Shown here: positions 1 to 64,000 of the stretch, in pieces
Layout of the letters: every line of letters starts with the position of its first letter
Position numbering within the stretch: position 1 is the stretch's first letter
Source of the DNA: an uncultured Candidatus Saccharibacteria bacterium
GTDB lineage: Bacteria; Patescibacteriota; Minisyncoccia; Phycocordibacterales; CAIZLB01
NCBI GenBank assembly: GCA_964450605.1
Contig: CAYVEK010000002.1
Span: forward strand, 199,805 to 263,804
Length of the DNA: 64,000 nt
Direction: 5' to 3'
The notes under the pieces: model-generated
Seen by the model: the letters and a program-made list of their open reading frames with translations, nothing else
Databases searched by the model: none
Told to the model about the DNA's origin: nothing
Translations under genes and position numbers: made by a program

Positions 1-3000
1 CTGAAGCCCAGATGGCTGCCGCAATAGTTGATGTAGAATAATCAGACAATGTTCTAGTTGCAGAACTCCACACATCAGCAGCTGTTAGTGTACTTCGAGA
101 TGATACTTGCGCATCCAAGTTGTCAGCAATCTTCTTTCCAATACTTCCTGTTGTTGTCAGTGCAGATGCAGCAACATCCCAGATCGCTTGTTTTGAGGCA
201 GTTGAGAGATCGACTGTTGAGTTAAGTGATCGCGCGCCATATGCCCAAACATCGGCAGCTGAGACGTTATTAAGCGCTTGTATCAATGCTCTGTTTGTCT
301 GTATTTCAGATATAACCGTTGAGATTGAACCATTTATATTATCTTTCAAAAGTTTTCCAACTGAGCCTGTTGTGTTTATAGATGATGTCAAAACATTCCA
401 CACATCAGCCGCAGTTATATCATTTCCATAACTTGTTAGAGTTCTTGAACCGTTTGCCCAGATAGCTGCAGTTATACTTGATGTCGCGTAGTCACTAAGT
501 GTTCGCGTTGCTGCATTCCAAACATCGGCTGCTGTAAGATTACTTGTTCCCCGTGTTGAGACTTGTGCATCTAAGTTGTCAGCAATCTTCTTTCCAATAC
601 TTCCTGCAGTTGTTAATCCTGAAGCCGCCACATCCCAGATAGCTTGCTTTGATGTGTTTGAGATATCTACGGTTGAGTTAAGTGATCGTGCACCATAAGT
701 CCAAACATCTGCAGCGCTTATGTTATTCAAAGATTGGATGAGAGTTCGGTTTGTCTGTATTTCAGTTATTACATTTGAAATAGAGTTGTTCAAGTTGTCT
801 TTAACTTGTTTTCCGATAGATCCAACCGTCGTGATAGATGAAGTTAGTACATTCCAAACATCAGCGGCAGTTATATCATTTCCATAGTTAGTTAGAGTTC
901 GACCAGCATTTGACCAAACAGCACTTGCAATAGAAGAAGTTCCGTAATCAGACAATGTTCTGCTTGCGGCACTCCACACATCTGCCGCAGTTAAGTTACT
1001 GATACCCCGAGAAGATATCTGTGCGTCTATATTATCAGCAATACGCTTACCTACAGATCCCGCAGTTGTAAGACTTGATGCAGCAACATCCCAGATAGCT
1101 TGTTTTGAAGCAGTAGACAGATCAACGTTTGAGTTTAGAGATCGAGTTCCATACGCCCAAACATCAGCGGCTGAAATGTTGTTTAGCGCTTGTATTAACG
1201 CTCTATTTGTTTGTATTTCTGTAACTACAGTTGAGATTGATCCATCAACATTGTCTTTTAATTGTTTACCTATAGTTCCAGGAGTTGTAAGTGTTGAAGA
1301 CAACACATTCCACACATCAGCGGCTGTGATGTTGTTTCCGTAGTTTGTAAGGGTTCGCGCCGCGTTTGACCACACTGCTGCAGTTATACTTGATGTCGCA
1401 TAATCTGTAAGTGTTCGAGTTGCAGCATTCCAAACATCTGCAGCAGTTAAGTTACTGATACCTCGAGAAGATATCTGCGCATCTAGTTTTTCTGCAATTT
1501 GTTTTCCAATACTTCCTGTTGTTGTAAGACCAGAGGCAGCAACATCCCAGATCGCCTGTTTTGATGCTGTAGAGATATTTACATCACCTGTTAAACTTCG
1601 AGCACCGTATGACCAAACATCGGCAGCTGAGACATTATTAAGTGCTTGAATTAAGGTTCTGTTTGTTTGTATTTCAGATATTACGTTTGTTACAGAATCA
1701 TTAACATTATCTTTTAATTGTTTACCTATACTTCCTGTTGTTGTAAGTGATGAAGATAAAACATTCCAAACATCAGCGGCAGTAATATCATTTCCATAGT
1801 TAGTTAGAGTTCTTGATCCGTTTGACCAGATCGCTGCTGTAAGTGTTGATGTGGCATAATCACTAAGGGTTCGAGTAGCAGAATTCCATACATCGGCTGC
1901 TGTTAAGTTACTTGTTCCTCGTGATGATACTTGAGCATCAAGGTTATCAACTATACGTTTACCGATAGAACCTGTAGTAGTTAATCCTGAAGCTGCCACA
2001 TCCCAAATCTCTTGTTTTGAAGCGGTAGAAAGATTCACATTTCCTGTGATTGTTCGTGCTCCATATGCCCAAACATCGGCGGCAGAGATGTTGTTAAGGG
2101 CTTGAATAAGTGTTCGGTTTGTCTGAACTTCTGCTATAACATTAGTTATAGTGTCATTTACATTGTCTTTTAACTGTTTACCGATTGAACCAGAAACATT
2201 TAAACTTGAGGACAGAACATTCCAAACATCAGCAGCGGTGATATCATTTCCATAGTTAGTTAGAGTTCGTGATCCACTAGACCACACTGCTGTTGTAATA
2301 GAAGAAGTTGCATAATCAGACAGTGTTCTTGTTGCTGCATTCCAGACGTCCGCAGCTGTTAGATTACTTGTTCCTCGTGTAGATATCTGTGCGTCGAGGT
2401 TATCTGCAATTCTTTTTCCTATTGAGCCTGAAGTTGTGAGCGCAGATGCAGCAACATCCCATATCGCCTGCTTAGACGCGGTAGACAGATCAACGTTTGT
2501 ATTTAGAGACCGAGCTCCGTATGCCCAAACATCAGCAGCTGAGATGTTATTCAATGCCTGAATCAAAGTTCTATTTGTAAGTATCTCCGATACTATGGCA
2601 TTTGTTGATGAAGAAACAAATGTTTCTGTTGCAAGAGATCCACCACCAGAAAGCACTTTATCTGTTAAACGTCGAACTGAAGCATATGAATCGTTCCAAA
2701 CATCAGCAGCTGCTGATCCAAGAGAGGTTATAGTTCTCACACTGTTTCCCCAAACAGAGCTTGCAATAGATGCGTTTGTTACATCAGGTGTTTTTACTAT
2801 AAATGTTTTTTCAGATTTTATGAGATTTCCTGCCGCAGTAGATCCACAAATAATAAAAGAGGGGTACGTACCGTTTGTACCCGGTGCTGTTAAGTTGTAG
2901 TACTGCCAACCAGCTGAACCGAGCGTAGTTGATGCATGAGCAAACACAGTTCCGTTTGGATTATAAACCAAAACCGAACAGACATCTGATGTCGGTGTAA

Positions 3001-3151
3001 GATCATCATCGAATACAAACTCACCTACAGTAACAGCATCACCCGGTGCATAGACATTTGAAGTAGCAAACAATAAGCATGGTGCAATTAAAAACGTAAG
3101 TAGTACGTAACGGAAAAATTTTGTTTTGTATGCTTTTTTCAAGTAGACCAT
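1..3151 (-). CDS. Giant secreted repeat protein, 5' part only; the gene runs off the left edge of the window. It has an N-terminal Sec-type signal (MVYLKKAYKTKFFRYVLLTFLIAPCLLFATSNVYA) followed by a globular region. After that come tandem units of about 150 aa (about 450 bp), each made of three roughly 50-aa sub-repeats carrying the motif (I/L)(T/S)AADVW(N/A).
   Basis: Hand translation of the reverse complement from the ATG at 3151 gives a continuous open frame to position 1. The track lists no ORF here because no stop codon falls inside the window. The AADVW motif recurs about every 150 bp, for example at 246, 392, 518, 700, 853, 978 and 1160 through 2700. Confidence 0.7.
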   Translation of the reverse strand, partial: MVYLKKAYKTKFFRYVLLTFLIAPCLLFATSNVYAPGDAVTVGEFVFDDDLTPTSDVCSVLVYNPNGTVFAHASTTLGSAGWQYYNLTAPGTNGTYPSFIICGSTAAGNLIKSEKTFIVKTPDVTNASIASSVWGNSVRTITSLGSAAADVWNDSYASVRRLTDKVLSGGGSLATETFVSSSTNAIVSEILTNRTLIQALNNISAADVWAYGARSLNTNVDLSTASKQAIWDVAASALTTSGSIGKRIADNLDAQISTRGTSNLTAADVWNAATRTLSDYATSSITTAVWSSGSRTLTNYGNDITAADVWNVLSSSLNVSGSIGKQLKDNVNDTITNVIAEVQTNRTLIQALNNISAADVWAYGARTITGNVNLSTASKQEIWDVAASGLTTTGSIGKRIVDNLDAQVSSRGTSNLTAADVWNSATRTLSDYATSTLTAAIWSNGSRTLTNYGNDITAADVWNVLSSSLTTTGSIGKQLKDNVNDSVTNVISEIQTNRTLIQALNNVSAADVWSYGARSLTGDVNISTASKQAIWDVAASGLTTTGSIGKQIAEKLDAQISSRGISNLTAADVWNAATRTLTDYATSSITAAVWSNAARTLTNYGNNITAADVWNVLSSTLTTPGTIGKQLKDNVDGSISTVVTEIQTNRALIQALNNISAADVWAYGTRSLNSNVDLSTASKQAIWDVAASSLTTAGSVGKRIADNIDAQISSRGISNLTAADVWSAASRTLSDYGTSSIASAVWSNAGRTLTNYGNDITAADVWNVLTSSITTVGSIGKQVKDNLNNSISNVITEIQTNRTLIQSLNNISAADVWTYGARSLNSTVDISNTSKQAIWDVAASGLTTAGSIGKKIADNLDAQVSTRGTSNLTAADVWNAATRTLSDYATSSITAAIWANGSRTLTSYGNDITAADVWNVLTSSINTTGSVGKLLKDNINGSISTVISEIQTNRALIQALNNVSAADVWAYGARSLNSTVDLSTASKQAIWDVAASALTTTGSIGKKIADNLDAQVSSRSTLTAADVWSSATRTLSDYSTSTIAAAIWAS

Positions 3152-3176
3152 GACTTATTTTTTATTTTCAATATAA

Positions 3177-3335
3177 CTATTTTTTCTTCGAGTCATCAAC
3201 AGACTTGAATGCTCCAAGTATGTGTCGTATTGCGTCGGCTACACTTTTTGTTAGTTCCGGTATTTTTTTCGGACCAAACAATAGTACAGCCAAAATTGCA
3301 ATTATTATTATTTCTTTTGTTCCTAGTCCAAACAT
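3177..3335 (-). CDS. tatA: Twin-arginine translocase subunit TatA/E, 52 aa.
   Basis: Hand translation gives MFGLGTKEIIIIAILAVLLFGPKKIPELTKSVADAIRHILGAFKSVDDSKKK. This has the TatA-like N-terminal transmembrane helix and the LLFG-KK-P hinge motif. It falls below the 60-aa cutoff of the ORF track. Confidence 0.75.
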   Translation of the reverse strand: MFGLGTKEIIIIAILAVLLFGPKKIPELTKSVADAIRHILGAFKSVDDSKKK

Positions 3336-3349
3336 ATTTTTTTAAAAAA

Positions 3350-3514
3350 TTATTTTTTATTTTTACCCTCATCAGAACCACCTTTAAACGCTCCTGTGAT
3401 GTGCTTTACAGCCTCAACAAGACTTTTGGCAAGTTCTGGTATTCTCTTTGATCCAAATAGCAATATAGCTATAACCAAGATGATTATTAATTCTTTTGTT
3501 CCTAGTCCGAGCAT
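3350..3514 (-). CDS. tatA: Second TatA/TatB-like paralog, 54 aa.
   Basis: Hand translation gives MLGLGTKELIIILVIAILLFGSKRIPELAKSLVEAVKHITGAFKGGSDEGKNKK. It is a paralog of the adjacent tatA with the same hinge motif. Confidence 0.75.
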   Translation of the reverse strand: MLGLGTKELIIILVIAILLFGSKRIPELAKSLVEAVKHITGAFKGGSDEGKNKK

Positions 3515-3531
3515 ATATTATATAAAAAGTT

Positions 3532-4263
3532 TTATGATATTAATTTGGGCTTACGTCCTTTGTTTCGGTTGACTAAAATAGTTAACTCGTAAATAAGTAA
3601 CATAGGCAGCGCCATCAGTATTAATGATAACCCGTCGGTAGGTGGAAGTAAAGAAACAAAGATAAAAATAAGAAAATATGCGAGGCGTCTATGTTTTCTA
3701 AGTGTTGCTGGATTTATAACTCCGATGTTTGACAAAAAAGTGATAATGATTGGAAATTGAAATATCAATCCAAGAAGAGACGCGGTAACTACAATATCAG
3801 ATATAAACTTCCCTATATCCCAGTAGTTTACAACCCCCAGACTCACATTTATCTGAGCTATCATATTTATACCTACATAGAGAACTAAAAAACCATATAT
3901 AAAACCAACGAAAAATAACAACAATGCGACTGGTATTAATAAAATAAACAACTTCTTTTCCTTTGAGCGTAGACCTGGACTTAAAAATGCATATATATGG
4001 TATATAGTTACAGGAGTAATAAATACGCTGGCAATAAAAAAACCTGTACTCATGGCAATATCCACCATCTGAAACGGTGAGCTAATCACTATAGACACAT
4101 TTTCAAAGTTCAAAAGACGTATTGCAGTTTTGACAATAAAACCTGTACCCAAAAAACTTACAATAAAGACAGCGACAAAAAGCTTAACCAGTATGATTAT
4201 TCGCCTTTTTAAATCCTCGAGAAAAATTCCGTATTCTGCTATATAGGCGTCTAATTTGCTCAT
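3532..4263 (-). CDS. tatC: Twin-arginine translocase subunit TatC, 243 aa and six transmembrane helices.
   Basis: The size, six hydrophobic segments and the N-terminal FLEDLKRRI motif (compare TatC HLxELRxR) fit TatC. It lies immediately upstream of two tatA genes. Confidence 0.75.
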   Translation of the reverse strand: MSKLDAYIAEYGIFLEDLKRRIIILVKLFVAVFIVSFLGTGFIVKTAIRLLNFENVSIVISSPFQMVDIAMSTGFFIASVFITPVTIYHIYAFLSPGLRSKEKKLFILLIPVALLLFFVGFIYGFLVLYVGINMIAQINVSLGVVNYWDIGKFISDIVVTASLLGLIFQFPIIITFLSNIGVINPATLRKHRRLAYFLIFIFVSLLPPTDGLSLILMALPMLLIYELTILVNRNKGRKPKLIS

Positions 4264-4266
4264 GTT

Positions 4267-4446
4267 TTATTCGGACATAATAAATATATTTCCTCCTCCG
4301 CCTGTAAGAACAAGCTCCATGACCAGATATTGTTCGCTTGATGGTTCAAACAAAATATCAACAGGACTAAAAAGTGTTCCAGTAGGTATTTCCACAATAA
4401 AATCCTGCCCTTCCCCTGTTTGAAAATTAATGTCAGTCAGAGCCAT
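4267..4446 (-). CDS. Small hypothetical protein, 59 aa (MALTDINFQTGEGQDFIVEIPTGTLFSPVDILFEPSSEQYLVMELVLTGGGGNIFIMSE).
   Basis: Open frame found by hand. It sits between the 4454..5089 gene and tatC with 3-7 nt gaps, in operon context. Confidence 0.4.
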   Translation of the reverse strand: MALTDINFQTGEGQDFIVEIPTGTLFSPVDILFEPSSEQYLVMELVLTGGGGNIFIMSE

Positions 4447-4453
4447 ATATAGA

Positions 4454-5089
4454 TTATACTATTATTTTTCTAATACGACGATTATTTATACTAACAACCG
4501 GCTCTGCTGGTGCAGGAGTTTCAATTGGTGCTGGAGTCGGCTCAGCGGCTGGAGTCTGTGGTATTGGATCCACAACAGGTTCCACGACCTGAGAAGATAC
4601 AGGGTCTCCTGCTGGTGGTACAACCACAGGCTCAACAGGAGGTGTACTTGATGCATTTGTATTATTTTCTACAGGCGTAGCTGGTGCAACAGGTTCAGAT
4701 GGAACAAGAGGTTGTTCTGTTGGAGCGGTAGGTGTCGGTGTTTGTATGACCTCATTCTGAACAGGTGCTTGAGCAGGAGTTTGTTGCTGAGGTACTTCAG
4801 GAGTAGGTTGTGCAACAACCTCTTGCTGTACAGGTGTACCAACGGCATCATTTATAGTTGTGTTTGGATCGAACTTTAATATCTCTTTTTCAAGTTCTTT
4901 TTCATCGTTTATTGTATACACAAGACCACCATACTCTATATACTGAGCCTCAAGCCAGCAAAAAGGCTCATCAGGAGTTTCAACTTTTGCACAAATAACC
5001 ATATCAGAATCATTTCTCTCCCCTGTTTGTTCATATACAACAAGGTCTGGTCTATCTTTTACTTTTTGTCCTTTTTCAAGATAAATCAT
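4454..5089 (-). CDS. Hypothetical protein with a roughly 75-aa N-terminal domain and a long Pro/Thr/Glu/Val-rich linker tail.
   Basis: ORF track. Low-complexity PT-rich C-terminus. One nucleotide separates its start from the stop of the 5091..7241 gene. Confidence 0.55.
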   Translation of the reverse strand: MIYLEKGQKVKDRPDLVVYEQTGERNDSDMVICAKVETPDEPFCWLEAQYIEYGGLVYTINDEKELEKEILKFDPNTTINDAVGTPVQQEVVAQPTPEVPQQQTPAQAPVQNEVIQTPTPTAPTEQPLVPSEPVAPATPVENNTNASSTPPVEPVVVPPAGDPVSSQVVEPVVDPIPQTPAAEPTPAPIETPAPAEPVVSINNRRIRKIIV

Positions 5090-5090
5090 A

Positions 5091-7241
5091 TTAGTTTTGT
5101 GTTAGTAATGCTCTTACTTTGATGTTATCACCTAGAGATGCAGGTGTATATCTGATATATGTTGTTTCGTTTGCCTTATCTGTAGTGTTATATGCCCCCC
5201 AAGTACTTCCGCCGTCTGTAGATTTTTCCCAAGTACCTGTTGGAGATGCTGAGTTATCGTCGACTAATGATCCACCTGTTACAGCATCATACAAACGAAC
5301 ACGAAGTGTTGGGACTGTTCCACCAAACGCTGTAGCAAATCTCCATGCAAATCTTTTATCAGTAGTTGAAGATTGCGCGACTGACGGCTGATAATGTGAG
5401 TCTGTTGTATTGTCCTCGTACAAAACAGCCAGTGATAAAAGTCTGGCTGGTATACCATGAACGTTTCCAATTGTTTGAAATTCAAATTTAAATTGAATAG
5501 ATGTTGTACCGGTAACAGAAGATAGATCTCCTGATTGATCGATGAGAGTCCAAGAACCACTATTATCTGAAATACCAGATGTTCTGTAATAGGATCTATA
5601 CATCATGAGAGGTGTAACAAAAACACCAGAACCCAAACTTGTAACACATTCTGTTAAAAATCTTTTAAACTTAGAGTTATTTGGTGTTGATATTTCAGGA
5701 GAAATTGCCACATTGTTTGTAACAGAAGTTAGATTCCAGTCGGCAACTATAGCAAGAGCATGCAGACCTGTTGTACCTGTAGTAGCCGAACCAACACGGA
5801 GTACGTGCGCGATACCATTACTCGTTTCGATATACAAGGCGGCGTTTCTTGTGTCATACGGCAGAGGTACAGAATCAGAATCAGCGGCCGCGTTATCAAG
5901 CTGTACAAATGCATTTCCAAATATGAACTCGAACTCATCTCCTGATGTTGTTGGATATATAGTTAGATAATTTCGTGCACCTGTTGCACCTGTTGTTGTT
6001 ATATAAAACCTATCCGCTGCAGGTGAATAGTTGATAAAAGTCATAACACTCGACGCAGCTTGAACCGTAGCTCCTCCTGGTGGCATTTCAATACGGTTAT
6101 CTGATTGCCAAGTCAAGTTACCTGCTGTTATGTTTGTTTCTGCCGCTCGATACACACGAGTTGTGGTTACAAAATATATAGACTTCACACCACTACCAGC
6201 ACCATGCGATGCGGTACATATGATACCGTTGTTTGTTTGTGATGCAGTACCTGTTACAGACTGCGCTCCGGTTACAACTATGTTTGCACCAGCAAGAGTC
6301 ATTTTACCCGCAGTTATGGAGTCGTTTGCTCGTAAGTTGTATTTAAATATTTTGCACGAAGTCGTACCGTCAAGCACATATGCAAAATGAGAAGTTGAAG
6401 TAAAGTTTGTTTTTACATTTCCATCAACAGTAACTCCACATGCAACAGTGTTAGTTACCGTAGCAGCATCTGCCAACCAATATGTTAGTTTTAAGTTATC
6501 AACAGTAGAAGCTGATGCTGCTATAGTTGTACCTGTTGTTGTAAAATCATCCCATGTTATACCCTTTCCTACAAACAATCCTCCGTTAGTCGTTGTTGTG
6601 TTTGTAAGAGTGATTACTGGACGAAGCTCTTCTATAACATAAGCCGTACCTGCTGAAATGGTTCCAGCTGTAAGTGTAAGTGTTATAGATGTATCGCTAC
6701 CTATAGCTGATATGTAGTACCAAGTTGTAACTTGCGTTGGATCTGTTGTTCCAAAACCGATACGCGCACCGACCGCTATACGCTGTGTGGAAAACTGCGT
6801 ACTTGTTCCTGTAACAGCTGTTCCTGATACTGCAACAGTTCCTGTTATGTGCGTATAGTAACACATACGAAAACCTCTTTGTACGTTAGTGGCGTTAGTT
6901 ACAGAAAAAGTTATAAAACCTTTCCAGGCGTATGTTGAAGTCGCTCGGTTATATGTATATGCAGTTATTCTTTTTGCCGTAGTTGTTACGGCTTCGATAC
7001 CAAAAACCCAATCAATAGTAGAAGACCATTGTACTGAGTCTATATATACCGGAGGTATAGATGTGGACTCATCAACAGGTCGTGCAAGGTTTGGCTTAAC
7101 TGGACCGATGAATTTATCAGTTACAAGAGCTCCTGTATATTGTTTTATCTGTGGTCCAAGATTCCAATTAGCCGCATTATAAGAACCCGGATAATCGGTG
7201 GTAGTACCTGTAGCTAATTGTTCAACAACTCGTAATGCCAT
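5091..7241 (-). CDS. Large (716 aa) Thr/Ser/Gly-rich protein of unknown function that looks mostly beta. It has no N-terminal signal peptide.
   Basis: ORF track. No hydrophobic N-terminus. It sits in the same operon as the Tat genes. Confidence 0.55.
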   Translation of the reverse strand: MALRVVEQLATGTTTDYPGSYNAANWNLGPQIKQYTGALVTDKFIGPVKPNLARPVDESTSIPPVYIDSVQWSSTIDWVFGIEAVTTTAKRITAYTYNRATSTYAWKGFITFSVTNATNVQRGFRMCYYTHITGTVAVSGTAVTGTSTQFSTQRIAVGARIGFGTTDPTQVTTWYYISAIGSDTSITLTLTAGTISAGTAYVIEELRPVITLTNTTTTNGGLFVGKGITWDDFTTTGTTIAASASTVDNLKLTYWLADAATVTNTVACGVTVDGNVKTNFTSTSHFAYVLDGTTSCKIFKYNLRANDSITAGKMTLAGANIVVTGAQSVTGTASQTNNGIICTASHGAGSGVKSIYFVTTTRVYRAAETNITAGNLTWQSDNRIEMPPGGATVQAASSVMTFINYSPAADRFYITTTGATGARNYLTIYPTTSGDEFEFIFGNAFVQLDNAAADSDSVPLPYDTRNAALYIETSNGIAHVLRVGSATTGTTGLHALAIVADWNLTSVTNNVAISPEISTPNNSKFKRFLTECVTSLGSGVFVTPLMMYRSYYRTSGISDNSGSWTLIDQSGDLSSVTGTTSIQFKFEFQTIGNVHGIPARLLSLAVLYEDNTTDSHYQPSVAQSSTTDKRFAWRFATAFGGTVPTLRVRLYDAVTGGSLVDDNSASPTGTWEKSTDGGSTWGAYNTTDKANETTYIRYTPASLGDNIKVRALLTQN

Positions 7242-7291
7242 ATTTTATATAAATCTTTAAATTAATTTCTCTAATTATAACCTACCCTTCA

Positions 7292-8065
7292 TCAGACTTC
7301 CAAATAATCAACATTGATCTGGACTGTCGCACCTGCACTTAAGACGCAGTAGACTTCTTGGTTTACACCACCTTCAACAAAGTTAGGGTGATTATTCGCA
7401 CCATACAACCCTCCAGCCTTAGGCGACACGTATTTTTCATAATCAGTACCACCTGATGTAAATCTAAAAGAAACAGAACCCAGATCAGATGTTAATGAAA
7501 AACGTGTACTGTAAACCCGTATTTTCTTTCCACTTGAAGGCGTTATAACTGTTCCAGAGTTTGTTAGGGTTACGGTCTGCTTTAAAACACTTTGTCCCGA
7601 GATAATAGTTTGAAGAGTCTCTTCTGTTGCAGGATTTACTCTTGTATTTGAAGCATTTTTTACACCAACCACACTTGAAGTTGGAGTTGCTCCCATAACG
7701 TATGCCTCAGCCTTTTTAGGAATCATCGATATTGCAACCGCCCCAAGACCTGCCATACTCGCAAGTTTCAAAAATGATCTTTTTTTAGGGTCTACGCCTT
7801 CAATTTCATGAACAACCTGCTCTGGCACCACCTTATCAACTATCACGTTTTTATCTTCTCGAGCTTCGATAACTGTTTCAGAAACAACTTTTCGTTGTGT
7901 TCTTTTTTCTACATATACAGGCTTTAATATCCCGTCAATACTTCCTACTACTGGGAATCTTTGCGGCTTTGAAAAACTTTGAGAGTCATCAGAAACAGTC
8001 ACAGCATCATGCCGCATCATTTTTTGTGATAGAAATTTAAAAGGATATCTGCTGCTCGACAACAT
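7292..8065 (-). CDS. Hypothetical bitopic or secreted protein, 257 aa. It has a 95-aa charged N-terminal region, then KKRSFLK-LASMAGLGAVAISMI-PKKAEA, which resembles a signal or anchor segment, then a roughly 140-aa C-terminal beta domain.
   Basis: ORF track. A KR variant of the Tat S/T-R-R-x-F-L-K motif is followed by a hydrophobic core and an AxA site. An in-frame TTG at about 7783 would instead give MKLASMAGLGAVAISMIPKKAEA, a classical N-terminal signal. Confidence 0.5.
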   Translation of the reverse strand: MLSSSRYPFKFLSQKMMRHDAVTVSDDSQSFSKPQRFPVVGSIDGILKPVYVEKRTQRKVVSETVIEAREDKNVIVDKVVPEQVVHEIEGVDPKKRSFLKLASMAGLGAVAISMIPKKAEAYVMGATPTSSVVGVKNASNTRVNPATEETLQTIISGQSVLKQTVTLTNSGTVITPSSGKKIRVYSTRFSLTSDLGSVSFRFTSGGTDYEKYVSPKAGGLYGANNHPNFVEGGVNQEVYCVLSAGATVQINVDYLEV

Positions 8066-8160
8066 ACTTGATTATTATATCACCATATTTTGTAAAAATA
8101 CAAAAACAAAAAACCTTTACGTGTGGGTAAAAGTTTTTTGTTTAGATTTTATTTTCTTTG

Positions 8161-8234
8161 CGCAGTCGACCGGATTTGAACCGGCGACCTTCCGCGTGAC
8201 AGGCGGACGTTCTAACCAGCTGAACTACGACTGC
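8161..8234 (-). tRNA. tRNA-Asp (GTC) with no encoded CCA.
   Basis: Reverse complement GCAGTCGTAGTTCAGCTGGTTAGAACGTCCGCCTGTCACGCGGAAGGTCGCCGGTTCAAATCCGGTCGACTGCG. It has a 7-bp acceptor stem, a CTGTCAC anticodon loop and a TTCAAAT T-loop. Confidence 0.85.
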
Positions 8235-8326
8235 ATGCTATGTATTATACACATATCTTTTTCTATTCAAAATATTTTTTTAAAAAATTTAGAGAAACAA
8301 CTCTTTATCTCTTAAAGTATATATTT

Positions 8327-8403
8327 TGGTGTCAGTGGGAGGAATCGAACCTCCGACCTTGGGCTTATGAGTCCCACGCTCTAACCGACTGAGCTACACT
8401 GAC
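8327..8403 (-). tRNA. Elongator-type tRNA with CAT anticodon (Met, or Ile2 if lysidinylated). CCA is encoded.
   Basis: Reverse complement GTCAGTGTAGCTCAGTCGGTTAGAGCGTGGGACTCATAAGCCCAAGGTCGGAGGTTCGATTCCTCCCACTGACACCA. Positions 1 and 72 are paired, and the anticodon loop is CTCATAA. Confidence 0.8.
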
Positions 8404-8411
8404 TCTTCTTG

Positions 8412-8482
8412 TTGCGAGGCTTGGATTTGCACCAAGGCTTTCAGGTTATGAGCCTGACGAGCTACTGTTACTCCACCCCGCT
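8412..8482 (-). tRNA. Putative initiator-like tRNA (CAT) with non-canonical features.
   Basis: Reverse complement AGCGGGGTGGAGTAACAGTAGCTCGTCAGGCTCATAACCTGAAAGCCTTGGTGCAAATCCAAGCCTCGCAA. It closely resembles E. coli tRNA-fMet: unpaired positions 1/72 and the same D-stem and acceptor stem. However, the D-loop has no GG, the T-loop reads TGCAAAT, the variable loop is 4 nt, the anticodon stem has two G-C pairs instead of three, and there is no CCA. Confidence 0.5.
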
Positions 8483-8560
8483 ATGCTTTTATTAAACTGA
8501 TACCCCCTCCACTACGAGGTAAAATTAAAATAGGTACTCAGACAGTATAATATATATTTA

Positions 8561-9433
8561 CTAAAAATGCAAACAGAACAGGCATTTAGCCGTGAAATAT
8601 ACTACATATAATCCCACTATCATAAATGGACCAAACGGTATCTCCGTTCTAAGTCCCAGACTTGGAAATTTTCTTTTTAGATACGCCCCTAGACGACCTT
8701 TAAATATCTGTATGCCCAGTGCATTATTTTTAGATGAAAACGCTGTTATAGCCTCACCAAACAACATACAAGCAACTATAACAACAGTACCTATCCAAAA
8801 TGAGTATACAATTGCAGTAAAGCCGTAAGCCATACCTAACATCCATCCTATAGGTAGTGCAAGCTTTGCGTCACCTAACCCCATCCATCTTCCACCAGAT
8901 ACAAACCATAATAAGGCAAAAGGTAGAGCCATCAGTGGACCTGCTATGAGTGCAGATTGTATAGTTGGACTTGCCATGATTGTTTGATGCGTAGAGAAAG
9001 CTAAAATGATTCTAAGTACAGCTAGACCTCCTGCTGTATATACCAAGCCATCTGGTATTATCTTATGTCTAAAATCATACACAGCTATGCATATAAGCAG
9101 TGCTGCGATGATCCAATCTATACCAATGAGCCAGAATGGTGAAAGTAAATTATGTGTATATATTGCAGTAAACAAAAAAGCTGTGACTATTTCTACTAAA
9201 GGATATTGTACAGATATGCGTGCTTTACACGTACGACACTTACCTTTATACCAAAGATAACTAAAGACAGGCACAAGATCTTTTGCAGACAACTCCCTTC
9301 CGCAGGAGAAACATTTTGATCTACCGCGTGATATAGATAGGCCAGTGTTATATCTATATATAACTACGTTAAGAAAACTTCCTATAAGTAAACCGAAGAT
9401 AAAGATAAATGGAATGTAAAAATTAAAAAACAT
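8561..9433 (-). CDS. pilD: Prepilin (type IV leader) peptidase and N-methyltransferase, A24 family.
   Basis: An N-terminal GSFLNVVIYR segment is followed by two CxxC pairs (CFSCG...CRTCK). There are eight transmembrane helices and a GLGDAKL catalytic motif. Confidence 0.8.
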   Translation of the reverse strand: MFFNFYIPFIFIFGLLIGSFLNVVIYRYNTGLSISRGRSKCFSCGRELSAKDLVPVFSYLWYKGKCRTCKARISVQYPLVEIVTAFLFTAIYTHNLLSPFWLIGIDWIIAALLICIAVYDFRHKIIPDGLVYTAGGLAVLRIILAFSTHQTIMASPTIQSALIAGPLMALPFALLWFVSGGRWMGLGDAKLALPIGWMLGMAYGFTAIVYSFWIGTVVIVACMLFGEAITAFSSKNNALGIQIFKGRLGAYLKRKFPSLGLRTEIPFGPFMIVGLYVVYFTAKCLFCLHF

Positions 9434-9596
9434 ATATTTAGTTATATTGTATCACAACAAATCTTTAACTAGTTATTAGACCAATTAATAACATTACAAT
9501 TATAATGATCGTGAGAAAGCTTGTAATAAATTTTATAGCAGTTGCATCAAGCATGTATAAAGATTATATACGATAGTTTAAAAACCAGCAAAAACA

Positions 9597-9625
9597 AAAG
9601 CCACCCTTTCGGGTGACTTTTGCGA
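9597..9625 (-). terminator. Rho-independent terminator downstream of the 9659..11461 gene.
   Basis: On the minus strand the hairpin GTCACCC-GAAA-GGGTGGC is followed by TTTTGTTTTT. Confidence 0.6.
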
Positions 9626-9658
9626 TTTGATAGCAACCTTCGTTACTATACCAGTCCA

Positions 9659-11461
9659 TTATGGAAGGTATGTAAGTGTTGTTGTATCAAGAGCTTCGAA
9701 TCCTGCGAACTGTGTTTGTGCAGATCCGCCTGTAGGTGTCCACTGGATACCTCGAACTCGAGCCTTGTAAGTAGCTCCTGAAGTTAGAAGAGCTGCTGGG
9801 AATGCTGCTGTAATCTCGAAGTTCTTAACAGCGCCTTTAGCAACTGTTGTAAGACCACTTTCTGCGAATACTGCTGCTGTTGTTGTTCCAACAACTGCTC
9901 CTGAAGCAACGTTTACTAGGTCAATTGTTGATGAAGCTGAAGCGTTGATGTTTCCACCTAGTGCTGTCAGACTTAGAACGAATTTAGCCTGGAATCCTGT
10001 TACTACAGAGTTTGTTCCTGTCTGTCGCTCAAGTGATGAAGAAACTTTTCCGAATCGTGGTACAGCTGGAGCAAAGTATGCCCATACAGTTGTTCCTGGG
10101 ATTAGAGATGACTGTGAGGCGATACCTGTTGAGCCATTTGGTTTCTCATACATAACTTGTGCAACTCGTGTAGATACAACTGTTCCTGAAGTTGTGTTTG
10201 CAGGAAGGTCAGCCTTGATTGAGAATGTTTTGATTGTATCTACTGGAACTGTAACATTGTAGTTTGTAAGATCGAATGTTACTGAACCTGAAGCTGTTGT
10301 TGAAGCTACAACTGATCGAGCGTCGATCATTGTTGATCCATCGTATAGGTATACGTTTGAAGGAAGTGTTCCACCTGTTCCGTTTGCTCCGGCTGCAGAT
10401 AGAAGTCCTGTGTTAACGGCTACTGTTACAGATGTAAGTTTTGATACTCCTGTCTTTGACTCAACTGCGAATGTAGAAGTAAGAACTTTTTCAGCTCCGT
10501 TTCCTGTTGTATTAACATCGTAGTTTGTAGAGTAAAGAGTTGTAGCATCATCCTGTGCTGTCATAGTAGATGTACCTGGTTTCTTGAATGTGTGTGTTCG
10601 AGAGTCAGATAGTGCGTTGTAACTACTGATTCCTCGTCCATCAACTGTTCGGATACCTGATGTACCATAAACATTGAATCGTACGTATCGGTCTGAGTCA
10701 ATTGAGTTTGAGTTTACAGAAACTGTCAATGTCTTGATAGTATCTTTAGCAACTTTAACTCCTAGACCAGAGATCTGTACGTAATACTTGTTAGGTGTAA
10801 CTGAAGTATCTCGTGAGAATGTTGATGAATTAACTGGGATTGTAGCTAGAACTGTTGATCCATCTTTAACTGTTACAGTATTGATCAAAGTTGAAGGGTT
10901 CTCCTGTGATGTAAATGTGTTTGATGTATCTACAGCAACTTCAAGGTTAACTCGCTCTACCATGATGTCTGACTGCTTAGCTTTGAACTCAACAGCGTAA
11001 ACATTAACATCTGAGTTAGATGTAACGTTTGGATTGTTAACAACTACTGGTGATACTCGAACCTCAGCAAATCCCTCTGAACCTACTAGAACATTATTAT
11101 TGTTCTGGTTATTGTTCTGGTTATTATTTCCTTGGTTATTGTTCTGGTTGTTGTTTCCCTGGTTATCATCAGCAGGACCTGCGTTTAGAACTTCTCGAGT
11201 CATAGGACCAACAAATCCTGTTCCTGGAAGATCATTAGCAAGCTGGAAGGCTACAACAGCTTTCTTTGTGATTGAACCAAAGTAACCTGTAGCGTTTCCA
11301 TTAAAGAATCCAGCGTCAGCTAGGTATTCTTGTAGAGCCTTAACATCGGCATTTTTCATACCCATCTTAAGGTTTTTGTTAAACATATAACCTTCTGCTA
11401 CTACACTTACTGAAAAAGCAAGTGCTAGAGCGAAGATTGATGTTGCAAGTAATTTTTTCAT
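9659..11461 (-). CDS. Secreted 600-aa surface protein. It has a signal peptide, an N-terminal peptidoglycan-binding (PG_binding_1-like) domain, an NNQGNN repeat, and a long Thr/Ser/Val-rich beta region.
   Basis: Signal MKKLLATSIFALALAFSVSVVA. Domain signature VKALQEYLADAGFF...GYFGSITKKAVVAFQ...LPGTGFVGPMT. An 18-bp tandem coding repeat lies at 11090-11180. Confidence 0.75.
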   Translation of the reverse strand: MKKLLATSIFALALAFSVSVVAEGYMFNKNLKMGMKNADVKALQEYLADAGFFNGNATGYFGSITKKAVVAFQLANDLPGTGFVGPMTREVLNAGPADDNQGNNNQNNNQGNNNQNNNQNNNNVLVGSEGFAEVRVSPVVVNNPNVTSNSDVNVYAVEFKAKQSDIMVERVNLEVAVDTSNTFTSQENPSTLINTVTVKDGSTVLATIPVNSSTFSRDTSVTPNKYYVQISGLGVKVAKDTIKTLTVSVNSNSIDSDRYVRFNVYGTSGIRTVDGRGISSYNALSDSRTHTFKKPGTSTMTAQDDATTLYSTNYDVNTTGNGAEKVLTSTFAVESKTGVSKLTSVTVAVNTGLLSAAGANGTGGTLPSNVYLYDGSTMIDARSVVASTTASGSVTFDLTNYNVTVPVDTIKTFSIKADLPANTTSGTVVSTRVAQVMYEKPNGSTGIASQSSLIPGTTVWAYFAPAVPRFGKVSSSLERQTGTNSVVTGFQAKFVLSLTALGGNINASASSTIDLVNVASGAVVGTTTAAVFAESGLTTVAKGAVKNFEITAAFPAALLTSGATYKARVRGIQWTPTGGSAQTQFAGFEALDTTTLTYLP

Positions 11462-11716
11462 AATTTGATTTAAAATATAAGAACTGTGTTTTTTGTGTCT
11501 GAGTTATTAATAATTAAGTTTATAAGTCCAGACCACAATTCTCGGGCTAAATCTTTGCGAACCCGTCTTGAATATCGGAGTCTACCTCAAGGCTGACCTA
11601 ATATACAAAACGGACTCGAAAGGCGTAACCTGTACCCATCTAAACGGGTACATAAAGGCTATATTACACTATTTCGGTCCGAATTACCAGTCCTTAAGAC
11701 TAGATCAAGCGGAAAT

Positions 11717-11749
11717 ACACAAAAACCCCTTTTTTAGGGGTTTTTGTGT
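11717..11749 (-). terminator. Rho-independent, probably bidirectional terminator downstream of the 11777..12481 gene.
   Basis: Perfect inverted repeat ACACAAAAACCCC / GGGGTTTTTGTGT flanked by T-runs. Confidence 0.6.
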
Positions 11750-11776
11750 ATTTAAACGATATGTCCTTTAAATAGA

Positions 11777-12481
11777 CTACTTTAGCGAGTATTTACTCCA
11801 CCGTCTTTCGCCTGACTTTTTAAGTGTCCCAGAAAGTACCAGAGATGTGAGCTCTCTTTGTATGGTTTTTGAACTACAACCTTGTATTTCATCAATAAAT
11901 TCGTTTATGGTGACCTGTCCTTTAACCTTAACTATCTCCAAAATACGCTTTCTTCGTGAACCTATATCGGAACCCAGATTCTGAGACCCTGTTTCGACCG
12001 TAGTCACTTTTTTACCAACTACCGGTGTTACATTTTTTTTGTAAAGGACGGGTGTGTGGGTATTTTCTTTTATTTGAGATCTACCAAAATCCTTTTCTGG
12101 AACATAAGAGACACCGGCTGGTTCATCTTTCACCTCAGCAAGGTTTTCTAAGACATTGGCAACTATCGATTTTTTATCTGTATCATTTTTAGGAATATTT
12201 GTGATAAGTGCTTTGAGCAGTAAATCTGCATTCATTTCAGAAACAGCATTTGTTTCTTTGGCTATTTTTATAAGACTTGTGAGTTGTCTTATTTTAAGAT
12301 CTTTGTGTCCATTATCTTCAGATAGAATTAATTCAATTGAAAGTGTTCTGAGAGACTGTCTGATAGGGTCATTTTTATCGATAAGATCAGTAACCAGATA
12401 CAAGGCCTTCGAGATTGCCTCAAGAGGCACCTGTCTTTGAATCTGAAGTTCTTGTTTTTTTGTTTCCAGTAGTGTGTCCAT
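11777..12481 (-). CDS. Transcriptional regulator with a C-terminal winged helix-turn-helix, DeoR/HrcA-like.
   Basis: C-terminal sequence RRKRILEIVKVKGQVTINEFIDEIQGCSSKTIQRELTSLVLSGTLKK. The start was moved to the internal ATG at 12481 (MDTLLETKK...). The track start at 12571 would overlap ftsK by 66 bp. Confidence 0.55.
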   Translation of the reverse strand: MDTLLETKKQELQIQRQVPLEAISKALYLVTDLIDKNDPIRQSLRTLSIELILSEDNGHKDLKIRQLTSLIKIAKETNAVSEMNADLLLKALITNIPKNDTDKKSIVANVLENLAEVKDEPAGVSYVPEKDFGRSQIKENTHTPVLYKKNVTPVVGKKVTTVETGSQNLGSDIGSRRKRILEIVKVKGQVTINEFIDEIQGCSSKTIQRELTSLVLSGTLKKSGERRWSKYSLK

Positions 12482-12505
12482 TAACTGACAGTATATATAA
12501 GACAA

Positions 12506-14938
12506 GTGAAAAAGCAAGATGAAAAAAGCTCCTATGATAAAATAAGACATATGTCCAAAAAGAATGTACAACCCAAGAAAAAAAATTCCAAAAAAGAGAC
12601 TGTCTCTGATGAACCTAAAAGCCTTTCTATATCTAGATATATACGAGGCATGACTCCAAATGTCTTACCTCAAGACCGCTATGTAAAGAACACTGTTCTG
12701 ACACTTGTCTTTTTCGTACTTTGTTTGTTCTTTATATTAGCCTCACTTCGATTGGGTGGTAACTTAGGTAATACTATATATACATGGTTCCATGGGCTAT
12801 TAGGATATGGCTATTTTGTTCTACCCTTTCTGTTTGCTATACAGGCCTACTTCTATAGTATCCACAAAGAAACGAGTTCTCTAGCTAAGACAAAGATCTT
12901 CTTCTCATTAACCCTTTTGTTATCTGTTCTTGGAACACTTGAGATAACAAGCGCTGAGGCAGGAGGAAAACTGGGCCAGTGGGTATCAGTACCACTACTA
13001 AGTCTATTTGATAAAACTTTGAGTTATATAGTACTTGTTGCAGTGCTTCTAATATCGCTGGTTGTACTATTCGAATTCTCAATAGGAAAGAAGAAGAATT
13101 CTTCAGAGGAGTCTACGGAAGAAGCTGGTTCAGAATTAGAGGTGTTGAAACCGAACAAAAAGATGCGAATCGAAGGTGTCATATCTGACGATGAAGAGGA
13201 TGTAAAAGACACAAAAAACAAATCAAAGACATATTCCGAGGATGCTGTTGATGTAAAAGACACTATAAAGGACACAGATAAAAACCTTATAAATAAAGCT
13301 CAAAATAAAAATAGCTCTTCTGAGTCTGAAAAAGATGAGAGTGAGGATTTGCTACAGGTTAGTCGAAAATCTCTACTTATCGGCAAACCCTACGTTCCGC
13401 CTGCTCTATCACTTCTTGAAAGAGATAAAGGTAAACCTGAGGTTGGAGATATTAAAGCTAACGCGAATATTATAAAACGAACACTGCAGAACTTTGGAGT
13501 TCAGGTTGAGATGGATGAAATATCAGTAGGTCCATCAGTTACAAGGTACGCTATGAAGCCTGCCGAAGGTGTAAAATTGTCAAAAATCTTAGGTCTTCAA
13601 AACAACCTATCTCTCGCCCTTGCAGCGCATCCAATACGAATAGAGGCACCTATTCCAGGCAAATCTCTTGTTGGTATAGAAGTTCCAAATACCACAAAAA
13701 CAGTGGTTGGACTTGGAACACTTCTAGGCTCAGACGAATTCCAAAAATCTCCTGACCCACTACTTATAGCGCTCGGTAAAGGAGTATCTGGAAAGTTGTA
13801 TTATGAAAACCTAGCAAAGATGCCTCACTTACTCATAGCCGGTACAACTGGTTCTGGAAAATCTGTAATGATACACAACCTTATCACTTCCCTTTTGTAC
13901 AAAAATTCACCAGACAATCTTCGATTTATTTTCATTGACCCTAAGCGTGTTGAGCTTACTTTGTACAACAAAATTCCTCACCTACTTACACCGGTTATTA
14001 CAGATCCAAAGAAGGCCATACTTTCACTAAAGTGGGCGGCTAAAGAAATGACACGTCGATACGACATTCTTGAAAAACATTCTGTTCGAGATATAGATTC
14101 ATATCATAAAAATGTATTAATGCCCGCACTTGAAGCGGCACGAAAAGACAGTGGTAAAAAACCAGAAGAAGCTGATGAGTTAAGTGAGACGTTGCCAGAC
14201 ACAATGCCATATATAGTAGTAGTTATCGATGAGCTTGCAGATATCATGCAAACATATCCACGAGAACTTGAGGCGGGTATTGTAAAGCTTGCACAGATGA
14301 GTCGAGCTGTCGGTATACACCTAGTACTTTCAACACAACGACCTTCCGTAAATGTGATTACAGGTCTTATTAAAGCAAACATCCCTTCACGAATGGCTCT
14401 TCAAGTAGCATCTCAGATTGATTCACGTACAATACTTGATACAAGAGGTGCTGAAGAATTGCTTGGACGTGGAGATATGTTGTATATGACAGGAAGAATG
14501 CCGAATCCACAACGTGTTCAGTCTCCAAACATAACAGAAACGGAAACAAAAAAGATAGTAAAACACCTTATAGACAATATGGAGTATATTCCCGACACAA
14601 TCGCCCTTACCCCTCAAGATCAAGAGCAGGCTGGTACACATGCCATATTCTCATCAAACATGGGAGACAGTATGGATGATGAAGCAGATGATGATCTGTA
14701 TGAAGATGCAAAAATGGCCGTTATAGAGGCCAAGAAGGCTTCTACCTCCTATCTACAAAGAAAGTTACGTGTAGGTTATTCTCGAGCAGCTCGACTTATA
14801 GACATACTAGAATCTAAGGGCATTATTGGACCAGCAGATGGATCAAAGCCTCGTGAAGTTTTGGTTGGCCGAGATGGTGGCCCTGCCGGAGAGCAGTCTA
14901 CAGATGAAAACGATGACTCAGCAGAACGTGTGGTGTAG
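12506..14938 (+). CDS. ftsK: DNA translocase FtsK/SpoIIIE.
   Basis: N-terminal transmembrane segments and a PT/K/E-rich linker. Walker A motif LLIAGTTGSGKSVMIHNLI and Walker B VVVIDELADI. C-terminal gamma wHTH domain (YLQRKLRVGYSRAARLIDILE). An alternative ATG start lies at 12551. Confidence 0.9.
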   Translation: MKKQDEKSSYDKIRHMSKKNVQPKKKNSKKETVSDEPKSLSISRYIRGMTPNVLPQDRYVKNTVLTLVFFVLCLFFILASLRLGGNLGNTIYTWFHGLLGYGYFVLPFLFAIQAYFYSIHKETSSLAKTKIFFSLTLLLSVLGTLEITSAEAGGKLGQWVSVPLLSLFDKTLSYIVLVAVLLISLVVLFEFSIGKKKNSSEESTEEAGSELEVLKPNKKMRIEGVISDDEEDVKDTKNKSKTYSEDAVDVKDTIKDTDKNLINKAQNKNSSSESEKDESEDLLQVSRKSLLIGKPYVPPALSLLERDKGKPEVGDIKANANIIKRTLQNFGVQVEMDEISVGPSVTRYAMKPAEGVKLSKILGLQNNLSLALAAHPIRIEAPIPGKSLVGIEVPNTTKTVVGLGTLLGSDEFQKSPDPLLIALGKGVSGKLYYENLAKMPHLLIAGTTGSGKSVMIHNLITSLLYKNSPDNLRFIFIDPKRVELTLYNKIPHLLTPVITDPKKAILSLKWAAKEMTRRYDILEKHSVRDIDSYHKNVLMPALEAARKDSGKKPEEADELSETLPDTMPYIVVVIDELADIMQTYPRELEAGIVKLAQMSRAVGIHLVLSTQRPSVNVITGLIKANIPSRMALQVASQIDSRTILDTRGAEELLGRGDMLYMTGRMPNPQRVQSPNITETETKKIVKHLIDNMEYIPDTIALTPQDQEQAGTHAIFSSNMGDSMDDEADDDLYEDAKMAVIEAKKASTSYLQRKLRVGYSRAARLIDILESKGIIGPADGSKPREVLVGRDGGPAGEQSTDENDDSAERVV

Positions 14939-14991
14939 TTCAGTAAAACTTTATCAAAACTTAAGAAAATCTTTAATAACAAAAGTATATT

Positions 14992-15360
14992 ATGACACTG
15001 GGATACACAGATGGAAAAACTAAGCTTAAAATCATTTTTTTCACATTATGTGCGTTTTGTATAGTATCCCTTACTGCATACGAATTCAGGAAAGTTTGGA
15101 AAGGACCTGATATTTCACTAAGTTGTGGTAGCTGTGTGGGGCTAATAAGTGAATCTGGTTCTTACAAAATCTCAGGCAAAACCCAAAATATCGCAGAAAT
15201 CTTCCTTGGTAGCAAAAAGATATATGTCAATTCTAATGGGGATTTCGAACAGTCAGTACTTCTCTACCCTGGTGAGAACCTCATATCTCTTCATGCTAAA
15301 GATAGATTTGGCAAAGAAGTCAAGAAAGATATCGCGGTATACTATAAACATAATAAATAA
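14992..15360 (+). CDS. Small membrane-anchored hypothetical protein, 122 aa.
   Basis: ORF track. N-terminal hydrophobic anchor IIFFTLCAFCIVSLTAY. Confidence 0.5.
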   Translation: MTLGYTDGKTKLKIIFFTLCAFCIVSLTAYEFRKVWKGPDISLSCGSCVGLISESGSYKISGKTQNIAEIFLGSKKIYVNSNGDFEQSVLLYPGENLISLHAKDRFGKEVKKDIAVYYKHNK

Positions 15361-15378
15361 ACTTAAAAACATCACAGT

Positions 15379-16494
15379 ATGATAAAGAAAAAACCAGCAA
15401 AATCAAAAAAAGATGAACTTGACGAAGAGCTTAACGAGGTTGAAGAAAATGAATCTCTTGAGGATGAAGAATCTTCTCTCGGTTCTAAAAAAGGTAAAGG
15501 ATCTAAGAAAGATGATATAACAAGTAATATAAGTGACACTATTGCTGAGATTAAAAGTCGATTCGGAGATGAATCTATAATGAAACTTGGTGAAAAACCT
15601 AAAGTTGACGTAGACGTCATTCCTACCGGATCTATAGGTTTGGATGCAGCACTTGGAGTTGGAGGAGTTCCTCGTGGACGTATTATCGAGATATTTGGAC
15701 CAGAATCTTCTGGTAAAACCACTCTCGCACTTCATATCATTGCTGAAGCTCAAAAGAAAAATGGTGTATGTGCGTATATAGATGCTGAGCACGCTATGGA
15801 TCCTGATTATGCACGACGACTCGGAGTGAATATAAACAACCTTCTTATTTCACAACCAGACGCTGGTGAGCAAGCTCTTGAGATCACAGAGAGTCTTGTG
15901 CGAAGTGGAAAAATAGATGTCATAGTTGTTGACTCTGTTGCAGCACTTACCCCAAAAGACGAGATCGAGGGAGATATGGGAGCCCAGCATGTTGGAAAGC
16001 AGGCTCGACTTATGTCTCAAGCGCTCCGAAAGCTTACTGCCATAGTCGCCAAGAGTAAAACAGTTGTTATATTTATTAACCAGATTCGTATGCAGATAGG
16101 AGTAATGTTTGGAAACCCAGAAACAACTCCAGGAGGAAAAGCTCTAAAGTTTTACACATCTATACGACTCGATATACGACGTATCGCCCAAATAAAAAAA
16201 GGAGAAGAGGTTATGGGCGGACGTGTGCGAGTAAAAGTTGTTAAAAACAAAGTTGCTGCACCTTTCAAACAGACAGAGTTTGATCTTATGTATAACGAAG
16301 GTATTTCTCTTGAAGGTGAGATGCTCGCGCTCGGAGAACGTATGGATATCATAAGTAAAACAGGTTCTTCATATTCATATGGAGACGTTAAGCTGGGACG
16401 AGGATACGACGCAACACGACAGTTTTTAAAAGAAAATAAAGATCTCAAAAATGAGATCCTAAAGCAGATACGATCAAAGTTAAAGGAAGCTTAG
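15379..16494 (+). CDS. recA: Recombinase RecA with an unusual roughly 45-aa K/E/D-rich N-terminal extension.
   Basis: Walker A motif [12 protein letters not shown]. Conserved motifs [16 protein letters not shown] and FINQIR. Identity is unambiguous. Confidence 0.95.
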
Positions 16495-16504
16495 TTACTA
16501 CCAC

Positions 16505-16540
16505 AAAACAAAAACACCTCACATGAGGTGTTTTTGTTTT
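16505..16540. terminator. Bidirectional rho-independent terminator between recA (+) and rpsR (-).
   Basis: AAAACACCTCA-CAT-GAGGTGTTTTTGTTTT. Confidence 0.65.
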
Positions 16541-16557
16541 ACATACTACTGTATTCC

Positions 16558-16764
16558 CTAGTTGTTATTTATATAAGGAAGCAAAGCCATGAATCGCGCC
16601 CGCTTGATAGCAAGACCAAGATTTCGCTGATGTTTTGCAGTTACACCAGATCGTTTTCGTGAAATAATTCGTCCGTATTTATTGATGAACTTTTTCAAGA
16701 TCTGAGTATCTTTGTAGTCAATATGTTTTATATTGTTTTCAGTGAAATAACACTTTTTTGACAT
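16558..16764 (-). CDS. rpsR: 30S ribosomal protein S18.
   Basis: 68 aa. Conserved core KFINKYGRIISRKRSGVTAKHQRNLGLAIKRARFMALLPY. Confidence 0.9.
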   Translation of the reverse strand: MSKKCYFTENNIKHIDYKDTQILKKFINKYGRIISRKRSGVTAKHQRNLGLAIKRARFMALLPYINNN

Positions 16765-16799
16765 ACGGTTTTTAAAAATTAATGAATAATATGTACAAA

Positions 16800-17261
16800 T
16801 TAGAACGGTATATCCTCAGGATTTATATCCTCGTCTGGGTATTTAACCTCACCAGAATCTCGTGACTCCCCTGGCATAGGACTTGCATCCTGTGAGCCTG
16901 GAATATCTCGCGCTTCTGTTGAAGAACCTGCCCCGCCTCTTGGTCCGAACTGGAAGTTTTCAAGAACAATCTCTGTTCTATACTGTTTCTTACCATCTTG
17001 TCCGTCCCATGATCGAGTTTGAATTCGTCCTTCTAGATATATAGGGTTACCTTTCTTTAGATACTGGTTTATAACCTCAGCCTGCTTTCCAAAAGCAACT
17101 ACATTGTGATATTCAGGTACATCTTTTTTTGCCCCTGAAGCATCTTTTGTAGATCTGTTTGTCGCAACACTGAACGAACTTACATGCATACCTGATGGTA
17201 GTGATTTAAGTTCAGGATCTTTAGTAAGATTTCCGTATAACGTTACTTTGTTTATGTACAT
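16800..17261 (-). CDS. ssb: Single-stranded DNA-binding protein.
   Basis: OB-fold core followed by a Gly/acidic tail ending DEDINPEDIPF. Confidence 0.9.
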   Translation of the reverse strand: MYINKVTLYGNLTKDPELKSLPSGMHVSSFSVATNRSTKDASGAKKDVPEYHNVVAFGKQAEVINQYLKKGNPIYLEGRIQTRSWDGQDGKKQYRTEIVLENFQFGPRGGAGSSTEARDIPGSQDASPMPGESRDSGEVKYPDEDINPEDIPF

Positions 17262-17347
17262 AATGTGTTTTTGTTTAGCTTAATAATGGTATGTCTTAAC
17301 CTTACAAAAGGCGCACAACATACACGCGGAAACTAAAACATGTAGAA

Positions 17348-17821
17348 CTATTCTGCGTCTACAACCTCTTCAGTATCAACTACTACAGGGGCTATATCAG
17401 CTTTTGGCGCATCTTCACCTTCTTCGCTTTCATTGGCAAGGAGATCTTTAGAAACCATAGTATCTTCTGCAACTGTTTTAACGAAGATATATCGAAGAGT
17501 TGAATCCAACTCTTTCACATATTTCTCAACAGAGGCAAGAGCACTTGCTTCTAACTGAAACTTAACCCAGCCAAAGTACGCGGTTTCATACCACTTCTTC
17601 TGAGCCTTGATAGTCTTTGGAATCTCATACGCAAGTGTAAAGAGTCGAGGAGCAGATTCTCCGATGAATTCACCGTTTGCTTTCTCTATCTGTGACTTGA
17701 TTTTTGAAAATTCTATCTGGACATCGGCCTCAGAAAGGGTTGGAAGGAGATGAATACCTAATTCATACACCTTGAAGCCTTCCTTTGTGCTTTCATTTAT
17801 TATTTCGGTCATGGAGAACAC
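17348..17821 (-). CDS. rpsF: 30S ribosomal protein S6 with an acidic C-terminal tail.
   Basis: S6-like core. It forms the conserved rpsF-ssb-rpsR gene order. Confidence 0.8.
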   Translation of the reverse strand: MFSMTEIINESTKEGFKVYELGIHLLPTLSEADVQIEFSKIKSQIEKANGEFIGESAPRLFTLAYEIPKTIKAQKKWYETAYFGWVKFQLEASALASVEKYVKELDSTLRYIFVKTVAEDTMVSKDLLANESEEGEDAPKADIAPVVVDTEEVVDAE

Positions 17822-17861
17822 TTTAGCACAAAGTCCAAAAAAACGCCAGTTTTAAGGCTTT

Positions 17862-18710
17862 TTATGACTTTAGCCAGTACTTACGAGCATTTTCAGCAAA
17901 AGTGTTTACAACCTCCTCCAAAGGTACGTTTTTGATCTCTGCTATCTTTTTATATATTTCTATAACAAATAAGGGATTATTTCGATTTCCTCGATGCGGT
18001 GTCGGTGCCACATAAGGACTGTCAGTCTCTGCAAACATACGATCAAGTGGAACAAAATCCACAAGCTCTCTGTATTGTTCTGCAAATGTAATAACTCCTG
18101 TAAAAGATACACTAAAACCGAGATCTAGAAATGCCTGAGCCTCTTCTTTTGTTCCTGCGAAAAAGTGGGCATTTCCCCTGTATTGTAACGGTTGATTGTT
18201 AAATTTTTCCTGAAGAATCGATAAAGTTTTACCATAGGAAGCTCGAACATGAAGCATGAGCGGTTTATTGTACTTTATAGATAAATCTATTTGATGCCTG
18301 AAAATTCGTTCTTGTACAGCTAAATCTTCTTCTGTAAGTTTCTCTTCCCCTCTCTCAAAATAATCGAGTCCGCATTCACCAATGCCGACAATAAAACTCT
18401 GATGATCGACTAAAAAATCTGCTGTGAAAAAATTTTCTAGCTTTTCTGAATCGTCTTCTGTTGCATGAAGTGGATGGGTACCTACAGTAGCCCACAAAGA
18501 TCCTGGATGTTGTTGTGCTAGTTGTATAGCCTGTTCAGAAGTTTCAACTGTTGTCCCCACGTTTATAGCAACCACATTCTGCTCTTTCATCTGGGCAATA
18601 ATCTCATCTCGATCTTCATCGAAGTCTTTGAAGTTTAGATGTGCATGTAGATCGATGTAGGGGTTGTTCATATATTTAGAATACTTCATTATGATGAAGT
18701 AATTTTGCAA
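17862..18710 (-). CDS. tatD: TatD-family metal-dependent hydrolase/DNase.
   Basis: IDLHAHL motif and the TatD amidohydrolase signature. The track start overlaps metG by 35 bp, so the true start is probably an internal Met. Confidence 0.8.
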   Translation of the reverse strand: MQNYFIIMKYSKYMNNPYIDLHAHLNFKDFDEDRDEIIAQMKEQNVVAINVGTTVETSEQAIQLAQQHPGSLWATVGTHPLHATEDDSEKLENFFTADFLVDHQSFIVGIGECGLDYFERGEEKLTEEDLAVQERIFRHQIDLSIKYNKPLMLHVRASYGKTLSILQEKFNNQPLQYRGNAHFFAGTKEEAQAFLDLGFSVSFTGVITFAEQYRELVDFVPLDRMFAETDSPYVAPTPHRGNRNNPLFVIEIYKKIAEIKNVPLEEVVNTFAENARKYWLKS

Positions 18711-20148
18711 ACATTGGAGTATCTGGCATCTTTCGCTCTTCTATACAATCAATAATCTTTGGCACACTATGTGGTAATACCGGTTCTGCAAAAGTTGTAA
18801 GAATGTAAAACTTTTCCATCATAGCAGAAACAAGCTCTCGTGCTTTTTCCGGATCAACCTTAAATAACTTAAATGGCTCTGTTTCTTGAATCCAAGTATC
18901 TATAGAAGCAAACTCCTTCCATATACATGAAGTATATCCGGTAAGATCTGTGTTATTTAAAAAACTGTCGGCTTTTTGTTCAACTTCAGACCAGTACGCG
19001 CTCTCTCTAACCTGGATAGGATCAAATCGCGCATCATAACTAATCATCATTTTCAAAAGTCTATTGCACAAATTACCAATACCATTTGCAAGATGCGCAT
19101 TGTATGAAGCAACAATCAAATCTTTTGACACCTCTCCATCATCAAGCAAAGGAACATCGTGAGTGAAATAAAATCGCAAACCTTCTGCCCCAACAAGATC
19201 CATCATCTCGATCGGATCAATAATATTTCCAAGAGTTTTTGACATCTTCTTTCCCCCAGATTGCATAAGGCCTGTAACAAGTATCTTTTTGGGTAAAGAT
19301 AATCCTGCAGACATGAGCATACCTGGCCATATCGCAGCATGAAAACGTAATATATCTTTCCCTATCACATGTATTGCTTCTGGCCAAAAACGCTTCATAA
19401 GACTATCATCTGAACCCCCAAAGCCTAAGGCTGATATGTAGTTTGTCAGCGCATCTCCCCACACATATATAGCTTGAGTATCATCACCTGGTACTAAAAT
19501 AGCATTAGGTTGTCCGTGATATGGTCGAGAAAAACTTATATCATCAAGCCCATCCCGAAGTACTGTGAGTATTTCATTTTTTCGAGCATCGGGTGCTATA
19601 TATAACTCACCACTTTCGATGGCTCCTATAATCTTATTTGTGTATTTAGATAATTTGAAAAAATAATTTTTTTCTTTAACTTTTTCTGGTTCAGTATCAT
19701 GAAGTGGACATTTGCCTTCGACTAAATCTTTTTCTGTTTTAAAACTTTCACAACCAACACAATAAAGACCTTCGTACACACCTTCGTATATATCTCCAGC
19801 TTTTTCTAAACGCTTCCACATCTCCTGAACCCCAGGATGGTGATGAATGTTGTCGGTAGTTCTTATGTATCTATCGTATGATATGTGTAATCTATCAAAC
19901 AATACCTTTGTCTCCTCTGCCTGAGCATCAAGAAAACTCATAACCTCAAGACCTTTTTCCTTGGCAGCTTTTTCAATCTTAAGACTGTTCTCATCGGCAC
20001 CAGTTAAGAAAAAAGTAGGTCGACCAAGTAGGCGTGCCAAACGAGAAAATACATCACAGACAACTGTTGGGTAGGTATTACCAATATGTAGTTTTCCGTT
20101 AGGGTAAAATATAGGGGTCGTTATATAGAAAGGTGTTTTGTCTGACAT
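18676..20148 (-). CDS. metG: Methionyl-tRNA synthetase.
   Basis: HIGN (HIGH-like) motif, KMSKT motif, and the CxxC...CPLH zinc knuckle. Confidence 0.9.
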   Translation of the reverse strand: MSDKTPFYITTPIFYPNGKLHIGNTYPTVVCDVFSRLARLLGRPTFFLTGADENSLKIEKAAKEKGLEVMSFLDAQAEETKVLFDRLHISYDRYIRTTDNIHHHPGVQEMWKRLEKAGDIYEGVYEGLYCVGCESFKTEKDLVEGKCPLHDTEPEKVKEKNYFFKLSKYTNKIIGAIESGELYIAPDARKNEILTVLRDGLDDISFSRPYHGQPNAILVPGDDTQAIYVWGDALTNYISALGFGGSDDSLMKRFWPEAIHVIGKDILRFHAAIWPGMLMSAGLSLPKKILVTGLMQSGGKKMSKTLGNIIDPIEMMDLVGAEGLRFYFTHDVPLLDDGEVSKDLIVASYNAHLANGIGNLCNRLLKMMISYDARFDPIQVRESAYWSEVEQKADSFLNNTDLTGYTSCIWKEFASIDTWIQETEPFKLFKVDPEKARELVSAMMEKFYILTTFAEPVLPHSVPKIIDCIEERKMPDTPMFAKLLHHNEVF

Positions 20149-20201
20149 ACCCCCATACTAGCAGAGCTAAAGCCTTTTCTCCAGCTCTATAATGTGCTGT
20201 T

Positions 20202-21263
20202 TTATTCTTCAGCAATCATCCTCTTCCGCCGGTTATGATCATCAAGATATTCAACTATAAGCACAGCTATAGGAATAGATAGAAGTACTCCGACAAAACC
20301 AGCAAGTTCGACACCGGCAACGAGTGATATGATAACAAGAAGTGGTGGAACACCTGTAACCTTTTTCATAACTATAGGATACAAAACATGGGATTCTATC
20401 TGATGAATCACGGTAAACAAAATAACAACTATAAGAGCAACACCCATACCTCCTTTTATCAAGGTAAACAAAAATGCTAATATCGTTGCGATAAATATTC
20501 CAATGATAGGAATAAATTCAAGAAGTCCAGCAATAAGTGCAAGCAAGAACACGTGCTGTATTTGATTTCCTAAAAATATCTTACAAATACCTAAGCCGAT
20601 AGCCATAAGTACAAACACTGTACCCATAAGCATAAATTGTCCTTGTATCCACTTACCTATCTTGTCCTGCACCCTGTCCCACAAGCTTATAACATATCCT
20701 TCGTATTGACGCGGAGTCACCATCCCTAAAAACCGTGCAACACCTCTCTCTTCGACCGATAGATATATAGACAAAACCAGTACAAGTATGAGACTAACAA
20801 TACCTCCAAAGAACCGCGTTACAGTGTCAAAAATACCTCCAACAAAATCAGAAAATGATGCTGTGATGAGGCCGACCAAATCTTCCATAGAAATACTCTG
20901 AGGAACTTCAGGGAAAACTTTTTTAACAGATGTATATAAACTCTTTTGTATTGGGTTTAATATATCAGCGGTTTTAATAGTTCCCGGAAGAGAGTTTATG
21001 GCACTAAATGTCTCTTTAATAAGCGGAGGAAGAGCAATAAATATAAACGAAGCGAACGCAAGAACTACAATACTATAGCTAAAAAATACAGCAGTGCCTC
21101 TTTTACTACCTCTCCGAGTAAAGAAACGTATCATCGGCTCCATGAAGGACGCTATAACTACCGCCACAAGCACCGACAAGATCAAGCCTTGCAACTTGCC
21201 CAAGGCTAAAAATACCAGTATTCCCCCTATAATCTTCGCAATAGAACCTCCTGTTATATTCAT
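20202..21263 (-). CDS. AI-2E family transporter (UPF0118/PerM-like), multi-pass membrane protein.
   Basis: About eight transmembrane helices. Size and topology are typical of the family. Confidence 0.7.
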   Translation of the reverse strand: MNITGGSIAKIIGGILVFLALGKLQGLILSVLVAVVIASFMEPMIRFFTRRGSKRGTAVFFSYSIVVLAFASFIFIALPPLIKETFSAINSLPGTIKTADILNPIQKSLYTSVKKVFPEVPQSISMEDLVGLITASFSDFVGGIFDTVTRFFGGIVSLILVLVLSIYLSVEERGVARFLGMVTPRQYEGYVISLWDRVQDKIGKWIQGQFMLMGTVFVLMAIGLGICKIFLGNQIQHVFLLALIAGLLEFIPIIGIFIATILAFLFTLIKGGMGVALIVVILFTVIHQIESHVLYPIVMKKVTGVPPLLVIISLVAGVELAGFVGVLLSIPIAVLIVEYLDDHNRRKRMIAEE

Positions 21264-21297
21264 ATGCCTATGGTAGCATATTTTTTATCGAAAAAGA

Positions 21298-21876
21298 CTA
21301 TTTTTTTGCTTTTGGGTTTACGTCCGGAACTACTGCATTTAGAAAATCATCCTCACTCATCTGACGATATGCATAACATGCATTTGATCCTTTATATCTC
21401 TTCATGTTAGCAGGTGATACAAAAGCATGCATGATCGGAGAAAATTCAGTAGTACCATCCTGATTACCCGCTTCATCATAATGCACTATTTTAGCTTTTA
21501 TAAGAAGAGCTTCTGTACATTTGTTTCGGACACTACATACCATATTTTTTTTAATCTCTGGGAAGATATATGCCTCTGTTCTTGGTGTTGTTACTTTTTT
21601 TGTATTATCTACAAACCATGCAAATATACACTGATCACCTTGCTTTTTTGCCTCTGGGTTATAGTCACAAGCATTAACATGCATACAACCAACACCTCGT
21701 TGTCCCATATATTCAGCATCACTGGGATCAATATAGTGCCCATCGCCTGTTGATGCTTTTTTAATATCTACAGCAGCCGCTGTGTTATTTTTATTTTGAA
21801 TAACTGTTTTAACGTTAAAAACTATAGTGGTTACTATAACCGCCGCTAAGACAACAAGTGTTAGTACTTTTTTCAT
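21298..21876 (-). CDS. Secreted Cys-rich hypothetical protein, 192 aa with eight cysteines.
   Basis: ORF track. N-terminal anchor or signal MKKVLTLVVLAAVIVTTIVF. Confidence 0.5.
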   Translation of the reverse strand: MKKVLTLVVLAAVIVTTIVFNVKTVIQNKNNTAAAVDIKKASTGDGHYIDPSDAEYMGQRGVGCMHVNACDYNPEAKKQGDQCIFAWFVDNTKKVTTPRTEAYIFPEIKKNMVCSVRNKCTEALLIKAKIVHYDEAGNQDGTTEFSPIMHAFVSPANMKRYKGSNACYAYRQMSEDDFLNAVVPDVNPKAKK

Positions 21877-21908
21877 ATACTATATATTGTATCTTCACCT
21901 GCAGAGAA

Positions 21909-23456
21909 CTACAATAACGTATCTATATTTTCAATGTTGACAACTTTTTGCTCTCCACTATCTCTATCTCGAACAGTTACAGTACCTTTTTCAAGAGAAT
22001 CAAAATCAACAGTTACACACAAAGGTGTACCTATCTCATCCTGTCTTCGATATCTCTTACCAATAGAACCTGTCTCATCGTACACTATCTTTGAGGCTGG
22101 TATACCGTTTTTCTGAGCAAGCTCTCGTAGTTTCTGCCAAACCTCTTTTGCTTTTGCAATAAGTTCTGGTTTGTTTTTCAACAGAGGAAATACAGCAACT
22201 CGATATGGTGCAACTGCTGGTGAAAGTTTTAGAAACGCTCGTTCTTCCCCACCCAGATTGTCTACACTGTATGCCGTGGCAAGAACAGCAAGAACAGTTC
22301 TATCGAGTCCAAATGACGGCTCAATACAATGTGGTGTAAACCTCTCTTTTGCCTCTTCATCAAAATATGAAAGATCAACTTTTGATCCATCAGTATGTGC
22401 TTTTAAGTCAAAGTCTGTTCTGTATGCTAAACCGTATAACTCTTTTTTTCCAAACGGAAAATCGTACTCGAAATCTATAGTTCGAGCTGAATAGTGTGCT
22501 CTGTCTTCAGGAGCAATCTCAAGTTCATGGAGCTTTGCTTTGTCAAGACCGATGTCAAGGATAAAGTTCCAAACCTCTTTTCTGAATTCTTCAAATGAAG
22601 TTTCCCAGTTTTTAGGATCAACAAAATATTCTATCTCCATCTGCTCAAACTCTCGAACTCGAAAAACAAAATCTCGCGGAGCGATTTCATTTCGAAAGGC
22701 TTTACCGATCTGTCCCATACCAAATGGAAGCCGTGGATGAAATGTATCAAGAATATTTTTAAAGTTTACAAACATACCTTGTGCAGTTTCTGGGCGAAGA
22801 TAGACAACATTTTCATCTGACTCGATAGCACCGATGTTTGTTTTGAACATCATGTTGAACTGACGAGGTTCGTTCCATCTTTTTTTCTTACTACAGTTTG
22901 GACATTCTACATGCTGATTTAAAAAATCCTGAGCAATAATTCCTATATATTTGCTAGCATCTATCATTTGTTTACGAAAAGAATCTTCCAGTTCAGCAAT
23001 ACTCATATTCTGATGAAAACTATCACCGGAATCTTTTTGTTCTTTGAATTGTTGAACTATTAGTTTCTGATCCATTCTGGTCTTTGCCATAAATTCAGCA
23101 TAAGGCCCCTCATCCACAATCTGATCAACTCTAAATCTCTTCTTACAATCCAAACACTCAACCAACGGATCAGCGAAACCGCCAACATGACCTGAAGAAA
23201 CCCAAGTCTTTTGATTCATAAGAATGGCAGCGTCCATACCATACATATCAGTTCTGTCATCAACAAAACGCTTCCACCAAAGACGCTTGATAGCATCCTT
23301 AAGCATCACACCGAGTGGACCATAATCCCATGTACCAGCGAGTCCTCCATATATCTCAGAGCCTTGATAGATAAAACCCCGTCTTTTACACAGAGAAATC
23401 AAGTCCTCCATACTTACTTTCTTATTGTCTGCCATAATACACCCACTATAGCACAA
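21909..23456 (-). CDS. glyQS: Glycyl-tRNA synthetase, alpha2-dimer (GlyQS) type.
   Basis: RRGFIYQGSEIYGGLAGTWDYGPLG motif and a class II core with an anticodon-binding domain. The probable start is the ATG at 23436 (MADNKK). Confidence 0.9.
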   Translation of the reverse strand: MCYSGCIMADNKKVSMEDLISLCKRRGFIYQGSEIYGGLAGTWDYGPLGVMLKDAIKRLWWKRFVDDRTDMYGMDAAILMNQKTWVSSGHVGGFADPLVECLDCKKRFRVDQIVDEGPYAEFMAKTRMDQKLIVQQFKEQKDSGDSFHQNMSIAELEDSFRKQMIDASKYIGIIAQDFLNQHVECPNCSKKKRWNEPRQFNMMFKTNIGAIESDENVVYLRPETAQGMFVNFKNILDTFHPRLPFGMGQIGKAFRNEIAPRDFVFRVREFEQMEIEYFVDPKNWETSFEEFRKEVWNFILDIGLDKAKLHELEIAPEDRAHYSARTIDFEYDFPFGKKELYGLAYRTDFDLKAHTDGSKVDLSYFDEEAKERFTPHCIEPSFGLDRTVLAVLATAYSVDNLGGEERAFLKLSPAVAPYRVAVFPLLKNKPELIAKAKEVWQKLRELAQKNGIPASKIVYDETGSIGKRYRRQDEIGTPLCVTVDFDSLEKGTVTVRDRDSGEQKVVNIENIDTLL

Positions 23457-23462
23457 AATGGG

Positions 23463-26400
23463 CTATATTCCATTGATAGCTTTTCGTGTAGCTGGACCAA
23501 GTCTGCCGTTTGCTGGCTTTATATTATTGGCTTTTTGAAACTTAATCAATGCATTTTTTGTCGCCGGACCAAACGCACCATTTTCTTTACCAGGAGAACC
23601 TGGACCCTTTTTTGCTATAACAAAGCCTTTTTTGTTTAAGAACTTTTGCAACTCCTTTACATCATTATTCTGATCACCAACTTGCAGATTTTTTTTAAAT
23701 ACAAAGCCTCCATTTTTATTTTCTACAGGCTTTTTAACCTGTAACTCCTCTGGCACAGGCAATGGAACGTTTCCACCCTGCGGACCAATGATTCTATTTC
23801 CTTCTACAGAAAACCGTATGACGTAGTCTGTTGTATTTTCATTTGCATTTGTATCAACACATCTGACGTAATATACATAGGCAGTTCCCTCTGTCACATC
23901 CACACTTTTTACATGTTGTGTTCCTCCGGTTGTAGAAAATGTATTTGCAATACTTGCATATACAGTATTTGGCGCAATACCATATCGACATGTTGCTGGT
24001 TCATTTGTATCCACCGATATATTAACACTACGTGTTCCGAGTGGAAGTATGGCACTTGGTTGACCATTTGTAATGATTGCAGGAGTTGAATCTGGGACAG
24101 CCGCTGTTGTAAATATATAATCACTACTTACTGCCACGTTATTTGATGGATCTGTAGCTGTGATACGGAAATGATATGGAGTAGAACCTGTAAGTCCTGT
24201 CAAAGAAACAGAATGGTTTGTTGCACCGAGTGATGTTGATGCTGTGCCGTATGATACAGTTGTTCCAAAGTCTATATAGGAAGTAGCAGTTTCATTTGTT
24301 GTCCAAGAAATAGTTGCTGTTGTTATATTCGTTGAAGAAGAGATTGCTGAAATAACAGGAGCGGTCACATCTGCTTGTGTTGTAAATATGAGATCAGAAG
24401 ATGTGGCTAAGTTGCCTGACGCGTCCCATGATGATATTCGGTAGTGGTATGCAGTATTTAAAGTTAGTCCTGATAATACGAAACGATGACTTGTTGTTGA
24501 TACATTTGATGATGACGCTGTGCCATATGAAGTAGTAAGTCCAAAATCGATAGTTGATGTAGCAACTTCGTTAGTGTTCCATGTTATGGTTGCTGTTGTA
24601 AATGTAGTTGACGATGCGATATTTGATAGAACTGGTGGTACATTATCTATAGTATTAAATGTAGCATCGCTCGTTGTTGATGTATTTCCAGCAGCATCAG
24701 TTGCGACTATTATGTAATGATATGTGGTTGCAGATGTAAGCCCTGTCAGAGACACAGAGTGGTTTGTTGTGCCAAGTGATGTTGAAGCTGTGCCGTATGA
24801 AGTAGTTGGACCTATATAGAGTACTGATGTTGCAGGCTCATCCGTTGTCCAAGATATGCTTGCCGTAGTTATGCCCGGAGTAACATTAACACCAGACGTG
24901 ACAGGTGGAGTAACATCAAAACCCCAGTTAGTGTTGTTACCGGCATTTACCATTGTTCCATTTATACTTACAGGTGTAACGTTTGTGTTATTACTGTCTT
25001 TAACATTTGTATACGAAACACTTCGAGTGCCTTGTGGATTTACATTCCACTGAACACCGTTTGAGGTTGACCTTAGCGAGAGTAGGTTTCCAGATACACC
25101 ATTTACGATCCAGTTGTTTGTAATAGTTTGCGTCTGCCCCGCTCCAAATGTAAGAGTATCGGCAGAAGATACGGTTTTAACAAAATTATAAAATGTTGTT
25201 GTTCCTGTTATGGTTTGGTTTGTACCTGTAAATGTTGTCGTTCCATTTCTTGCATTAAATGTTCCTATGTTTGACCAGTTACCACCTACATTTAATCCAT
25301 AATTAGAAGCAGTGACATCTAAAGTACCTGAATTTATCTGTAGATTTTGAGAGACAGTTAAGGCAGCCGGTAGACTGAGTGTTGTCGTTGACCCACCTTG
25401 TATCACCAGATTTTGATAGGCAATATTTTTAAGAGTGTATGAAGCACCTGTACCCTCATAAAGAGCAGTCGACCCTGATGAAAATGTTGTAGTAGATATT
25501 GTTTCGCTTCCGTGAAGTTTAAGTGTACCGCTCGCACCTATAGTAGTTGTTGCAAATGTGTATGAGAAGTTATTTAGACGTAACGTTCCAGTTGCAACGT
25601 TCATCGTTCCACTAAACAACGTTGTCCACGCAGATCCTAGTCCCACTTCACCTGAAGTTTTATTGACCGTCCAATCACTAGCAGCGTTTATAATTCCAAA
25701 TGTTTTATTCATTGTTTGAACTCCGGCACCATTAAATACAATATCTCCCAGCAAGGTTACGCTTCCATCCAACATCTGTATATCACCACCAACATATGTT
25801 GTTAGAGGAAAAGTCGAACCTCCACCAAAACTGAGAGAACCTCCGACGGTTGTTGATGCGAATATAAGAGAACCTCCTACATTTAGATTTCTATTTGTGT
25901 TACTAATGTTTGATACGACTGAATACGATCCTCCGCCTGAGTTTGTATTTTGTATTGTTAGATTGCCCAAGATATTTATATCTGAAGCAATGTTTGCTGA
26001 AGCCGAGCTTCCTGAAGAACCCCCGTACTCAAATGACATGTGGTTAAATGTCATAGTACCGAAGTTTAATACTGGATTTATACCTGAACTCAATATGACA
26101 CTTGTTGTGCCATTGTTGTGATTAAACGTTCCACTATAGTATGTAAACGGACCAGCGATAGTCAACAGTCCATTCGGTGTTGCTTCTATATTTCCTCCAT
26201 TCATCGTTGTTGATGCAAATACTGTTGAACTGGCAGCTTGTATTGTTCCAGTACTATGAAATAGTGATGTGATGGTATACGTTGCCGGCCCTGTAGGGTT
26301 AAATGTGGTGCCAGGTGCAACAATCACACCTCCTGTAGTAAATGTAAATGCTGTTGATGAAAATTGAAAATCGCTCGCAGAGTCTGGTTGTAAAATCTGT

Positions 26401-28841
26401 GATCCAGAAAAGTTTGCAGACAGTGCCAAGTTGCCTGATCCAGTGTCATACCAGTCACTAAAAGAAGATATTGTTCCTGCAGTTTTTGTTAAGGTCTGGG
26501 TGCTACTGCTTGCAAATGTCACGTCAGCATTTAAAGTAACACTACTATCATTCATTATAAAATCTCCACTTACAACAAAGTTTATTGGGTATGTGGATGC
26601 TCCGTTGCCCACATTCAAAGTTGCTGCACTTGAAGTAGTAGGCATCATCAGCTTTCCCCCGACTGTTATAGTTCGAGTTGTTCCTGATAGGTTTGATAAA
26701 AATGTGAAGCTACCTCCTCCACTGTTAGTGTTCTGTACAAAGAAATCTCCAGTAACCGTCATATCTGATGCGAGGCTTAAAATTCCCGCTACTCCAGACG
26801 CGTTAGCATAATCAACAACAACATTGTTAAACACCGCACTGTTTGGAGTGATAGTAGCGTTCAAAGCAGGAGGCATTAAGAAGCTCGATGTACCGTTGTT
26901 GTGATTAAATGTTCCACTTATAAACCAAAAAGCTCCTGTAAATGTCGTTGTACTATTTGAGGCAGCATTAAATATACCACCGTTTATAGTTGTGGAAGCA
27001 AACACTGTTGAACTTGATGCCACAATCGTTCCTACATTGTGTATCAGGTTAGCGATCGTATAAGTAGACGGGCCTAGTGGTGTAAATGTGGTGCTTGTTG
27101 CGACAATCACAGAGCCGGTTGTAAATGTAAATGAAGTTGTTACAAAGTTAAAGTCCGTTGGATCATTTGGAAACAAAATCTGTGATCCAGAAAAGTTTGC
27201 AGACAGTGCCAAGTTGCCTGATCCAGTGTCATACCATCGACTTGTGTTACTTATCGTTCCGGCAGTTTTGGTTAAAGTTTGAGTGCTACTACTTGCAAAT
27301 GTTACATCTCCGAAAAAAGTTATCCCTGAGTCTGCCATATCGAAGTTACCAGACAAAATAATATTTACCGTGTTAGTACTACCCGGAGCAACACTGATTC
27401 CACCTGTGGCAGAGGTACTTGGCATAGACAGGTTTCCGCCTACTGTTATGTTTCGCGTTGTTGTTGATAGGTTTGATTGTATGGTTAACGTCTGACCACT
27501 TGCATCAGTGTTTAACAATATAAGGTTTCCACTTATAGTCATGTCTGAGGCCAAGTTTGCAGTAAAACCACCAGCACCTCCCGATCTATCAAATATCACA
27601 TTATTGAATACAACCGCACCTGGAGTTATTGTATAGGTTGATAAAAATTTAAATAATATATTTCCTGTTCCAGCATTAAATGTTCCACTTGTATACGTAA
27701 AGTTTCCCGTCATTGTGGTGGTACCGGATCCAGCATTAAATGTTCCACCTGTTTGGTTAAATCCAAATATAGTTGTACTTCCATTTGAGTTAAATGTACC
27801 AGTTGAAAGGTTAAAAGCATTGAATGAATATGAAGATGCGCCTGCGGGGCTGAAGGTTGTTCCTGTTGATATAGATATATCTCCAGCAGTAAACGTAAAT
27901 GGAGTTGCGACAAAGTTGAAATCGTCATCACTATCAGTATTAAGTTTTTGGTTACCTGAGAAGTTGGCGGTAAGTATGAAATTACCTGTTCCTGTATCAT
28001 ACCAATCACTTAAGTTATTTATACTTGCAGAACTGTTTTTATTTATAGTTTGATTGCTTGAACTCGCAAAAAAAGTATCAGAGTTGTATACAACGTTTGC
28101 ATCCGTTATATCAAAGTTTCCATAGACAGTTGTATTGAAGTTGAAGGTGGCACCTCCACCAAAAGAAACGTTTCCTGACCCTGACGTACTTGGAAACACC
28201 AGATTTCCGAGTATGGTTATATTTTTTGATGCAGAAACACTAGATTGCAATGTTACCCCAGAACTACTACTTGCATTTAGTAAGTACATGTTTCCATTAA
28301 CCGTCATGTCTGAACCAAGATTTACAGTTATGTTTGAGGCGGGACCGGTACGACCAAACGCTACATTGTAAAATGTATTTCCATTTGGAGTAACTGTCGC
28401 GTTGGCAGAACTCAAAAACTCCATCATTCCATTGTTATGATTAAAAATTCCAGCGTTGATTATAAAACTATTATTAACGGTAGTTGTTGCCGCAGAGGCG
28501 GTGAAAGTTCCATCTGATTGAGTGAAGCTTGCTAAAGCAATAGTTTGCGCAGAGCTGGCTGGAGCAATAGTTCCTGTATATCCACTATTTATGGTTAAAC
28601 CAAATATTACAATAGATGTGTCTATTGTTGCATTTTTTGTGGAAACTGAAGAAAAGATAACAGAGTCTGCTGAGGTTGGGCAAATATCAGAAGACCAGTT
28701 TGCACATGTTGACCAGTTGTTATCAGCTCCTCCACCATCCCATGTATAAGTAGCAGCTCGAGTCAGTGAAGGAAACGTAAGCAAGAAAAAAGAGCATATA
28801 AAAACTACTACCGATGCTTTTTTTTCAAAAAAACGTTTCAT
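23463..28841 (-). CDS. Giant (1792 aa) secreted surface protein with a signal peptide, roughly 250-aa tandem repeats, an FN3-like domain array (3-4 copies) and a C-terminal peptidoglycan-binding domain.
   Basis: Signal MKRFFEKKASVVVFICSFFLLTFPSLTRA. Repeated SANFSGSQIL...FTFTTG blocks. Repeated TDEPATS...YGTASTS...TGLT..TTYHY FN3-like units. C-terminal VKELQKFLNKKGF...FGPATKNALIKFQ PG_binding_1-like module. Confidence 0.8.
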   Translation of the reverse strand: MKRFFEKKASVVVFICSFFLLTFPSLTRAATYTWDGGGADNNWSTCANWSSDICPTSADSVIFSSVSTKNATIDTSIVIFGLTINSGYTGTIAPASSAQTIALASFTQSDGTFTASAATTTVNNSFIINAGIFNHNNGMMEFLSSANATVTPNGNTFYNVAFGRTGPASNITVNLGSDMTVNGNMYLLNASSSSGVTLQSSVSASKNITILGNLVFPSTSGSGNVSFGGGATFNFNTTVYGNFDITDANVVYNSDTFFASSSNQTINKNSSASINNLSDWYDTGTGNFILTANFSGNQKLNTDSDDDFNFVATPFTFTAGDISISTGTTFSPAGASSYSFNAFNLSTGTFNSNGSTTIFGFNQTGGTFNAGSGTTTMTGNFTYTSGTFNAGTGNILFKFLSTYTITPGAVVFNNVIFDRSGGAGGFTANLASDMTISGNLILLNTDASGQTLTIQSNLSTTTRNITVGGNLSMPSTSATGGISVAPGSTNTVNIILSGNFDMADSGITFFGDVTFASSSTQTLTKTAGTISNTSRWYDTGSGNLALSANFSGSQILFPNDPTDFNFVTTSFTFTTGSVIVATSTTFTPLGPSTYTIANLIHNVGTIVASSSTVFASTTINGGIFNAASNSTTTFTGAFWFISGTFNHNNGTSSFLMPPALNATITPNSAVFNNVVVDYANASGVAGILSLASDMTVTGDFFVQNTNSGGGSFTFLSNLSGTTRTITVGGKLMMPTTSSAATLNVGNGASTYPINFVVSGDFIMNDSSVTLNADVTFASSSTQTLTKTAGTISSFSDWYDTGSGNLALSANFSGSQILQPDSASDFQFSSTAFTFTTGGVIVAPGTTFNPTGPATYTITSLFHSTGTIQAASSTVFASTTMNGGNIEATPNGLLTIAGPFTYYSGTFNHNNGTTSVILSSGINPVLNFGTMTFNHMSFEYGGSSGSSASANIASDINILGNLTIQNTNSGGGSYSVVSNISNTNRNLNVGGSLIFASTTVGGSLSFGGGSTFPLTTYVGGDIQMLDGSVTLLGDIVFNGAGVQTMNKTFGIINAASDWTVNKTSGEVGLGSAWTTLFSGTMNVATGTLRLNNFSYTFATTTIGASGTLKLHGSETISTTTFSSGSTALYEGTGASYTLKNIAYQNLVIQGGSTTTLSLPAALTVSQNLQINSGTLDVTASNYGLNVGGNWSNIGTFNARNGTTTFTGTNQTITGTTTFYNFVKTVSSADTLTFGAGQTQTITNNWIVNGVSGNLLSLRSTSNGVQWNVNPQGTRSVSYTNVKDSNNTNVTPVSINGTMVNAGNNTNWGFDVTPPVTSGVNVTPGITTASISWTTDEPATSVLYIGPTTSYGTASTSLGTTNHSVSLTGLTSATTYHYIIVATDAAGNTSTTSDATFNTIDNVPPVLSNIASSTTFTTATITWNTNEVATSTIDFGLTTSYGTASSSNVSTTSHRFVLSGLTLNTAYHYRISSWDASGNLATSSDLIFTTQADVTAPVISAISSSTNITTATISWTTNETATSYIDFGTTVSYGTASTSLGATNHSVSLTGLTGSTPYHFRITATDPSNNVAVSSDYIFTTAAVPDSTPAIITNGQPSAILPLGTRSVNISVDTNEPATCRYGIAPNTVYASIANTFSTTGGTQHVKSVDVTEGTAYVYYVRCVDTNANENTTDYVIRFSVEGNRIIGPQGGNVPLPVPEELQVKKPVENKNGGFVFKKNLQVGDQNNDVKELQKFLNKKGFVIAKKGPGSPGKENGAFGPATKNALIKFQKANNIKPANGRLGPATRKAINGI

Positions 28842-28893
28842 CTCTTATGTCTTATATTATATCGCCAATTCACCTATATATACAGTTGTATTT

Positions 28894-31281
28894 TTACTCA
28901 ACCACCTGCCCTCCTCCCTGTCCAGCTGTTGTAATACCGTCAACACCTCCACTTATCGTGGTTTGGGTAAACGAATCAGTAGCATCTATACGTGGACCTA
29001 TTAACACCACCGGTTCTGATTCTTTTTGCACAAGACTTGGAGTAAATCCAAACTCAAAATAAAACTCAACGGGTTTTTGTTCTGAACCAGTGCCTGCAGG
29101 TATTTCACCCATTTGTATAGTTATTTCTCTTTTTGCAGTATTGAAGTAAATACTCTTTGCATTTATATTGCTACTATATTTATTTTTCCAAGTTGCATTT
29201 GGAGGGAGCTTAGCAGTAAAAACAGTTCCTTTAACAGCATTTGCAGTATTTGTAATACGCCCAACATACCTAAATGTGGTTTCCGTGTTTACTTTGGTTG
29301 GAACTGGACCAGACACATGTTCTATATAAGATTCGAGTGCCAGATCTGTCATGAGACGCAACTCTCTTGATGTGTCATATGTTATTTCTTCAGGTACATT
29401 GTTTTCATTTAGACGTTTTGCCTTTACTGTTATTACAAAACTTGAACCAGCTCTTCGCATTATATTTACAAGATCATCTCTTGACTTAATAACGTCAACA
29501 TTAAATGAAAGGTCTCTTCTTTGTCCGGGTTCAATTACAGCAAGTTCTGTTTTTTGAGACTGATCCCAAAATACAATATCATCAGATGAGCGGTAAAATC
29601 CTCCGTCAGGAGCAACTTTTGTTCTATCAATCAAAGTTCCTGCCAAACGCATTTCAACAACAACATCTGTAAGAGTATTCTTTAGATTATTTACAATAAC
29701 AATATTTCCTCGCAAACCATCTCCATACTTTACAGCCAATGGACCAGATACAGTACCATCGAGATCCAATGTTGTAAGTACAAAAGGGTCTTTTATTGAA
29801 ACCTTTTGGTCTTGCGTTGCAATAACTGTACTCATCTGACCTGTTTTAGGATCAGACACTCCAAGTGTAAATCTAAAGTTTTTATCAAGATTTGAAGTTC
29901 CAATCAAAACACCTTTTAGTTTTATAGTCCTTGCCCCGAGTGCCTCTATATCACCTATATTCCAGATATTATTATCACCCACAGGTTTTATATTTGATTC
30001 AGTAAGCTTATATCCAAACGGATATTCAACCTTTAGTTGAACATTTTTTATAGGCTCACTAGAGTTAGAAACAACTTCTACATCAAAAACAAGCTCTTTA
30101 TTATTTGTGATTTCCTTAACATTTGTAATCTTGGTCGTAAGAGGAGATCCTGCAATAGTGATACCTACTTTCTTATCTTTACTGAAAATATTTGTGGAAT
30201 CAGCAATATTAAATTCAAAAGAATACATTATATTCTTTTTCAGATTTTGTTCACCAAAAAATACAGCACTCAATTTTCTTCGAACAGTTTGACCTGCAGG
30301 AACTTCTCCGATGTCTATTCTTTGATTATTTAGATTCAAAGTTCTATCTTCCGGATTTTTGGTGCCATCAGGATATTGAACTACAAGATCTGCTTGTATA
30401 AGTTCAGCAGAGTTGTTGTTTGTGATATCAACCAAAAACTCACTAACCTCACCTGAAACTACAGATACTGGACCAGTAACCTTGATATCTATCTTATCTG
30501 GAGATATAACATTTGTACCTCGTTCAAAGTGAATATACGCATAGCCCAGAGCTCCAACAAAAAACAGTAATACAAACGTAAACAAGACAGAACCGAAGGT
30601 CAGACGTTTAACTTTTTCAACCTTTTGTGCACGCACGAGTTCTTGTTGTGTTTTGGTCAGAGGTTTCTGTTCCGCAGCGTGAGGTTTAAAATCTTTATTT
30701 AAAGTTTCCAGACTTCTATCTCCCACTCTATATATATGTATCTCAGGCTTTGGCTCAGTCTCTTTTTCTTCAACCCCTGCTGATTCGATAGGAACAGGAT
30801 TTTCTTTTTTACCAAGGTTTGGATATATACTACTCTCAGCTTGTGCTGCTGCATACTTCAAAGTAACATCTTGGGCAGCTAGTCTCTTTTTTGTATTTTC
30901 AGCTCTGTCTTGTGAGAACTTTTCACTTAGAAATTGACCTATCGATTGCTTTTTTTCTACTGAGCCCGACTGTACAGATGTACTTATAGGTTTTTTATCA
31001 GCATTTGTTTGTTCAGCCTGACTATAATGCCCGTATATCCCCTTGCCCATACCCGTATCATACAGAGACCCCGCACCAGATGCCGACTCTTCTTCTTGTT
31101 TTATTTTTTTATCTTTCTCCTTTTCTTCCTTTATTTTCTGATCAACATCATCCCAGTTTGTACTTATATTCTCTTTATGTGCATGCAAATTATTATCACG
31201 CACAGCAGATGTGTGTATATTTTTTGAATATAACTTCTTTTTTAATTCTTCTATACGTAATAATTCTTCTTCACTTGCCAT
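28894..31281 (-). CDS. Bitopic membrane protein, 795 aa. It has a cytoplasmic charged or coiled-coil N-terminus, one transmembrane helix, and a large extracytoplasmic beta-rich region.
   Basis: ORF track. Transmembrane helix LTFGSVLFTFVLLFFVGALGYAYI at about residue 235. It lies directly upstream of the giant surface protein. Confidence 0.6.
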   Translation of the reverse strand: MASEEELLRIEELKKKLYSKNIHTSAVRDNNLHAHKENISTNWDDVDQKIKEEKEKDKKIKQEEESASGAGSLYDTGMGKGIYGHYSQAEQTNADKKPISTSVQSGSVEKKQSIGQFLSEKFSQDRAENTKKRLAAQDVTLKYAAAQAESSIYPNLGKKENPVPIESAGVEEKETEPKPEIHIYRVGDRSLETLNKDFKPHAAEQKPLTKTQQELVRAQKVEKVKRLTFGSVLFTFVLLFFVGALGYAYIHFERGTNVISPDKIDIKVTGPVSVVSGEVSEFLVDITNNNSAELIQADLVVQYPDGTKNPEDRTLNLNNQRIDIGEVPAGQTVRRKLSAVFFGEQNLKKNIMYSFEFNIADSTNIFSKDKKVGITIAGSPLTTKITNVKEITNNKELVFDVEVVSNSSEPIKNVQLKVEYPFGYKLTESNIKPVGDNNIWNIGDIEALGARTIKLKGVLIGTSNLDKNFRFTLGVSDPKTGQMSTVIATQDQKVSIKDPFVLTTLDLDGTVSGPLAVKYGDGLRGNIVIVNNLKNTLTDVVVEMRLAGTLIDRTKVAPDGGFYRSSDDIVFWDQSQKTELAVIEPGQRRDLSFNVDVIKSRDDLVNIMRRAGSSFVITVKAKRLNENNVPEEITYDTSRELRLMTDLALESYIEHVSGPVPTKVNTETTFRYVGRITNTANAVKGTVFTAKLPPNATWKNKYSSNINAKSIYFNTAKREITIQMGEIPAGTGSEQKPVEFYFEFGFTPSLVQKESEPVVLIGPRIDATDSFTQTTISGGVDGITTAGQGGGQVVE

Positions 31282-31330
31282 ATATATGTATATTGTAAAT
31301 GGAAAAACAATTATTCGCTAATAGTATGTA

Positions 31331-33130
31331 CTAATAAATAGTCACATATCCAACTGAGTCACCTCCAAGTCTTCGAGCAGCAGTAGTTCCTGAAGGACAA
31401 TATCCTTCACAATATGATCTATCATATATATCTAAGAACAAAGTATACTGTCCTGGCTGTAGCACATTTGCGATATCTCCTGAATATAGAGTATCGAGTC
31501 TAACATCAATGATTCCATTTGATGGAACCTGTACCTGTTTCAATGTTCCGGTTGTACCGTTTACAGATGTAAGTCTTACAACAGCATATGCACCAGAAGG
31601 AATATTTGCTGAAGAGAAACGTATAGACTGATTACTATTTCTATACCATACTTCTCCACCGATAGGATTTGTTAGATCAACCCAAACAGTTGTTCCGGCT
31701 GTTGTTACATTGAAATAGCTACTGTAACCTATACGTTGACCGTATGTAGATCCTTGATCTATAACTGCAATTCTATATGAGCCTGGTGACACATCAGCTG
31801 GAATAAGTATAGATGAATCGCCTGCTCCATATGCAACTAAATATTTTGAATATATAACCCTTCCTTGATTGTCATACAGATAGGCATACAACGGACCAGT
31901 GTTGGCGTTTGGATTCCAACTAAACGCGATAGAATCTCCTGGTTTAAAGACAGAGTTTGATGATTGTATAGAAACAGTTATACCAGTTGAATTTGAATTA
32001 CTTCCTGTTCCAAGACGGAAATATGCATCACTTTCATCTTTAATCGCCTCATACCAGTTTGAATATCCTGTGTATGTTATAGGTTTATTTGAAATAAATA
32101 CTTTATAGTAACCAGTGTTTAACCTTATTGTATTTCCAAGTGCAGTTTGGTTGAGACATGGTTGATTTTGTACGGGACGAAATGAAAATACTTGAGATAA
32201 CATCGGCGCTGAGCCTAGATAACAAAGCGGACCATTGCTGTCCTGTAAGGCAACATATGCAGTATCATTACTTCCAAAACCTGTTGATGTCCAACGAAGA
32301 GTATAATCATTTCCAAAAATTAATTCTTCCGATCCAGAATTTGGATATGTGACTTGTATAGACTGATAACTTGTGTTTGGCACATTTGCAGTATTTATAG
32401 AAATCCAATCATCACTCATATCAGAATACTGACCTGTAGCACTTCTTATAGATACTTTGTATCGACCTGTCTGTAATCCATATTGATTTGGATTAAGTGT
32501 TAGCGAGTAGATACCATTTACAAGTGGAACACTTGCTATAAAGATAGGTGCCGGCATTTCCATAGTACAGTAATATCCTGATGGACAGACTTTTTCTCTT
32601 TCAAGATATATATTTACTGTCTCGTTTGTTACATACACCTGTGGAACAACCCATCGTATATCATATGTTCGACCGATCTCCCAGTTCTCTCTACCGTTTG
32701 GAGATATAAGCTGAAAAGCTTGAGGATTATTTGGATTTGGATAACCTGTATTTGCACAACTGATATTTGCAATGGCGTTTCTGGTTGCAAGGTTTACAAC
32801 ACCGTTTGGCACTAAACCTTGATTACGTTGAAACTGCTGAACAGCTTTACGTGTAGAAACTCCGAAATATCCTGAAGGTGCCGTCTGTAGATAGCCACTA
32901 GAGTTTAAGAATGACTGAAGCTGTGATATGGGGCCTGGCGCAAATGTATATGTCCTATCTCGCATACCAAAACGTAGGGTTTGGTTGAGCTGTACACAGC
33001 TTACAGGATAATAATACCCTCCTTGATATGAAGTAGTGTATGGATATGTATATGACGTTTGAGCTTGGACTACTGATACTTGTAGAACAAAGGCTATAAC
33101 CGCTATGAATGTAAAAATATACTTTTTCAT
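31331..33130 (-). CDS. Secreted protein with an N-terminal peptidoglycan-binding-like domain and a Tyr/Ser/Thr-rich beta region.
   Basis: The start was moved to the ATG at 33130, giving the signal MKKYIFTFIAVIAFVLQVSVVQA. PG-binding signature ISQLQSFLNSSGYLQ...GYFGVSTRKAVQQFQRNQGLVPNGVVNLATRNAI. Confidence 0.65.
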   Translation of the reverse strand: MKKYIFTFIAVIAFVLQVSVVQAQTSYTYPYTTSYQGGYYYPVSCVQLNQTLRFGMRDRTYTFAPGPISQLQSFLNSSGYLQTAPSGYFGVSTRKAVQQFQRNQGLVPNGVVNLATRNAIANISCANTGYPNPNNPQAFQLISPNGRENWEIGRTYDIRWVVPQVYVTNETVNIYLEREKVCPSGYYCTMEMPAPIFIASVPLVNGIYSLTLNPNQYGLQTGRYKVSIRSATGQYSDMSDDWISINTANVPNTSYQSIQVTYPNSGSEELIFGNDYTLRWTSTGFGSNDTAYVALQDSNGPLCYLGSAPMLSQVFSFRPVQNQPCLNQTALGNTIRLNTGYYKVFISNKPITYTGYSNWYEAIKDESDAYFRLGTGSNSNSTGITVSIQSSNSVFKPGDSIAFSWNPNANTGPLYAYLYDNQGRVIYSKYLVAYGAGDSSILIPADVSPGSYRIAVIDQGSTYGQRIGYSSYFNVTTAGTTVWVDLTNPIGGEVWYRNSNQSIRFSSANIPSGAYAVVRLTSVNGTTGTLKQVQVPSNGIIDVRLDTLYSGDIANVLQPGQYTLFLDIYDRSYCEGYCPSGTTAARRLGGDSVGYVTIY

Positions 33131-33179
33131 ATGGGTATTATAGCACGGGTGTCGAGGGGGTGTTGAAGAGATTTTCTTT

Positions 33180-33668
33180 TCACTGAATTGACGTTTCAGA
33201 AATAAGGATATGTATAGCCTCAAAAACATCTTTGAACTGAGAATCATATTTTTGTTCCAAATCTCTTATTTTTTGATTAAGGTCGCTATAGTTTAACGAC
33301 ATCTTTCTCATTAAAACAAAAGCTCTCATTATCTGAATATTTACCTGTACAGCTCTCTTACTTGACAATACGCTTGACAGCATAGCAATACCCTGTTCAG
33401 TGAAAACAAAAGAATTTGTTCGTCTTTTTGCGTTTTTATTTTGTAATTTTGCGGTCACAAATTGTGACCGCAAAATATTTTCTGTGGATAATCTGTTTAT
33501 AACGAACATAAAATCAATAGGAAACCTATCTATATTTCTTTTAACGGCTTGGTTTAGAGCTTTTGTAGTTACTCCATATAATTCGGCTAAATCATAGTCA
33601 AACATAACCCTCTGATCATTATATTCAAATATCTTTGAATGGATTTTTTCTAAATCGTTATTTTTCAT
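33180..33668 (-). CDS. ORF6N-domain (KilA-N/antirepressor-like) DNA-binding protein.
   Basis: N-terminal MFDYDLAELYGVTTKALNQAVKRNIDRFPIDFMF matches the ORF6N signature. The C-terminus is coiled-coil. Confidence 0.6.
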   Translation of the reverse strand: MKNNDLEKIHSKIFEYNDQRVMFDYDLAELYGVTTKALNQAVKRNIDRFPIDFMFVINRLSTENILRSQFVTAKLQNKNAKRRTNSFVFTEQGIAMLSSVLSSKRAVQVNIQIMRAFVLMRKMSLNYSDLNQKIRDLEQKYDSQFKDVFEAIHILISETSIQ

Positions 33669-33809
33669 TCATATATTTATATATCAACATAGATAAAATA
33701 ATTCCGAAGAAATGATAAATTAAATATGAGCAGACTTCTTGAAGTCACAATCTGTGACTTCAAGATTTAGTTTTTGAACCATTAGAAACTCTACCATACA
33801 CCTCTCCTT

Positions 33810-34163
33810 CTATTTATTACATATTTCCTTCATCCTTACCTTGAGTAATTTAACTATGATACTTTTCGGAACCTCCTTGTCATACGGAACACGAACACAT
33901 CCTTTTGATGTAGAAAAATCTTTGAGCAATTCTTTACATGTTTCTATAGGGCCTGATGTTGGATATAAACCAAGATGTCCTTTCATTGAAGCAAAGTAAA
34001 AAAGCGGTTGCCCGTTCCATTTGTAGGCAGGTATACCGTAAGCGATCTCTTCTTTTGCGTCAGGCACGGTTTCTTTAACAATCTTTCGAACAGTTTTAAG
34101 ATGCGGTTGGTGCAGTTTATTTGCTGATGAGATATATGAGGAGATGGTTTTGTGTGGAGTCAT
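33810..34163 (-). CDS. DUF1801 (YdhG-like) domain protein.
   Basis: Sequence pattern EEIAYGIPAYKWNGQPLFYFASMKGHLGLYP. Confidence 0.55.
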   Translation of the reverse strand: MTPHKTISSYISSANKLHQPHLKTVRKIVKETVPDAKEEIAYGIPAYKWNGQPLFYFASMKGHLGLYPTSGPIETCKELLKDFSTSKGCVRVPYDKEVPKSIIVKLLKVRMKEICNK

Positions 34164-34176
34164 ATATAAAATTGTA

Positions 34177-34210
34177 ACAAAAAAGTGAGGGGCTGGTGAG
34201 CCCCTCCCTC
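34177..34210 (-). terminator. Rho-independent terminator on the minus strand.
   Basis: On the minus strand, GAGGGGCTCACCAGCCCCTC is followed by ACTTTTTT. Confidence 0.55.
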
Positions 34211-34220
34211 GAGGAAACGA

Positions 34221-34409
34221 TCATCTGCGGTGTGCAAACCAACCTGGCCATAGAAGCATGAATCTTATTTTCTTTATGGTTTCCCATAACAACTGAATGC
34301 TGGGCGGCCTTTTGAAGTTTTCAATCGGAATATTGACAAACCTCCACACCACGACAAGATTTCCAATTATCAGGTAAAGAAGAGTAACTGTTAGTAAAAG
34401 GTCTTTCAT
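34221..34409 (-). CDS. Possible small membrane protein of about 62 aa.
   Basis: C-terminal half of track ORF 34221..34565. It has one transmembrane helix and ends just before the terminator. The longer track ORF overlaps the 34469..34894 gene. Confidence 0.25.
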   Translation of the reverse strand: MKDLLLTVTLLYLIIGNLVVVWRFVNIPIENFKRPPSIQLLWETIKKIRFMLLWPGWFAHRR

Positions 34410-34468
34410 AGGGGTATCGGATTTATCTAAACTATAACCCAATTTAAGATAAATACAACCTGAAAAAT

Positions 34469-34894
34469 TTAGATTTTTTCCTTTTCCTTTCTTGTCAGGA
34501 AGACAATTCCCAAAACAACACAAATGAAAAATGTTAGAGTCATTAAAAAATTTACAAAAAACCACAGGGATAAAGGACTTGCTGTAGTTGGATTTTTTGG
34601 ATCAAAATATATAGTTACATTTGATCCTATTGGATATATATCCTGGTACCTTGATATATGTGTATAGAAATAGCTATTTCCTTGATTATCAAAATACTGA
34701 ATTTTGACCATAGGTTTTCTATATGTACATGTAGGTCGACACATAGGATCAACTACTATTCCCTGTGTTTTGTCTCCCGCCACAAAAACATACATCTCTT
34801 TACCATACTGAAATAGACCGATGAGACAAAGTAGTGCTAAAAAGCTTAGAAGTAGCGTGTTGTACCAGCTCGAGTGTCGATATGATTTTGCCAT
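34469..34894 (-). CDS. Hypothetical membrane protein with two transmembrane helices.
   Basis: The start was moved to the ATG at 34894 (MAKSYRHSSWYNTLLLSFLALLCLIGLF...), which avoids overlapping grpB. Confidence 0.5.
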   Translation of the reverse strand: MAKSYRHSSWYNTLLLSFLALLCLIGLFQYGKEMYVFVAGDKTQGIVVDPMCRPTCTYRKPMVKIQYFDNQGNSYFYTHISRYQDIYPIGSNVTIYFDPKNPTTASPLSLWFFVNFLMTLTFFICVVLGIVFLTRKEKEKI

Positions 34895-34901
34895 GTGTAT
34901 A

Positions 34902-35456
34902 TTATATATTGGTTTTACTCTCAAACCATCCATATGCCTCCTTTTCTATTTCATCTAAAAATGGCTTTTTTGCAGCCCTGTATGCAGGATAATCATCGGG
35001 ATATTTCTGAAAATTTAACTCCTTGAGATCTGCATACTGTTTTGCTTTTTCTGGAAAAGCTCTAAAAAAATCTCTCATTATTAAAAATTGCTTAACTTTT
35101 GGAGCATTTGCTTCACAGACATGAATATTTTCTAATTTTTCCCCATCTGGACCACACTTAAAAAATATAATTGTATTTGGAGCGATATAGTTCTCTCCCC
35201 AATCATAGCCAACATCAACCATCTTGTCGATTTGCTCTGATATGTTTTTTATATCTTTAACGATTATCAAAACATCTATTATAGGTTTTGCTCTCATGCC
35301 AGGTATCGAGGTACTTCCAATATGCTCGATCTGAATAGCTTTTTCTCCAAAGATTTCAGATATATTTTTTTTAATTATTTCAAACTTTGTAATCCAGTTT
35401 GGGTCGTATGAGGAAAATAAGTATTTTCTTTTTATAGTTTTGTCTAGTTCTTTCAT
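34902..35456 (-). CDS. grpB: GrpB/UPF0157 family protein, nucleotidyltransferase-like.
   Basis: HIGSTSIPG and KPIIDVLI motifs. The start was moved to the ATG at 35456 (MKELDK...). The track N-terminal extension overlaps the next gene. Confidence 0.6.
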   Translation of the reverse strand: MKELDKTIKRKYLFSSYDPNWITKFEIIKKNISEIFGEKAIQIEHIGSTSIPGMRAKPIIDVLIIVKDIKNISEQIDKMVDVGYDWGENYIAPNTIIFFKCGPDGEKLENIHVCEANAPKVKQFLIMRDFFRAFPEKAKQYADLKELNFQKYPDDYPAYRAAKKPFLDEIEKEAYGWFESKTNI

Positions 35457-35532
35457 TGGTTTGATTATAATTAGAGTCACAAAACGACTTCGGTCCGACT
35501 CTGTGTCTAAAAAATACAGAGGTAACAAGGAG

Positions 35533-35562
35533 TTCAAGGAAGCAATTCCTTGAACTTTTTTG
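35533..35562. terminator. Hairpin terminator between grpB and the EEP-family gene.
   Basis: GTTCAAGGAA-GCAA-TTCCTTGAAC followed by TTTTTT. Confidence 0.5.
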
Positions 35563-35565
35563 TAA

Positions 35566-36300
35566 CTATATTTCCACAAACAACGCAGCATGATCGGAAA
35601 CCTCATCAGGCAAAACTTTAAAATCTTTAACCTCAAGATCTGGAGAAACAAAAACATAATCCGCAAACTTTTCTTCCTTTGTATAAAAACTTGTTCTTGT
35701 AGAAGAAACACCATACTCCGCTATGAGGTTTTTTAGATTTAATTCTTTTTCAATCATCTGTAGACTTTCTGTATCAGGCCTTAGATTAAAATCACCTGCC
35801 AACACAACGTTGTGAGAAATCTGTTTAATAAAATTAACAATTCTTTTTGACTGATTTATACGATCTTCTGTATCTGTCTTACCTTGCCCATTCCACAACC
35901 CGTGGAAATTTAAAACAGTAAGATCCTGTTCTTTATGCTTAATTTTTATATATTGAAGATTTTTACCTGATGTGGCACCATCTTTTCCAACCAAAGAATT
36001 TTTCTCACGATGCACGAAGATGTCACCCATCTCTTCAATATCAATATCTTTTTTTATAAAAACTGCTAGCCCCCACTCATCAGCTTCTGCCGGTGCAAAA
36101 TATCCAACATGATCAGGTAGAGTATCAATGATCTCTGAGAATATTTCCGTCCTGTCTTTTTCTGACCAAGCTGTAATATGTGTTCCCTGGTGAAAAACTT
36201 CTTGTAGTAGGAAGATGTCTGTATCTGAATACCTGTGGAAAAAATCAAGTAAACTATCTCCTACTTGCCCTCCCCAGATGTTTAAGGAAATGATTTTCAT
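35566..36300 (-). CDS. Endonuclease/exonuclease/phosphatase (EEP) family protein.
   Basis: N-terminal MKIISLNIWGG, NFHG, and a C-terminal SDHAAL motif. Confidence 0.65.
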   Translation of the reverse strand: MKIISLNIWGGQVGDSLLDFFHRYSDTDIFLLQEVFHQGTHITAWSEKDRTEIFSEIIDTLPDHVGYFAPAEADEWGLAVFIKKDIDIEEMGDIFVHREKNSLVGKDGATSGKNLQYIKIKHKEQDLTVLNFHGLWNGQGKTDTEDRINQSKRIVNFIKQISHNVVLAGDFNLRPDTESLQMIEKELNLKNLIAEYGVSSTRTSFYTKEEKFADYVFVSPDLEVKDFKVLPDEVSDHAALFVEI

Positions 36301-36317
36301 GGGGGTATTATAGCATT

Positions 36318-36947
36318 TTAATCAAGTGTTTCGATCGACCAAACCCGACTCCATCGTTTCCATCTTTTTTGAATAATAACCTTGGGCAGTCTCATGTAAA
36401 ATCTATTATCTGGGGTTAGTTTTTCGTATTCAAGCATCGACAATTGATGAGTATCAAAAACATATAGATTTTCTTCATCATATCCATATACAAACATCAC
36501 ATGATCTAGTAGACCTCCAAACTTTAATGCGATATCAACTCCAGATACCTTACCAGTATCTACCCTACTCTCAATCATTTTGATACCATCTTCATACTTC
36601 ATTCGAGAAAATAATAAAACGTACACCAACTTAAAAAAGTTATTTACTTTTAATTTATTTACCTCCAAACGGAAACCTAAAGATTTTAGAAACATGGGTA
36701 ATTTAAAAAACTGAATCTGTGTCCAGGCAAATAATGCCGAATATACCCCTTTAAAGTTGACGCCAAACAATTTTTTAGAATCTATCTGTTCTGGATTATT
36801 AATATTTTGATTAAACTGTTGTGGTGCATAATAATGTAAAGCATAGTATAGAAAATCTCTACCACACTTATTACGAACAGATATGCCTTTATTTTTTTCA
36901 CGTTGTACAAAACCAAAAGTATCTAAATTAATTGGAAGATGGATCAT
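36318..36947 (-). CDS. Putative C39-like (Peptidase_C39_2/BtrH-like) cysteine peptidase domain protein.
   Basis: KCGRDFLYYALHYY contains the candidate catalytic Cys. HVMFVYGYDEENLYVFDTH contains the candidate His/Asp. Confidence 0.4.
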   Translation of the reverse strand: MIHLPINLDTFGFVQREKNKGISVRNKCGRDFLYYALHYYAPQQFNQNINNPEQIDSKKLFGVNFKGVYSALFAWTQIQFFKLPMFLKSLGFRLEVNKLKVNNFFKLVYVLLFSRMKYEDGIKMIESRVDTGKVSGVDIALKFGGLLDHVMFVYGYDEENLYVFDTHQLSMLEYEKLTPDNRFYMRLPKVIIQKRWKRWSRVWSIETLD

Positions 36948-37012
36948 GTGTAGATATTAACATATTAACAAACTAAACCATTCTGGTTATACTCAACACT
37001 TTATTTCCCTAG

Positions 37013-37099
37013 CGGAGGAAGTGGGATTCGAACCCACGGGGCAATTTCTCACCCGACAGTTTAGTAAACTGTTGATTTAAACCACTCATCCATTCCTCC
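37013..37099 (-). tRNA. Type II (long variable arm) tRNA-Ser-like gene with anticodon ACT and no encoded CCA.
   Basis: Reverse complement GGAGGAATGGATGAGTGGTTTAAATCAACAGTTTACTAAACTGTCGGGTGAGAAATTGCCCCGTGGGTTCGAATCCCACTTCCTCCG. It has a perfect 7-bp acceptor stem, a 3-bp D-stem and G73, all Ser identity features. The anticodon stem ACAGT/ACTGT closes the loop TTACTAA. Confidence 0.55.
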
Positions 37100-37225
37100 A
37101 AACGATGTGGACACTATAGCATAAGACTCCTATAAAATCACCTTGTTGACAGGAGATTAATTATCAATATAATAATAAGTATCAATGGGTTATCCCACAC
37201 GCTGGAACAGCAAAACTGTTCCGGC

Positions 37226-37618
37226 CTAATTTTTTAATAAGTTCATAATCATTAATCTTATTAACTCTAAATCTTTTTTAGAAATGTAGCCAACAAACTC
37301 ATCTAATCTTTTACTGTCCAAAACTCTTAACTGAGATATTAGAGCTGATTGTTTAACATTCTGTAATGTTACAATCACATAATATTTATTGTCTTTTATC
37401 ACAGTGCTCATGGGAACTCCCCAAAAAAGATTATTGTTGAACTTTTTAACAATCAAAACAGGTCTTCTAAAATATACACCTTTTCCGTTTTGTTCATATC
37501 CTATATTCTCACCCAAAGAACACCAAAATACCTGCCCTTCTGCTATGTATTTTACATTTCTATGTTGTTCATTTATATTTATCTTTTTGTAAATCCATTC
37601 TAAAAATCTTGCTACCAT
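37226..37618 (-). CDS. PemK/MazF-like toxin (endoribonuclease fold). It appears to be an orphan.
   Basis: The pattern GQVFWCSLGENIGYEQNGKGVYFRRPVLIVKK...YYVIVTLQNV...ISQLRVLDSKRL matches the MazF/PemK consensus. No antitoxin-sized ORF lies in the 60-bp gap upstream. Confidence 0.45.
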   Translation of the reverse strand: MVARFLEWIYKKININEQHRNVKYIAEGQVFWCSLGENIGYEQNGKGVYFRRPVLIVKKFNNNLFWGVPMSTVIKDNKYYVIVTLQNVKQSALISQLRVLDSKRLDEFVGYISKKDLELIRLMIMNLLKN

Positions 37619-37678
37619 CTGACAATGGTAACAAAAGTTCCATAAAGTTTTGATAAATAAAATATAAAGAAAAGATAA

Positions 37679-38200
37679 TTATCCAAACCAATGCTCTATC
37701 TCCCTCTCCGCCTCTTCCACACTCGCTGAGGCATGTATAAGGTTTCGTATAGACCTATCCTCCTCTTTAGCGATCTGATACGAATCAATCACAAAATCTC
37801 CTCGTATAGTTCCAACATCAGACATTAGAGGTTCTGTTCCACCTATGAGTTTTCGAACCATACGAACCGCATGCGGACCTTCCCATATCATAGGGATAAC
37901 AGGGCCCATAGTCATGTATCTTGTTAATCGACGAAGAACATCATTCGCTATCTCTATAGGATCAGAGCTTGGTGGAGTTAATCCTTTCTCTATATATCCA
38001 GCAATAGTCTTTTCGCCAACAGCCAGTTTCCACCCAGCATCGAGTGTGTAGTGTTGCTCTATATGCTCACCTGTTGGATTGACCAGCCTCATATCTATAA
38101 GCTTAAGACCTACTCGTTCAAAGCGAGATATGATCTCACCGATAAGTCCTCGCTCAACGGCATCTGGTTTTATGATGACAAGCGTTCGTTCAGAAAACAT
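37679..38200 (-). CDS. ndk: Nucleoside diphosphate kinase.
   Basis: N-terminal ERTLVIIKPDAVERGLIGEIISRFE. The start is the ATG at 38200, which avoids overlap with the nrdA stop. Confidence 0.85.
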   Translation of the reverse strand: MFSERTLVIIKPDAVERGLIGEIISRFERVGLKLIDMRLVNPTGEHIEQHYTLDAGWKLAVGEKTIAGYIEKGLTPPSSDPIEIANDVLRRLTRYMTMGPVIPMIWEGPHAVRMVRKLIGGTEPLMSDVGTIRGDFVIDSYQIAKEEDRSIRNLIHASASVEEAEREIEHWFG

Positions 38201-38204
38201 GAGG

Positions 38205-39884
38205 TTAGGCTTCACAGCTCACACATGCTTCTTTTTTCTTTCGAGCCAGAACCTGTGCAGCGTTCATACTATGCTGATAATACAAAGTCTTCACACCACT
38301 CTTCCAAGCTTCTATGTATAGTGCGTTTATATCTTTTGCTGTAGTTGTCTTTGGATTAATCATCAAGTTAAGTGACTGACCTTGATCGATATATAACTGT
38401 CGAGCGGCTGCCTGATCAATGATCGCATACTGATCAATCTCGGCAAATGTTTTAAATACACTCTTCTCTGTTTCATTTAGAAAATCAAGATGCTGTACTG
38501 AGCCATCATGATCTTTGATGCTGTCCCAGATCTCTTTAGTATTTTTACCTTTTTCTTCGAGAAGTTTTTCTAGATACTGGTTGTTAATAGTAACTTTTAT
38601 CTTCGCTACATCTTTAACATATGAGTTTGACCAGATAGGCTCTATACTCTGAGATACCTGTCCTAGGATAAATGCTGAAGATGTTGTTGGGGCAACGGCA
38701 CATAGAGTTGTATTTCTTCGTCCTTTTCCTTTGAGTACTTCTGGCTCGCCGTATTTTACTGCCATCTCTTTTGAAGCTGAATACGCTTTGTCTTGTATTG
38801 CTTTAAACAGTTGTACGTTTAGAACATCTGCTTCCTGACTCTCAAAAGGAATCATCTTACTCTGTAGATATGAGTGCCATCCAAGAACTCCAAGCCCTAG
38901 AGCCCGGTTCTCAAGAGCAAAACGATATGCTTTCTCCATAAACACAAACTCCTGTCGTCGCTCTTTATCTTCTGAATCTCTATACCCTTCAAGTTTTTGA
39001 ATAAAATCAGACATAACAGCATCAAGGAAATATGTCATGGTCTCAACAGCGTCTGTATCTTTCCATTCATCAAAATACAAAGCGTTCATGGATGACAAAC
39101 AACATACAAAAGACCATTTATCATTTGATGGAAGTGCGATCTCACTACATAGGTTACTTGCATGTATTCTGTACCCTCCCTCTTTGTACACATCAACTGT
39201 ATTATTGTTTACAGTATCTGAGAACATGATATATGGATACCCGATCTCTGTTCGTCGTTTTATAACTTTAGCCCAAATAGCTCTCTTTTCCTCATCTCCA
39301 CCGATCATATCTTCCATCCATTTATCACCAACAGTTACAGCATGAGTCATACCCTGTATAGGATGTCCCTCTGTTCCAACATCAAGAAACTCTGCGATAT
39401 CCGGATGTTCAACTGGCATATACGCAGCCATAAAACCTCTTCGTGTCGAACCCTGACTTACCACATTTGTTACACTGTCAAACAACTGCATAAAATGAAC
39501 CGGCCCTGATGAAGTACCGTTGTTTGTAATAGCGGCACCTCGTGGTCGTAGCGCTCCAAAATATGCAGATGTTCCACCTCCTTTTTTACTCATCATACCG
39601 ATCTCTGCAGTAGTATAGAGTATATCCCCCATAGTATCTCCAACATATGAACCGAAACAACTTATAGGAAGCCCTTTTGCAAGACCGAAGTTAACCCAGA
39701 CAGGTGTTGAAAGCGAATAGTAACCTTTTTCAACGTATCCATAAAACTTATCAGCGAAACCTGCGACACCAAGTATCTTTTCTGCATGTTCTGCAATAAA
39801 ACGAATACGCTCTTCTGGTGTCATACCTTTTGGTAAATAATCTTTTTCAAGGAACTTTCTACTGTTTTCGTTGAGCCATTTCAT
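38205..39884 (-). CDS. nrdA: Ribonucleoside-diphosphate reductase alpha subunit (class I catalytic subunit), short form with no ATP-cone.
   Basis: Motifs NLCSEI and YIEAWKSGVKTLYY, and the C-terminal Cys pair CVSCEA. There is no N-terminal ATP-cone. Confidence 0.85.
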   Translation of the reverse strand: MKWLNENSRKFLEKDYLPKGMTPEERIRFIAEHAEKILGVAGFADKFYGYVEKGYYSLSTPVWVNFGLAKGLPISCFGSYVGDTMGDILYTTAEIGMMSKKGGGTSAYFGALRPRGAAITNNGTSSGPVHFMQLFDSVTNVVSQGSTRRGFMAAYMPVEHPDIAEFLDVGTEGHPIQGMTHAVTVGDKWMEDMIGGDEEKRAIWAKVIKRRTEIGYPYIMFSDTVNNNTVDVYKEGGYRIHASNLCSEIALPSNDKWSFVCCLSSMNALYFDEWKDTDAVETMTYFLDAVMSDFIQKLEGYRDSEDKERRQEFVFMEKAYRFALENRALGLGVLGWHSYLQSKMIPFESQEADVLNVQLFKAIQDKAYSASKEMAVKYGEPEVLKGKGRRNTTLCAVAPTTSSAFILGQVSQSIEPIWSNSYVKDVAKIKVTINNQYLEKLLEEKGKNTKEIWDSIKDHDGSVQHLDFLNETEKSVFKTFAEIDQYAIIDQAAARQLYIDQGQSLNLMINPKTTTAKDINALYIEAWKSGVKTLYYQHSMNAAQVLARKKKEACVSCEA

Positions 39885-39926
39885 ATGTTTGCGGTTTTTA
39901 TTTAATGTTTAAGGTTTATTAATAAT

Positions 39927-41216
39927 CTAGAACAAGTCGGCACTGGTGATACTTCCTGCTCTTTTGTTGTAGTTAACTGATCGTTTAACAAAGAAGTCGC
40001 CATGTTTTGTTGTTTTTATCTCATCGTCGAACCATTCTGTCTTTGCAAGTTTTGCTTCATCTATCGGGAATAGTTTGTTATAGCCAAGTGATACAAGAGA
40101 TCTGTTGAATCGGTTTTTAACAAACTCCTTGACCTGATCCTTTGGCATAAAGTCGAGTTCCCCTTTTTCAAATATCCAATCAATGATGGACTCTTCTGCC
40201 TCATATGCTTTTTGACAGAGATTGATAATAGAATCTTCATACTCCTTATCAAACCAGTCTGGGTTTTCTTCTTTTATGATCTTAAGCAGATCGATACCAA
40301 ACTCTCCGTGTATATTTTCCTCTTTTGATGTAGCTTCGATAACGTTTGACATACCTTTGAACAAAGTCTTGTGCTTGTTGAAAGACATGATAATCAGGAA
40401 CTGAGAAAACAAAGAGACGTGCTCTATGAATAGAGAGAATAACATCAACGTTTTTGAATAATCTCTTTGTGTTTCTGTACCTGCATATGAAAGAGCTTTC
40501 TCAACATAATTTACTCGGTTCATAATAGCTGGTATAGTCTTAACTTTTTCAAACTCTTCATTCAAACCAAGTATCTCGAGTAGGTGTGCGTACGCGTTAG
40601 CGTGTCGAACCTCACTCTCAGCAAAGGTTGCACCTACTGCACCTACTTCTGGCTTAGGTATCTTGTTGTATACATTGCTCCAAAAAGTCTTAACTGATAC
40701 TTCGACCTGAGCGATCGCAAGCATGGCGTTTTTTATAGCACTTCTCTCAACCTCAGTCACACTGGCTTTATAGTCATGTATATCTCCGGTGAAGTTGAAC
40801 TCTGTGTGAAGCCAGTATGAGTGTTGTATACCCTCAACATAATCCATAAGCTCTGGGTACTCATATGGTTTTAGGGCAAGACGCTTCTTGAAAATGTCTC
40901 GCTTTCGGAGCTCGGCTCGCTTTTCTCGATAGAGGATATAAGCCTTTGCTGTTGTAAACAGACCAGAACGCATAAGCATAATCTCTACGGTATCTTGAAT
41001 AGTCTCTACTGACGGAACAAAAGATCCGTCTATGTTTTTAGACTCAAGATGACTCATAACTTTTTCTGCAACATCCTCAGCTATACCTGGTTTATACTCA
41101 CCTGTTTCCTTAAGAGCTTTCTCTACAGCTACGACAACCTTATCACTAGTAAAATCAACAATAGATTTATCTCTTTTTAGAACAAAACTTATTTTTTGAT
41201 TTTTATTTTTTGTCAT
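39927..41216 (-). CDS. nrdB: Ribonucleotide reductase beta subunit (NrdB, ferritin-like di-iron) with an N-terminal ATP-cone domain.
   Basis: Residues about 8-100 form the ATP-cone (ISFVLKRDKSIVDFTSDKVVVAVEKAL...IQDTVEIMLMR...AKAYILYREKR). The core carries the metal ligands EVRHANAY and EENIHGEF. Confidence 0.8.
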   Translation of the reverse strand: MTKNKNQKISFVLKRDKSIVDFTSDKVVVAVEKALKETGEYKPGIAEDVAEKVMSHLESKNIDGSFVPSVETIQDTVEIMLMRSGLFTTAKAYILYREKRAELRKRDIFKKRLALKPYEYPELMDYVEGIQHSYWLHTEFNFTGDIHDYKASVTEVERSAIKNAMLAIAQVEVSVKTFWSNVYNKIPKPEVGAVGATFAESEVRHANAYAHLLEILGLNEEFEKVKTIPAIMNRVNYVEKALSYAGTETQRDYSKTLMLFSLFIEHVSLFSQFLIIMSFNKHKTLFKGMSNVIEATSKEENIHGEFGIDLLKIIKEENPDWFDKEYEDSIINLCQKAYEAEESIIDWIFEKGELDFMPKDQVKEFVKNRFNRSLVSLGYNKLFPIDEAKLAKTEWFDDEIKTTKHGDFFVKRSVNYNKRAGSITSADLF

Positions 41217-41489
41217 ATGTATCTATTATGATACCACTAATTTATAATGAACGAACTTGTAAAAACTGTTTTTAGAGCAAAAATACATTTTTTGAAACGG
41301 AGCATCATATAACGCAACACCTTCATCAAAATAAGCATATTATTCGATACCTCTAAATAATCAGTCCTTAGTCAACTTGACCCCTAACGCTACATGTGAT
41401 CAAACATCAGAATCCACTATAATTTTTGGGATAATTCTAACGCCTAAGCAACCCTCGCAACCAACCTCACGTCGACCTTAATGAGGATT

Positions 41490-42056
41490 TTAATATTTTC
41501 TAATAATTCCTTTTACAACTGCACCTATTTGAAATGATTCTTCTGGGTATATGAGATTATATTTTTTGTTGGCAGGCTCTAGATATACTTGATTACCCTT
41601 CTTTCTAAAATACTTCATAGTCCAACCTCCATCTACTTCAGCTATAACTATATCTCCTGGTTTTGCATCACTTCTTTTTTCAGCTATAACATAATCACCC
41701 TCACGAATGGACGCCTCTATCATAGAGTCGCCTTTAACTTCCAAAATATATGTATTATCTTTATGTGGAATTAGATAGTCTTCTATACTGATAGTATCCA
41801 GCAGTGACTCTTCAGCAACAGAAGGCATACCCGCTTCCACCAAACCCAAGAAAGGCACTTCATCATACAAAGACAAAGGAGTAAGCTTACCTCTTGAATC
41901 TTTCGACAATATCCTCGCTTCAACCAGCTTATTGATCAGTTTATATACAGCATTTTTTGATTTAAAACCTGTCATATCCATGATCTCGGCATATCCTGGC
42001 ATGCGACGATATTTTTGATAGAAAGATAATATTTTGTTTTTATATTCTTGAAACAT
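41490..42056 (-). CDS. lexA: LexA repressor (S24 peptidase with N-terminal wHTH).
   Basis: GDSM catalytic Ser motif, conserved Lys, and an N-terminal HTH. Confidence 0.85.
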   Translation of the reverse strand: MFQEYKNKILSFYQKYRRMPGYAEIMDMTGFKSKNAVYKLINKLVEARILSKDSRGKLTPLSLYDEVPFLGLVEAGMPSVAEESLLDTISIEDYLIPHKDNTYILEVKGDSMIEASIREGDYVIAEKRSDAKPGDIVIAEVDGGWTMKYFRKKGNQVYLEPANKKYNLIYPEESFQIGAVVKGIIRKY

Positions 42057-42067
42057 GTTTGGCTTTA

Positions 42068-42277
42068 TTATAATAGAAATGAAGTCATCATGTGTGCCGT
42101 TTTCTGGAACCAGTTTGTTCTATCTTTTCGTATAGCCTGAGTTAGATGTCGAAGCAGGAACTTATGTCGTCTTGCCTCTCGAACATATGACTGCCCTTTG
42201 ATAATCTTAAGATCGATAACCTCGTTTAGTCTGTCGATCTCGGCGTGGATGGTATTAATTAATTTATTGTTACTCAT
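42068..42277 (-). CDS. Small coiled-coil protein, possibly DUF465/YdcH-like, co-transcribed with lexA.
   Basis: ORF track. 69 aa. Confidence 0.35.
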   Translation of the reverse strand: MSNNKLINTIHAEIDRLNEVIDLKIIKGQSYVREARRHKFLLRHLTQAIRKDRTNWFQKTAHMMTSFLL

Positions 42278-42323
42278 ATATTTTAATTAATGTTTGATTA
42301 ATGTTGATATATAGTAAGTATAG

Positions 42324-42339
42324 TGAACTACGGTTCACC
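42324..42339. promoter_or_regulatory. LexA (SOS) operator of the Cheo-box type (GAAC-N4-GTTC), upstream of the DUF465-lexA operon.
   Basis: Palindrome GTGAACTACGGTTCAC, 47 bp upstream of the 42277 start. Confidence 0.6.
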
Positions 42340-42421
42340 TGTCAAAATATTTTTTGTATTGCGATTGTGGATAGCGTCTTTGTCAACTAAACACGATAGA
42401 TAAACTATCTAGTTGCAAAAT

Positions 42422-44167
42422 TTACATCTCTTCCACTACTCTTATTCCAAGAATATACAACCCTTTTTCGAGTATATCTTTTGTTGATTCACATAACGCT
42501 ACCACTTTTTTATTAACAACAAATACACCATCATCCCCCTGATTTAATATCTTTGTATGTGCATAAAATGCGTTAAACTTTGATGCAACATCTATCAAGT
42601 ATTGTGCAATGTGTTGTGGAGCCATCTCATCTATAGCCTGAAGACACACATGGTCAAAACGAGCCAGTGTTCTTTGTAGCAACAAAGCTTCACCACTTAG
42701 CTTTTCTTCCGTTTCTTTTTTGTTTGTCTCAGCTGTAACTTTTCTCAATAATGAATGTATACGTACGACTGCATATTGTATATATGGACCACTATCCCCT
42801 TCAAGAGCCAAGGCTTTTTCTTTATCAAAGATAATATCTTTTCTAAAGTTTTGTTTAAGAATAGTAAACTTAATAGCAGCAACTGCAATGGCTTCAGCTA
42901 TACCCCTCTTCTTAGACTCATCTATAGGTCTATCTTTCATCTTCAAAAGAGAAGCCTCTGTCATCTCCTCAACCAACTCATCTCCAGCAACTATTTTACC
43001 TGTTCGAGAACTCATCTTTTGTCCAACAAGTTTCATCATGCCATGACCGATGTGGTATGACCTCTCACCTGCCTCTTTCATAATCTGTGATATCGCAGTT
43101 TTTGTAACTTTAAAAACTTCGTCCTGCTCATTTGCAGTAACAACATAACTTCTATCATAATTCCATGTATCCCATTTCATCTTTACCAAGCCAACCTCTT
43201 TACCTTCATATGTTGGAAGTCCTTGTTTGTTTATAAATACACGAGTATGTAGTCCAAAATCTTCGCCTTTAAATATACGTGCCCCACCATCACCCTCAAC
43301 AAAAACTTCGGAATGTTGTTTTACAATCTCTGCACCTATAGGACCACTTTGACTCTCAAAGAAATATTGATCGAACTCAGTTCCAAGTATTTTGTATAAT
43401 TCTTCAAACTTTTCTAACGACCACTCTCTTCCCTGATCATATACTGTGTTTATCTCAGCATCACTTCGATCGTACACTTGTTTGTTTATAGATTCTATTT
43501 CAGATATAGCATTTTTATATGTCTCACTTTCAACACCCTCTGTTTCTTCGACGGCTTTAAGTTTCTGATTGCCGGCAACATAGGCACAACCTAGATGTTT
43601 TACTTTGTCAGTCAGAGATATCTTTTCATCATCAGGCCAAGCCTCTGAGAGGAACTGTAACCCCCATATAGTAACAGCGATATGTCTACCAACATCACCT
43701 TGATATGAGCATCGTTTAACATCGGCACCAGTAAGTTCTGTGATACGTGCAAACGCTTCACCTATGGTGTTAGACATGAGGTGTCCGATATGGAACTCTT
43801 TCATTGGATTTGGATCTGTGTAATCAAAGATGATCTTCTTACCTGAAAATGTTGGATGTTCTATGGTCTGTGGAATCTCTACTGGTACATCTAGTGTAAT
43901 CCAAAAATTTACATATCCTCCCGCAACCTCTATTTTATTGAAAATATTTTTATCTAACTTTTCTTCTAAATATCTTTGTAACTCTATGGCTATGGCTATA
44001 GGATTTTTATCGAGTACTTTAGTTGAGGCAAAAGGAAGGTTTGTATACAGATCTCCTTTTGTAATATCTTTAGTTAAAGCAACTTCAAAAGAAACAGTTT
44101 GGTCTATACCCTGTTCTTTTAAAAAGCTTTTGCATGCATCCTCGATAAGGAGAGCGGTAGATAACAT
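42422..44167 (-). CDS. argS: Arginyl-tRNA synthetase.
   Basis: HIGH motif FHIGHLMS. Class I core and DALR-type C-terminal domain. Confidence 0.9.
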   Translation of the reverse strand: MLSTALLIEDACKSFLKEQGIDQTVSFEVALTKDITKGDLYTNLPFASTKVLDKNPIAIAIELQRYLEEKLDKNIFNKIEVAGGYVNFWITLDVPVEIPQTIEHPTFSGKKIIFDYTDPNPMKEFHIGHLMSNTIGEAFARITELTGADVKRCSYQGDVGRHIAVTIWGLQFLSEAWPDDEKISLTDKVKHLGCAYVAGNQKLKAVEETEGVESETYKNAISEIESINKQVYDRSDAEINTVYDQGREWSLEKFEELYKILGTEFDQYFFESQSGPIGAEIVKQHSEVFVEGDGGARIFKGEDFGLHTRVFINKQGLPTYEGKEVGLVKMKWDTWNYDRSYVVTANEQDEVFKVTKTAISQIMKEAGERSYHIGHGMMKLVGQKMSSRTGKIVAGDELVEEMTEASLLKMKDRPIDESKKRGIAEAIAVAAIKFTILKQNFRKDIIFDKEKALALEGDSGPYIQYAVVRIHSLLRKVTAETNKKETEEKLSGEALLLQRTLARFDHVCLQAIDEMAPQHIAQYLIDVASKFNAFYAHTKILNQGDDGVFVVNKKVVALCESTKDILEKGLYILGIRVVEEM

Positions 44168-44188
44168 GCTTTGAATATATAGTATTTT

Positions 44189-45937
44189 CTAATATTTTAC
44201 CAGCTCACACGCAGCAGTATTCAGAGCGTCCCGAGTCGGTTTAAATACATTTCCCGTAGCAGGAATCTTTGGCGCACGCTTCTTCTGAAAATCAGCTACG
44301 GCCTTTTTAGTTTTTTTACCATACACACCATCCTCTTTAAGTTTTGCTTGTATCGTTCTATTTAAAATATCTTGCAGTTTTTTAACTTCTTCTTTGTTGT
44401 TTTTGCCTCCAGTGTAAATATTTTTGCTTAGAATAGGTTGACACACTCCGCCCGCTCTTATTGTGTTTGGCTTATTATCAGTGTTCTTGATTCTTGTAGT
44501 GTCAGAAACATTATAAATACCCCCAGTTGAAATATAATCACCTCCCGAAGAAGATCCTCCGACTGCAGAATAATTACTTGGAAGAACTGTTACCTGCTGA
44601 CTTACACGTACTTCTTGTGGCGGTTTATATATTATAGTTAAACCATTAACTGTAAGAGTTGTTCCTGCATCTTGGGCTATATATACACGGGTGTATGTTC
44701 CTGGGATAAGTGGATCAAAAGTTCCTGAAACAGCCGGAACAAGTACTCCGTCCTTGCCATCTATAACCGTTACGGTTGGATCTGTATATGCACTACCAGC
44801 TGTCATTGTTAGATTGTTTTGTCCTGCAAATATCAGTACAGGTGGAGTATCCGTGACTGATATCGTAGGATTTCTATCACTTCCTGCGGTATTACAAAAA
44901 TCAGATGTAAATGGAACCGCAGGATCTCCAACACCAGAACCAGACTGTCCAACCGTTCCGTTTGTTCCACATGGAGGCCAATATGCGTTTATAATTCCAG
45001 AAATTATTTTTGAGTTTACTATCGTAACAGATCCCGGGTTTGTCCCATTGGCAGGTGCAGCACCTGCTTCACCTGGAGAACCTTTCTCACCCAAAGTCCC
45101 TGTTCCATTACCACCATTTCCTCCATTACCACCATTGCCTGGGTAACCTGAAGTTGCCTCAACATAGCCCACGACTGTTGAAGTAGATATCGTCACATTT
45201 CCTCCAAATGAAGCAGCGCCTCCTTGTCCTCCAGCGCCTCCTTGTCCTCCATTACCATCAGTATTTCCTCCATTACCCCCAACACCTCCATTTCCGCCAT
45301 TTCCTCCATTACCACCTTTTGATGATACGTATCCTGTTACATAGACACTTTGAAGTTGGATAGATGCACCATTTGCACCATCACACCCAGCCTGGCCCGC
45401 ACCACCAGAACCTCCCTGGCCCGCTAAGTTATTTCCAAATCCTGGATCACCTTGCCAACCATCGGACCCTGCAGTACACAATCCACCGTTTGATCCACCA
45501 GTACCAGCAGCGCCACCATCACCTGATCCACCATTATCTATCGATGCATTTCCTGTTCCTCCAGCCGTACCATTACCACCATTTGCACCATCAAGACCTC
45601 GAGCAGTCACATTTCCTTCGACACGACCATTTTTGATAATAAAGTTTCGCGCATTTCTAAAACCAAGTGTTGATGAACCATTTCCAGATACATTTCCAAA
45701 AACAGTTTTTGAGTTTAGGTCGATAGTAATACCTGGAGCTGTAACATAAAGACATGTATTTGTAGAACCACTTGTTCCAAGATCATTTGATACAAGATAT
45801 GTCTCCGATGATGTGTTTAAAACACCACAGTTTGATATAACAGTTAAAGCCGAAGTTTTTTGAGGCAAAATAAAACACAATAGCGCAACAAACGACAGAG
45901 ATGATAGAAACCTTTTCATACTTTGATTATACACCAT
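44189..45937 (-). CDS. Secreted glycine-rich (GGNGGNGG repeats) protein with a C-terminal peptidoglycan-binding domain.
   Basis: Signal MKRFLSSLSFVALLCFILP. Gly-rich low-complexity core. C-terminal VKKLQDILNRTIQAKLKEDGVYGKKTKKAVADFQKK PG_binding_1-like module. Confidence 0.7.
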   Translation of the reverse strand: MVYNQSMKRFLSSLSFVALLCFILPQKTSALTVISNCGVLNTSSETYLVSNDLGTSGSTNTCLYVTAPGITIDLNSKTVFGNVSGNGSSTLGFRNARNFIIKNGRVEGNVTARGLDGANGGNGTAGGTGNASIDNGGSGDGGAAGTGGSNGGLCTAGSDGWQGDPGFGNNLAGQGGSGGAGQAGCDGANGASIQLQSVYVTGYVSSKGGNGGNGGNGGVGGNGGNTDGNGGQGGAGGQGGAASFGGNVTISTSTVVGYVEATSGYPGNGGNGGNGGNGTGTLGEKGSPGEAGAAPANGTNPGSVTIVNSKIISGIINAYWPPCGTNGTVGQSGSGVGDPAVPFTSDFCNTAGSDRNPTISVTDTPPVLIFAGQNNLTMTAGSAYTDPTVTVIDGKDGVLVPAVSGTFDPLIPGTYTRVYIAQDAGTTLTVNGLTIIYKPPQEVRVSQQVTVLPSNYSAVGGSSSGGDYISTGGIYNVSDTTRIKNTDNKPNTIRAGGVCQPILSKNIYTGGKNNKEEVKKLQDILNRTIQAKLKEDGVYGKKTKKAVADFQKKRAPKIPATGNVFKPTRDALNTAACELVKY

Positions 45938-45987
45938 AAAAACAAAAAACGCCGTGGAGCGTTTTTTGTTTGGTTTTTATATAAAAC

Positions 45988-46413
45988 TTATGCAACCACT
46001 TCTACTCCAAGAGATTTACATGTTCCTTCGATCATTTTGATAGCACCTGCAAGATCAACTGCATTCATGTCTACCATTTTCTTTGCAGCGATTTCCTCAA
46101 CTTGCTTTCGAGTAATCTTACCAACCTTCTTTGAGTTTGGAGTTCCTGAACCTGTCTCTAGTCCAATAGCCTTCTTTACCATCTCGGCTGCTGGAGGCAT
46201 CTTCATGATGAAGTCGAAAGATCGATCTTCATACACTGAGATAACTACAGGAATAGTGTTTCCAGCCATCTGAGCTGTAGCATCGTTGAACTTTTTAACA
46301 AAGTCAGCAATGTTAACACCTGCAGGACCTAGGGCTGTACCAATAGGTGGTGCTGGAGTCGCTTTTGCAGCCGCGATCTGGAGCTTTATGATTTTTGTTA
46401 CTTTTTTAGCCAT
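45988..46413 (-). CDS. rplK: 50S ribosomal protein L11.
   Basis: N-terminal [26 protein letters not shown]. Confidence 0.95.
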
Positions 46414-46440
46414 AGTGTTTAATTACTTCGTGATAATAAC

Positions 46441-46983
46441 TTATTTTTTCTTAACTTGCAAGAAGTCTAGCTCGACCGGTGTTTCTCGACCAAACATAGA
46501 AACAAGGACTCGTAGCTTACCTTTTTCTTGATCAATCTCCGCAACTTTCCCATCCAAATCCTTGAAAGGACCGTCGACAATATTAATATAATCACCTACC
46601 GCGACATCAAGAGTATGAATAACATGCTGACCTTTCATTCGAGAGAAAATCTCTTCAAGCTCTGCCTCTGAAACCGGTACTGGGATAGTTCCCGCTCCCA
46701 CAAAACCTGTAACTCGAGGAGTGTTTCGGATAGCATACCAAGTCTCTTCTGTCACTATCATATCTACAAGCACGTATCCAGGATATATCTTTACATCTTC
46801 CTCAACTCGCTTACCATTTTTTATCTTTATAACTTTTTCAGTTGGAACCATTACATTGAAGATCTTATCTTCCAATCCCAATGACTCTATTCTTTGCTTA
46901 AGGTTTCGAACAACGGCATTTTCGTATCCAGAATATGTTTGGATAGTATACCAGTTTCGGCCTCGTAATTCTTGTTTAGCCAT
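46441..46983 (-). CDS. nusG: Transcription termination/antitermination factor NusG.
   Basis: N-terminal WYTIQTYSGYE and a C-terminal KOW domain. Confidence 0.9.
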   Translation of the reverse strand: MAKQELRGRNWYTIQTYSGYENAVVRNLKQRIESLGLEDKIFNVMVPTEKVIKIKNGKRVEEDVKIYPGYVLVDMIVTEETWYAIRNTPRVTGFVGAGTIPVPVSEAELEEIFSRMKGQHVIHTLDVAVGDYINIVDGPFKDLDGKVAEIDQEKGKLRVLVSMFGRETPVELDFLQVKKK

Positions 46984-47001
46984 AATTTATATTTTTAATA
47001 A

Positions 47002-47181
47002 TTAACTAATAAGCCAAGCTAGGATTTTACTAAAGAGAACATCAAGACCTCCTAGGTATATACCTACAGCGATAGATAGAACAACTATCGCGATAGTATA
47101 TTTTATAGTTTGTTTCTTTGATGGCCACTTTATAAAAGCAACTTCTCCTTTTGCCTCTTTGATGTGGGATATGAATGACAT
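47002..47181 (-). CDS. secE: Preprotein translocase subunit SecE, 59 aa.
   Basis: Hand translation gives MSFISHIKEAKGEVAFIKWPSKKQTIKYTIAIVVLSIAVGIYLGGLDVLFSKILAWLIS. It is in the conserved secE-nusG-rplK arrangement. Confidence 0.8.
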   Translation of the reverse strand: MSFISHIKEAKGEVAFIKWPSKKQTIKYTIAIVVLSIAVGIYLGGLDVLFSKILAWLIS

Positions 47182-47274
47182 AGTTATATGGTAGTGTTAT
47201 TTTTTAAACTTTTCAAATTTAAAACACTCCGGAAAGAGTGTTTTAAACAGTGTCCTTACTATACACTAAACCGA

Positions 47275-48177
47275 CTATTTTATCAAGTATGAGATACTTA
47301 CATCACTTGTAACCTTCTGCTCACCTACTGGAAGCTGGGCAGATGGCCCACTTGCAGCTTTTTCCATAACCGCATCCATTCGGGCTGATAGATACGGATT
47401 ATATCCAGCGTTATCAGAGAATGCTTGTATTTGACCCAGACTCACACCTAGACTTTTAGCCAACACTTTTGCATCAGCCTTAGCTTTTTTTATTGCCTCC
47501 GCTCGCACCCGTGCTTTTACCGGCTCTATATCATACACAGTAAATGTGATCTGACCTGTCTTAAGTCCAGCAGCCCCAAGATCTGCTATAAGCTTATCTC
47601 GTTTTGAACCATCGGCATCCTTGTCTATATTAGGAACTTTGATCTCCAAAGTTTGAGAAACATTTGCACCTGTTACACTTGATGAAGTGTTAACACATGG
47701 CGGTACTACAGGAGCAATCTGAGGTGTCATGACAGCTGTATTTACCATCATCTTAGAACTCACGGCCGGAGTAGCACATACTTCTGTCTTTGTTCCATAT
47801 ACATCTGTAACATCTCGGGCTATTGTTTTAATATTTTTTTCCTCTACCCCATTTGCTTTCAAAACCTCCATGGCTTTTGCTATCTTTGTGTCTACTTTTT
47901 TAGAAGCAGAAACAACATCTTTCCCCTCTTCATTTACAGTTATAGTAAATGTAAGAGTGTCAGGTTTAATAAATTCTTCAGCTTTTCCTGATACAGATAT
48001 AGTCTGAGGATAGTTATCACTTAATCCAAATCTGTTAACCTGCTTATAGAGCAACACTGTCTTTGTAATAAGAGCAAGTGCTACAAAAACTAGTATAAGT
48101 GTGGCTACGTTTTTTCTAAATGGACTAGCCTCGATCCACTGTGTAAATGATGTATTCATGCCCACAGTATACACCAA
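47275..48177 (-). CDS. SIMPL/DUF541 domain protein with an N-terminal membrane anchor.
   Basis: Size, a single N-terminal transmembrane helix, and SIMPL-like C-terminal repeats. Confidence 0.55.
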   Translation of the reverse strand: MVYTVGMNTSFTQWIEASPFRKNVATLILVFVALALITKTVLLYKQVNRFGLSDNYPQTISVSGKAEEFIKPDTLTFTITVNEEGKDVVSASKKVDTKIAKAMEVLKANGVEEKNIKTIARDVTDVYGTKTEVCATPAVSSKMMVNTAVMTPQIAPVVPPCVNTSSSVTGANVSQTLEIKVPNIDKDADGSKRDKLIADLGAAGLKTGQITFTVYDIEPVKARVRAEAIKKAKADAKVLAKSLGVSLGQIQAFSDNAGYNPYLSARMDAVMEKAASGPSAQLPVGEQKVTSDVSISYLIK

Positions 48178-48179
48178 AA

Positions 48180-48932
48180 CTACTTCAAGTTAAACGTTGC
48201 TCGGGCAGTTACCATCACTTCTTTGTTTACACTACTTGTATCGACAGTACCATAATCAGATACTTCAACTGACTGAGGTGTTAGTATCTGCACCACTCCT
48301 GTGGCAGCTGTTTTTATCTTACCAACCTTTCTTCCACTTGTTGATGCTATGGCTTCAGCTCTTACTTTTGCATCTTTTATGGCTTCAGCAAAAAGTTCAC
48401 CTCTTATATCTGCCAACTTTGTGTACATATACTCTACTGGTCGAACTTCAATGATCAAACCTGGGATAGTTACACTGGTAATACTTCGAGACAAAGCCTC
48501 AACTTTTTTAATATCAGAAGATCGAACATCTACATACTCTCTTATATCAAACTGTCGCTCTTCTGGTGGTCGACTAATGTTTTCATATATCTGATCCGCA
48601 GATGGCGGTGTTATAGATATATCACTTTCTGCAAATCCAGCTTTTAAGATAAAAGCTTTCACTTGATCTGTATTTGCATACATTTCTTTGTATCCAGAAG
48701 AAAGAGAGTTGAATGAAGAAACTCTTCGTAGGGTTATAGACAGCTTTGTAGTATCAGCAACAACAGCTCTTCGAGCAGAACCTGTAACACTTATAGTGTT
48801 ATCCAAATTCTTGGCTGTGAAAAAAGCAGATACTCCGAGTATTGTGATAATAATGGCCGCAACAGACGCAACGAAAGCACCTCTCACAGCTGAATCTTTA
48901 AACCATTCTTGTAGTGTAGTTTTCATATACAC
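48180..48932 (-). CDS. SIMPL/DUF541 domain protein. It is a tandem paralog of the upstream gene.
   Basis: Paralogous to 47275..48177, separated by a 2-nt gap. Confidence 0.55.
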   Translation of the reverse strand: MYMKTTLQEWFKDSAVRGAFVASVAAIIITILGVSAFFTAKNLDNTISVTGSARRAVVADTTKLSITLRRVSSFNSLSSGYKEMYANTDQVKAFILKAGFAESDISITPPSADQIYENISRPPEERQFDIREYVDVRSSDIKKVEALSRSITSVTIPGLIIEVRPVEYMYTKLADIRGELFAEAIKDAKVRAEAIASTSGRKVGKIKTAATGVVQILTPQSVEVSDYGTVDTSSVNKEVMVTARATFNLK

Positions 48933-48946
48933 CTAGTATACACCTC

Positions 48947-49336
48947 TTATTTTGTTTGTGTAGCTTCCTCAATATCTTCGATATTTTCTCCGATTTCCTC
49001 AATATCTTCTTGAATATCTTCGATCTCTTCCCCGATATCTTCCACCTCGTGTTGAATCTCATCAATATCTTGTTGAATCTCGCCGATATCCTCCTCAACA
49101 TCTTCAAGAGACTGGGTTGTGCGATTTACAGACATTTGTATAAGAATAGATAAGTATATAGCCTCAAGAGAAACGATAGTTGTTAAAACGAGTAATGATT
49201 TATCTACTGGCGCACCAAGAAGTATGGCCACAAACACACCAACAAACAATACAGTATGAACCACAAGTGAAGATACTGATCCTATCCAGGAAGTCAGTTT
49301 CTCATCCCAAGTTTTTGTTTTGCGTGGTCGAATCAT
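48947..49336 (-). CDS. DUF1003-like membrane protein with two transmembrane helices and an acidic coiled-coil tail.
   Basis: EDIxEIQxDIxEI repeats at the C-terminus. Confidence 0.5.
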   Translation of the reverse strand: MIRPRKTKTWDEKLTSWIGSVSSLVVHTVLFVGVFVAILLGAPVDKSLLVLTTIVSLEAIYLSILIQMSVNRTTQSLEDVEEDIGEIQQDIDEIQHEVEDIGEEIEDIQEDIEEIGENIEDIEEATQTK

Positions 49337-49871
49337 GGCTTAATACTTTATATATATAGAACATAATACCAACAGAAAGCAAGCCTACGATTATCCCAAC
49401 AAATATATCGATAGGTTTATGTACTCGTAAAATCAATCTTGAGACACAAACACCGACCCAACATACTAAAGCAATTGTGGTTATTAAATACTTAAATGAC
49501 CTGTTCCATGTCTTATATATATAGTTTGTAGATAAAATAATTGCAAAGAGTAGTGCTGTCGAGACTGTTGCATGCCCACTCGGAAAACGGAAACCGTCTT
49601 CTATAACAAGCATGCCTTCTGGACGAGGCACGGCGAACACATGTTTGAGTATTTGAACTAATACAATTGCAATAACAGTCGATCCGATCATTAACACAGA
49701 TGATTGTATACCTCTCGAAACATGTTGTTTAAAAACATCTTTTGGTTTTATCTTTCGCAATAACATTAATGCGATCACTATAGCGATCAGGAATGCACAA
49801 AATAACGTTATAAGTTCTGGAGAAAATATCGCCGAGAAATATATAGATAATACAACGAGTGGTGAATGCAT
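49302..49871 (-). CDS. PAP2 family phosphatase, undecaprenyl-diphosphatase-like.
   Basis: PAP2 motifs KxxxxxxRP, PSGH and SRxxxxxHxxxD. Confidence 0.75.
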   Translation of the reverse strand: MHSPLVVLSIYFSAIFSPELITLFCAFLIAIVIALMLLRKIKPKDVFKQHVSRGIQSSVLMIGSTVIAIVLVQILKHVFAVPRPEGMLVIEDGFRFPSGHATVSTALLFAIILSTNYIYKTWNRSFKYLITTIALVCWVGVCVSRLILRVHKPIDIFVGIIVGLLSVGIMFYIYKVLSHDSTTQNKNLG

Positions 49872-49877
49872 ATATTA

Positions 49878-50450
49878 TTAATCTATCATATTTCCTTTAG
49901 TAACCAAAAAATGCGAAAGCTCTTTTGCAATCTTTTTATCCATAAGAGGAATAAGATGTTGGTGATCGTTTTTCTTTTTACCTTTATCATTTTCAGATTC
50001 AAATGTATCAACTCTGGCAGTTGTTATATTTAAACGAACAACTCCAAATAATCGATAATGATACGGCTGTTCAAGATCTACATTTTGTATATGCCGATAT
50101 GGTATCAGTTTTTCCTTAACCATGAGAATACCTCGCCGAATATGAAACGAGTGATTGTCTAACATGAACTTATGCTGGGCGTGGTGCTCATACATAATGA
50201 CAGCAATAAATATTATCACAGCACCGATAATAAGAAGTAGCCACTGCGTGAGCATGGTAGTTGTTATGATTCCATCAAAATGCGAAGCAAGAAAGTTTTC
50301 AACAAACACCGCACTCTCCCCTACATGAATAAAATAAATAGCGGTTATAAGAGCGGCAACAACCAGTGTTGCTATTTTTCCATTTTTCAAAAACAAAAAC
50401 CAAAATGTCCTTTTTCCAAATGTATATTTTTTGTTTAACTCTAAAGCCAT
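49878..50450 (-). CDS. Bacterial PH-domain (YdbS/YdbT-like, bPH_2) membrane protein.
   Basis: Two transmembrane helices followed by a PH-like domain (YRLFGVVRLNITTA). Confidence 0.5.
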   Translation of the reverse strand: MALELNKKYTFGKRTFWFLFLKNGKIATLVVAALITAIYFIHVGESAVFVENFLASHFDGIITTTMLTQWLLLIIGAVIIFIAVIMYEHHAQHKFMLDNHSFHIRRGILMVKEKLIPYRHIQNVDLEQPYHYRLFGVVRLNITTARVDTFESENDKGKKKNDHQHLIPLMDKKIAKELSHFLVTKGNMID

Positions 50451-50687
50451 TTGCTTAGATTATAGCAAACAAAACTGAAATGAGTGAGGATTGCATTTGC
50501 AGGAGCCAAAGGCTCCGAAACCGCAATCCGAGGGAATTGAAGTATGTGCGCAGAAGAGGATTTGCCAACTACGTTGGCAGGTACTTTTCGACTTCGTCTC
50601 CGTATACTCCGACGAAGTAACGAAAAGTCTTTCAAATCCTCACGCAAGCCGAACTATCGGCTTGCTTTCTAGCCATGCTAACACATG

Positions 50688-50770
50688 TGCGCAGAAGAGG
50701 ATTTGAACCTCCACACCCTTACGGGCGCTACCACCTCAAGGTAGTGCGTCTACCGTTTCGCCACCTGCGC
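50688..50770 (-). tRNA. tRNA-Leu (GAG), type II.
   Basis: Reverse complement GCGCAGGTGGCGAAACGGTAGACGCACTACCTTGAGGTGGTAGCGCCCGTAAGGGTGTGGAGGTTCAAATCCTCTTCTGCGCA. It has a long variable arm and A73. Confidence 0.8.
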
Positions 50771-50795
50771 ATGCCCATAGAGTACTACAAGCAAA

Positions 50796-52193
50796 TTAAT
50801 CAATCAAGAAAAGTTTTGATGCTGTTGGATCGGTGTAACCAAAATTTATATTATCTTGCAACTGTTTGTCATACGGATAGAAGATATCATCCTTAGACAA
50901 ACCTGTACTTGTGGTAATAAGCTGTAGAATATTGTCTGTATCACACATCTCACAAGAACCTCCACTTGATACACCTTTGAGTGTGTTCAAGAGATTTGGA
51001 ATAGTATCTTTATTTTTTAGATGTAAGTTGTAGAACACCAGACCAGCATGCTTATATGTAGTTGATACATCTTGTTTACTGTTACTTATTATCACACCGG
51101 TATCAAAATAATTTCTAAATTCCTGTACAGCCTCTTCAGGTGTCATCTTTTGGTAACCAAAAGAATCTTTCCATATCTTTTTTGCTGACATTCCTTTGTG
51201 TAGATAGTTATCACTTATATACTGCTCCAAAAAAGTAGCTAACCCTTCATCAAACCATCTAGCATAGTACGGTTCTTTTCTAAAAAGTTCGGCGTTACCC
51301 ATAGCCACGTGTGCAAGCTCATGAATCAAAACCTTTTTTCTAAAAAGATCTGTCATATTTTTATCAAACATACCTGTATCAAGAAGCACTATATTGTTTG
51401 AGAGCTGTAGCGCTTCGACCTCATATTGATTTGCTTTATATTTTACTGGAGTAACAACGATGGCGACTCTTTTAGGTAGAGGTGTGCCGAGTAGTTGTTT
51501 ATATTTTGGGGCATATGTCTGTACGTCTTTTATGAGTTTTGTTGCTACGACAGAATTTTTTGATGATGATGTTAGAGTAAAGTTATCTCCCACTTTCTTG
51601 GTTGTATATGCTCCGCTCTTTTTATGCACCATAACAAACATATCATATTCATAAAAGTCCGATATTCTTTCGGGTGCGGAAACTTTAGTACTCACCTTAC
51701 CAGCCGGGATACCTGAAGAATGCTGTGAGTTTGGATATGCAAGTAGTGTAAATGAATTTGGATACTCAACTGTTATGTTTGCATCTCGAGAATATCCTCC
51801 ACTCAAAAACAAGGGAAATCTAAAGAGACTTATATTATTACTTTGTAAACCATTGTCGAGTCTATATGTAACTTTAATAGCTGTGTCTGTTGGTTTTGTA
51901 TAGACAATCGCATCAGAGTTTCCGTCCTGATAATCATTAAACTCTCGAGTCTCCCCTTTAGAGTTTTTCGCCGAGATGAGATCAAATGTACTGTATATAC
52001 CAGTAGGATCAGTCTTTCTAGAAGGAAGTACCGAAAACGTGGATTCTTGAAAAGGTGTCGGATATGTAAGTGTAACATCTGCCGCACTTGGACTAATAAT
52101 CTTTATGTTAACTTCTATAGGAACATTGTTTGCTGATGCCTGAATCGATACAAAACATAGAGCCCATAGGGTTGTGTATATAAGTCTTTTCAT
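50796..52193 (-). CDS. Secreted zinc metallopeptidase with an HExxH motif.
   Basis: HELAHV motif. The signal peptide MKRLIYTTLWALCFVSIQASA is obtained from the ATG start at 52193. Confidence 0.65.
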   Translation of the reverse strand: MKRLIYTTLWALCFVSIQASANNVPIEVNIKIISPSAADVTLTYPTPFQESTFSVLPSRKTDPTGIYSTFDLISAKNSKGETREFNDYQDGNSDAIVYTKPTDTAIKVTYRLDNGLQSNNISLFRFPLFLSGGYSRDANITVEYPNSFTLLAYPNSQHSSGIPAGKVSTKVSAPERISDFYEYDMFVMVHKKSGAYTTKKVGDNFTLTSSSKNSVVATKLIKDVQTYAPKYKQLLGTPLPKRVAIVVTPVKYKANQYEVEALQLSNNIVLLDTGMFDKNMTDLFRKKVLIHELAHVAMGNAELFRKEPYYARWFDEGLATFLEQYISDNYLHKGMSAKKIWKDSFGYQKMTPEEAVQEFRNYFDTGVIISNSKQDVSTTYKHAGLVFYNLHLKNKDTIPNLLNTLKGVSSGGSCEMCDTDNILQLITTSTGLSKDDIFYPYDKQLQDNINFGYTDPTASKLFLID

Positions 52194-52235
52194 GTCTTGA
52201 TATTTTATCATGCCCATGATATGTTTACTACGTAA

Positions 52236-52308
52236 GGGCGATTAGCTCAGTTGGTAGAGCAACTCATTTACACTGAGAAGGTCGGGGGTTCAAGTCCCTC
52301 ATCGCCCA
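52236..52308 (+). tRNA. tRNA-Val (TAC).
   Basis: GGGCGATTAGCTCAGTTGGTAGAGCAACTCATTTACACTGAGAAGGTCGGGGGTTCAAGTCCCTCATCGCCCA. It is close to E. coli tRNA-Val(UAC) and is followed by a terminator hairpin at 52312-52350. Confidence 0.85.
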
Positions 52309-52415
52309 CAAAAAACAAAACACACTGTTGCAAACGCAAGGTGTGTTTTTGTTTTAATTGACACTTTAGAGGTTCGGAGTATGATGAGTTTAAATTCCAA
52401 CCACACACGAACTAT

Positions 52416-53147
52416 ATGAATAAAAATAAACTTGTTGAAGCATTCGGAACATCGAAAGTACTTCTCCCGGTTATACATGTATCCAGCAGAATACATGTAC
52501 CAGATCAGATCACCTTAGCCCTCCGCGGAGGGGCCCACGGAGTGTGGCTCATCTGCCACGGGCCTGGTGATAAAACCCGACAACTCATCGAAGCCTACAA
52601 GGTGGCTCGTGACAGTACGCTCGACTGGATTGGGCTCAACTTTTTGGGTGAAACAGACCCTGTCAGTATCATCCAAGAAGAACTCCCTCCGATAGACTAC
52701 CCAGGAGGACTGTGGATAGACCAAGGTGTTGAGGAGAGCTCCTCCAGTTTCAACACCGACAAGCTTCGTGGATTTTACAATCGTTATCGCGTCGCCTGCC
52801 CGAAAAGTCTCCTCTTCCGAGGTGTTGCCTTTAAAGGACAGCAGCCTTCTTACCCTTCAGGAATCCTTGCTGCTGTGGAGGTTGCAAAGTCTGGAATGGA
52901 CATACTCACCACAAGCGGACCAGGAACCGGACATGCTCCTGATATTGGGAAGATTCGAGAAATCCACACAGCTGCGAATGGAGCACCTGTCGCTGTTGCT
53001 AGTGGGCTAACCCCTGAAAACATCAAAAGGTTTATTCCTTATATCGACTGTGCGATGGTTAGTACCGGTGTTTGCAAACCTAACACCGACGAGTTCGATC
53101 CAAAAAAACTCACAGCCTTCGCAAAGGCTATGGGTCTCGAACCTTAA
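52416..53147 (+). CDS. BtpA/SgcQ-family TIM-barrel protein. The gene is GC-rich, about 52-55% against roughly 36% for the surroundings.
   Basis: C-terminal signature TTSGPGTGHAPDIGKIREIH...VAVASGLTPENIKRFIPYIDCAMVSTGV. Composition shifts abruptly at about 52490. Confidence 0.5.
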   Translation: MNKNKLVEAFGTSKVLLPVIHVSSRIHVPDQITLALRGGAHGVWLICHGPGDKTRQLIEAYKVARDSTLDWIGLNFLGETDPVSIIQEELPPIDYPGGLWIDQGVEESSSSFNTDKLRGFYNRYRVACPKSLLFRGVAFKGQQPSYPSGILAAVEVAKSGMDILTTSGPGTGHAPDIGKIREIHTAANGAPVAVASGLTPENIKRFIPYIDCAMVSTGVCKPNTDEFDPKKLTAFAKAMGLEP

Positions 53148-53159
53148 CTACCCCACCCC

Positions 53160-53196
53160 GCGCGCGGACCCCGTCCCGCACGGGGTTCGTTTTTTA
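53160..53196 (+). terminator. GC-rich rho-independent terminator of the BtpA-like gene.
   Basis: CGGACCCCGTC-CCGC-ACGGGGTTCG followed by TTTTTTAT. Confidence 0.65.
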
Positions 53197-53221
53197 TATA
53201 CAAATACTGTATACTCACCTC

Positions 53222-54619
53222 ATGATAAATCTCCAAGAAAAAATAGAAAAAACACTTCTAGATGATCCGTATGATTTTACAAAAGATTTAGTTGATGGAG
53301 TTCCTCTTTTTTACAAAAACTTCCCCTCTGCTCCGTGTATACATATACGCATAGCTTTTCGTTTTGGTGCAAAACATGATCCTATAGGCAAAGAAGGTGT
53401 TGCACATCTTTTAGAGCATATGATATTTAAAGGCACAGACATCTACGAGACCGAAAAAGATATTGAATATTTTAGAAAAAATATAACTCTTGGAACATTG
53501 AATGCGTATACTGGAATGTTTGAAATGGTTGTTAAAGCAAAATGCCTTCCTTATAACTTTGAAAAATGTCTTAAAGGTATGATGAGTATAGTTGTTATGC
53601 CTAAATTAAGAGATGAAGATTTTGCTGTTGAAAAAAAGATTGTGATGGATGAAGCTTGGAGACATTTTAAAAATGAAAAACAGATAGCCTACACAAAAAA
53701 AATAAGAAATACTCATCTTTCAGATCTGCCCGACAGGCTTCGTATTGTTTCAGCACTTGGCTGGCCAGATACTATAAAAAAGATAGAAAATACAGATGTT
53801 AAAGCTACCCACAAAAAATATATAATTAAGGAAAATGTAGTCTTTTTTATCGCAGGAAACTTAGACACTGTTGGAGGATTGGATAATATCAAAAGTATTT
53901 TAAATACACATATATTAAAATTGTCGCACGGGAACCCTGCTGATTTTCCATACATTCCTGGAGAGCTTACCCTACCAACAACACCTATCTTTGATACCAC
54001 ATACACAGATGCTGGAATGACGGACAAAAAACAATCTTCAATAAATCTGTCCTACAACTTTCCTCGAGAGAAAAAAGAAAACGGGGCATTAACTTCAATA
54101 AACGAGGAGCAAACTATTGCCAAGCTGTCCCTTGCAACAAGACTTATTGATGATGTTGTGTATGAAAAGCTTCGTATGGATAAAGGTTGGTGTTACAGTG
54201 CTGGGTCAAGTTACACTGTGGAACCTGAATTTCTCAGACTAAGCCTTGGTGCAGACCTCAATCCAGAACACACCGAAGAAGCTGTTGATATATGCAAAGA
54301 TATTATAGAGAACCTAAAACAAGGACACTACAAAGATAAGTTTGATCAGGTAAAAACCTTGGCAATAGAATCAAATCTATCATCAGAACGACTGACAGGT
54401 GATATCATATCTGGTGCAGTTGATGATTTCTTGAGCGAAAACCAAACAATAACTATGAAAAAAGCTTTATTGCTCGGAAATGCAGTTACATTCGAAAACG
54501 TTGTTGAATTTGTAAACACATACATCACCCCAGACCGTCTGTTCATAGAAATCCTCAGACCAGATCCAGAGAAAAAATCTGCATTCGCGAAGATAAAGTC
54601 TCTCTTATTCAGAAAATAA
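53222..54619 (+). CDS. M16-family (pitrilysin/insulinase-like) zinc peptidase.
   Basis: Inverted zinc motif HLLEH (HxxEH) near the N-terminus. 465 aa. Confidence 0.75.
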   Translation: MINLQEKIEKTLLDDPYDFTKDLVDGVPLFYKNFPSAPCIHIRIAFRFGAKHDPIGKEGVAHLLEHMIFKGTDIYETEKDIEYFRKNITLGTLNAYTGMFEMVVKAKCLPYNFEKCLKGMMSIVVMPKLRDEDFAVEKKIVMDEAWRHFKNEKQIAYTKKIRNTHLSDLPDRLRIVSALGWPDTIKKIENTDVKATHKKYIIKENVVFFIAGNLDTVGGLDNIKSILNTHILKLSHGNPADFPYIPGELTLPTTPIFDTTYTDAGMTDKKQSSINLSYNFPREKKENGALTSINEEQTIAKLSLATRLIDDVVYEKLRMDKGWCYSAGSSYTVEPEFLRLSLGADLNPEHTEEAVDICKDIIENLKQGHYKDKFDQVKTLAIESNLSSERLTGDIISGAVDDFLSENQTITMKKALLLGNAVTFENVVEFVNTYITPDRLFIEILRPDPEKKSAFAKIKSLLFRK

Positions 54620-55369
54620 TTTATTTAAAAACTGTTCAGGGTTATCCAAAAAACCTTTAGTTATTTTGTAATGCTCCGTATCTTTATACTCGACTGTTTG
54701 AATATTTCCACCATCAAAACTCCATATCTCAGCACCAGGGTACGCGAGCAATATAGGCGAATGCGTAGCAATAATAAACTGTGTCTCTTTATTTTTGCAC
54801 AACTCTTTTAACAAAAGCAGTAGCGCCAGTTGTTTTTGTGGTGAAAGCGCTGCTTCCGGCTCATCAAATAGATAGAAACCTCCACTCCCTATTCTGTTTT
54901 TAAAAAGTGTCATAAAACTTTCTCCGTGTGATTTATTATGGAGCGAGGATCCTCCGTATGATGCATAAACAGACTCTTTAGAAACAAAAGGTATGTCAAC
55001 CATACTATCGATTTCATTTGCTAGATTAAAAAAACTTTCTGCTCTAAAAAAATAACCATCCCTTACCTTTTTGCGCCAAGAAAAAGTCATACATTCTGAA
55101 AGAGATGTAACATCGCCATCAACCATCTTTTTGTGAGTTGTTGAAAAAGATATGTTTTTACTTCCACCTTCTTTACCAAAACCAGCTTTGGTTGCAATAG
55201 CTTCAAGGACTGTAGACTTACCTGTTCCGTTTTCTCCAACCAGAAAAGTAACTTGGCTTTTAAATACAAGGTCCTGCAGATTTTTTACGATCTTGAGAGA
55301 AAAAGGGTATCCTTTTTTATTCGGAATTTGTATACGTATTTTGTCCAAAATAGGCCCAGAACTCAACAT
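54605..55369 (-). CDS. AAA-family ATPase (COG3910-like predicted ATPase).
   Basis: Walker A GENGTGKST, Walker B LFDEPEAALSP, and an ATHSP motif. Confidence 0.65.
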   Translation of the reverse strand: MLSSGPILDKIRIQIPNKKGYPFSLKIVKNLQDLVFKSQVTFLVGENGTGKSTVLEAIATKAGFGKEGGSKNISFSTTHKKMVDGDVTSLSECMTFSWRKKVRDGYFFRAESFFNLANEIDSMVDIPFVSKESVYASYGGSSLHNKSHGESFMTLFKNRIGSGGFYLFDEPEAALSPQKQLALLLLLKELCKNKETQFIIATHSPILLAYPGAEIWSFDGGNIQTVEYKDTEHYKITKGFLDNPEQFLNKLFSE

Positions 55370-55370
55370 G

Positions 55371-55442
55371 TGCTCTCGCTAGGAATCGAACCTAGATTAA
55401 CGGCTTAGAAGTCCGCAGTTCTATCCATTGAACTACGAGAGC
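55371..55442 (-). tRNA. tRNA-Arg (TCT).
   Basis: Reverse complement GCTCTCGTAGTTCAATGGATAGAACTGCGGACTTCTAAGCCGTTAATCTAGGTTCGATTCCTAGCGAGAGC. The CTTCTAA anticodon loop matches E. coli tRNA-Arg(UCU). Positions 31 and 39 are A and G. Confidence 0.75.
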
Positions 55443-55456
55443 GTACCTCATATATA

Positions 55457-55828
55457 TCACCGAACTGTTGATGAGGCAACTGACGAAGTAGCAGTTGAAG
55501 AGGCTGTTGTTTTTATCTCTACAACCGGAGCTTTCTTGGCAAGAGTATCTATTGCTGAGACATATATCTTCTCTTTTTCTCTATATCCAGCAATAACACT
55601 TTCCATATTTATAATCTTCTGAATAGATTGTTCTTCATTGGCTTTAGAAGCGTCTGCATTCAACGTTGCCGTCATCGAATCGATACGTTTGTTTAACGTA
55701 ACATACAGATATGAAAAGTAAGTACTAACTCCAACAAGCAATATCAAGAAAAACATGAGCATCAAATCCCAGTGAAGCTCTGGAGAAAAACCTAACAATT
55801 TCTTTTTTGAGAAGATTTTTTCTTTCAT
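55457..55828 (-). CDS. Hypothetical bitopic membrane protein, possibly a pilus-assembly accessory (PilP-like).
   Basis: ORF track. One transmembrane helix. It lies downstream of the PilM/N/O-like genes. Confidence 0.35.
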   Translation of the reverse strand: MKEKIFSKKKLLGFSPELHWDLMLMFFLILLVGVSTYFSYLYVTLNKRIDSMTATLNADASKANEEQSIQKIINMESVIAGYREKEKIYVSAIDTLAKKAPVVEIKTTASSTATSSVASSTVR

Positions 55829-55833
55829 ATATT

Positions 55834-56439
55834 TTATTCAGACTTTTTATTATTTGCCAATGTTTCAATAACAATCAAGTAAATCCGTGCCTTAACCATG
55901 GGACCTTCAGAAGAAACTGTAGTTTGTACTTTTTCCAAAAAAGTTATATTTACTTTTTCGGTATAAGAAACGTATGGTAAAAAGTTTAATGATTTTATAT
56001 ACTCATTAACTCTTTGATATGTACCCTCTGCTTCAAGTTCAATAATAATCTCTCGCGCGTTTTGTGATGCGAGTTTTGCATCCTCACGCGGAGTTACTGA
56101 CATAAGTCCTCCCCGCTCTTTTGTAGAAAGACCTGCTTTTTGCATATCAGACTCAATACGAGATATGGCCCCAAATGACGTATTTGAACTTAACACATAT
56201 TTTTTAATCTCGTCTTGCTCTGCAGAACCTTTAACTAAAATCTTTTTATACAGCTCGAAAGACTCTTTGTTTTTTTCCAAAAACTGCACAAATTGTTTTT
56301 TCTCTGAAGTTTTTTGTACGTAAATATCAAATTCTTTTTTCGCAAACCATACACCGATAATAAATACAGCAACTGTACATACTACCCACCATATTGCAAT
56401 GATTTTTTTAGTTGTTTTCATATGATAGTTTTTGCGCAA
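55834..56439 (-). CDS. PilO-like type IV pilus assembly protein (bitopic).
   Basis: Single transmembrane helix after a short N-terminus, and a periplasmic coiled-coil domain. Position in the pilM cluster. Confidence 0.4.
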   Translation of the reverse strand: MRKNYHMKTTKKIIAIWWVVCTVAVFIIGVWFAKKEFDIYVQKTSEKKQFVQFLEKNKESFELYKKILVKGSAEQDEIKKYVLSSNTSFGAISRIESDMQKAGLSTKERGGLMSVTPREDAKLASQNAREIIIELEAEGTYQRVNEYIKSLNFLPYVSYTEKVNITFLEKVQTTVSSEGPMVKARIYLIVIETLANNKKSE

Positions 56440-56941
56440 AGGTAAATGAACCTTTATTACTTAATACTCCGTATGAAAGTGATGCTCCATCATACTTTTC
56501 ATCTTCAAATCTTTTTACAAGATTTTGTGCAACATTTTTATCTTTTACATATAGCTCTGTCTGTATTGTCTTTGATATTGTGTCGACTGTTATAGACTGT
56601 ACCTTAACTCCAGGAACAGACTCTACAACTTCTATAAATCTTGTATATATTTTTGATATATCTCCGCGCGCAGGCATGTTAAGTATATCCACGTCGGCAA
56701 GTATTTTATTTACACCCTCTTTAGCAACCGCGAGTTTTGAATCTGAAATCTCTCTTTGAAGAGGTTCTACGACTGCGTTAAGGGTTGAGAGCTCTGTATA
56801 CATACGTATAACAGTAGGAGCAGCCAGACAAACAGAAGACAGTATGATGATAAACATCGAAACAGAGAAAAGGTTTGCAACCTTAACCCAGTATTCTGTT
56901 TTTATTTTTTCTTTTTGTTGTTTTGAAAGTAAATAAAACAT
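56408..56941 (-). CDS. PilN-like type IV pilus assembly protein (bitopic).
   Basis: Topology and position directly after pilM. Confidence 0.4.
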   Translation of the reverse strand: MFYLLSKQQKEKIKTEYWVKVANLFSVSMFIIILSSVCLAAPTVIRMYTELSTLNAVVEPLQREISDSKLAVAKEGVNKILADVDILNMPARGDISKIYTRFIEVVESVPGVKVQSITVDTISKTIQTELYVKDKNVAQNLVKRFEDEKYDGASLSYGVLSNKGSFTFAQKLSYENN

Positions 56942-56953
56942 GCTTTTTTTATA

Positions 56954-57964
56954 TTATACTCGAGGCATAGCTAGTCCGATAGCGACCGCATATTGATATG
57001 AATCATTTTTGTGTATAGGAGGTATTGTTGAGTTTACATCAACGACATTTTTCCACACATCACCTATGATTGTAGGTATAGAGAGTTGAGCACTTATCTT
57101 ATTTGCAAAATCAGATTTTAATATATCAAGGTGAGTTGATGTTAGTACGATAGACTCAATTTTCTGAAAGTTATACTTTTTGTTTTTATCTACATATGAA
57201 AGCCAGAATGTCATGATCTTGTTAATATCAGCAACTACATCACTTAGAAGTTCCGGTGTCTCAAGAACGAGCTGACCCTTCTCTTCCTTAAACACAGATC
57301 TGTTTATAGTAGATGTGTATATAACAATACCGAATGAAACAATAGATACTACAACTGAATGTTTCTCTACCGCAACAATACAATATGAAGACACGTCACC
57401 TTCTCGAACAAATGTTTTGGTAAGAGCTTGGTTTTGAATTAGAAAAGAAACGATTTCCATATTAGCAGAAGAAAAAAGGTCAATGTAATCTTCGATATCT
57501 TTTTTTGCAGCAACAGTGACTGAATACAAACTTTTATTTGTATTTGCGATACCTGTTACCCGTGTATAGTCAAATACTGCATCATCGATCATGATAGGTA
57601 CATTTTCCTCTATCTTTGATTCTATCTGATTGTAGACTGAGTCATCTGGACCATCATCAATCTCAGACATATATAGATATATTTTTTCTTCCGGCAAAGA
57701 AACCTCTACGTATTTTAGCTTATGCTCTTTTTGAATTTTTTTTAAAGTGAGCAGAATATCTGGCTGGGATGTGAGAGGTTTTCCTTGATTAACCGTAGAA
57801 GCAAGAGTCTCGGTTCCAAAATCAATCACATCAAGGTCAGTTCCTCGTCTTTTCATTTTTAAAAAACGAATATGATCAACTCCTATATCAACTCCGGTAT
57901 GTTCAAAAGATATCATCTTAGGAACAGGAATATATCTTTTTATAAAACGTGTAAGGATATTCAT
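56954..57964 (-). CDS. pilM: Type IV pilus assembly protein PilM (actin-like ATPase fold).
   Basis: 336 aa. N-terminal GVDIGVDHIRF (GxDIG) and an actin-like fold pattern. Confidence 0.6.
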   Translation of the reverse strand: MNILTRFIKRYIPVPKMISFEHTGVDIGVDHIRFLKMKRRGTDLDVIDFGTETLASTVNQGKPLTSQPDILLTLKKIQKEHKLKYVEVSLPEEKIYLYMSEIDDGPDDSVYNQIESKIEENVPIMIDDAVFDYTRVTGIANTNKSLYSVTVAAKKDIEDYIDLFSSANMEIVSFLIQNQALTKTFVREGDVSSYCIVAVEKHSVVVSIVSFGIVIYTSTINRSVFKEEKGQLVLETPELLSDVVADINKIMTFWLSYVDKNKKYNFQKIESIVLTSTHLDILKSDFANKISAQLSIPTIIGDVWKNVVDVNSTIPPIHKNDSYQYAVAIGLAMPRV

Positions 57965-57967
57965 ATA

Positions 57968-58291
57968 TTATGAAAGCAAAGTTCCAGGTAGAACATCTCG
58001 AGACATGGTTGCGATAGCAAGACCTTCAGCATCTTTACCTGCAAGTATCATGGCTTGTGATGGTATACCCATAATCTCTCGTGATTCTAGGTTTGTTACA
58101 AATATTTTTTGACTCCCAACAAAAGAATCAATACTTACATATTGTGCAATACCAGAAACTACCGTTCGAGGTTGTTCTTCTCCAAAATCAACTGATAATT
58201 TTAATAATTTTTCTGATCCTTCAACTGGTACAGCTTCCAGAATCTTTCCTACTCGGAGTTCAACTTTTTTGAAATCATCAAATGTAATCAT
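57968..58291 (-). CDS. tRNA-binding domain protein (CsaA/Trbp111-like OB fold).
   Basis: FKKVELRVGKILEAVPVEGSEKLLKLSVDFG... Confidence 0.7.
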   Translation of the reverse strand: MITFDDFKKVELRVGKILEAVPVEGSEKLLKLSVDFGEEQPRTVVSGIAQYVSIDSFVGSQKIFVTNLESREIMGIPSQAMILAGKDAEGLAIATMSRDVLPGTLLS

Positions 58292-58303
58292 GATACAAGT
58301 ATA

Positions 58304-58756
58304 CTATACTCCTCGCTTCATATCGAGAAATCCTTGAAGCATGTACGCTGCAGTTTGTGCGTCATCGTCTTTTGTGTGTTCACGTATAGCTTTAGCATTT
58401 GAGGCTGTATGTTTACTATTTGTACTTTGTACAAAAGTAGAACGCAACATCGCCTGACTTCCAGAAGTGGTAAAACGCTCATCAAAGCGATGTACGACCA
58501 GTCCAGGTTTTATGTCCATAAGCTCTGCTATATATAGAACAGTTTCGTCCTCTATCTTGTTGTCACGACCACTCAGGTCGAGAGACTTGCCTATAACTAC
58601 CTCTCCGATACCCTCTTTTTCCAATATATCTATAGTTTCTCGAGCCCTTTCTGGTGAGTTTTTAAGTATTTGAAATGGAAAGGCGAAAGTGGCCGAGTCA
58701 TCACTCTTTGCCAAACCTATCTTTTTACTACCGAAGTCTACCCCTAGATATTTCAT
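58304..58756 (-). CDS. ruvX: Holliday-junction resolvase-like YqgF/RuvX.
   Basis: MKYLGVDFGSKKIGLAKSD. The start was moved to the ATG at 58756. The track's longer ORF overlaps tRNA-Ser. Confidence 0.8.
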   Translation of the reverse strand: MKYLGVDFGSKKIGLAKSDDSATFAFPFQILKNSPERARETIDILEKEGIGEVVIGKSLDLSGRDNKIEDETVLYIAELMDIKPGLVVHRFDERFTTSGSQAMLRSTFVQSTNSKHTASNAKAIREHTKDDDAQTAAYMLQGFLDMKRGV

Positions 58757-58803
58757 AGATAATCTGATAGTATCATAAAAGTCAGTCGACAGGCAGACTC
58801 TAA

Positions 58804-58889
58804 GGAGGAGTGGCAGAGAGGTCGATTGCACCTGTCTTGAAAACAGGAGGGCTGTCATGGTCCCGTGAGTTCGAATCTCACCTCCTCCG
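58804..58889 (+). tRNA. tRNA-Ser (TGA), type II.
   Basis: GGAGGAGTGGCAGAGAGGTCGATTGCACCTGTCTTGAAAACAGGAGGGCTGTCATGGTCCCGTGAGTTCGAATCTCACCTCCTCCG. G73. A terminator hairpin follows at 58950-58985. Confidence 0.85.
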
Positions 58890-59008
58890 CATTAAGAACC
58901 TGGGAGTAACATTGACCCATGTACCCATGAAAGCAGGGCGACCCAGGTGCTAACAAAAACCAGCAAATATAATGCTGGTTTTTGTTTTGTGTCTGAACAC
59001 ATAATTAA

Positions 59009-59764
59009 ATGCTAAAATGCTATTTAATGACAGAGGAAACACAAAACAGTGAGACTACTCCCGATCAAACAACAGCAGAAGGTACATCTGTTTTCAATGA
59101 TAGACGGGTAAAAATTATTAATTGGATGGAACCAAAAAGTTCTGTTTTGTGTAATCTATATAAAAGCGCTGTCATTAATCTGTATAGCGAACCACCAAAG
59201 TATGGCTGGTCCATATTGGTAGCTTATGCAATTCGAGAAATTACAAACCAATTACCTAATCATGTTGCTGATTTAGAAATATCCGACAGAGGCCTGAATC
59301 GTGACGGAGAAATACAAAAAATTGGAAATATCTGGACCGAACAACAATTAAGCTCTCTGATACCAACCGAGAACACGGATACGCCATCTTCGACTGATGA
59401 CCAGACAATAATTCCAATTCCTAGAGATCTCTTTATGATTTTAGCAGATCTAGTTGAAGATAATACTAAAATTGAAGATAGAAAATACCGTAAAGCCTAC
59501 AGGCTTTTTAAAGCGATGATCCCTGAAGGTGAATTTAAAGAGAAAGATCCTATAATCAATGAGTGGGTAGGTGTCACAGGCTGGTTTTCAAAGGATGGAA
59601 AGTTCCATGTAAACAAGAATAAGACGGAGGTCGGTGATGTTGATGAATATAAGAGAAACTTTGAAATGGTCGAAAATATACTAGTAGGAGCTATTCAAAG
59701 TAGAGAAAACTTTGGACAAACACTGACAGAACTAAATACAATATTAAATCATGCCAACAGATAA
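59009..59764 (+). CDS. Hypothetical protein, 251 aa. First gene of a coupled three-gene operon.
   Basis: ORF track. It overlaps the next gene by 14 nt. An alternative start is the ATG at 59027. Confidence 0.55.
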   Translation: MLKCYLMTEETQNSETTPDQTTAEGTSVFNDRRVKIINWMEPKSSVLCNLYKSAVINLYSEPPKYGWSILVAYAIREITNQLPNHVADLEISDRGLNRDGEIQKIGNIWTEQQLSSLIPTENTDTPSSTDDQTIIPIPRDLFMILADLVEDNTKIEDRKYRKAYRLFKAMIPEGEFKEKDPIINEWVGVTGWFSKDGKFHVNKNKTEVGDVDEYKRNFEMVENILVGAIQSRENFGQTLTELNTILNHANR

Positions 59765-62579
59765 CGAAATAAATCAGGTTATAGCACTCTTAATTGAGCC
59801 AGCTCAAAGAAGTTATTTCTTTGAGAATTTAAAAAATCCTTCTTGGGTAGCCCCGCTTTACGCTAAAGGTTTTTTTAAGCATGCTCCTAATATATTGCGT
59901 AATGAAAAGGAAGGCACTGTACAGTTTCCTATTTGGCCAGAATCTAAATTCCTAGCAAAAGTTGCAGCGCAGGCCGACCCTGTAATCCTATTAAAGATTA
60001 TCAAAGAAATTGAAACAGACAATATTAGAGTGAAGGAAGATGTTTTGGAGATAATTGCGAAGCTTCCTATTGATTCTGTAATTTTAATGTCCACTAAGGT
60101 TGTTAAATACCTTGAAGATCCGTATCTACATTTTGGCAATATTCCAGAGAAAATTGGAGATATTATTGAACGGCTGGCTTCGGAGAATAAAATCGAACAG
60201 GCACTTAAGATTGCTCAGGACTTACTCCGACCAATTGCTGAGGTTCAGACTGAGGAGGCAAAAAAAATAGGCCTTCATGCAAATCCAAAATCAAAATTTG
60301 AAATTTGGGATTATGAGCAAATTCTAAAAAATAAACTAACCACTTTAAATAAAACCGAACCCTTTCTTCTACTAGACTTGTTGGTAAATCTGCTATTTAC
60401 TGCTATTAAAGTTTCCAGAGGTGAAAATAGTGACGATTCAGACACTGAAGATTATTTGTATATCAGTAGAAGAAATGTGCGAGACGAACCAAGATCTCAT
60501 AACCACGAACTAGAGGGCTTACTTATCTCAAAGATAGTCTCTGTTGCTAATTTTGCTATTCAATCAGATTCTAAAAACTTTGAACCCGTATTAAAACTAC
60601 TTGAATCAAAAAAATATAATTTTTTCAATAAGATAATTCTTTACTTACTAGCTGAATATCCTAATTTAGATCAAGCTCGAGTCACATCGTATATAAAAGA
60701 AAAAAAGTTTTTTGACGCCAATTGGATTTCACCAGAATATGAATACTTACTTAGCAATGAATTTAAAAATCTCACTCCAGAAGATCAAAAGAACATAATT
60801 GATTGGATCGAAGCAGGACCAGATCTTGAAGTATTTAAAAGGTCTGAGAAATCTTGGACAGGTAATGAACCGACAAATGAAAAGATTTCAAAATACAAAG
60901 AGGCTTGGCAACTTCGTCACCTTCACGTGCTTAAGGATTCGCTTACAGGAAATTTAATGGATAGATATATTGAACTTGTAGCAAAGTACCCAAATTTTGA
61001 CGATAAGATTCAAGAAGGTGTATTTTACGCAGCGAACGAAAGCCCTAAAACAAAAGAAGAACTTCAAAAAATGTCAGTTGATCAGGTTATTAGCCTAATC
61101 AGAGATTGGAAACAAACTGGAGATGGATATGATGGTAAACCTACCAAAGATGGGCTGAGCATTCTCCTGCGAGAAATCATCAAAGAAAAACCTGTTGATT
61201 TTTCTGATAAATTAGATGAACTTAAAGGTATTGATTCGAACTATATCTTCTCTATTCTAATGGGTATAGAGAATGGTCTTGCTGTAAATAAAAATATTCA
61301 CTGGAGTAAAGTTTTATCTTTCTTACTTGAAATATTTTCTACTTGGAAAAAAGAAAAAAAAACTGCTGTGGATACAGAGTCGTTCGATAATGCATCTAGA
61401 AGACAAGGAATAAGTTTGCTGAATGCTGGTTTGAGATCAGGTTCTTTTGAACTTAAAGATAGAAAGGAAATCTGGAGTATTATCCAAATTGCATTAGCGG
61501 ATCCTGATCCAACAATTGAACAAGATGAAAAATTTGAAGATGAAATCACTCTTGCGATAAACTCAATTAGAGGCGAAGCAATGCATAGTGTGATCGAGTA
61601 CGCTCTTTGGCTAAAACGGCACTTCGAAAAGTTACCCGATGCGGCTACACTTATCTCAAGAGGTTTTGATGAAATGCCCGAAGTTTCAGAGACCCTAAAC
61701 AATTATCTGAAATTAGAAGTTGAACCAACCAAGGCCATTAGAAGTGTTTACGGAAGATATTTTCCTTGGATACACTTGCTTGATCCAAAGTGGGCTGTAT
61801 CTAATATTAATAATATTTTTTCTCACACTGAGGAATTACATGGTGATGGTGCATGGGATGCGTTTGTGACCTTAACTTCTCCATACGATAATCTTTTAGA
61901 ACCACTAAAAGTAGAATATAAATTCAGATTAGCTAACGCAAAATTTCCAGAAAAAGATAAGAAACAACCCCTCCGAGAACCAAACGAAAGATTAGTTGAA
62001 CATGTAGTTGCTTATTACTGGAGGAGCAAGCTCAGTCTAGAGGATGATTTGATTAGAGAACTCGTAATAACTGCTGATATAAGACTTCTTTCTCATGCTA
62101 TATCTTTTATGGGAAGAGTTATATACGGCGAAAAAGATACACCTACTGATATCTTAAAAAGATTTACTGAATTTTGGGGTTACGTTTTCACTTCAGTTTC
62201 TACAGATCCATCCAGAGTAGAAGCTCTGAGAGACTTCACTTGGTGGTTTGCTTCAAATAAGTTTGAGCCAAAATGGCTTCTAGACAATTTAGAGGCAGTC
62301 ATTGATGCTTCTGCTGGTATCGATAGCGAAGATTTTGCAATAGATAACCTCGTCTTACTTTCTAAAGACACTCCCGAAAGAGTAATTATTATCCTTGAAA
62401 AAATACTGAATACGGCAAGCAAGCCGTGGGTTGCACACAGTTCAGAAAAAGAAATTATAGAGATACTTAAGAATGCTCAATACTCTGATAGTGTAATAGC
62501 AAAAGATACCGCAAAGCGTTTGGTAGATGCACTGACTAGAAAACATATGTTTAAGTTTCTTGATGTATTAAGTAAATAA
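59751..62579 (+). CDS. Large (942 aa) predicted all-alpha cytoplasmic protein of unknown function.
   Basis: ORF track. No transmembrane helix or signal peptide, and no recognisable catalytic motif. It contains an R-x4-H stretch (SIRGEAMHSV). Confidence 0.6.
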   Translation: MPTDNEINQVIALLIEPAQRSYFFENLKNPSWVAPLYAKGFFKHAPNILRNEKEGTVQFPIWPESKFLAKVAAQADPVILLKIIKEIETDNIRVKEDVLEIIAKLPIDSVILMSTKVVKYLEDPYLHFGNIPEKIGDIIERLASENKIEQALKIAQDLLRPIAEVQTEEAKKIGLHANPKSKFEIWDYEQILKNKLTTLNKTEPFLLLDLLVNLLFTAIKVSRGENSDDSDTEDYLYISRRNVRDEPRSHNHELEGLLISKIVSVANFAIQSDSKNFEPVLKLLESKKYNFFNKIILYLLAEYPNLDQARVTSYIKEKKFFDANWISPEYEYLLSNEFKNLTPEDQKNIIDWIEAGPDLEVFKRSEKSWTGNEPTNEKISKYKEAWQLRHLHVLKDSLTGNLMDRYIELVAKYPNFDDKIQEGVFYAANESPKTKEELQKMSVDQVISLIRDWKQTGDGYDGKPTKDGLSILLREIIKEKPVDFSDKLDELKGIDSNYIFSILMGIENGLAVNKNIHWSKVLSFLLEIFSTWKKEKKTAVDTESFDNASRRQGISLLNAGLRSGSFELKDRKEIWSIIQIALADPDPTIEQDEKFEDEITLAINSIRGEAMHSVIEYALWLKRHFEKLPDAATLISRGFDEMPEVSETLNNYLKLEVEPTKAIRSVYGRYFPWIHLLDPKWAVSNINNIFSHTEELHGDGAWDAFVTLTSPYDNLLEPLKVEYKFRLANAKFPEKDKKQPLREPNERLVEHVVAYYWRSKLSLEDDLIRELVITADIRLLSHAISFMGRVIYGEKDTPTDILKRFTEFWGYVFTSVSTDPSRVEALRDFTWWFASNKFEPKWLLDNLEAVIDASAGIDSEDFAIDNLVLLSKDTPERVIIILEKILNTASKPWVAHSSEKEIIEILKNAQYSDSVIAKDTAKRLVDALTRKHMFKFLDVLSK

Positions 62580-62580
62580 T

Positions 62581-63111
62581 ATGAAGAGAAATCTAAACGA
62601 TTATGAGTACGAGATAGTAAATCAAATTCATATCAGTGAACTTTGTTTTACTATCTGTAAAACAACACCAATATTACAAGGACCGGGCAACCACTTGTTT
62701 CCGTACTTCTTTAACTTAAATATGTCTAAAGGAGTATTAATACTTCACAGCTTGCTTGATCCAACAGGTAAAGAAATTTCTCTTAAGAATTATATCCGAG
62801 AGAATAAAGCCATTCTTTCATCGAGAAAAGATTTCGATATATTTCTAAGTCACATATCAAAAATAACTGCAGAATTTGAAAAAATTACGCCGTGGCCATT
62901 ACGTCATAAAGTAATCGCTCATTTAGATTCAGGTTTTAAACACTCAGACTTTACATGTGCATACTTAACATCCGACAAACTTGATAACTTTATAAAAATA
63001 TCTACTGAGCTTAAAGACACCTTCTTTACTTTTTGTAATTATTCAAAAAATGATGAGCCATTTATGAAAATCAAAGAGCAAGTAGCATTTGCTCTTAGCG
63101 GTGTGAAATAG
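62581..63111 (+). CDS. Hypothetical 176-aa protein, possibly HEPN/Abi-like.
   Basis: It starts 1 nt after the stop of the 942-aa gene. An R-x5-H stretch (LRHKVIAHLD) is weak evidence for HEPN. Confidence 0.55.
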   Translation: MKRNLNDYEYEIVNQIHISELCFTICKTTPILQGPGNHLFPYFFNLNMSKGVLILHSLLDPTGKEISLKNYIRENKAILSSRKDFDIFLSHISKITAEFEKITPWPLRHKVIAHLDSGFKHSDFTCAYLTSDKLDNFIKISTELKDTFFTFCNYSKNDEPFMKIKEQVAFALSGVK

Positions 63112-63116
63112 CACTT

Positions 63117-64000
63117 CTATTCCTTCAGAAGAGTAATCTTCTTATCTTTCAACGTTAACCTACTTCTCAAATGTCCCATCAGCTCACGCTTCTCTAGAGG
63201 GGTTCCTTCTCGCAGTACGTACTTGGCGTATTCTCTCGTATTCACATCATCCTCGTTGATGCTGTATTTTGGCGTGCCTTTGGTCGCTAGCCTCTGAAGC
63301 CTGTTGAATCGTTTGATTTCTTCTTCGAGCTTCATCCTCATGCCAAGCTCGTTGATACTTACCTTGTCGATGACCTTAAATAGTTCCTCAATTAGTTCTT
63401 CCTCTCGGATGTATTTGTTCTTGCAATTTCTGTCTTTAGATTTCGAGCATGAATAGTAGATGTACTTTGCGTTAGTGCCGTCCTTGAGTAGCTTGTACTT
63501 CTCCTGTGCGGTTATGCCTGACTCGCACATACCGCAGGTGAATAGCTTTGTGAATGCGAACTCTCGATTCTCTCGCACTATCTTGTCGCGCTTCAGTTGC
63601 TCTTGTGCTTTTCTGAATAATTCTTCAGTGATAATCGGAGTATGCTTTCCCTGATACCAGTTGCCTGAATCCTTAGGATACTCGAATGGCCCGTAGTAGA
63701 TCGGATTTTCGAATGTTCGGTACACTCCAGAGAGCGTTAGTGGCTTGTTGCCTCGAGTATGGAAATTCAGATCAAACCTTAGCCAGTTGTATACCCTTCT
63801 TCCGCTCCATCCTTCGAGTGCAACTTTTTCGAACATCTTCTTCACTATGGGTGCTCTATCTGGATCAATTGCTATCTGGCACTTCCTGTCCATGAGTTTC
63901 TGATTGAGATACCCGAGAGGTGCCATGCCTGGCCACAGTCCCATTTCCACTCTCGTCCGCAATCCTCGCTTCACGTTGATTCCTCTATTATCGTTTTCAA
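63117..64000 (-). mobile_element. Large serine recombinase (integrase). Only the 3' part of the gene is in the window, encoding the recombinase domain and zinc ribbon; the N-terminal catalytic domain lies beyond the window edge. The gene is GC-richer than its neighbours.
   Basis: Recombinase-domain pattern GLWPGMAPLGY...IDPDRAPIVKKMF. Zinc ribbon CGMCES...YYSCSKSKDRNC followed by a coiled coil. The ORF is open to the window edge. The track start is a GTG, and my coordinate count differs from the track by 1 nt near the end of the window. Confidence 0.7.

Follow-up and report, generated by a model that had tools for sequence, protein, structure and literature searches.

A minimal Tat translocase and a set of proteins with relatives in phages are encoded side by side in a gene string that is strongly conserved in Paceibacteria-type Patescibacteria (ultra-small bacteria). 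In the 64-kb window (the whole stretch of DNA that was analyzed), the string reads p257, p716, p211, p59, tatC, tatA, tatA, and a giant repeat protein, all on the minus strand. Of 14 genome loci at species level, 13 have the order p257-p716-p211-p59-tatC-tatA; in the metagenomes, p716 lies directly behind p257 at 38 of 39 loci, and all 12 loci long enough to show tatC contain it. Since this order is kept across many species, with p716 only 45-60% identical among them, the arrangement goes far beyond chance, and the operon conservation on which the earlier note had staked its reading is borne out. The interpretation we prefer, with confidence about evenly balanced, is that a dedicated, cargo-linked TatAC exports a complex of phage-derived proteins, folded beforehand, by a hitchhiker mechanism.

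The string begins downstream of a tRNA-Asp gene (8160-8234), which is followed by a terminator-like hairpin (8104..8143, minus strand; a 17-pair stem and then a T-run) that is the upstream boundary of the string. An extended -10 element, TGaTATAAT (8074..8082, minus strand), was recognized by eye and is a putative promoter for p257. It ends 8 nt ahead of the p257 ATG, and because these 8 nt contain no Shine-Dalgarno sequence, the p257 transcript may be leaderless; the element is absent from the list of the consensus scan because it has no -35 hexamer. The ORFs then follow with intergenic gaps, from p257 to the giant ORF, of 50, 1, 7, 3, 17, 14, and 25 nt. The tightly packed minus-strand string ending in tatC-tatA-tatA that had been described from this DNA therefore holds, with gaps of 1-50 nt; its count of nine genes becomes eight, the number of ORFs seen in the window. 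The best promoter match that the scan gave in the region, TTGGAA-18-TATAAT (10/12; 7274..7303, minus strand), sits at the p257/p716 junction and may, as a weak candidate, be an internal promoter for p716. Promoter-like sites in the region are in total no more numerous than in shuffled sequence.

The translocase genes are readily assigned, as tatC (3532-4263) and both tatA paralogs (3350-3514, 54 aa; 3177-3335, 52 aa), all on the minus strand, pass Pfam thresholds. The match of TatC to PF00902, the family of six-TM-segment TatC proteins, spans profile positions 2-208 of 208 (4.5e-38), and the protein aligns over its full length with Aquifex aeolicus TatC (PDB 4B4A, 2.8e-19). Its score against the NCBIfam equivalog model, 117.9 bits, is below the cut-off of 132.7 bits, as expected for a divergent lineage. 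In the alignment with 4B4A, LEDLKRR corresponds to LRELRYR and LRSKEKK to LYSHEKR, with acidic residues at or next to both sites, which may be the equivalents of E15 and E103 in the signal-binding site of E. coli TatC. The two TatA proteins are ~61% identical, match TatA_B_E (PF02416) at 5.6e-12 and 2.4e-11, respectively, and have TatA/E rather than TatB as their best NCBIfam match; the first also matches solved TatA chains. No further TatA or TatB paralog was found in the 64-kb window. When loci were sampled with TatC instead of the cargo as the starting point, 4/4 had a Tat-signal cassette immediately upstream, which, together with the conserved order, supports the view that the tat genes are cargo-linked. 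The earlier note had held that many RR-motif proteins elsewhere in the genome would point to a general-purpose Tat; the search covered the 64-kb window and ~718 kb of related flanking DNA, a part of that genome-wide scope, and no other Tat-motif protein turned up in either.

The closest known layout is phoD-tatAd-tatCd of B. subtilis, likewise a TatA/TatC-only translocase in a single-membrane bacterium with an adjacent, co-expressed substrate gene. TatAdCd has one known cargo, PhoD (PMC6708511). Unlike that system, the string described here has a four-gene cassette in place of a single enzyme, the order cargo-tatC-tatA-tatA, and a KR signal behind a long N-terminal extension instead of an RR signal; three of the four cargo genes have no signal, phages have the cargo as well, and the cassette varies by lineage.

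The signal-bearing cargo, p257 (7292-8065, minus strand), consists of a conserved N-terminal peptide (residues 1-15), a variable, disordered linker (16-93), a Tat-type signal (94-121), and a mature part (122-257) made up of an INPATEETL segment and a jelly-roll domain. The signal core (7703..7786, minus strand) opens with KKRSFLK at residues 94-100, followed by LASMAGLGAVAISMIPKKAEA. Broken into its parts, it reads K94-K95-R96-S-F-L-K100, a hydrophobic region LASMAGLGAVAISMI, and P-K-K-A-E-A, with cleavage predicted after A121; the canonical motif is S/T-R-R-x-F-L-K. Across the p257 family, which has >500 proteins, the pattern is D-x-x-K/R-R-x-F-L-K, then a hydrophobic core rich in Gly, then P-K-K and A-E-A. 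Counted column by column in 121 sequences, D occurs in 118, R in 120, F in 119, L in 114, and K in 115; at the first basic position, 110 have K and 10 have R (KR in ~91%). The h- and c-regions follow the consensus AGxAGLGxVA, P at -6 (118 sequences), K-K, and A-[ED]-A (A at -3 in 108, at -1 in 117), that is, a moderately hydrophobic, Gly-rich h-region, a basic c-region, and an A-x-A site, so that all anatomical elements of a Tat signal are represented. The score of p257 against TIGR01409, 15.4 bits, is just under the 16.7-bit cut-off and counts against the preferred reading. Judged by the conservation of its columns, the KR motif of p257 is conserved and is probably a Tat-type signal rather than a chance match, as the earlier note had proposed from the motif, hydrophobic core, and AEA site. 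The nearest precedent is TtrB of the Salmonella tetrathionate reductase, whose Tat signal is normal apart from a natural K-R in place of R-R. KR is tolerated in Tat signals, with TtrB as a native example, but such native cases are rare, and TtrB has been named the only known native KR cargo (PMC6708511). Here, unlike in TtrB, KR is the rule in a large family of non-redox proteins from another phylum.

What is unusual about the p257 signal is its position. The motif starts at residue 94 rather than at the N-terminus, and all 120 homologs have 21-113 residues ahead of it (motif start at residues 22-114). Many of them share a conserved YSFRLVSKK-like peptide at the N-terminus, so the extension is translated. 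Long Tat n-regions are known; an extension of this length is unusual. No suitable in-frame TTG start was found: the only TTG near the motif is the Leu codon of FLK. GTG codons lie 16-17 codons upstream of the motif. A downstream start, which had been suggested to yield a textbook signal peptide, is unlikely given the extension in every homolog. Cleaved signals do not usually have such an extension with a conserved tip, which, along with a helix at residues 93-113 in the predicted p257 model, fits a different fate, in which Tat inserts the hydrophobic stretch as an uncleaved N-in/C-out anchor, as in Rieske proteins, leaving the N-terminal region in the cytoplasm and the jelly roll tethered to the membrane with or without partners. 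We regard this as unlikely, since the conserved A at -3, A at -1, and P at -6 constitute a signal-peptidase I site, and the hydrophobic region is short and Gly-rich, like those of cleaved Tat signals.

The other three cargo genes encode proteins without signals. p716 (5091-7241, minus strand) is an all-beta protein with a six-bladed beta-propeller; its N-terminus is a structured strand with no hydrophobic stretch, and no signal peptide was found among ~270 representatives of its family. The signal-less state noted earlier for the 716-aa protein therefore extends to the family, and export of p716 would need a partner. p211 (4454-5089, minus strand) starts with a domain of ~85 aa that also occurs in small phage ORFs adjoining p716; a linker rich in Pro, Thr, Glu, and Gln comes next, and the basic tail RRIRKIIV forms the C-terminus. 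The Pro/Thr-rich linker is missing from most phage copies; as a cell-wall-type, cell-specific addition, it fits export, as does the Tat signal of p257. p59 (4267-4446, minus strand) is small and conserved, and its gene immediately precedes tatC. None of p716, p211, p59, and the p257 C-domain has a match in Pfam, PHROG, or NCBIfam. A small signal-bearing protein encoded with a larger signal-less partner recalls E. coli hydrogenase-2 (HybO/HybC), DmsAB, and FdnGH, in which the partner is carried along after assembly in the cytoplasm. The principle of hitchhiker co-export of signal-less subunits by Tat is cited in PMC6708511 (reference 32). By analogy, p716, p211, and p59 would be co-exported with p257. 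The known hitchhikers belong to cofactor-containing redox enzymes, whereas no cofactor motif or enzyme family is present here, the proteins are of beta-propeller and jelly-roll structural types, and the complex is a putative one.

The cargo families are shared with phages. About 190 full-length homologs of p716 (38-57% identity) occur in viral contigs, at loci of 24-72% GC, where their neighbors are tail-fiber, virion structural, terminase, holin, and head-completion families, portal, and capsid; p716 thus has sequence homologs among the structural genes of phage genomes. The p211 N-terminal domain adjoins p716 in 38/80 viral loci, and a p59 homolog comes behind p716 in 19/80. In phage contig L082, the order is terminase, portal, a protein with the p257 C-domain, p716, the p211 N-terminal domain, p59, protease, and capsid (major head protein), and neither a Tat signal nor tat genes are found with this four-gene module. 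The p257 jelly roll stands beside p716 in only 2/80 viral loci, L082 and L096; it also occurs in lambda-like head modules without p716, and the gene usually upstream of p716 in phages encodes a different domain. Structurally, the p257 jelly roll resembles phage cement and turret proteins, and the Foldseek matches of p716 are uncultured Caudovirales proteins, some labeled P22 gp10-like, tail knob, or tail spike (E 1e-11 to 1e-5). These likenesses, to capsid cement, decoration, and turret jelly-roll proteins and to beta-propeller tail or hub proteins (for example KHP40 gp16, STIV C381, and P22 gp10-like "stabilization" proteins), are at the level of the fold only (for p716, 7-12% identity and TM 0.2-0.27), and no match in Pfam, PHROG, NCBIfam, or GenBank phage records placed the proteins in a named phage family whose function in the virion is known. 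No homologs were found in cultured-phage GenBank records (tblastn) or in PHROGs. The phage kinship of p716, the p211 N-terminal domain, p59, and the p257 jelly-roll domain had gone unremarked in the earlier note.

Phage relatives of the cargo genes, and tRNA genes (common integration sites) directly upstream, could also mean a general-purpose Tat that happens to lie beside a prophage remnant, in a neighborhood without functional meaning. This is very improbable, and synteny largely refutes it: divergent species keep the order, integrase, terminase, portal, and capsid genes are absent from the cellular loci, the conserved Tat signal of the first gene is missing from the phage copies, and other Tat-motif proteins are lacking nearby. 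Unlike phage virion proteins, the cellular copies are chromosomal, have a Tat signal, and go together with tatCA.

More serious is the question of whether p716 leaves the cell at all. p257 could be the sole Tat cargo, with p716, p211, and p59 staying in the cytoplasm as a phage-derived sensor or decoy in defense or as an assembly factor, near tat for regulatory or historical reasons. In one close relative, p716-p211 lies ~350 kb away from p257-p59-tatC-tatA, so co-transcription is not required; p59 stays next to tatC even where p716 sits elsewhere. This separation and the rarity of the jelly roll beside p716 in viral loci count against co-export, and the possible separate promoter ahead of p716 and the lack of any p716 family member with a signal agree with a cytoplasmic p716. 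As a rule, fiber and hub proteins of phages form trimers or hexamers, and p716 in such an oligomeric state would be larger than any known Tat cargo, which also counts against co-export. We nevertheless consider a cytoplasmic p716 rather improbable, in view of its near-constant place behind p257, the wall-linker-like Pro/Thr-rich tail that p211 gained only in cells, the extracellular neighboring giant protein, and a second, unrelated cassette in sister lineages. In cells, this type-2 cassette has a small partner with a Tat signal followed by a large protein without one; in phages, the small partner has no signal and the large protein again comes behind it. The layout thus generalizes and the cassette is replaceable. 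Indirect support for a complex of p257 with p716 comes from their adjacency in phage contigs L082 and L096 and from that of the type-2 pair in phages. Of the private Tat pathway proposed earlier, the conserved linkage stands; the replaceable cassette and the distant p716-p211 had not been seen in the earlier note.

If the dedicated, cargo-linked TatAC is the right reading, the minimal Tat (TatC and two TatA, no TatB) would act as follows. p257 would be made with its genuine N-terminal extension and KR-type twin-arginine signal, while p716, p211, and p59 would fold and bind it in the cytoplasm. TatC would recognize the p257 signal, the four proteins would cross the membrane as a pre-assembled complex of ~120 kDa at 1:1:1:1 stoichiometry, and cleavage after A-E-A would release the small jelly-roll protein outside. 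The complex would then reside at the surface of the cell, close to the giant repeat protein exported by Sec, which suggests display of domesticated virus parts. Its role may be attachment to host cells, serving an episymbiotic lifestyle, or interference with adsorption of related phages, with neither candidate favored. We also put forward, more tentatively, that Paceibacteria-type Patescibacteria keep Tat chiefly, or even solely, for the display of domesticated modules from phage virion surfaces, with the slot before tatC-tatA taking interchangeable phage-captured cassettes of at least two unrelated types, in each of which a small partner has the KR Tat signal and the large protein is carried folded. 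If true, no earlier Tat pathway would have been devoted to cargo that is structural, free of cofactors, and derived from phages, and native KR Tat signals would have their first large family.

The giant AADVW-repeat surface protein that ends the string (1..3151, minus strand, ATG at 3151) is cut by the left end of the window and has its own Sec-type signal, MVYLKKAYKTKFFRYVLLTFLIAPCLLFATSNVYA. Its tandem repeats are 456 nt (152 aa) long, with 5.7 copies in the window. It is a conserved neighbor of the string, in either orientation, and in its relatives a dockerin domain forms the end of the protein (in the L018 homolog, Dockerin_1).

The gene string that the earlier note described around tatC and two tatA genes is borne out and gains strength, with every open reading frame at its position on the minus strand, except that eight rather than nine of them lie in the window. 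The first four encode proteins that we name by their length in amino acids, p257 (7292-8065), p716 (5091-7241), p211 (4454-5089), and p59 (4267-4446). These are followed by tatC (3532-4263, 243 aa), a first tatA (3350-3514, 54 aa), a second tatA (3177-3335, 52 aa), and a very long open reading frame, here called the giant protein, that starts at an ATG at 3151 and runs beyond the window's left end. From p257 to the giant protein the intergenic gaps are 50, 1, 7, 3, 17, 14, and 25 nt. TatC matches its Pfam family (4.5e-38) and can be aligned over its full length with the Aquifex TatC of solved structure, and both TatA proteins match the Pfam TatA-family model as well as solved TatA chains. The giant protein has a Sec-type signal at its start and 152-aa tandem repeats, and in relatives its homologs have a dockerin domain at the end. 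On the 5′ side of p257 are three tRNA genes and a terminator-like hairpin at 8143-8104. An extended -10 element (TGaTATAAT) stops 8 nt short of the p257 ATG, and the interval lacks a Shine-Dalgarno sequence, an arrangement that fits a leaderless start predicted at 8065. Two tRNA-Met (CAT) genes 7 nt apart (8327-8482, minus strand) lie upstream of a tRNA-Asp gene and the Tat string, and further upstream are genes for a prepilin peptidase (8561-9433) and for a secreted protein with a peptidoglycan-binding domain (9659-11461). One relative, L018, has its Tat cluster flanked by these neighbours too. Elsewhere in the window, ARAGORN calls a tRNA-Ser at 37012-37099 (minus strand) whose anticodon, ACT, is unusual for bacteria; a miscall is possible, as is a modified or otherwise odd tRNA.

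The signal of p257 is conserved throughout a family of which 532 members were detected. In all 119 listed homologs with an identified Tat motif, the distance from the motif to the C-terminus is exactly 163 residues. The motif columns of 121 sequences read D (118), x, x, K (110) or R (10), R (120), x, F (119), L (114), and K (115), followed by A-G-x-A-G-L-G-x-x-A, P at -6 (118), and K-K, and the cleavage-site columns read A (108), E/D, A (117), and then Y or L. These columns show the complete anatomy of a Tat signal, namely the motif, a weakly hydrophobic Gly-rich core, basic "Sec-avoidance" residues, and a signal-peptidase site. Its sole departure is K-R instead of R-R, and the TIGR01409 model scores p257 at 15.4 bits against a cut-off of 16.7. 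According to one review (PMC6708511), KR in Tat signals slows transport without blocking it, and TtrB is the only known native KR cargo. We regard p257 as very likely a Tat substrate. The earlier note had suggested a downstream start that would bring the motif close to the N-terminus, a proposal that we abandon: no suitable in-frame start lies beside the motif, and 21-113 residues precede it in all 120 listed homologs. Since every homolog carries this extension and a peptide such as ML-GS-YSFRLVSKK (in the window, MLSSSRYPFKFLSQK) recurs at the N-terminus of many of them, the extension is translated. The segment VG-K---N-RINPATEETL occurs three times in tandem in the p257 homolog P0143, and DINPATEEN is also found in a phage small partner (L171, 5591-5998). 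By this distribution, the PATE segment behaves as a separate module, possibly for docking.

Homologs of p716 and TatC were found in Patescibacteria labelled Paceibacterota, Zambryskiibacteriota, Nomurabacteria, Yonathbacteria, and "Parcubacteria". The conserved arrangement, which we define as p257, one to three p716 paralogs, p211, p59, tatC, and one or two tatA, is kept as far as the contig reaches in 13 of the 14 species-level genome loci found with p716, across which p716 identity is only 43-57%. Among 59 metagenome loci found with p257, p716 lies directly 3′ of p257 in 38 of the 39 with room, and tatC was found in all 12 with enough downstream sequence. The gene order whose conservation the earlier note wished to see checked is thus retained. 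The giant protein adjoins the cluster in most loci, either downstream or upstream and divergent. Two more conserved genes (~300 aa and ~565 aa, no Pfam match) follow it in relatives (L018 17308-19888; L161 12097-14701; L162 12491-15206; L163 12189-14750); here they would fall past the left edge, and the window thus shows only part of the conserved string. In one close relative, whose flanking genes are the same, p257-p59-tatC-tatA-tatA-giant lies at this position and the p716-p211 pair ~350 kb away, and p716-p211 is therefore a separable module. The protein beside the relocated pair (L003) was considered as a p257 homolog and is not one.

To counter the bias of a cargo-anchored search, four TatC homologs on long contigs were sampled, and in all four loci a Tat-signal protein cassette lies directly upstream of tatC. 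This synteny lends good support to the idea of a private Tat system with linked cargo. A simple scan for other Tat substrates, defined by a [KR]R-x-hydrophobic motif and then an uncharged hydrophobic stretch, agrees with that idea: p257 is the only such protein in the 64-kb window, and ~718 kb of related Patescibacteria DNA, a sample biased to the cluster neighbourhood, contained only p257-family Tat proteins. The remaining pattern matches in the ~718 kb were TatC's own membrane segments, spurious ORFs, and Sec-type signals.

The largest cargo protein proved to belong to a sizeable family, with 1479 homologs of p716 (E <= 0.001) among 8000 candidates scored and 585 clusters at 50% identity in an exhaustive profile search. 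No match to p716 was found in Pfam, NCBIfam, PHROGs, or PDB sequences, and membership in PF23810/DUF7182 was rejected, as the matches on some long homologs fall below threshold. Foldseek against viral models returned uncultured Caudovirales proteins of similar length with E values as low as 1e-11. The labels that some of them bear include P22 gp10-like "stabilization" protein, tail knob, tail spike, and endosialidase propeller, but the global TM-scores are low (0.2-0.27). As the earlier note had maintained, p716 has no signal peptide: its N-terminus is a structured strand common to all homologs, and neither a Tat or Sec signal nor a direct fusion of a Tat signal to p716 was found among ~270 family representatives.

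Unexpectedly, phages have homologs of the cargo genes. A scan of IMG/VR gave ~190 homologs with 38-57% identity over the full length. In the 80 viral p716 loci retrieved, no tatC or tatA was found and only two show p257 similarity, while 125 neighbour proteins match phage families (tail-fibre, tail, virion structural, collagen-like minor tail, terminase, holin, head-completion, and crAss muzzle). The GC content of these loci ranges from 24 to 72%, and they are therefore phages of many hosts. That the "viral" contigs are misfiled Patescibacteria DNA was rejected for most of them on the strength of the phage structural neighbours and this GC range. Iterative searches found a small ORF homologous to the N-terminal domain of p211 (p211N) adjoining p716 in 38 of the 80 loci and a p59 homolog in 19. 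The contig L082, plainly a phage, has the order terminase, portal, 351-aa protein, p716, p211N, p59, head protease, and major head protein; the 351-aa protein has at its end the jelly roll that forms the C-terminal domain of p257, without a Tat signal, and the module equals the window's four cargo genes in identical order. In lambda-like head modules (L075, L076, L078), too, the p257 jelly roll forms the end of a protein encoded next to the portal gene. The gene that phages usually have upstream of p716 was tried as a jelly-roll homolog and discarded at a profile-profile probability of 0.1. In a p716 neighbour-joining tree, Tat-linked cellular clades branch among viral ones, and viral sequences account for the deepest diversity, a pattern suggesting that p716 passed from phages to cells, probably on more than one occasion. 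No p716 tblastn match was found among 50,697 GenBank phage records, and phage p211N, p59, and the small partner of the second cassette type described below have no match in PHROGs. We have little doubt about the phage relationship of the cargo. Compared with its phage counterpart, the cellular jelly-roll protein gained an N-peptide, a linker, and the Tat signal. Cellular p211 gained a 100-250-aa Pro/Thr/Glu/Gln-rich tail, often with a basic end, whereas phage p211N copies are mostly 60-90 aa. Unlike the phage copies, the cellular module lies directly 5′ of tatC. Linkers of this kind are typical of the wall-spanning regions of single-membrane bacteria's surface proteins.

A second type of cassette occupies the position upstream of tatC in three of the four TatC-anchored loci, which come from Nomurabacteria/Yonathbacteria-like relatives (L161 4560-8996; L162 4344-8959; L164 4421-8977). 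Its small partner has the same signal and first mature segment (YV-GSTPTS-VVGVK--N-RI-PATE) as p257 but another C-domain, and its large protein is Kelch-like, 944-958 aa (two ORFs in L161), and unrelated to p716. A third protein of 288-309 aa combines a coiled coil, a glucosaminidase-like region, a Pro/Glu-rich linker, and a basic tail; its relatives were sought in viral contigs and not found. Full-length homologs of the large protein do occur in viral contigs, and in four viral loci a small ORF precedes it whose homology to the signal-bearing partner is confined to the C-domain; no Tat signal or tat genes were found in those four loci. Two independent pairs of small partner and large protein are thus adjacent in phages and have a Tat signal on the small partner in cells. 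Among the indirect arguments for carriage of the large protein by its signal-bearing partner, this shared pattern is the strongest.

The data show what the genes are, that the signal and the synteny are conserved, and that the cargo is related to phage proteins; binding, co-export, a surface location, and a biological role for the complex we infer along the following lines. p257 would be translated from the ATG at 8065, and p716, p211, and p59 would fold in the cytoplasm and bind its jelly roll. TatC would recognise the KR signal, TatA oligomers would let the folded complex through (~120 kDa if 1:1:1:1), and signal peptidase would cleave after A121. The complex would then stay at the surface, where the linker and tail of p211 and the giant dockerin-bearing protein may hold it. 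Hitchhiking of p716, that is, its export as a folded, signal-less partner of p257, is plausible but unproven, and we give it even chances.

The closest operon logic is that of phoD-tatAd-tatCd in B. subtilis, the closest transport logic is subunit hitchhiking in hydrogenase, DMSO reductase, and formate dehydrogenase, and the closest signal is that of TtrB. The window locus differs from all three in that its cargo is structural, cofactor-free, related to phage proteins, and encoded by several genes, its cassette is exchangeable between lineages, and KR is the norm in its family, behind a long extension. The usual rationale for Tat is that cofactor-containing enzymes have to be exported. For the tiny, metabolically poor Patescibacteria, the literature only records the presence of tatA and tatC in Paceibacteria and some others and offers no explanation beyond gene presence (PMC9166423). 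No earlier description of the cargo-tatC-tatA arrangement was found in the searchable literature. Our main addition to the original idea is that the Tat cargo is apparently a phage-derived module, and the locus offers a concrete, testable answer to why Patescibacteria have Tat, with a conserved phage-derived complex as the putative cargo. If true, this would be the first candidate Tat cargo in this radiation, a large natural family of KR signals where one review knows TtrB as the sole native case (PMC6708511), and a new route for cells to reuse phage structural proteins. It would also provide candidate surface molecules for poorly understood host attachment or dealings with phages, and put a widespread function-free phage family on the map (~190 viral contigs, 585 clusters at 50%).

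That family of widespread phage proteins is unannotated, with no Pfam or PHROG model for its ~190 viral-contig matches, and in the viral loci (L081-L160) p716 usually adjoins tail-fibre genes and one or two small partner ORFs. Tandem copies of p716 are seen in some viral loci (L081, L088, L115) and, as two or three paralogs of up to ~950 aa through insertions, in several cellular ones (L007, L008, L011, L043, L048, L056), a hint that a binding surface is diversifying.

Follow-up and report, generated by a model that had tools for sequence, protein, structure and literature searches.

A Patescibacteria class Id ribonucleotide reductase locus with an ATP-cone on NrdB and an operonic nucleoside diphosphate kinase

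Gene content and domain architecture of the locus

The window (the whole 64-kb stretch of DNA analysed here, from a Patescibacteria MAG) carries on its reverse strand the genes nrdB, nrdA and ndk, in this order of transcription, for the two subunits of a ribonucleotide reductase (RNR) and for a nucleoside diphosphate kinase (NDK). The following features were assigned to the three genes.

39927..41216, reverse strand: nrdB, class Id radical-generating subunit NrdBi with N-terminal ATP-cone, 429 aa (ORF, Pfam and match to 5OLK)
40914..41186, reverse strand: ATP-cone of NrdB, residues 11-101, predicted ATP/dATP sensor (PF03477)
40881..40913, reverse strand: basic linker between cone and core of NrdB, residues 102-112, ELRKRDIFKKR (low pLDDT, conservation)
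40059..40880, reverse strand: ferritin-like metal-binding core of NrdB, residues 113-386 (PF00268, Ribonuc_red_sm)
39930..40058, reverse strand: C-terminal tail of NrdB, residues 387-429, ending in DLF (low pLDDT, Y416)
38205..39884, reverse strand: nrdA, cone-less class Id catalytic subunit NrdAi, 559 aa (TIGR02510, structure matches)
37679..38200, reverse strand: ndk, long-form NDK of 173 aa from ATG 38200 (PF00334, 1XQI)
37679..38215, reverse strand: longest ndk ORF, from GTG 38215, overlapping the end of nrdA
37607..37636, reverse strand: terminator-like hairpin 3' of ndk, 13-pair stem followed by TTTTT

A reading of this DNA made from the sequence alone had described NrdB as a protein of 429 aa with an N-terminal ATP-cone. 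The ORF is confirmed, and the Pfam model PF03477, proposed at the time as a check, matches residues 11-101 well above its cut-off (70.2 bits, E 2e-19, cut-off 25.8) over profile positions 2-87 of 88, while the core matches PF00268 with 210.6 bits. The best solved-structure match of NrdB is 5OLK, over residues 6-429 (560 bits, E 2e-167, 59% identity), with further matches to the class Id beta structures 6SF4, 8DQ3 and 6CWO. A Foldseek search with the AF2 model also places 5OLK chains on top (about 392 columns), in line with the Leeuwenhoekiella-type enzyme suggested earlier. The modelled cone consists of a beta-hairpin and four helices (E11-13, E19-21, H24-38, H45-60, H70-83 and H87-111) at pLDDT 78-92. 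Two segments, residues 104-117 in the linker region and 401-429 at the C-terminus, have low pLDDT. The linker is the counterpart of 5OLK linker 104-106, and its positions R104, K105, F109, K111 and R112 are invariant in the homologue alignment A1. Y416 in the tail is likewise invariant among homologues; the role of this tyrosine is treated in PMC8463856, and by analogy the tail would bind NrdA and carry radical transfer.

The metal ligands E172, E202, H205, E265, E300 and H303 are invariant in 141/141 sequences, forming a complete E/ExxH/E/ExxH set in which the first ligand is Glu, not Asp. The same degree of invariance (141/141) applies to K176, W179, Y209 and T296, which make up the class Id beta signature of PMC6754362 and PMC8463856. 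The Leeuwenhoekiella blandensis counterparts of K176 and W179 are K174 and W177, the lysine lying in the unwound helix 1 and the tryptophan three residues on. Y209 and T296, the second-sphere tyrosine and the threonine that is its hydrogen-bond partner, correspond to Y207/T294 in L. blandensis and to Y104/T191 in Flavobacterium johnsoniae. NrdB would therefore, by analogy with characterised class Id proteins, hold a Mn2(III/IV) cofactor assembled in a superoxide-dependent manner and form no stable tyrosyl radical.

The nrdA product has 559 aa, against an expected minimal length of ~565 aa for class Id alpha, and matches NCBIfam TIGR02510 ('NrdE-prime') over residues 2-559 (795 bits, cut-off 602.25). 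Its structure matches are 6DQX (728 bits) and 6DQW (586 bits), the class Id alpha structures of F. johnsoniae/Actinobacillus ureae (Rose et al. 2019). Pfam gives PF00317 and PF02867 only and no ATP-cone in NrdA, and there would be no room for one because the nrdB stop lies 42 nt before the nrdA ATG, with the nrdA frame opening 8 codons 5' of that ATG. The length and the missing cone were thus correctly read from the sequence; the protein does not, as had been stated, start directly in the catalytic barrel, but keeps a short all-alpha N-domain of ~70 aa (PF00317 at residues 3-70, 29.1 bits, cut-off 28). Alignment with E. coli NrdA starts at E. coli residue 192 and recovers the catalytic residues: C76 and C260 correspond to the redox pair C225 and C462, N243/C245/E247 to N437/C439/E441 (the thiyl Cys with its Asn and Glu), and the two tyrosines of TLYYQH to the Y730/Y731 dyad. 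A CVSC motif near the C-terminus represents the C-terminal Cys pair.

The ndk product matches PF00334 (130.8 bits, cut-off 27) and, over its full length, 1XQI (161 bits), with the catalytic His of NLIHAS aligned to that of NLVHAS in 1XQI. The start codon is most likely ATG 38200 and not GTG 38215, which overlaps nrdA: the nrdA-ndk junction reads taa-cctc-atg, placing this ATG 4 nt past the nrdA stop, and the gene call recorded for ndk in relative L165 also gives 173 aa. The gene order nrdB-nrdA-ndk noted previously is real, but linkage of ndk to the RNR genes is not general, being confined to close relatives in a small subclade. The hairpin 3' of ndk overlaps the start of a PemK/MazF-like ORF.

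The region upstream of nrdB and its relation to lexA

Four features were assigned in the region 5' of nrdB.

41228..41236, reverse strand: putative extended -10 element TGgTATCAT, ending 11 nt before the nrdB ATG
41371..41381, reverse strand: conserved palindrome GTCAAGTTGAC, candidate operator ~160 nt 5' of nrdB
41490..42056, reverse strand: lexA, 188 aa, neighbour of nrdB (Peptidase_S24, 3K2Z)
42317..42345, reverse strand: orf69-lexA operon promoter with LexA operator GTGAACCGTAGTTCAC (42324-42337 plus flanks; box search)

The element TGnTA(T/A)(T/C/A)AT occurs at the matching position in all 11 of the 11 close-clade loci. At this site, about 12 nt before the ATG, nrdB probably has an extended -10 promoter of its own, an assignment based on conservation only. 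No Shine-Dalgarno sequence was found before nrdB, behind the putative -10, and the nrdB mRNA would therefore be near-leaderless. Further upstream, the palindrome recurs as GT(C/A)AAnTTGAC at -143 to -165 in 9 of 11 clade loci and is not part of an RNA structure. A canonical sigma-70 promoter using its TTGAC(T/G) was rejected, as no -10 lies at 16-18 nt in any clade member. The idea that the 273 nt between lexA and nrdB hold a riboswitch or a structured leader was likewise discarded: Rfam returned nothing at gathering score (one chance miRNA match, E 3.3), and RNAalifold predicted zero pairs for nine clade spacer sequences. NrdR acts at tandem 16-bp boxes upstream of nrd genes, and the conserved AT-rich blocks 5' of nrdB form no clear palindromes of this kind. 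No second ATP-cone ORF and no NrdR-like ORF were found within the 64-kb window; a search of it with an approximate E. coli NrdR sequence gave no match, at a sensitivity that must be low since the NrdB cone was not recovered either.

The location of lexA just 5' of nrdB (41490-42056, reverse strand) agrees with the sequence-only reading. Its product matches Pfam Peptidase_S24 (92 bits) and, over its full length, Thermotoga maritima LexA (3K2Z), with the AG site and the GDSM serine aligned; its TIGR00498 score is 110.2 bits against a cut-off of 110.95. The operator GTGAACCGTAGTTCAC sits between the -35 (TTGACA) and -10 (TATACT) elements of the orf69-lexA promoter, and an identical box is found at the same position in relatives L001, L002, L165 and L167. 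This is the sole exact GAAC-N4-GTTC in the 64 kb. Near-matches at 49634 and 57405 lie inside unrelated genes.

These observations raise the possibility that nrdB-nrdA-ndk belongs to the SOS regulon, either because transcripts from the LexA-repressed orf69-lexA promoter run on into it or by way of a degenerate LexA site at 41247-41260. The SOS network of Patescibacteria has reportedly been examined by Sanchez-Osuna, Barbe and Erill in 2017 (Environ Microbiol 19:3465). In the window, lexA and nrdB are direct neighbours in the same orientation, lexA being the 5' one; the lexA promoter contains a bona fide operator, and no strong terminator is predicted between the two genes. In L002/L003, a relative with 76% identity, a perfect TGAACTAGTGTTCA stands 36 nt upstream of the nrdB start codon, relative L131 has GGAACGTTTGTTCA at a similar place, and lexA remains less than 3 kb from nrdB in L002 and L167. 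However, the spacer at 41217-41489 holds only a LexA right half-site; as had been reported earlier, it contains no LexA box, GAAC-N4-GTTC being absent even with one mismatch allowed. Moreover, nrdB has a conserved promoter of its own, a conserved hairpin with compensatory changes lies 3' of lexA both in this DNA and in L001, nrdB of L167 is preceded by a clear intrinsic terminator and by no LexA box, and the total of exact LexA boxes over all retrieved loci is what chance predicts. Membership of the SOS regulon is therefore unlikely, and lexA is probably outside the nrd transcription unit, which would be served by the extended -10 promoter of nrdB.

The ATP-cone of NrdB and predicted control by dATP

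The reference for the cone is the L. blandensis NrdAi/NrdBi enzyme, a class Id RNR whose small subunit bears the ATP-cone (5OLK, 6SF4/6SF5; Rozman Grinberg et al. 2018 eLife; Hasan et al. 2021). It shares with the present locus the domain order of NrdB (429 aa here, 427 aa in L. blandensis; 59% identity overall and 66% in the core), a cone-less NrdA, and nrdB placed before nrdA. The alignment with this protein, suggested earlier as a check, shows all its named cone-interface, phosphate-contact and metal-site residues to be shared. In the cone, K14/R15, D75, E78, M82, K91, I94, L95, R97 and R104 match L. blandensis residues involved in nucleotide binding or at the tetramer interface. The interface equivalents are M80, I92, I93, D73, residue 76, K89 and R95 for M82, I94, L95, D75, E78, K91 and R97, respectively, with one conservative Ile-to-Leu change (I93 to L95), and R104 corresponds to R102, which contacts the gamma-phosphate. 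These positions are near-invariant among 141 distinct homologues (K14/R15 in 130/130, R97 in 141/141), a pattern that indicates purifying selection on the cone. Binding of ATP/dATP by the cone is suggested by the conservation of K14/R15 and R104 and of the motif KAYILYR carried by helix 4.

The locus very probably encodes a Patescibacteria class Id (NrdAi/NrdBi) aerobic RNR, with an operonic NDK and a dATP switch of the L. blandensis type. The host, a tiny-genome bacterium, is placed among Paceibacteria/Parcubacteria-like Patescibacteria by ArgS, all named homologues of which come from Parcubacteria, Patescibacteria or Paceibacterota. The enzyme type has already been described, and the mechanism is likely the published one (PMC5794259, PMC8350387, PMC6754362, PMC8463856). 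With ATP on the cone, NrdB would be a dimer (beta2) and form active alpha2beta2. On build-up of dATP, each cone would take up two dATP molecules, and the cones of two NrdB dimers would pair via helices 3 and 4 (M82, I94 and L95; D75/E78 to K91) to give beta4. This would trap NrdA in alpha2beta4 or alpha4beta4 complexes in which the asymmetric active geometry is barred, switching off dNDP synthesis. The radical initiator would be a Mn2(III/IV) cluster formed from Mn(II) and superoxide supplied via a channel at Lys176, and no stable Tyr209 radical is expected because Thr296 would hold Tyr209 away from the metal. NDK would convert the dNDP products to dNTPs, and the dATP among them would close the feedback loop.

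Both dATP inhibition and the beta2-to-beta4 shift are thus predicted for NrdB by analogy. The cone is 38% identical to that of L. blandensis overall, and affinities or the oligomer could therefore differ. A functional cone might also work in another mode, sensing dADP, AMP or other adenine nucleotides, forming another oligomer, or serving mainly to tune cofactor assembly or alpha-beta affinity and not as a dATP off-switch. Indeed, the L. blandensis cone binds dADP and ATP too, two molecules of each, and a 2021 review termed the inhibition mechanism unclear (PMC8463856). Such a mode is improbable given the conserved interface and phosphate-contact residues of the NrdB cone, and given the ~56% identity to L. 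blandensis in helices 3 and 4, where both the second nucleotide site and the tetramer interface are located. These features argue for the dATP-induced beta4 switch.

The class Id beta subunits of F. johnsoniae/A. ureae (6CWO/6CWP/6CWQ; Rose et al. 2018) belong to the same subclass and share the Glu/Lys/Trp/Tyr-Thr signature for a superoxide-assembled Mn2(III/IV) cofactor; unlike NrdB here, they are without an ATP-cone and therefore lack any known nucleotide master switch. Facklamia ignava NrdB combines a glutaredoxin, an ATP-cone and NrdBi in one chain, and its dATP regulation works through beta (PMC6187632). As in NrdB here, the cone is N-terminal to a class Id beta, but the glutaredoxin domain has no counterpart in the present protein, where only the first 10 residues precede the cone. 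The N-terminal cone of Pseudomonas aeruginosa NrdA is of the same kind, the two-dATP type shared by L. blandensis, in which two nucleotides bind tail to tail and cones pair with each other through helices 3 and 4 (PMC5794259); there, however, it sits on the catalytic subunit and drives formation of alpha4, not beta4. The traits specific to the present locus are its Patescibacteria host (L. blandensis is a flavobacterium), the ndk gene in the operon and the adjacent autoregulated lexA, neither gene being a feature of the L. blandensis locus.

Distribution and implications

Two scans retrieved at least 160 related loci, in which the order nrdB then nrdA is universal. Cone and core are fused in frame in 83/83 genome loci and in about 74 of 80 metagenome loci, and the carriers include Patescibacteria, Flavobacteriaceae, some Gammaproteobacteria and Firmicutes. 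The best 120 protein clusters, at least 576 matches in species-representative genomes and 556 metagenome matches also belong to this family. In 2018, RefSeq held 93 sequences of ATP-cone NrdB (PMC5794259). The gene order fits an earlier published observation that cones on beta are found where the beta gene precedes the alpha gene. The idea that the cone is an annotation artefact, such as a fused nrdR-like or cone ORF, or a decaying non-functional relic draws on the a priori mobility of ATP-cones, one of which is borne by NrdR, but has next to nothing left in its favour: the nrdB frame is single and unbroken (39930-41222, bounded by an in-frame stop two codons 5' of the ATG), no zinc-ribbon CxxC precedes the cone, the cone residues are near-invariant among homologues, the fusion is also seen in the crystal structure of the 59%-identical protein (5OLK), and its recurrence in ~160 loci of several phyla, together with the continuous frame, refutes a fusion or frameshift artefact such as the sequence-only reading had itself raised.

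A cone on NrdB is also not the rare architecture it had been taken for. That description reflects RefSeq as of 2018; nearly all of the ~160 loci carry the cone, and in current data the arrangement is common in Patescibacteria. A cone on the radical-generating subunit is a widespread solution, not a curiosity of a few marine flavobacteria. The locus provides a Patescibacteria example of a design already characterised biochemically and structurally, and leaves the current understanding of RNR mechanism unchanged. For CPR biology, it points to an O2- and superoxide-dependent, manganese-based route to DNA precursors under end-product control. The last phosphorylation would, in this subclade, fall to a dedicated NDK.

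It is tempting to go further and view the locus as a self-contained, dATP-controlled dNTP module formed by the sole RNR of an ultra-small genome and a long-form NDK, ancestrally tied to the SOS repressor. The ancestral tie is suggested by the retention of lexA at less than 3 kb from nrdB and by the perfect LexA operator at nrdB of a sister lineage. We regard this proposal as tentative and somewhat doubtful. If true, the sole-RNR reading would contradict the statement in the 2018 L. blandensis paper that all carriers then known also had another RNR (Rozman Grinberg et al. 2018 eLife). It would also imply that DNA synthesis has an obligate need for O2 and superoxide in a group for which anaerobic fermentation is the usual model.

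Patescibacteria are often portrayed as anaerobes that live by fermentation, and an O2/superoxide-dependent RNR is therefore ecologically unexpected in them. The class Id type is nonetheless widespread in Patescibacteria, as seen in both the protein-cluster and the genome scans.

Architecture and class of the ribonucleotide reductase

The genes nrdB, nrdA and ndk are arranged in one direction on the minus strand, with lexA adjoining nrdB:

39927-41216, minus strand: nrdB, 429 aa
38205-39884, minus strand: nrdA, 559 aa
37679-38215, minus strand: ndk, longest ORF
41490-42056, minus strand: lexA, just upstream of nrdB, 188 aa

The sequence-only reading had placed an ATP-cone on NrdB and none on NrdA, and both statements hold. 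The Pfam search it had proposed for the N-terminus of NrdB assigns residues 11-101 to the ATP-cone PF03477 (70.2 bits, E 2e-19, cut-off 25.8) and residues 113-386 to the RNR small-chain domain. In NrdA it detects only the barrel and, at residues 3-70, a short all-alpha domain (29.1 bits). The nrdB frame opens 2 codons ahead of its ATG and the nrdA frame 8 codons ahead of its own, with a spacer of 42 nt between the two genes. The cone was therefore neither lost from nrdA by mis-annotation nor joined to nrdB by a frameshift, which disposes of the fused upstream ORF that had been considered as a possible artefact. No other RNR gene or second ATP-cone ORF was found in the 64-kb window.

The best solved relative of NrdB by sequence is the ATP-cone NrdB of Leeuwenhoekiella blandensis (5OLK; residues 6-429, E 2e-167); next in rank are 6SF4, 8DQ3 and 6CWO, class Id beta structures that lack a cone. 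For NrdA the nearest solved structures are the class Id alpha subunits 6DQX (728 bits) and 6DQW, and the protein exceeds the cut-off of the NCBIfam equivalog TIGR02510 (795 bits vs 602). An AlphaFold2 model of NrdB, built from a 20-sequence alignment, predicts a canonical cone topology of a beta-hairpin and four helices (pLDDT 78-92); a linker predicted with low confidence (residues 104-117) leads to a helical core. In Foldseek, the four 5OLK chains rank first against this model. Likening this protein to the Leeuwenhoekiella enzyme was thus correct by sequence and by Foldseek. The locus is a class Id RNR with a beta-borne ATP-cone, a kind already characterised experimentally; its own features, namely the Patescibacteria host, the co-operonic long-form ndk, the adjoining lexA and the conserved upstream palindrome, are modest additions.

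When residues of the window NrdB were matched to those numbered in the L. blandensis paper, as in the alignment suggested earlier, all residues named there were found to be kept:

NrdB D75, E78, M82, K91, I94, L95 (Ile to Leu), R97: cone-cone interface
NrdB R104: gamma-phosphate contact
NrdB E172, K176, W179, Y209, E265, T296, H303: metal site

The metal-site set includes the published class Id signature, i.e. a Glu in the first-ligand position, the Lys/Trp pair of the distorted helix, and a Tyr that Thr holds in place (PMC6754362, PMC8463856). Alignment with E. coli NrdB confirmed E202/H205/Y209, E265 and E300/H303. The alignment of NrdA begins at E. coli NrdA residue 192, with C225, N437/C439/E441, C462 and the Y730/Y731 dyad matched, and the C-terminus of the window protein bears CVSC. 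Among 141 distinct homologues from the fetched loci, metal-site and signature residues are invariant and cone residues almost so (K14/R15, 130/130; E78, 135/135; I94, 140/140; R97, 141/141); the cone is therefore under purifying selection.

By analogy with the L. blandensis homologue, ATP-loaded NrdB would be dimeric and assemble into the active alpha2beta2 complex, and dATP, at two molecules per cone, would induce cone pairing and a beta4 tetramer, leading to alpha2beta4/alpha4beta4 complexes in which the asymmetric active complex would be sterically barred. Both the ATP dimer/dATP beta4 switch and the inactive alpha2beta4/alpha4beta4 complexes are described for the characterised homologue (PMC5794259, PMC8350387). 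The expected cofactor is Mn2(III/IV); superoxide would take part in its assembly, and no stable tyrosyl radical would be formed (after PMC6754362, PMC8463856). The dNDP products of the RNR would be phosphorylated by NDK.

Distribution and variants of the family

A 2018 paper counted 93 RefSeq sequences with a beta-borne cone (PMC5794259). The description of the architecture as rare is not borne out by current protein, genome and metagenome data. PF03477 together with PF00268 is present in all 120 best clusters of the protein search, whose named members are mostly Patescibacteria, Pacebacteria, Nomurabacteria or Levybacteria; at least 576 relatives were obtained in a scan of one genome per species, and 556 in a metagenome scan. 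In 83/83 genome loci and in nearly all metagenome loci, the cone is contiguous with the core, and the next gene is an nrdA that lacks a cone and starts at residue 1-3. This universal beta-to-alpha order in the fetched loci agrees with a remark in the literature that a cone on beta is almost confined to operons in which beta precedes alpha. Hosts among the matches listed are Patescibacteria, many Flavobacteriaceae, and some Gammaproteobacteria and Firmicutes. For the neighbouring ArgS, every named homologue comes from Parcubacteria, Patescibacteria or Paceibacterota, and a syntenic, 95%-identical relative lies on a 618-kb contig.

At 50% clustering the NrdB family contains cone-bearing, cone-less and intein-bearing forms. 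Many NrdBi relatives of 640-1294 aa match in two or three separate stretches (representatives P0122, P0128, P0131, P0224, P0228), a pattern that would be expected of intein-interrupted nrdB genes; some of these also bear the cone. Representative P0134 is a predicted single polypeptide of 1019 aa with ATP-cone, NrdB core, NrdA N-domain and NrdA barrel, and is either a beta-alpha fusion RNR or the product of a lost stop codon or assembly error.

lexA and the region upstream of nrdB

The gene just upstream of nrdB had been read as lexA, and the 188-aa product is identified as LexA from its sequence: its S24 domain scores 92 bits, TIGR00498 gives 110.2, just below the cut-off of 110.95, and a full-length alignment with T. 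maritima LexA brings the Ala-Gly cleavage site and the Ser into register. The main elements of this region are:

42317-42345, minus strand: promoter of the orf69-lexA operon, with LexA box GTGAACCGTAGTTCAC at 42324-42337
41371-41381, minus strand: palindrome GTCAAGTTGAC, consensus GT(C/A)AAnTTGAC
41236-41228, minus strand: extended -10 element TGgTATCAT, ending 11 nt before the nrdB ATG

The perfect operator GTGAACCGTAGTTCAC lies exactly between the -35 (TTGACA) and -10 (TATACT) of the orf69-lexA promoter, and GAAC-N4-GTTC has its only exact match in the 64 kb here (42325-42336). L001, L002, L165 and L167, four loci fetched from relatives, share this arrangement. A 69-codon ORF without Pfam match (42068-42277, minus) directly upstream of lexA is apparently co-transcribed with it, is conserved in position (L001, 69 aa; L002 and L167, 71 aa) and may encode a small SOS-operon protein. 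Directly past the lexA stop is a hairpin (41455-41489, minus; L001 counterpart about 9710-9750) with compensatory changes (CCTCA...TGAGG in the window vs CCTTAT...ATAAGG in L001), and a conserved TTGGTTGCGAGG comes after it. The hairpin may act as a weak terminator or processing site.

The earlier finding of no LexA box before nrdB in the window was confirmed. In relatives, a LexA-type box overlaps the promoter region, about 36-45 nt ahead of the nrdB start codon:

L002 9952-9965 and L003 5901-5914 (76%-identical relative): perfect TGAACTAGTGTTCA, 36 nt ahead of the ATG
L131 3947-3960: GGAACGTTTGTTCA

From base composition, chance alone is estimated to give about 0.2 such boxes within the 100 nt next to nrdB, taken over all loci; the total box count over all loci is at chance level. 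In L167, nrdB is preceded by an intrinsic terminator and no box. These positions make SOS control of the RNR plausible in some relatives; for nrdB in the window it is not supported.

In 11/11 members of the close clade, a TGnTATTAT-like extended -10 motif lies 11 nt ahead of the ATG, and none of them has a Shine-Dalgarno sequence before nrdB; nrdA and ndk of the window have no obvious one either. The conserved spacing and missing Shine-Dalgarno suggest a dedicated promoter and a near-leaderless nrdB mRNA. The palindrome is kept in 9/11 close-clade loci together with two blocks, AT-rich or TTGCnT, that lie near 41330 and 41310; all are 80-165 nt upstream of nrdB. These elements were rejected as RNA structure, with no structure formed and no Rfam match, and as a canonical promoter.

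In the 73-76% clade, a 2-hydroxyacid dehydrogenase gene and an LDcluster4/SLOG-like gene (PF18306) immediately precede nrdB (L002 8165-9753, L166 877-2528, L167 3199-3795, L168 1-1327, L169 2073-3770); this pair is absent from the window and L001, where lexA abuts nrdB. In other Patescibacteria (L008, L010, L011, L012, L014), nrdB is preceded by a divergent ArsR-family HTH regulator and a multicopper-oxidase-like gene (4578-4940 and 3220-4566 in L008), and the shared intergenic region contains a perfect palindrome, ATAGATG-N2-CATCTAT. The same RNR could here be controlled in another way, possibly one linked to metals.

ndk and downstream genes

The proposed nrdB-nrdA-ndk operon stands as a gene order, which recurs only in the close relatives L001, L002, L166 and L167 and is absent from L168, L169 and every more distant locus fetched. 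The likeliest ndk start is ATG 38200, 4 nt past the nrdA stop. The product (37679-38200, minus) is of the long form (173-178 aa, insertion of ~35 aa) with conserved catalytic His; its closest full-length match is the archaeal NDK of Pyrobaculum aerophilum (1XQI), to which it is nearer than to typical bacterial NDKs of ~140 aa. Directly after ndk, as in L001, lies a PemK/MazF-like toxin ORF (37226-37618, minus, 130 aa) for which no antitoxin partner is evident. Its start codon is overlapped by a 13-bp hairpin (37607-37636), and a tRNA follows (37013-37099).

Follow-up and report, generated by a model that had tools for sequence, protein, structure and literature searches.

A Folded Non-Coding Element behind tRNA-Leu(GAG), and Related Elements behind Other tRNA Genes, in Patescibacteria

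The tRNA-Leu(GAG) Locus

The stretch of DNA analysed here, referred to as the window, comprises 64,000 nucleotides from an uncultured Candidatus Saccharibacteria bacterium. It contains an intact tRNA-Leu(GAG) gene on the minus strand; CCA is not encoded, and the 3' terminus, ...GCGCA, is followed by CAT. The genes around it and the homologues of the encoded proteins assign the window to the Patescibacteria (CPR). Downstream of this gene, and on the same strand, are found genes for a bPH_2 membrane protein (49878-50450), PAP2, DUF948, two SIMPL proteins, SecE, NusG, and L11, while an M1-peptidase-like gene is found upstream. A peptidase-like gene between tRNA-Val and tRNA-Leu is present in the window lineage only. 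No integrase is found among the ORFs around the locus, and the only recombinase-like ORF in its vicinity is a fragment of a large serine recombinase 12 kb away.

The spacer between tRNA-Leu and the downstream gene (50451-50687) is 237 nt long. A direct repeat of 21 nt, ATGTGCGCAGAAGAGGATTTG on the plus strand, is found at 50544-50564 and at 50685-50705, with a spacing of 141 nt. The first-pass annotation had described this repeat and had assigned the copy at 50685-50705 to the last 18 nt of tRNA-Leu(GAG) plus three flanking nucleotides, and both observations hold. A search of the whole window and an independent repeat search agree on exactly two copies, the window contains no further match with up to three mismatches, and none of 100 dinucleotide-preserving shuffles contained any match. 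Since the tRNA sits at 50688-50770 on the minus strand, repeat copy 1 is the 3' end of tRNA-Leu followed by CAT. Between the two copies lies an 11-nt segment (50631-50641, GAGGATTTGAA on the tRNA strand) with perfect complementarity to the T loop and T-stem 3' strand of the tRNA, and hence to both repeat copies.

The features of the locus are given below. Two covariance models were used, R1, which was built from the tRNA-Leu copies of the element only, and R2, which was built from all 14 copies.

50688-50770, minus strand: tRNA-Leu(GAG) (Rfam RF00005, 50.2 bits; ARAGORN gives 50687-50770)
50685-50705, minus strand: repeat copy 1, which takes in the final 18 nt of the tRNA (from C56 in the T loop through the T-stem 3' strand and the acceptor 3' strand to discriminator A73) and CAT
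50544-50684, minus strand: 141-nt unit, consisting of the element body and repeat copy 2 (covariance-model match 50535-50690, 185.6 bits with R1 and 158.1 bits with R2)
50674-50687, minus strand: H0, a small hairpin, CAUG UGUUAG CAUG, beginning at the base after the discriminator (fold)
50667-50671, minus strand: 5' strand of P1, UAGAA, with its partner UUCUG in the tail at 50551-50555 (minimum-energy folds)
50644-50665, minus strand: H1, a 9-bp hairpin, GCAAGCCGA-UAGU-UCGGCUUGC (covariation)
50631-50641, minus strand: antisense segment GAGGAUUUGAA (perfect complement of the tRNA-Leu T loop and T-stem 3' strand)
50584-50627, minus strand: H3, a long hairpin of 7+8 bp with a UU bulge (fold and covariation)
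50564-50578, minus strand: H4, GCCAAC-GUA-GUUGGC (A-U to G-C covariation; the GUA loop is conserved family-wide)
50544-50564, minus strand: repeat copy 2, which is the element tail (P2 3' strand at 50556-50563, P1 3' strand at 50551-50555, then CGCACAU)
50488-50529, minus strand: nested hairpin followed by U-rich sequence, a possible terminator (minimum-energy fold)
50459-50467, minus strand, with the bPH_2 ATG at 50448-50450: TGCTATAAT, an extended -10 (read from sequence)

The extended -10 lies eight nt before the ATG of the bPH_2 gene, which implies a leaderless or near-leaderless mRNA. A layout in which TATAAT is followed after about 7 nt by ATG is also found in the relatives L027, L012, L013, L011, and L035 (relatives are designated by L numbers throughout). 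A consensus promoter scan did not call TGCTATAAT because its -35 is poor.

Structure of the Element

The spacer is strongly structured. On the tRNA strand it folds at -86.7 kcal/mol, against -59.8 +/- 4.6 kcal/mol for shuffled sequences (z = -5.9). The first 8-9 nt of the antisense segment GAGGAUUUGAA form the 5' strand of a helix, P2, whose other strand is in the tail. The hairpin that had been placed at 50584-50629 is real and corresponds to H3, its extent being 50584-50627. H0 shows compensatory variants, CAUGC/GCGUG in L002 and CACGC/GCGUG in L027. P1 reads CGGGA/UCCUG in L029, where the change is compensatory and takes in the C66 variant of the tRNA end (read from sequence), while the pairing is weak in L006 and L012.

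The nested stem-loop previously noted at 50488-50529 likewise appears in the minimum-energy fold. A terminator scan did not call this hairpin. It is replaced by unrelated DNA in L002, where the downstream protein is the same, and the hairpin is thus strain-specific and outside the family element.

A covariance search with filters off finds a single copy of the element in the 64 kb of the window, which holds eight tRNAs, and a high-copy repeat was thus rejected.

Filled and Empty Sites in Relatives

Relatives were gathered by way of the downstream bPH_2 protein, and one scan of metagenome DNA gave a single extra locus, L027. In the distant relatives L016-L026 (bPH_2 identity 43-51%) there is no spacer, ...GCGCAC being followed immediately by ATG. 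The same is true of L003 (bPH_2 identity 88%), where a tRNA-Leu identical in sequence to that of the window abuts the ATG. Because the tRNA abuts the start codon both in the distant relatives and in L003, the 237-nt spacer of the window is derived.

Filled tRNA-Leu sites are found in the window together with L001 and L002, in L027, in L006-L008 and L010, in L029-L034, and in L012. Conservation of the approximately 120 nt between the repeats extends to five further lineages, and three of the hairpins show compensatory changes. The element is absent behind tRNA-Leu in L003, L035, L028, L011, and L013, and probably also in L004, which resembles L002 minus the element. The first-pass annotation had held that the repeat would be a chance local duplication if it were absent from orthologous loci with no sign of insertion polymorphism, and if there were no transcription; empty and filled sites are both present.

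Carriers do not group apart from non-carriers but are interspersed with them in a rough bPH_2 protein tree. The pairwise identity of the tRNA-Leu copies roughly tracks the identity of their hosts, and since element identity follows host phylogeny in this way, one ancient gain followed by at least four losses is about as parsimonious as repeated insertion. The element behind tRNA-Leu has probably been lost again in several relatives, by deletion between the repeat copies. Judging from the perfect repeat, the tRNA-Leu copy is young.

The 5' limit of the repeat is constant and lies in the T loop, while its overall length is 18 nt in L012 and L029, 19 nt in L006, 20 nt in L002, 21 nt in the window, and 27 nt in L027. 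Both repeat copies of L029 carry the C66 variant of its tRNA. L002 and the window do not differ in the bPH_2 protein that they encode, and their DNA is almost identical through repeat copy 2. The two sequences diverge exactly after ...GCGCACA and are then unrelated up to the promoter.

A Family behind Four tRNA Species

R1 finds matches directly 3' of tRNA-Val(TAC) in L010, L022, L024, L019, L017, and L020, and 3' of tRNA-Arg(TCT) in L024. In L017 it finds a second copy 1.3 kb further on. These matches behind tRNAs other than tRNA-Leu score 34-60 bits (E = 1e-12 to 1e-6). With R2, tRNA-Ser(TGA) in L006 is also seen to be followed by a copy and tRNA-Ser in L003 by a remnant; tRNA-Val is followed by weaker copies in L015, L016, and L021, and the tandem array of L017 gains a third member. 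Tandem arrangements, complete or partial, are found in L017 and L012. All copies lie on the tRNA strand, directly 3' of tRNA-Leu, -Val, -Arg, or -Ser, and the element size across the family is approximately 130-160 nt. In the Val, Arg, and Ser copies the tRNA is separated from the element by a terminator-like hairpin with a U run.

The order of parts is H0, the P1 5' strand, H1, the antisense segment (P2 5' strand), H3 and H4, which are joined by conserved junction sequences, and finally the tail. The tail consists of the last 18-22 nt of the element's own tRNA plus 1-3 flanking nt, either perfect or decayed. It pairs with the antisense segment and, in many copies, also with the P1 strand, so that the whole domain is closed. 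Examples of P1 are GCGAU/AUCGC in the first L017 copy (L017a) and GUGCUCUC/GAGAGUAC in the tRNA-Arg copy. Tails and antisense segments are as follows.

Leu copies: tail exact over 18-21 nt; antisense GAGGAUUUGAA
Val copy L017a: tail exact over 22 nt; antisense GGGACUUGAA
Other Val copies: tail recognisably decayed; antisense GGGACUUGAA, up to 13 nt in L020
Arg copy: tail recognisably decayed; antisense GGUUGGAAUCGAA
Ser copy: tail exact over 18 nt; antisense AGAUUCGAA

In 14 of 16 copies the antisense segment is exactly complementary, over 9-13 nt, to the T loop and T-stem 3' strand of the local tRNA. When it comes to the old copies, the acceptor part of the tail has decayed while the antisense segment is still an exact complement of the tRNA.

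In L017 the DNA between element copies amounts to 1.3 kb and contains two ORFs, and in L015 extra genes have been inserted right after tRNA-Leu. Pfam searches with the ORFs from both places gave no informative domains.

Covariation and Conserved Motifs

In an alignment of the six distinct tRNA-Leu copies, 96.4% of the cells pair and seven pairs change on both sides. None of 500 shuffles reached the real values, and partners that had been slid out of register paired at 35-49%. The closing pair of H1 occurs as GC, CG, UA, AU, and GU among these six copies. H3 displays G-C to A-U changes, with multiple double changes in L012, H4 displays A-U to G-C changes, and H0 has double-sided changes as well.

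In the 14-sequence family alignment 93.3% of the cells are paired and double-sided changes are seen at 34 of 42 pairs, figures that are somewhat inflated by the fitting of this alignment to the model, whereby the structure is favoured. Here too none of 500 shuffles matched on any measure, with slid partners pairing at 35-52%. Double-sided changes are found family-wide in eight of the nine pairs of H1, 12 of the 15 of H3, and five of the six of H4. P2, on the other hand, is nearly invariant within each tRNA type, while H1, H3, and H4 covary. In the helices of the tRNA strand G-U pairs outnumber A-C mismatches by 10 to 1. Single-stranded sequence is conserved at four places, as UAGAAAG preceding H1, GAAAAG following the antisense segment, GGUGUACUG in the H3-H4 junction, and GUA in the loop of H4.

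Both the fold and its association with tRNA ends are well supported. From the alignments, the bracketed sequence of approximately 120 nt is judged to be under selection for its fold and not decaying. Both compensatory changes and a consistent orientation, as looked for in a structured non-coding RNA, are found. The first-pass annotation had offered a small RNA as an alternative, and this comes close, given that the bracketed DNA is a conserved fold with covariation.

It might be thought that the hairpins only terminate or stabilise the tRNA transcript, and that the repeat is a chance local duplication. The highly structured spacer and the terminator-like hairpins that flank many of the copies would agree with such plain punctuation of transcription or processing. 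However, chance does not account for a 21-mer repeat, a terminator has no need of conserved junction sequences and a three-way junction, and many relatives have no spacer at all. Elements of one architecture, their tails matched to the tRNA, are found behind four tRNA species, and because the tails match the local tRNAs throughout the family, this explanation is largely refuted and must be regarded as highly improbable.

Searches for Known Families and Mobile Elements

At gathering thresholds, Rfam 15 finds eight tRNAs in the whole window and nothing else. Permissive Rfam scans (50300-50900 of the window, 1-2050 of L017, and 2780-3330 of L012) gave chance-level matches or none beyond the true tRNAs. 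The search of Rfam that had been proposed earlier thus leaves the element with no matching family in release 15. Neither ARAGORN nor Rfam, even at E <= 10, finds a tRNA-like gene at 50544-50687, only the true tRNA being found, and the models of the Rfam tRNA clan (CL00001) and of Y RNA do not match the element. A full-text search of the literature on tRNA-linked elements in Patescibacteria/CPR found no description of such an element. The family, which Rfam 15 lacks, is described here from a clade of Patescibacteria.

Several other candidates were rejected. The element is not a second degenerate tRNA or a T-loop intron, as repeat copy 1 completes a normal tRNA and the tRNA models are silent on the element; no bulge-helix-bulge motif was seen by eye, as regards the intron. 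The order of junction motifs is unlike that of a hammerhead, and Rfam is silent on this and other small ribozymes. A retroviral-type primer-binding site does not fit, the antisense segment being split by H1 and having no CCA complement. A tRNA minihelix mimic serving as an RNase Z site does not fit either: the outer acceptor positions are unpaired in the tRNA-Leu copies, and the helix of the tRNA-Arg copy continues across the discriminator, giving a geometry that is not tRNA-like.

The 120-nt interior is too short for an ORF. The element has no terminal inverted repeats, its ends, GTGTTAGCATGG... and ...GCCAACGTAGTTGG, not being inverted repeats of each other. MITEs and similar derivatives of DNA transposons are recognised by terminal inverted repeats together with a short target duplication whose length is fixed, and casposons by terminal inverted repeats, a target duplication of approximately 14-15 bp, and, in autonomous copies, Cas1/PolB genes; the element has no inverted termini and a repeat that varies between 18 and 27 nt. 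No Cas1 was seen in the loci examined. IMG/VR contains no match to the 21-mer or to two element patterns, and blastn of the element against phage and plasmid collections also gave no match.

An Integrase Scar or a Folded Recombination Site

According to the first-pass annotation the duplicated tRNA 3' end was the footprint of site-specific integration, left either as a scar or as a miniature element. Stated more fully, a tyrosine-integrase element would have integrated in the T loop/3' end of tRNA-Leu and its interior would have been deleted, leaving attL and attR approximately 120 nt apart. Cis-mobilizable elements (CIMEs) are of this kind, attL and attR being kept while the integration genes are lost (PMC5704250). 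As in such elements, a direct repeat of the tRNA 3' end, starting in the T loop and passing the end of the tRNA (18 nt of tRNA plus CAT), bounds an insert behind an intact tRNA gene (PMC5704250). Presence/absence polymorphism is also shared, empty orthologous sites being found in L003, L035, L028, L013, and all more distant relatives beside the filled ones. Further modules accrete at the distal repeat, and in L002 other modules have been swapped exactly at the end of repeat copy 2.

However, the unit is only 141 nt, and no integrase is found in or next to any of about 20 copies. Neither an autonomous relative with integrase and attP nor an integrase remnant was found in the collections searched, and no related attP is present in IMG/VR or in the phage and plasmid collections. 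The interior is a covarying fold with an antisense copy of the core, and is thus conserved, not decaying. An att element of a given type is tied to one tRNA species, while homologous elements are here found at four (Leu, Val, Arg, and Ser), with tail and antisense segment matched to each. An integrase element supplies the new 3' end of the tRNA from its own attP, and a jump between tRNA species would therefore create a chimeric tRNA. A single attP core does not readily explain elements behind four tRNA species with a matched tail and antisense segment in each. What stands of the earlier interpretation is thus a duplicated tRNA 3' end that bounds a polymorphic insertion, while the missing integrase, the conserved fold, and the four tRNA species speak against the rest, and an integrase scar appears unlikely.

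Folded single-stranded DNA is also used for recombination. The attC sites of integrons and the attP(+) site of CTX phage are folded single-strand sites, attC having an R''/L''-L'/R' organisation with extrahelical bases, an R'/R'' consensus, and an associated integron integrase. If the element were a site of this type, the duplex of the tRNA-gene 3' end would be restored within one strand by P1 and P2. A recombinase with the tRNA gene as its substrate would then accept the element as well, and the capture of gene cassettes behind tRNA genes could result. Like these sites, which are imperfectly palindromic DNA of approximately 60-140 nt with two inverted core copies pairing within one strand, the element carries antisense and sense copies of the target in one strand, with approximately 75 nt of hairpins between them. 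The strand-specific bias towards G-U (G-T in DNA) would fit one-strand DNA folding equally well as RNA. The ORF-containing DNA between the L017 copies (1.3 kb, two ORFs), the extra genes directly after tRNA-Leu in L015, and the peptidase-like gene that separates tRNA-Val from tRNA-Leu in the window lineage alone could be cassettes. Such cassette-like cases are few, however, and their mobility is only putative. There is no integron-type or other recombinase nearby. As judged by eye, P2 is a perfect helix with neither the extrahelical bases typical of attC nor the R'/R'' consensus. The conserved single-stranded junctions and the three covarying, additional side hairpins resemble a functional RNA. 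A folded recombination site is therefore considered improbable, and somewhat more so than an integrase scar.

Comparison with Other Known Systems

The target of the casposon, which has a Cas1-type integrase, includes the T-loop-coding part of a tRNA gene, and insertion generates a long target-derived direct repeat of 15 bp that overlaps the 3' end of tRNA-Pro by 5 bp (PMC5137440). A target-derived repeat would explain why the tails always match the local tRNA. Unlike casposons, the element has no terminal inverted repeats and a repeat of variable length (18-27 nt) that is almost wholly inside the tRNA, and the loci examined showed neither Cas1 nor polymerase genes.

Among RNAs, tRNA-like modules are found in the bacterial YrlA Y-RNA-like RNAs, in viral tRNA-like structures, and in mascRNA. 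As in these, a non-tRNA RNA would here contain the T-stem and acceptor 3' strand of a tRNA paired to a complementary 5' strand. The T-loop nucleotides of the element are base-paired, however, and do not form a T loop, and some of the helices pass the discriminator and therefore leave no tRNA-like 3' overhang. Functional RNAs are also made from the trailers of tRNA operons, as in the 3' external transcribed spacer sRNAs of E. coli (3'ETS-leuZ). The element would share with 3'ETS-leuZ its putative derivation from the trailer of a tRNA transcript, but there is no similarity in sequence or structure, and we know of no sRNA of the 3'ETS-leuZ type that copies or complements the 3' end of its own tRNA.

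A Model for the Element and Its Spread

On balance, the explanation that we hold to be somewhat better than even is that the 21-nt repeat marks the boundary of a non-coding insertion of approximately 140 nt, and that this insertion belongs to a family of structured RNA elements that are linked to tRNA 3' ends and spread by duplication of these ends. From the sequences we infer transcription, function, and insertion mechanism as follows. The element would be an RNA domain that is transcribed with, or just after, its tRNA, as suggested by the strand bias and the position. The terminator-like hairpins between the tRNA and the Val, Arg, and Ser elements could block co-transcription. New copies would arise through insertion or duplication at the 3' end of a tRNA, the end of the target itself being copied in the process, and the constant match of the tail to the local tRNA would follow from this. 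An element-borne core moving between tRNA species would make chimeric tRNAs. The antisense strand would then stay, or become, complementary to the tail. Since P2 keeps the tRNA sequence while the other helices covary freely, the antisense segment probably has a tRNA-specific partner. This partner may be the 3' part of the cognate tRNA, either as RNA or as gene DNA, for which the tail would act as an internal stand-in.

A more specific and tentative proposal, possible but less probable than the general explanation, is that the element functions as a tRNA-specific guide and mimic. The antisense segment would be a guide to the part of one tRNA that extends from the T loop to the acceptor, closed by the internal copy of the tRNA end. 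It could then work in either of two ways. The element would be (a) a mobile, non-autonomous element that locates the 3' ends of tRNA genes through base pairing and, on inserting, duplicates them, or (b) an RNA switch that senses the 3' end of its cognate tRNA, or fragments of it, through strand displacement of its own tail. If true, the first would represent a nucleic-acid-guided, tRNA-targeting insertion system with no known enzyme, and either would be a kind of system so far undescribed.

Duplicated tRNA 3' ends are routinely read as the footprints of integrases. Here an integrase-like footprint belongs to a tiny, conserved, folded non-coding element, the sequence of which is tuned to each of several tRNA species. 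The covariance models and the empty and filled sites make the questions raised by the element directly testable in metagenomes and metatranscriptomes. The tRNAs abutting start codons recall the tRNA punctuation of mitochondria, and such genomes are a test bed for the coupling of tRNA processing with leaderless translation in bacteria. Were the element mobile, it would suggest that tRNA genes can be targeted in a manner not known so far. Were it an RNA, the Patescibacteria, which are poorly understood, would possess a new family of tRNA-linked RNAs with both an antisense and a mimic of the tRNA 3' end built in.

Element Copies and an Inverted-Repeat Module

Among the relatives' loci gathered via the downstream bPH_2 protein, two carry tandem or partial tandem copies of the structured element found 3' of tRNA genes. 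L017 has three consecutive copies behind tRNA-Val (1-1756), the first and second being separated by 1.3 kb with two ORFs (158 and 210 aa) of unknown function, and only in the second is the tRNA-Val end copied perfectly, over 22 nt. At L012 (2807-3290) the element is followed by a collapsed partial second copy consisting of H0, the small opening hairpin, and then a short loop closed by GCGCAGA...UCUGCGC. Between this partial copy and the promoter come about 450 nt with a higher G+C content, in which inspection by eye revealed no ORF and Rfam gave no match.

A second type of module is found 3' of the tRNA-end copy that forms the tail of the element:

L006 7831-7953: inverted-repeat module, compared with L009 1-54

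In L006 perfect inverted repeats of 26 nt enclose a 71-nt segment with a terminator-like hairpin. The same segment has the opposite orientation in L009, which encodes the same protein and originates from another sample, and related modules are present in L002 and L004. Two readings fit the module: a switch, lying upstream of the bPH_2 gene, that can invert, or an element of the MITE type.

Insertions and Rearrangements at the tRNA Genes

The surroundings of tRNA-Leu also vary in gene content. In L015 (2554-4000) an insertion with two ORFs (about 240 and 206 aa) separates tRNA-Leu from the bPH_2 gene, and the upstream ORF begins 2 nt past the tRNA end; neither has a Pfam match, and a second tRNA-end copy is absent from this region. 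L011 (686-769) has its entire tRNA-Leu gene in reverse orientation with respect to the gene downstream. L028 (1-267) carries a partial, inverted second copy of the bPH_2 gene beyond tRNA-Val on the far side. In the window, tRNA-Val and tRNA-Leu are separated by a further gene:

50796-52217, minus strand: M1-peptidase-like gene

This gene is found between the two tRNA genes only in the lineages of the window, L003, L012, and L027. In the other lineages the tRNA genes are divergent and about 70 nt apart, so the M1-peptidase-like gene has itself been inserted at this pair.

Elsewhere in the window, two large ORFs lacking Pfam matches (59009-62579) are located just after tRNA-Ser(TGA) (58804-58890), and precede a recombinase ORF:

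63117-63974, minus strand: ORF with Recombinase and Zn_ribbon_recom domains

Both domains belong to the C-terminal portion of large serine recombinases, and the ORF probably continues past the window end. This region may be an integrated element, and it has no relation to the 21-nt repeat.

Unusual tRNAs

At the position of tRNA-Leu(GAG), the metagenome-assembled Paceibacteria genome at L022 (3898-3982) carries a tRNA of that type whose anticodon is UUA; ARAGORN labels it 'tRNA-Stop'. This tRNA may serve as an ochre suppressor, or it may point to recoding. The window encodes another uncommon tRNA:

37012-37099, minus strand: tRNA-Ser, anticodon ACT

An A at position 34, as here, is unusual among bacteria.

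tRNA Genes Directly Adjoining Start Codons

The 3' end of tRNA-Arg(TCT) in the window (55369-55442) reads ...GAGAGCAC, and an AAA-ATPase ORF (54605-55369, minus strand) begins at the next base. The same zero-spacer junction between tRNA and ATG occurs at L003 3723-3796, and tRNA-Leu directly adjoins the bPH_2 gene in L003, L016, L019, L020, L022, L025, and L026. Wherever a spacer separates tRNA and gene, TATAAT is found about 7 nt upstream of the ATG. Taken together, these sequence arrangements suggest leaderless mRNAs, which would arise either from tRNA 3' processing or from a promoter located where the start codon lies. The former route would resemble mitochondrial tRNA punctuation.
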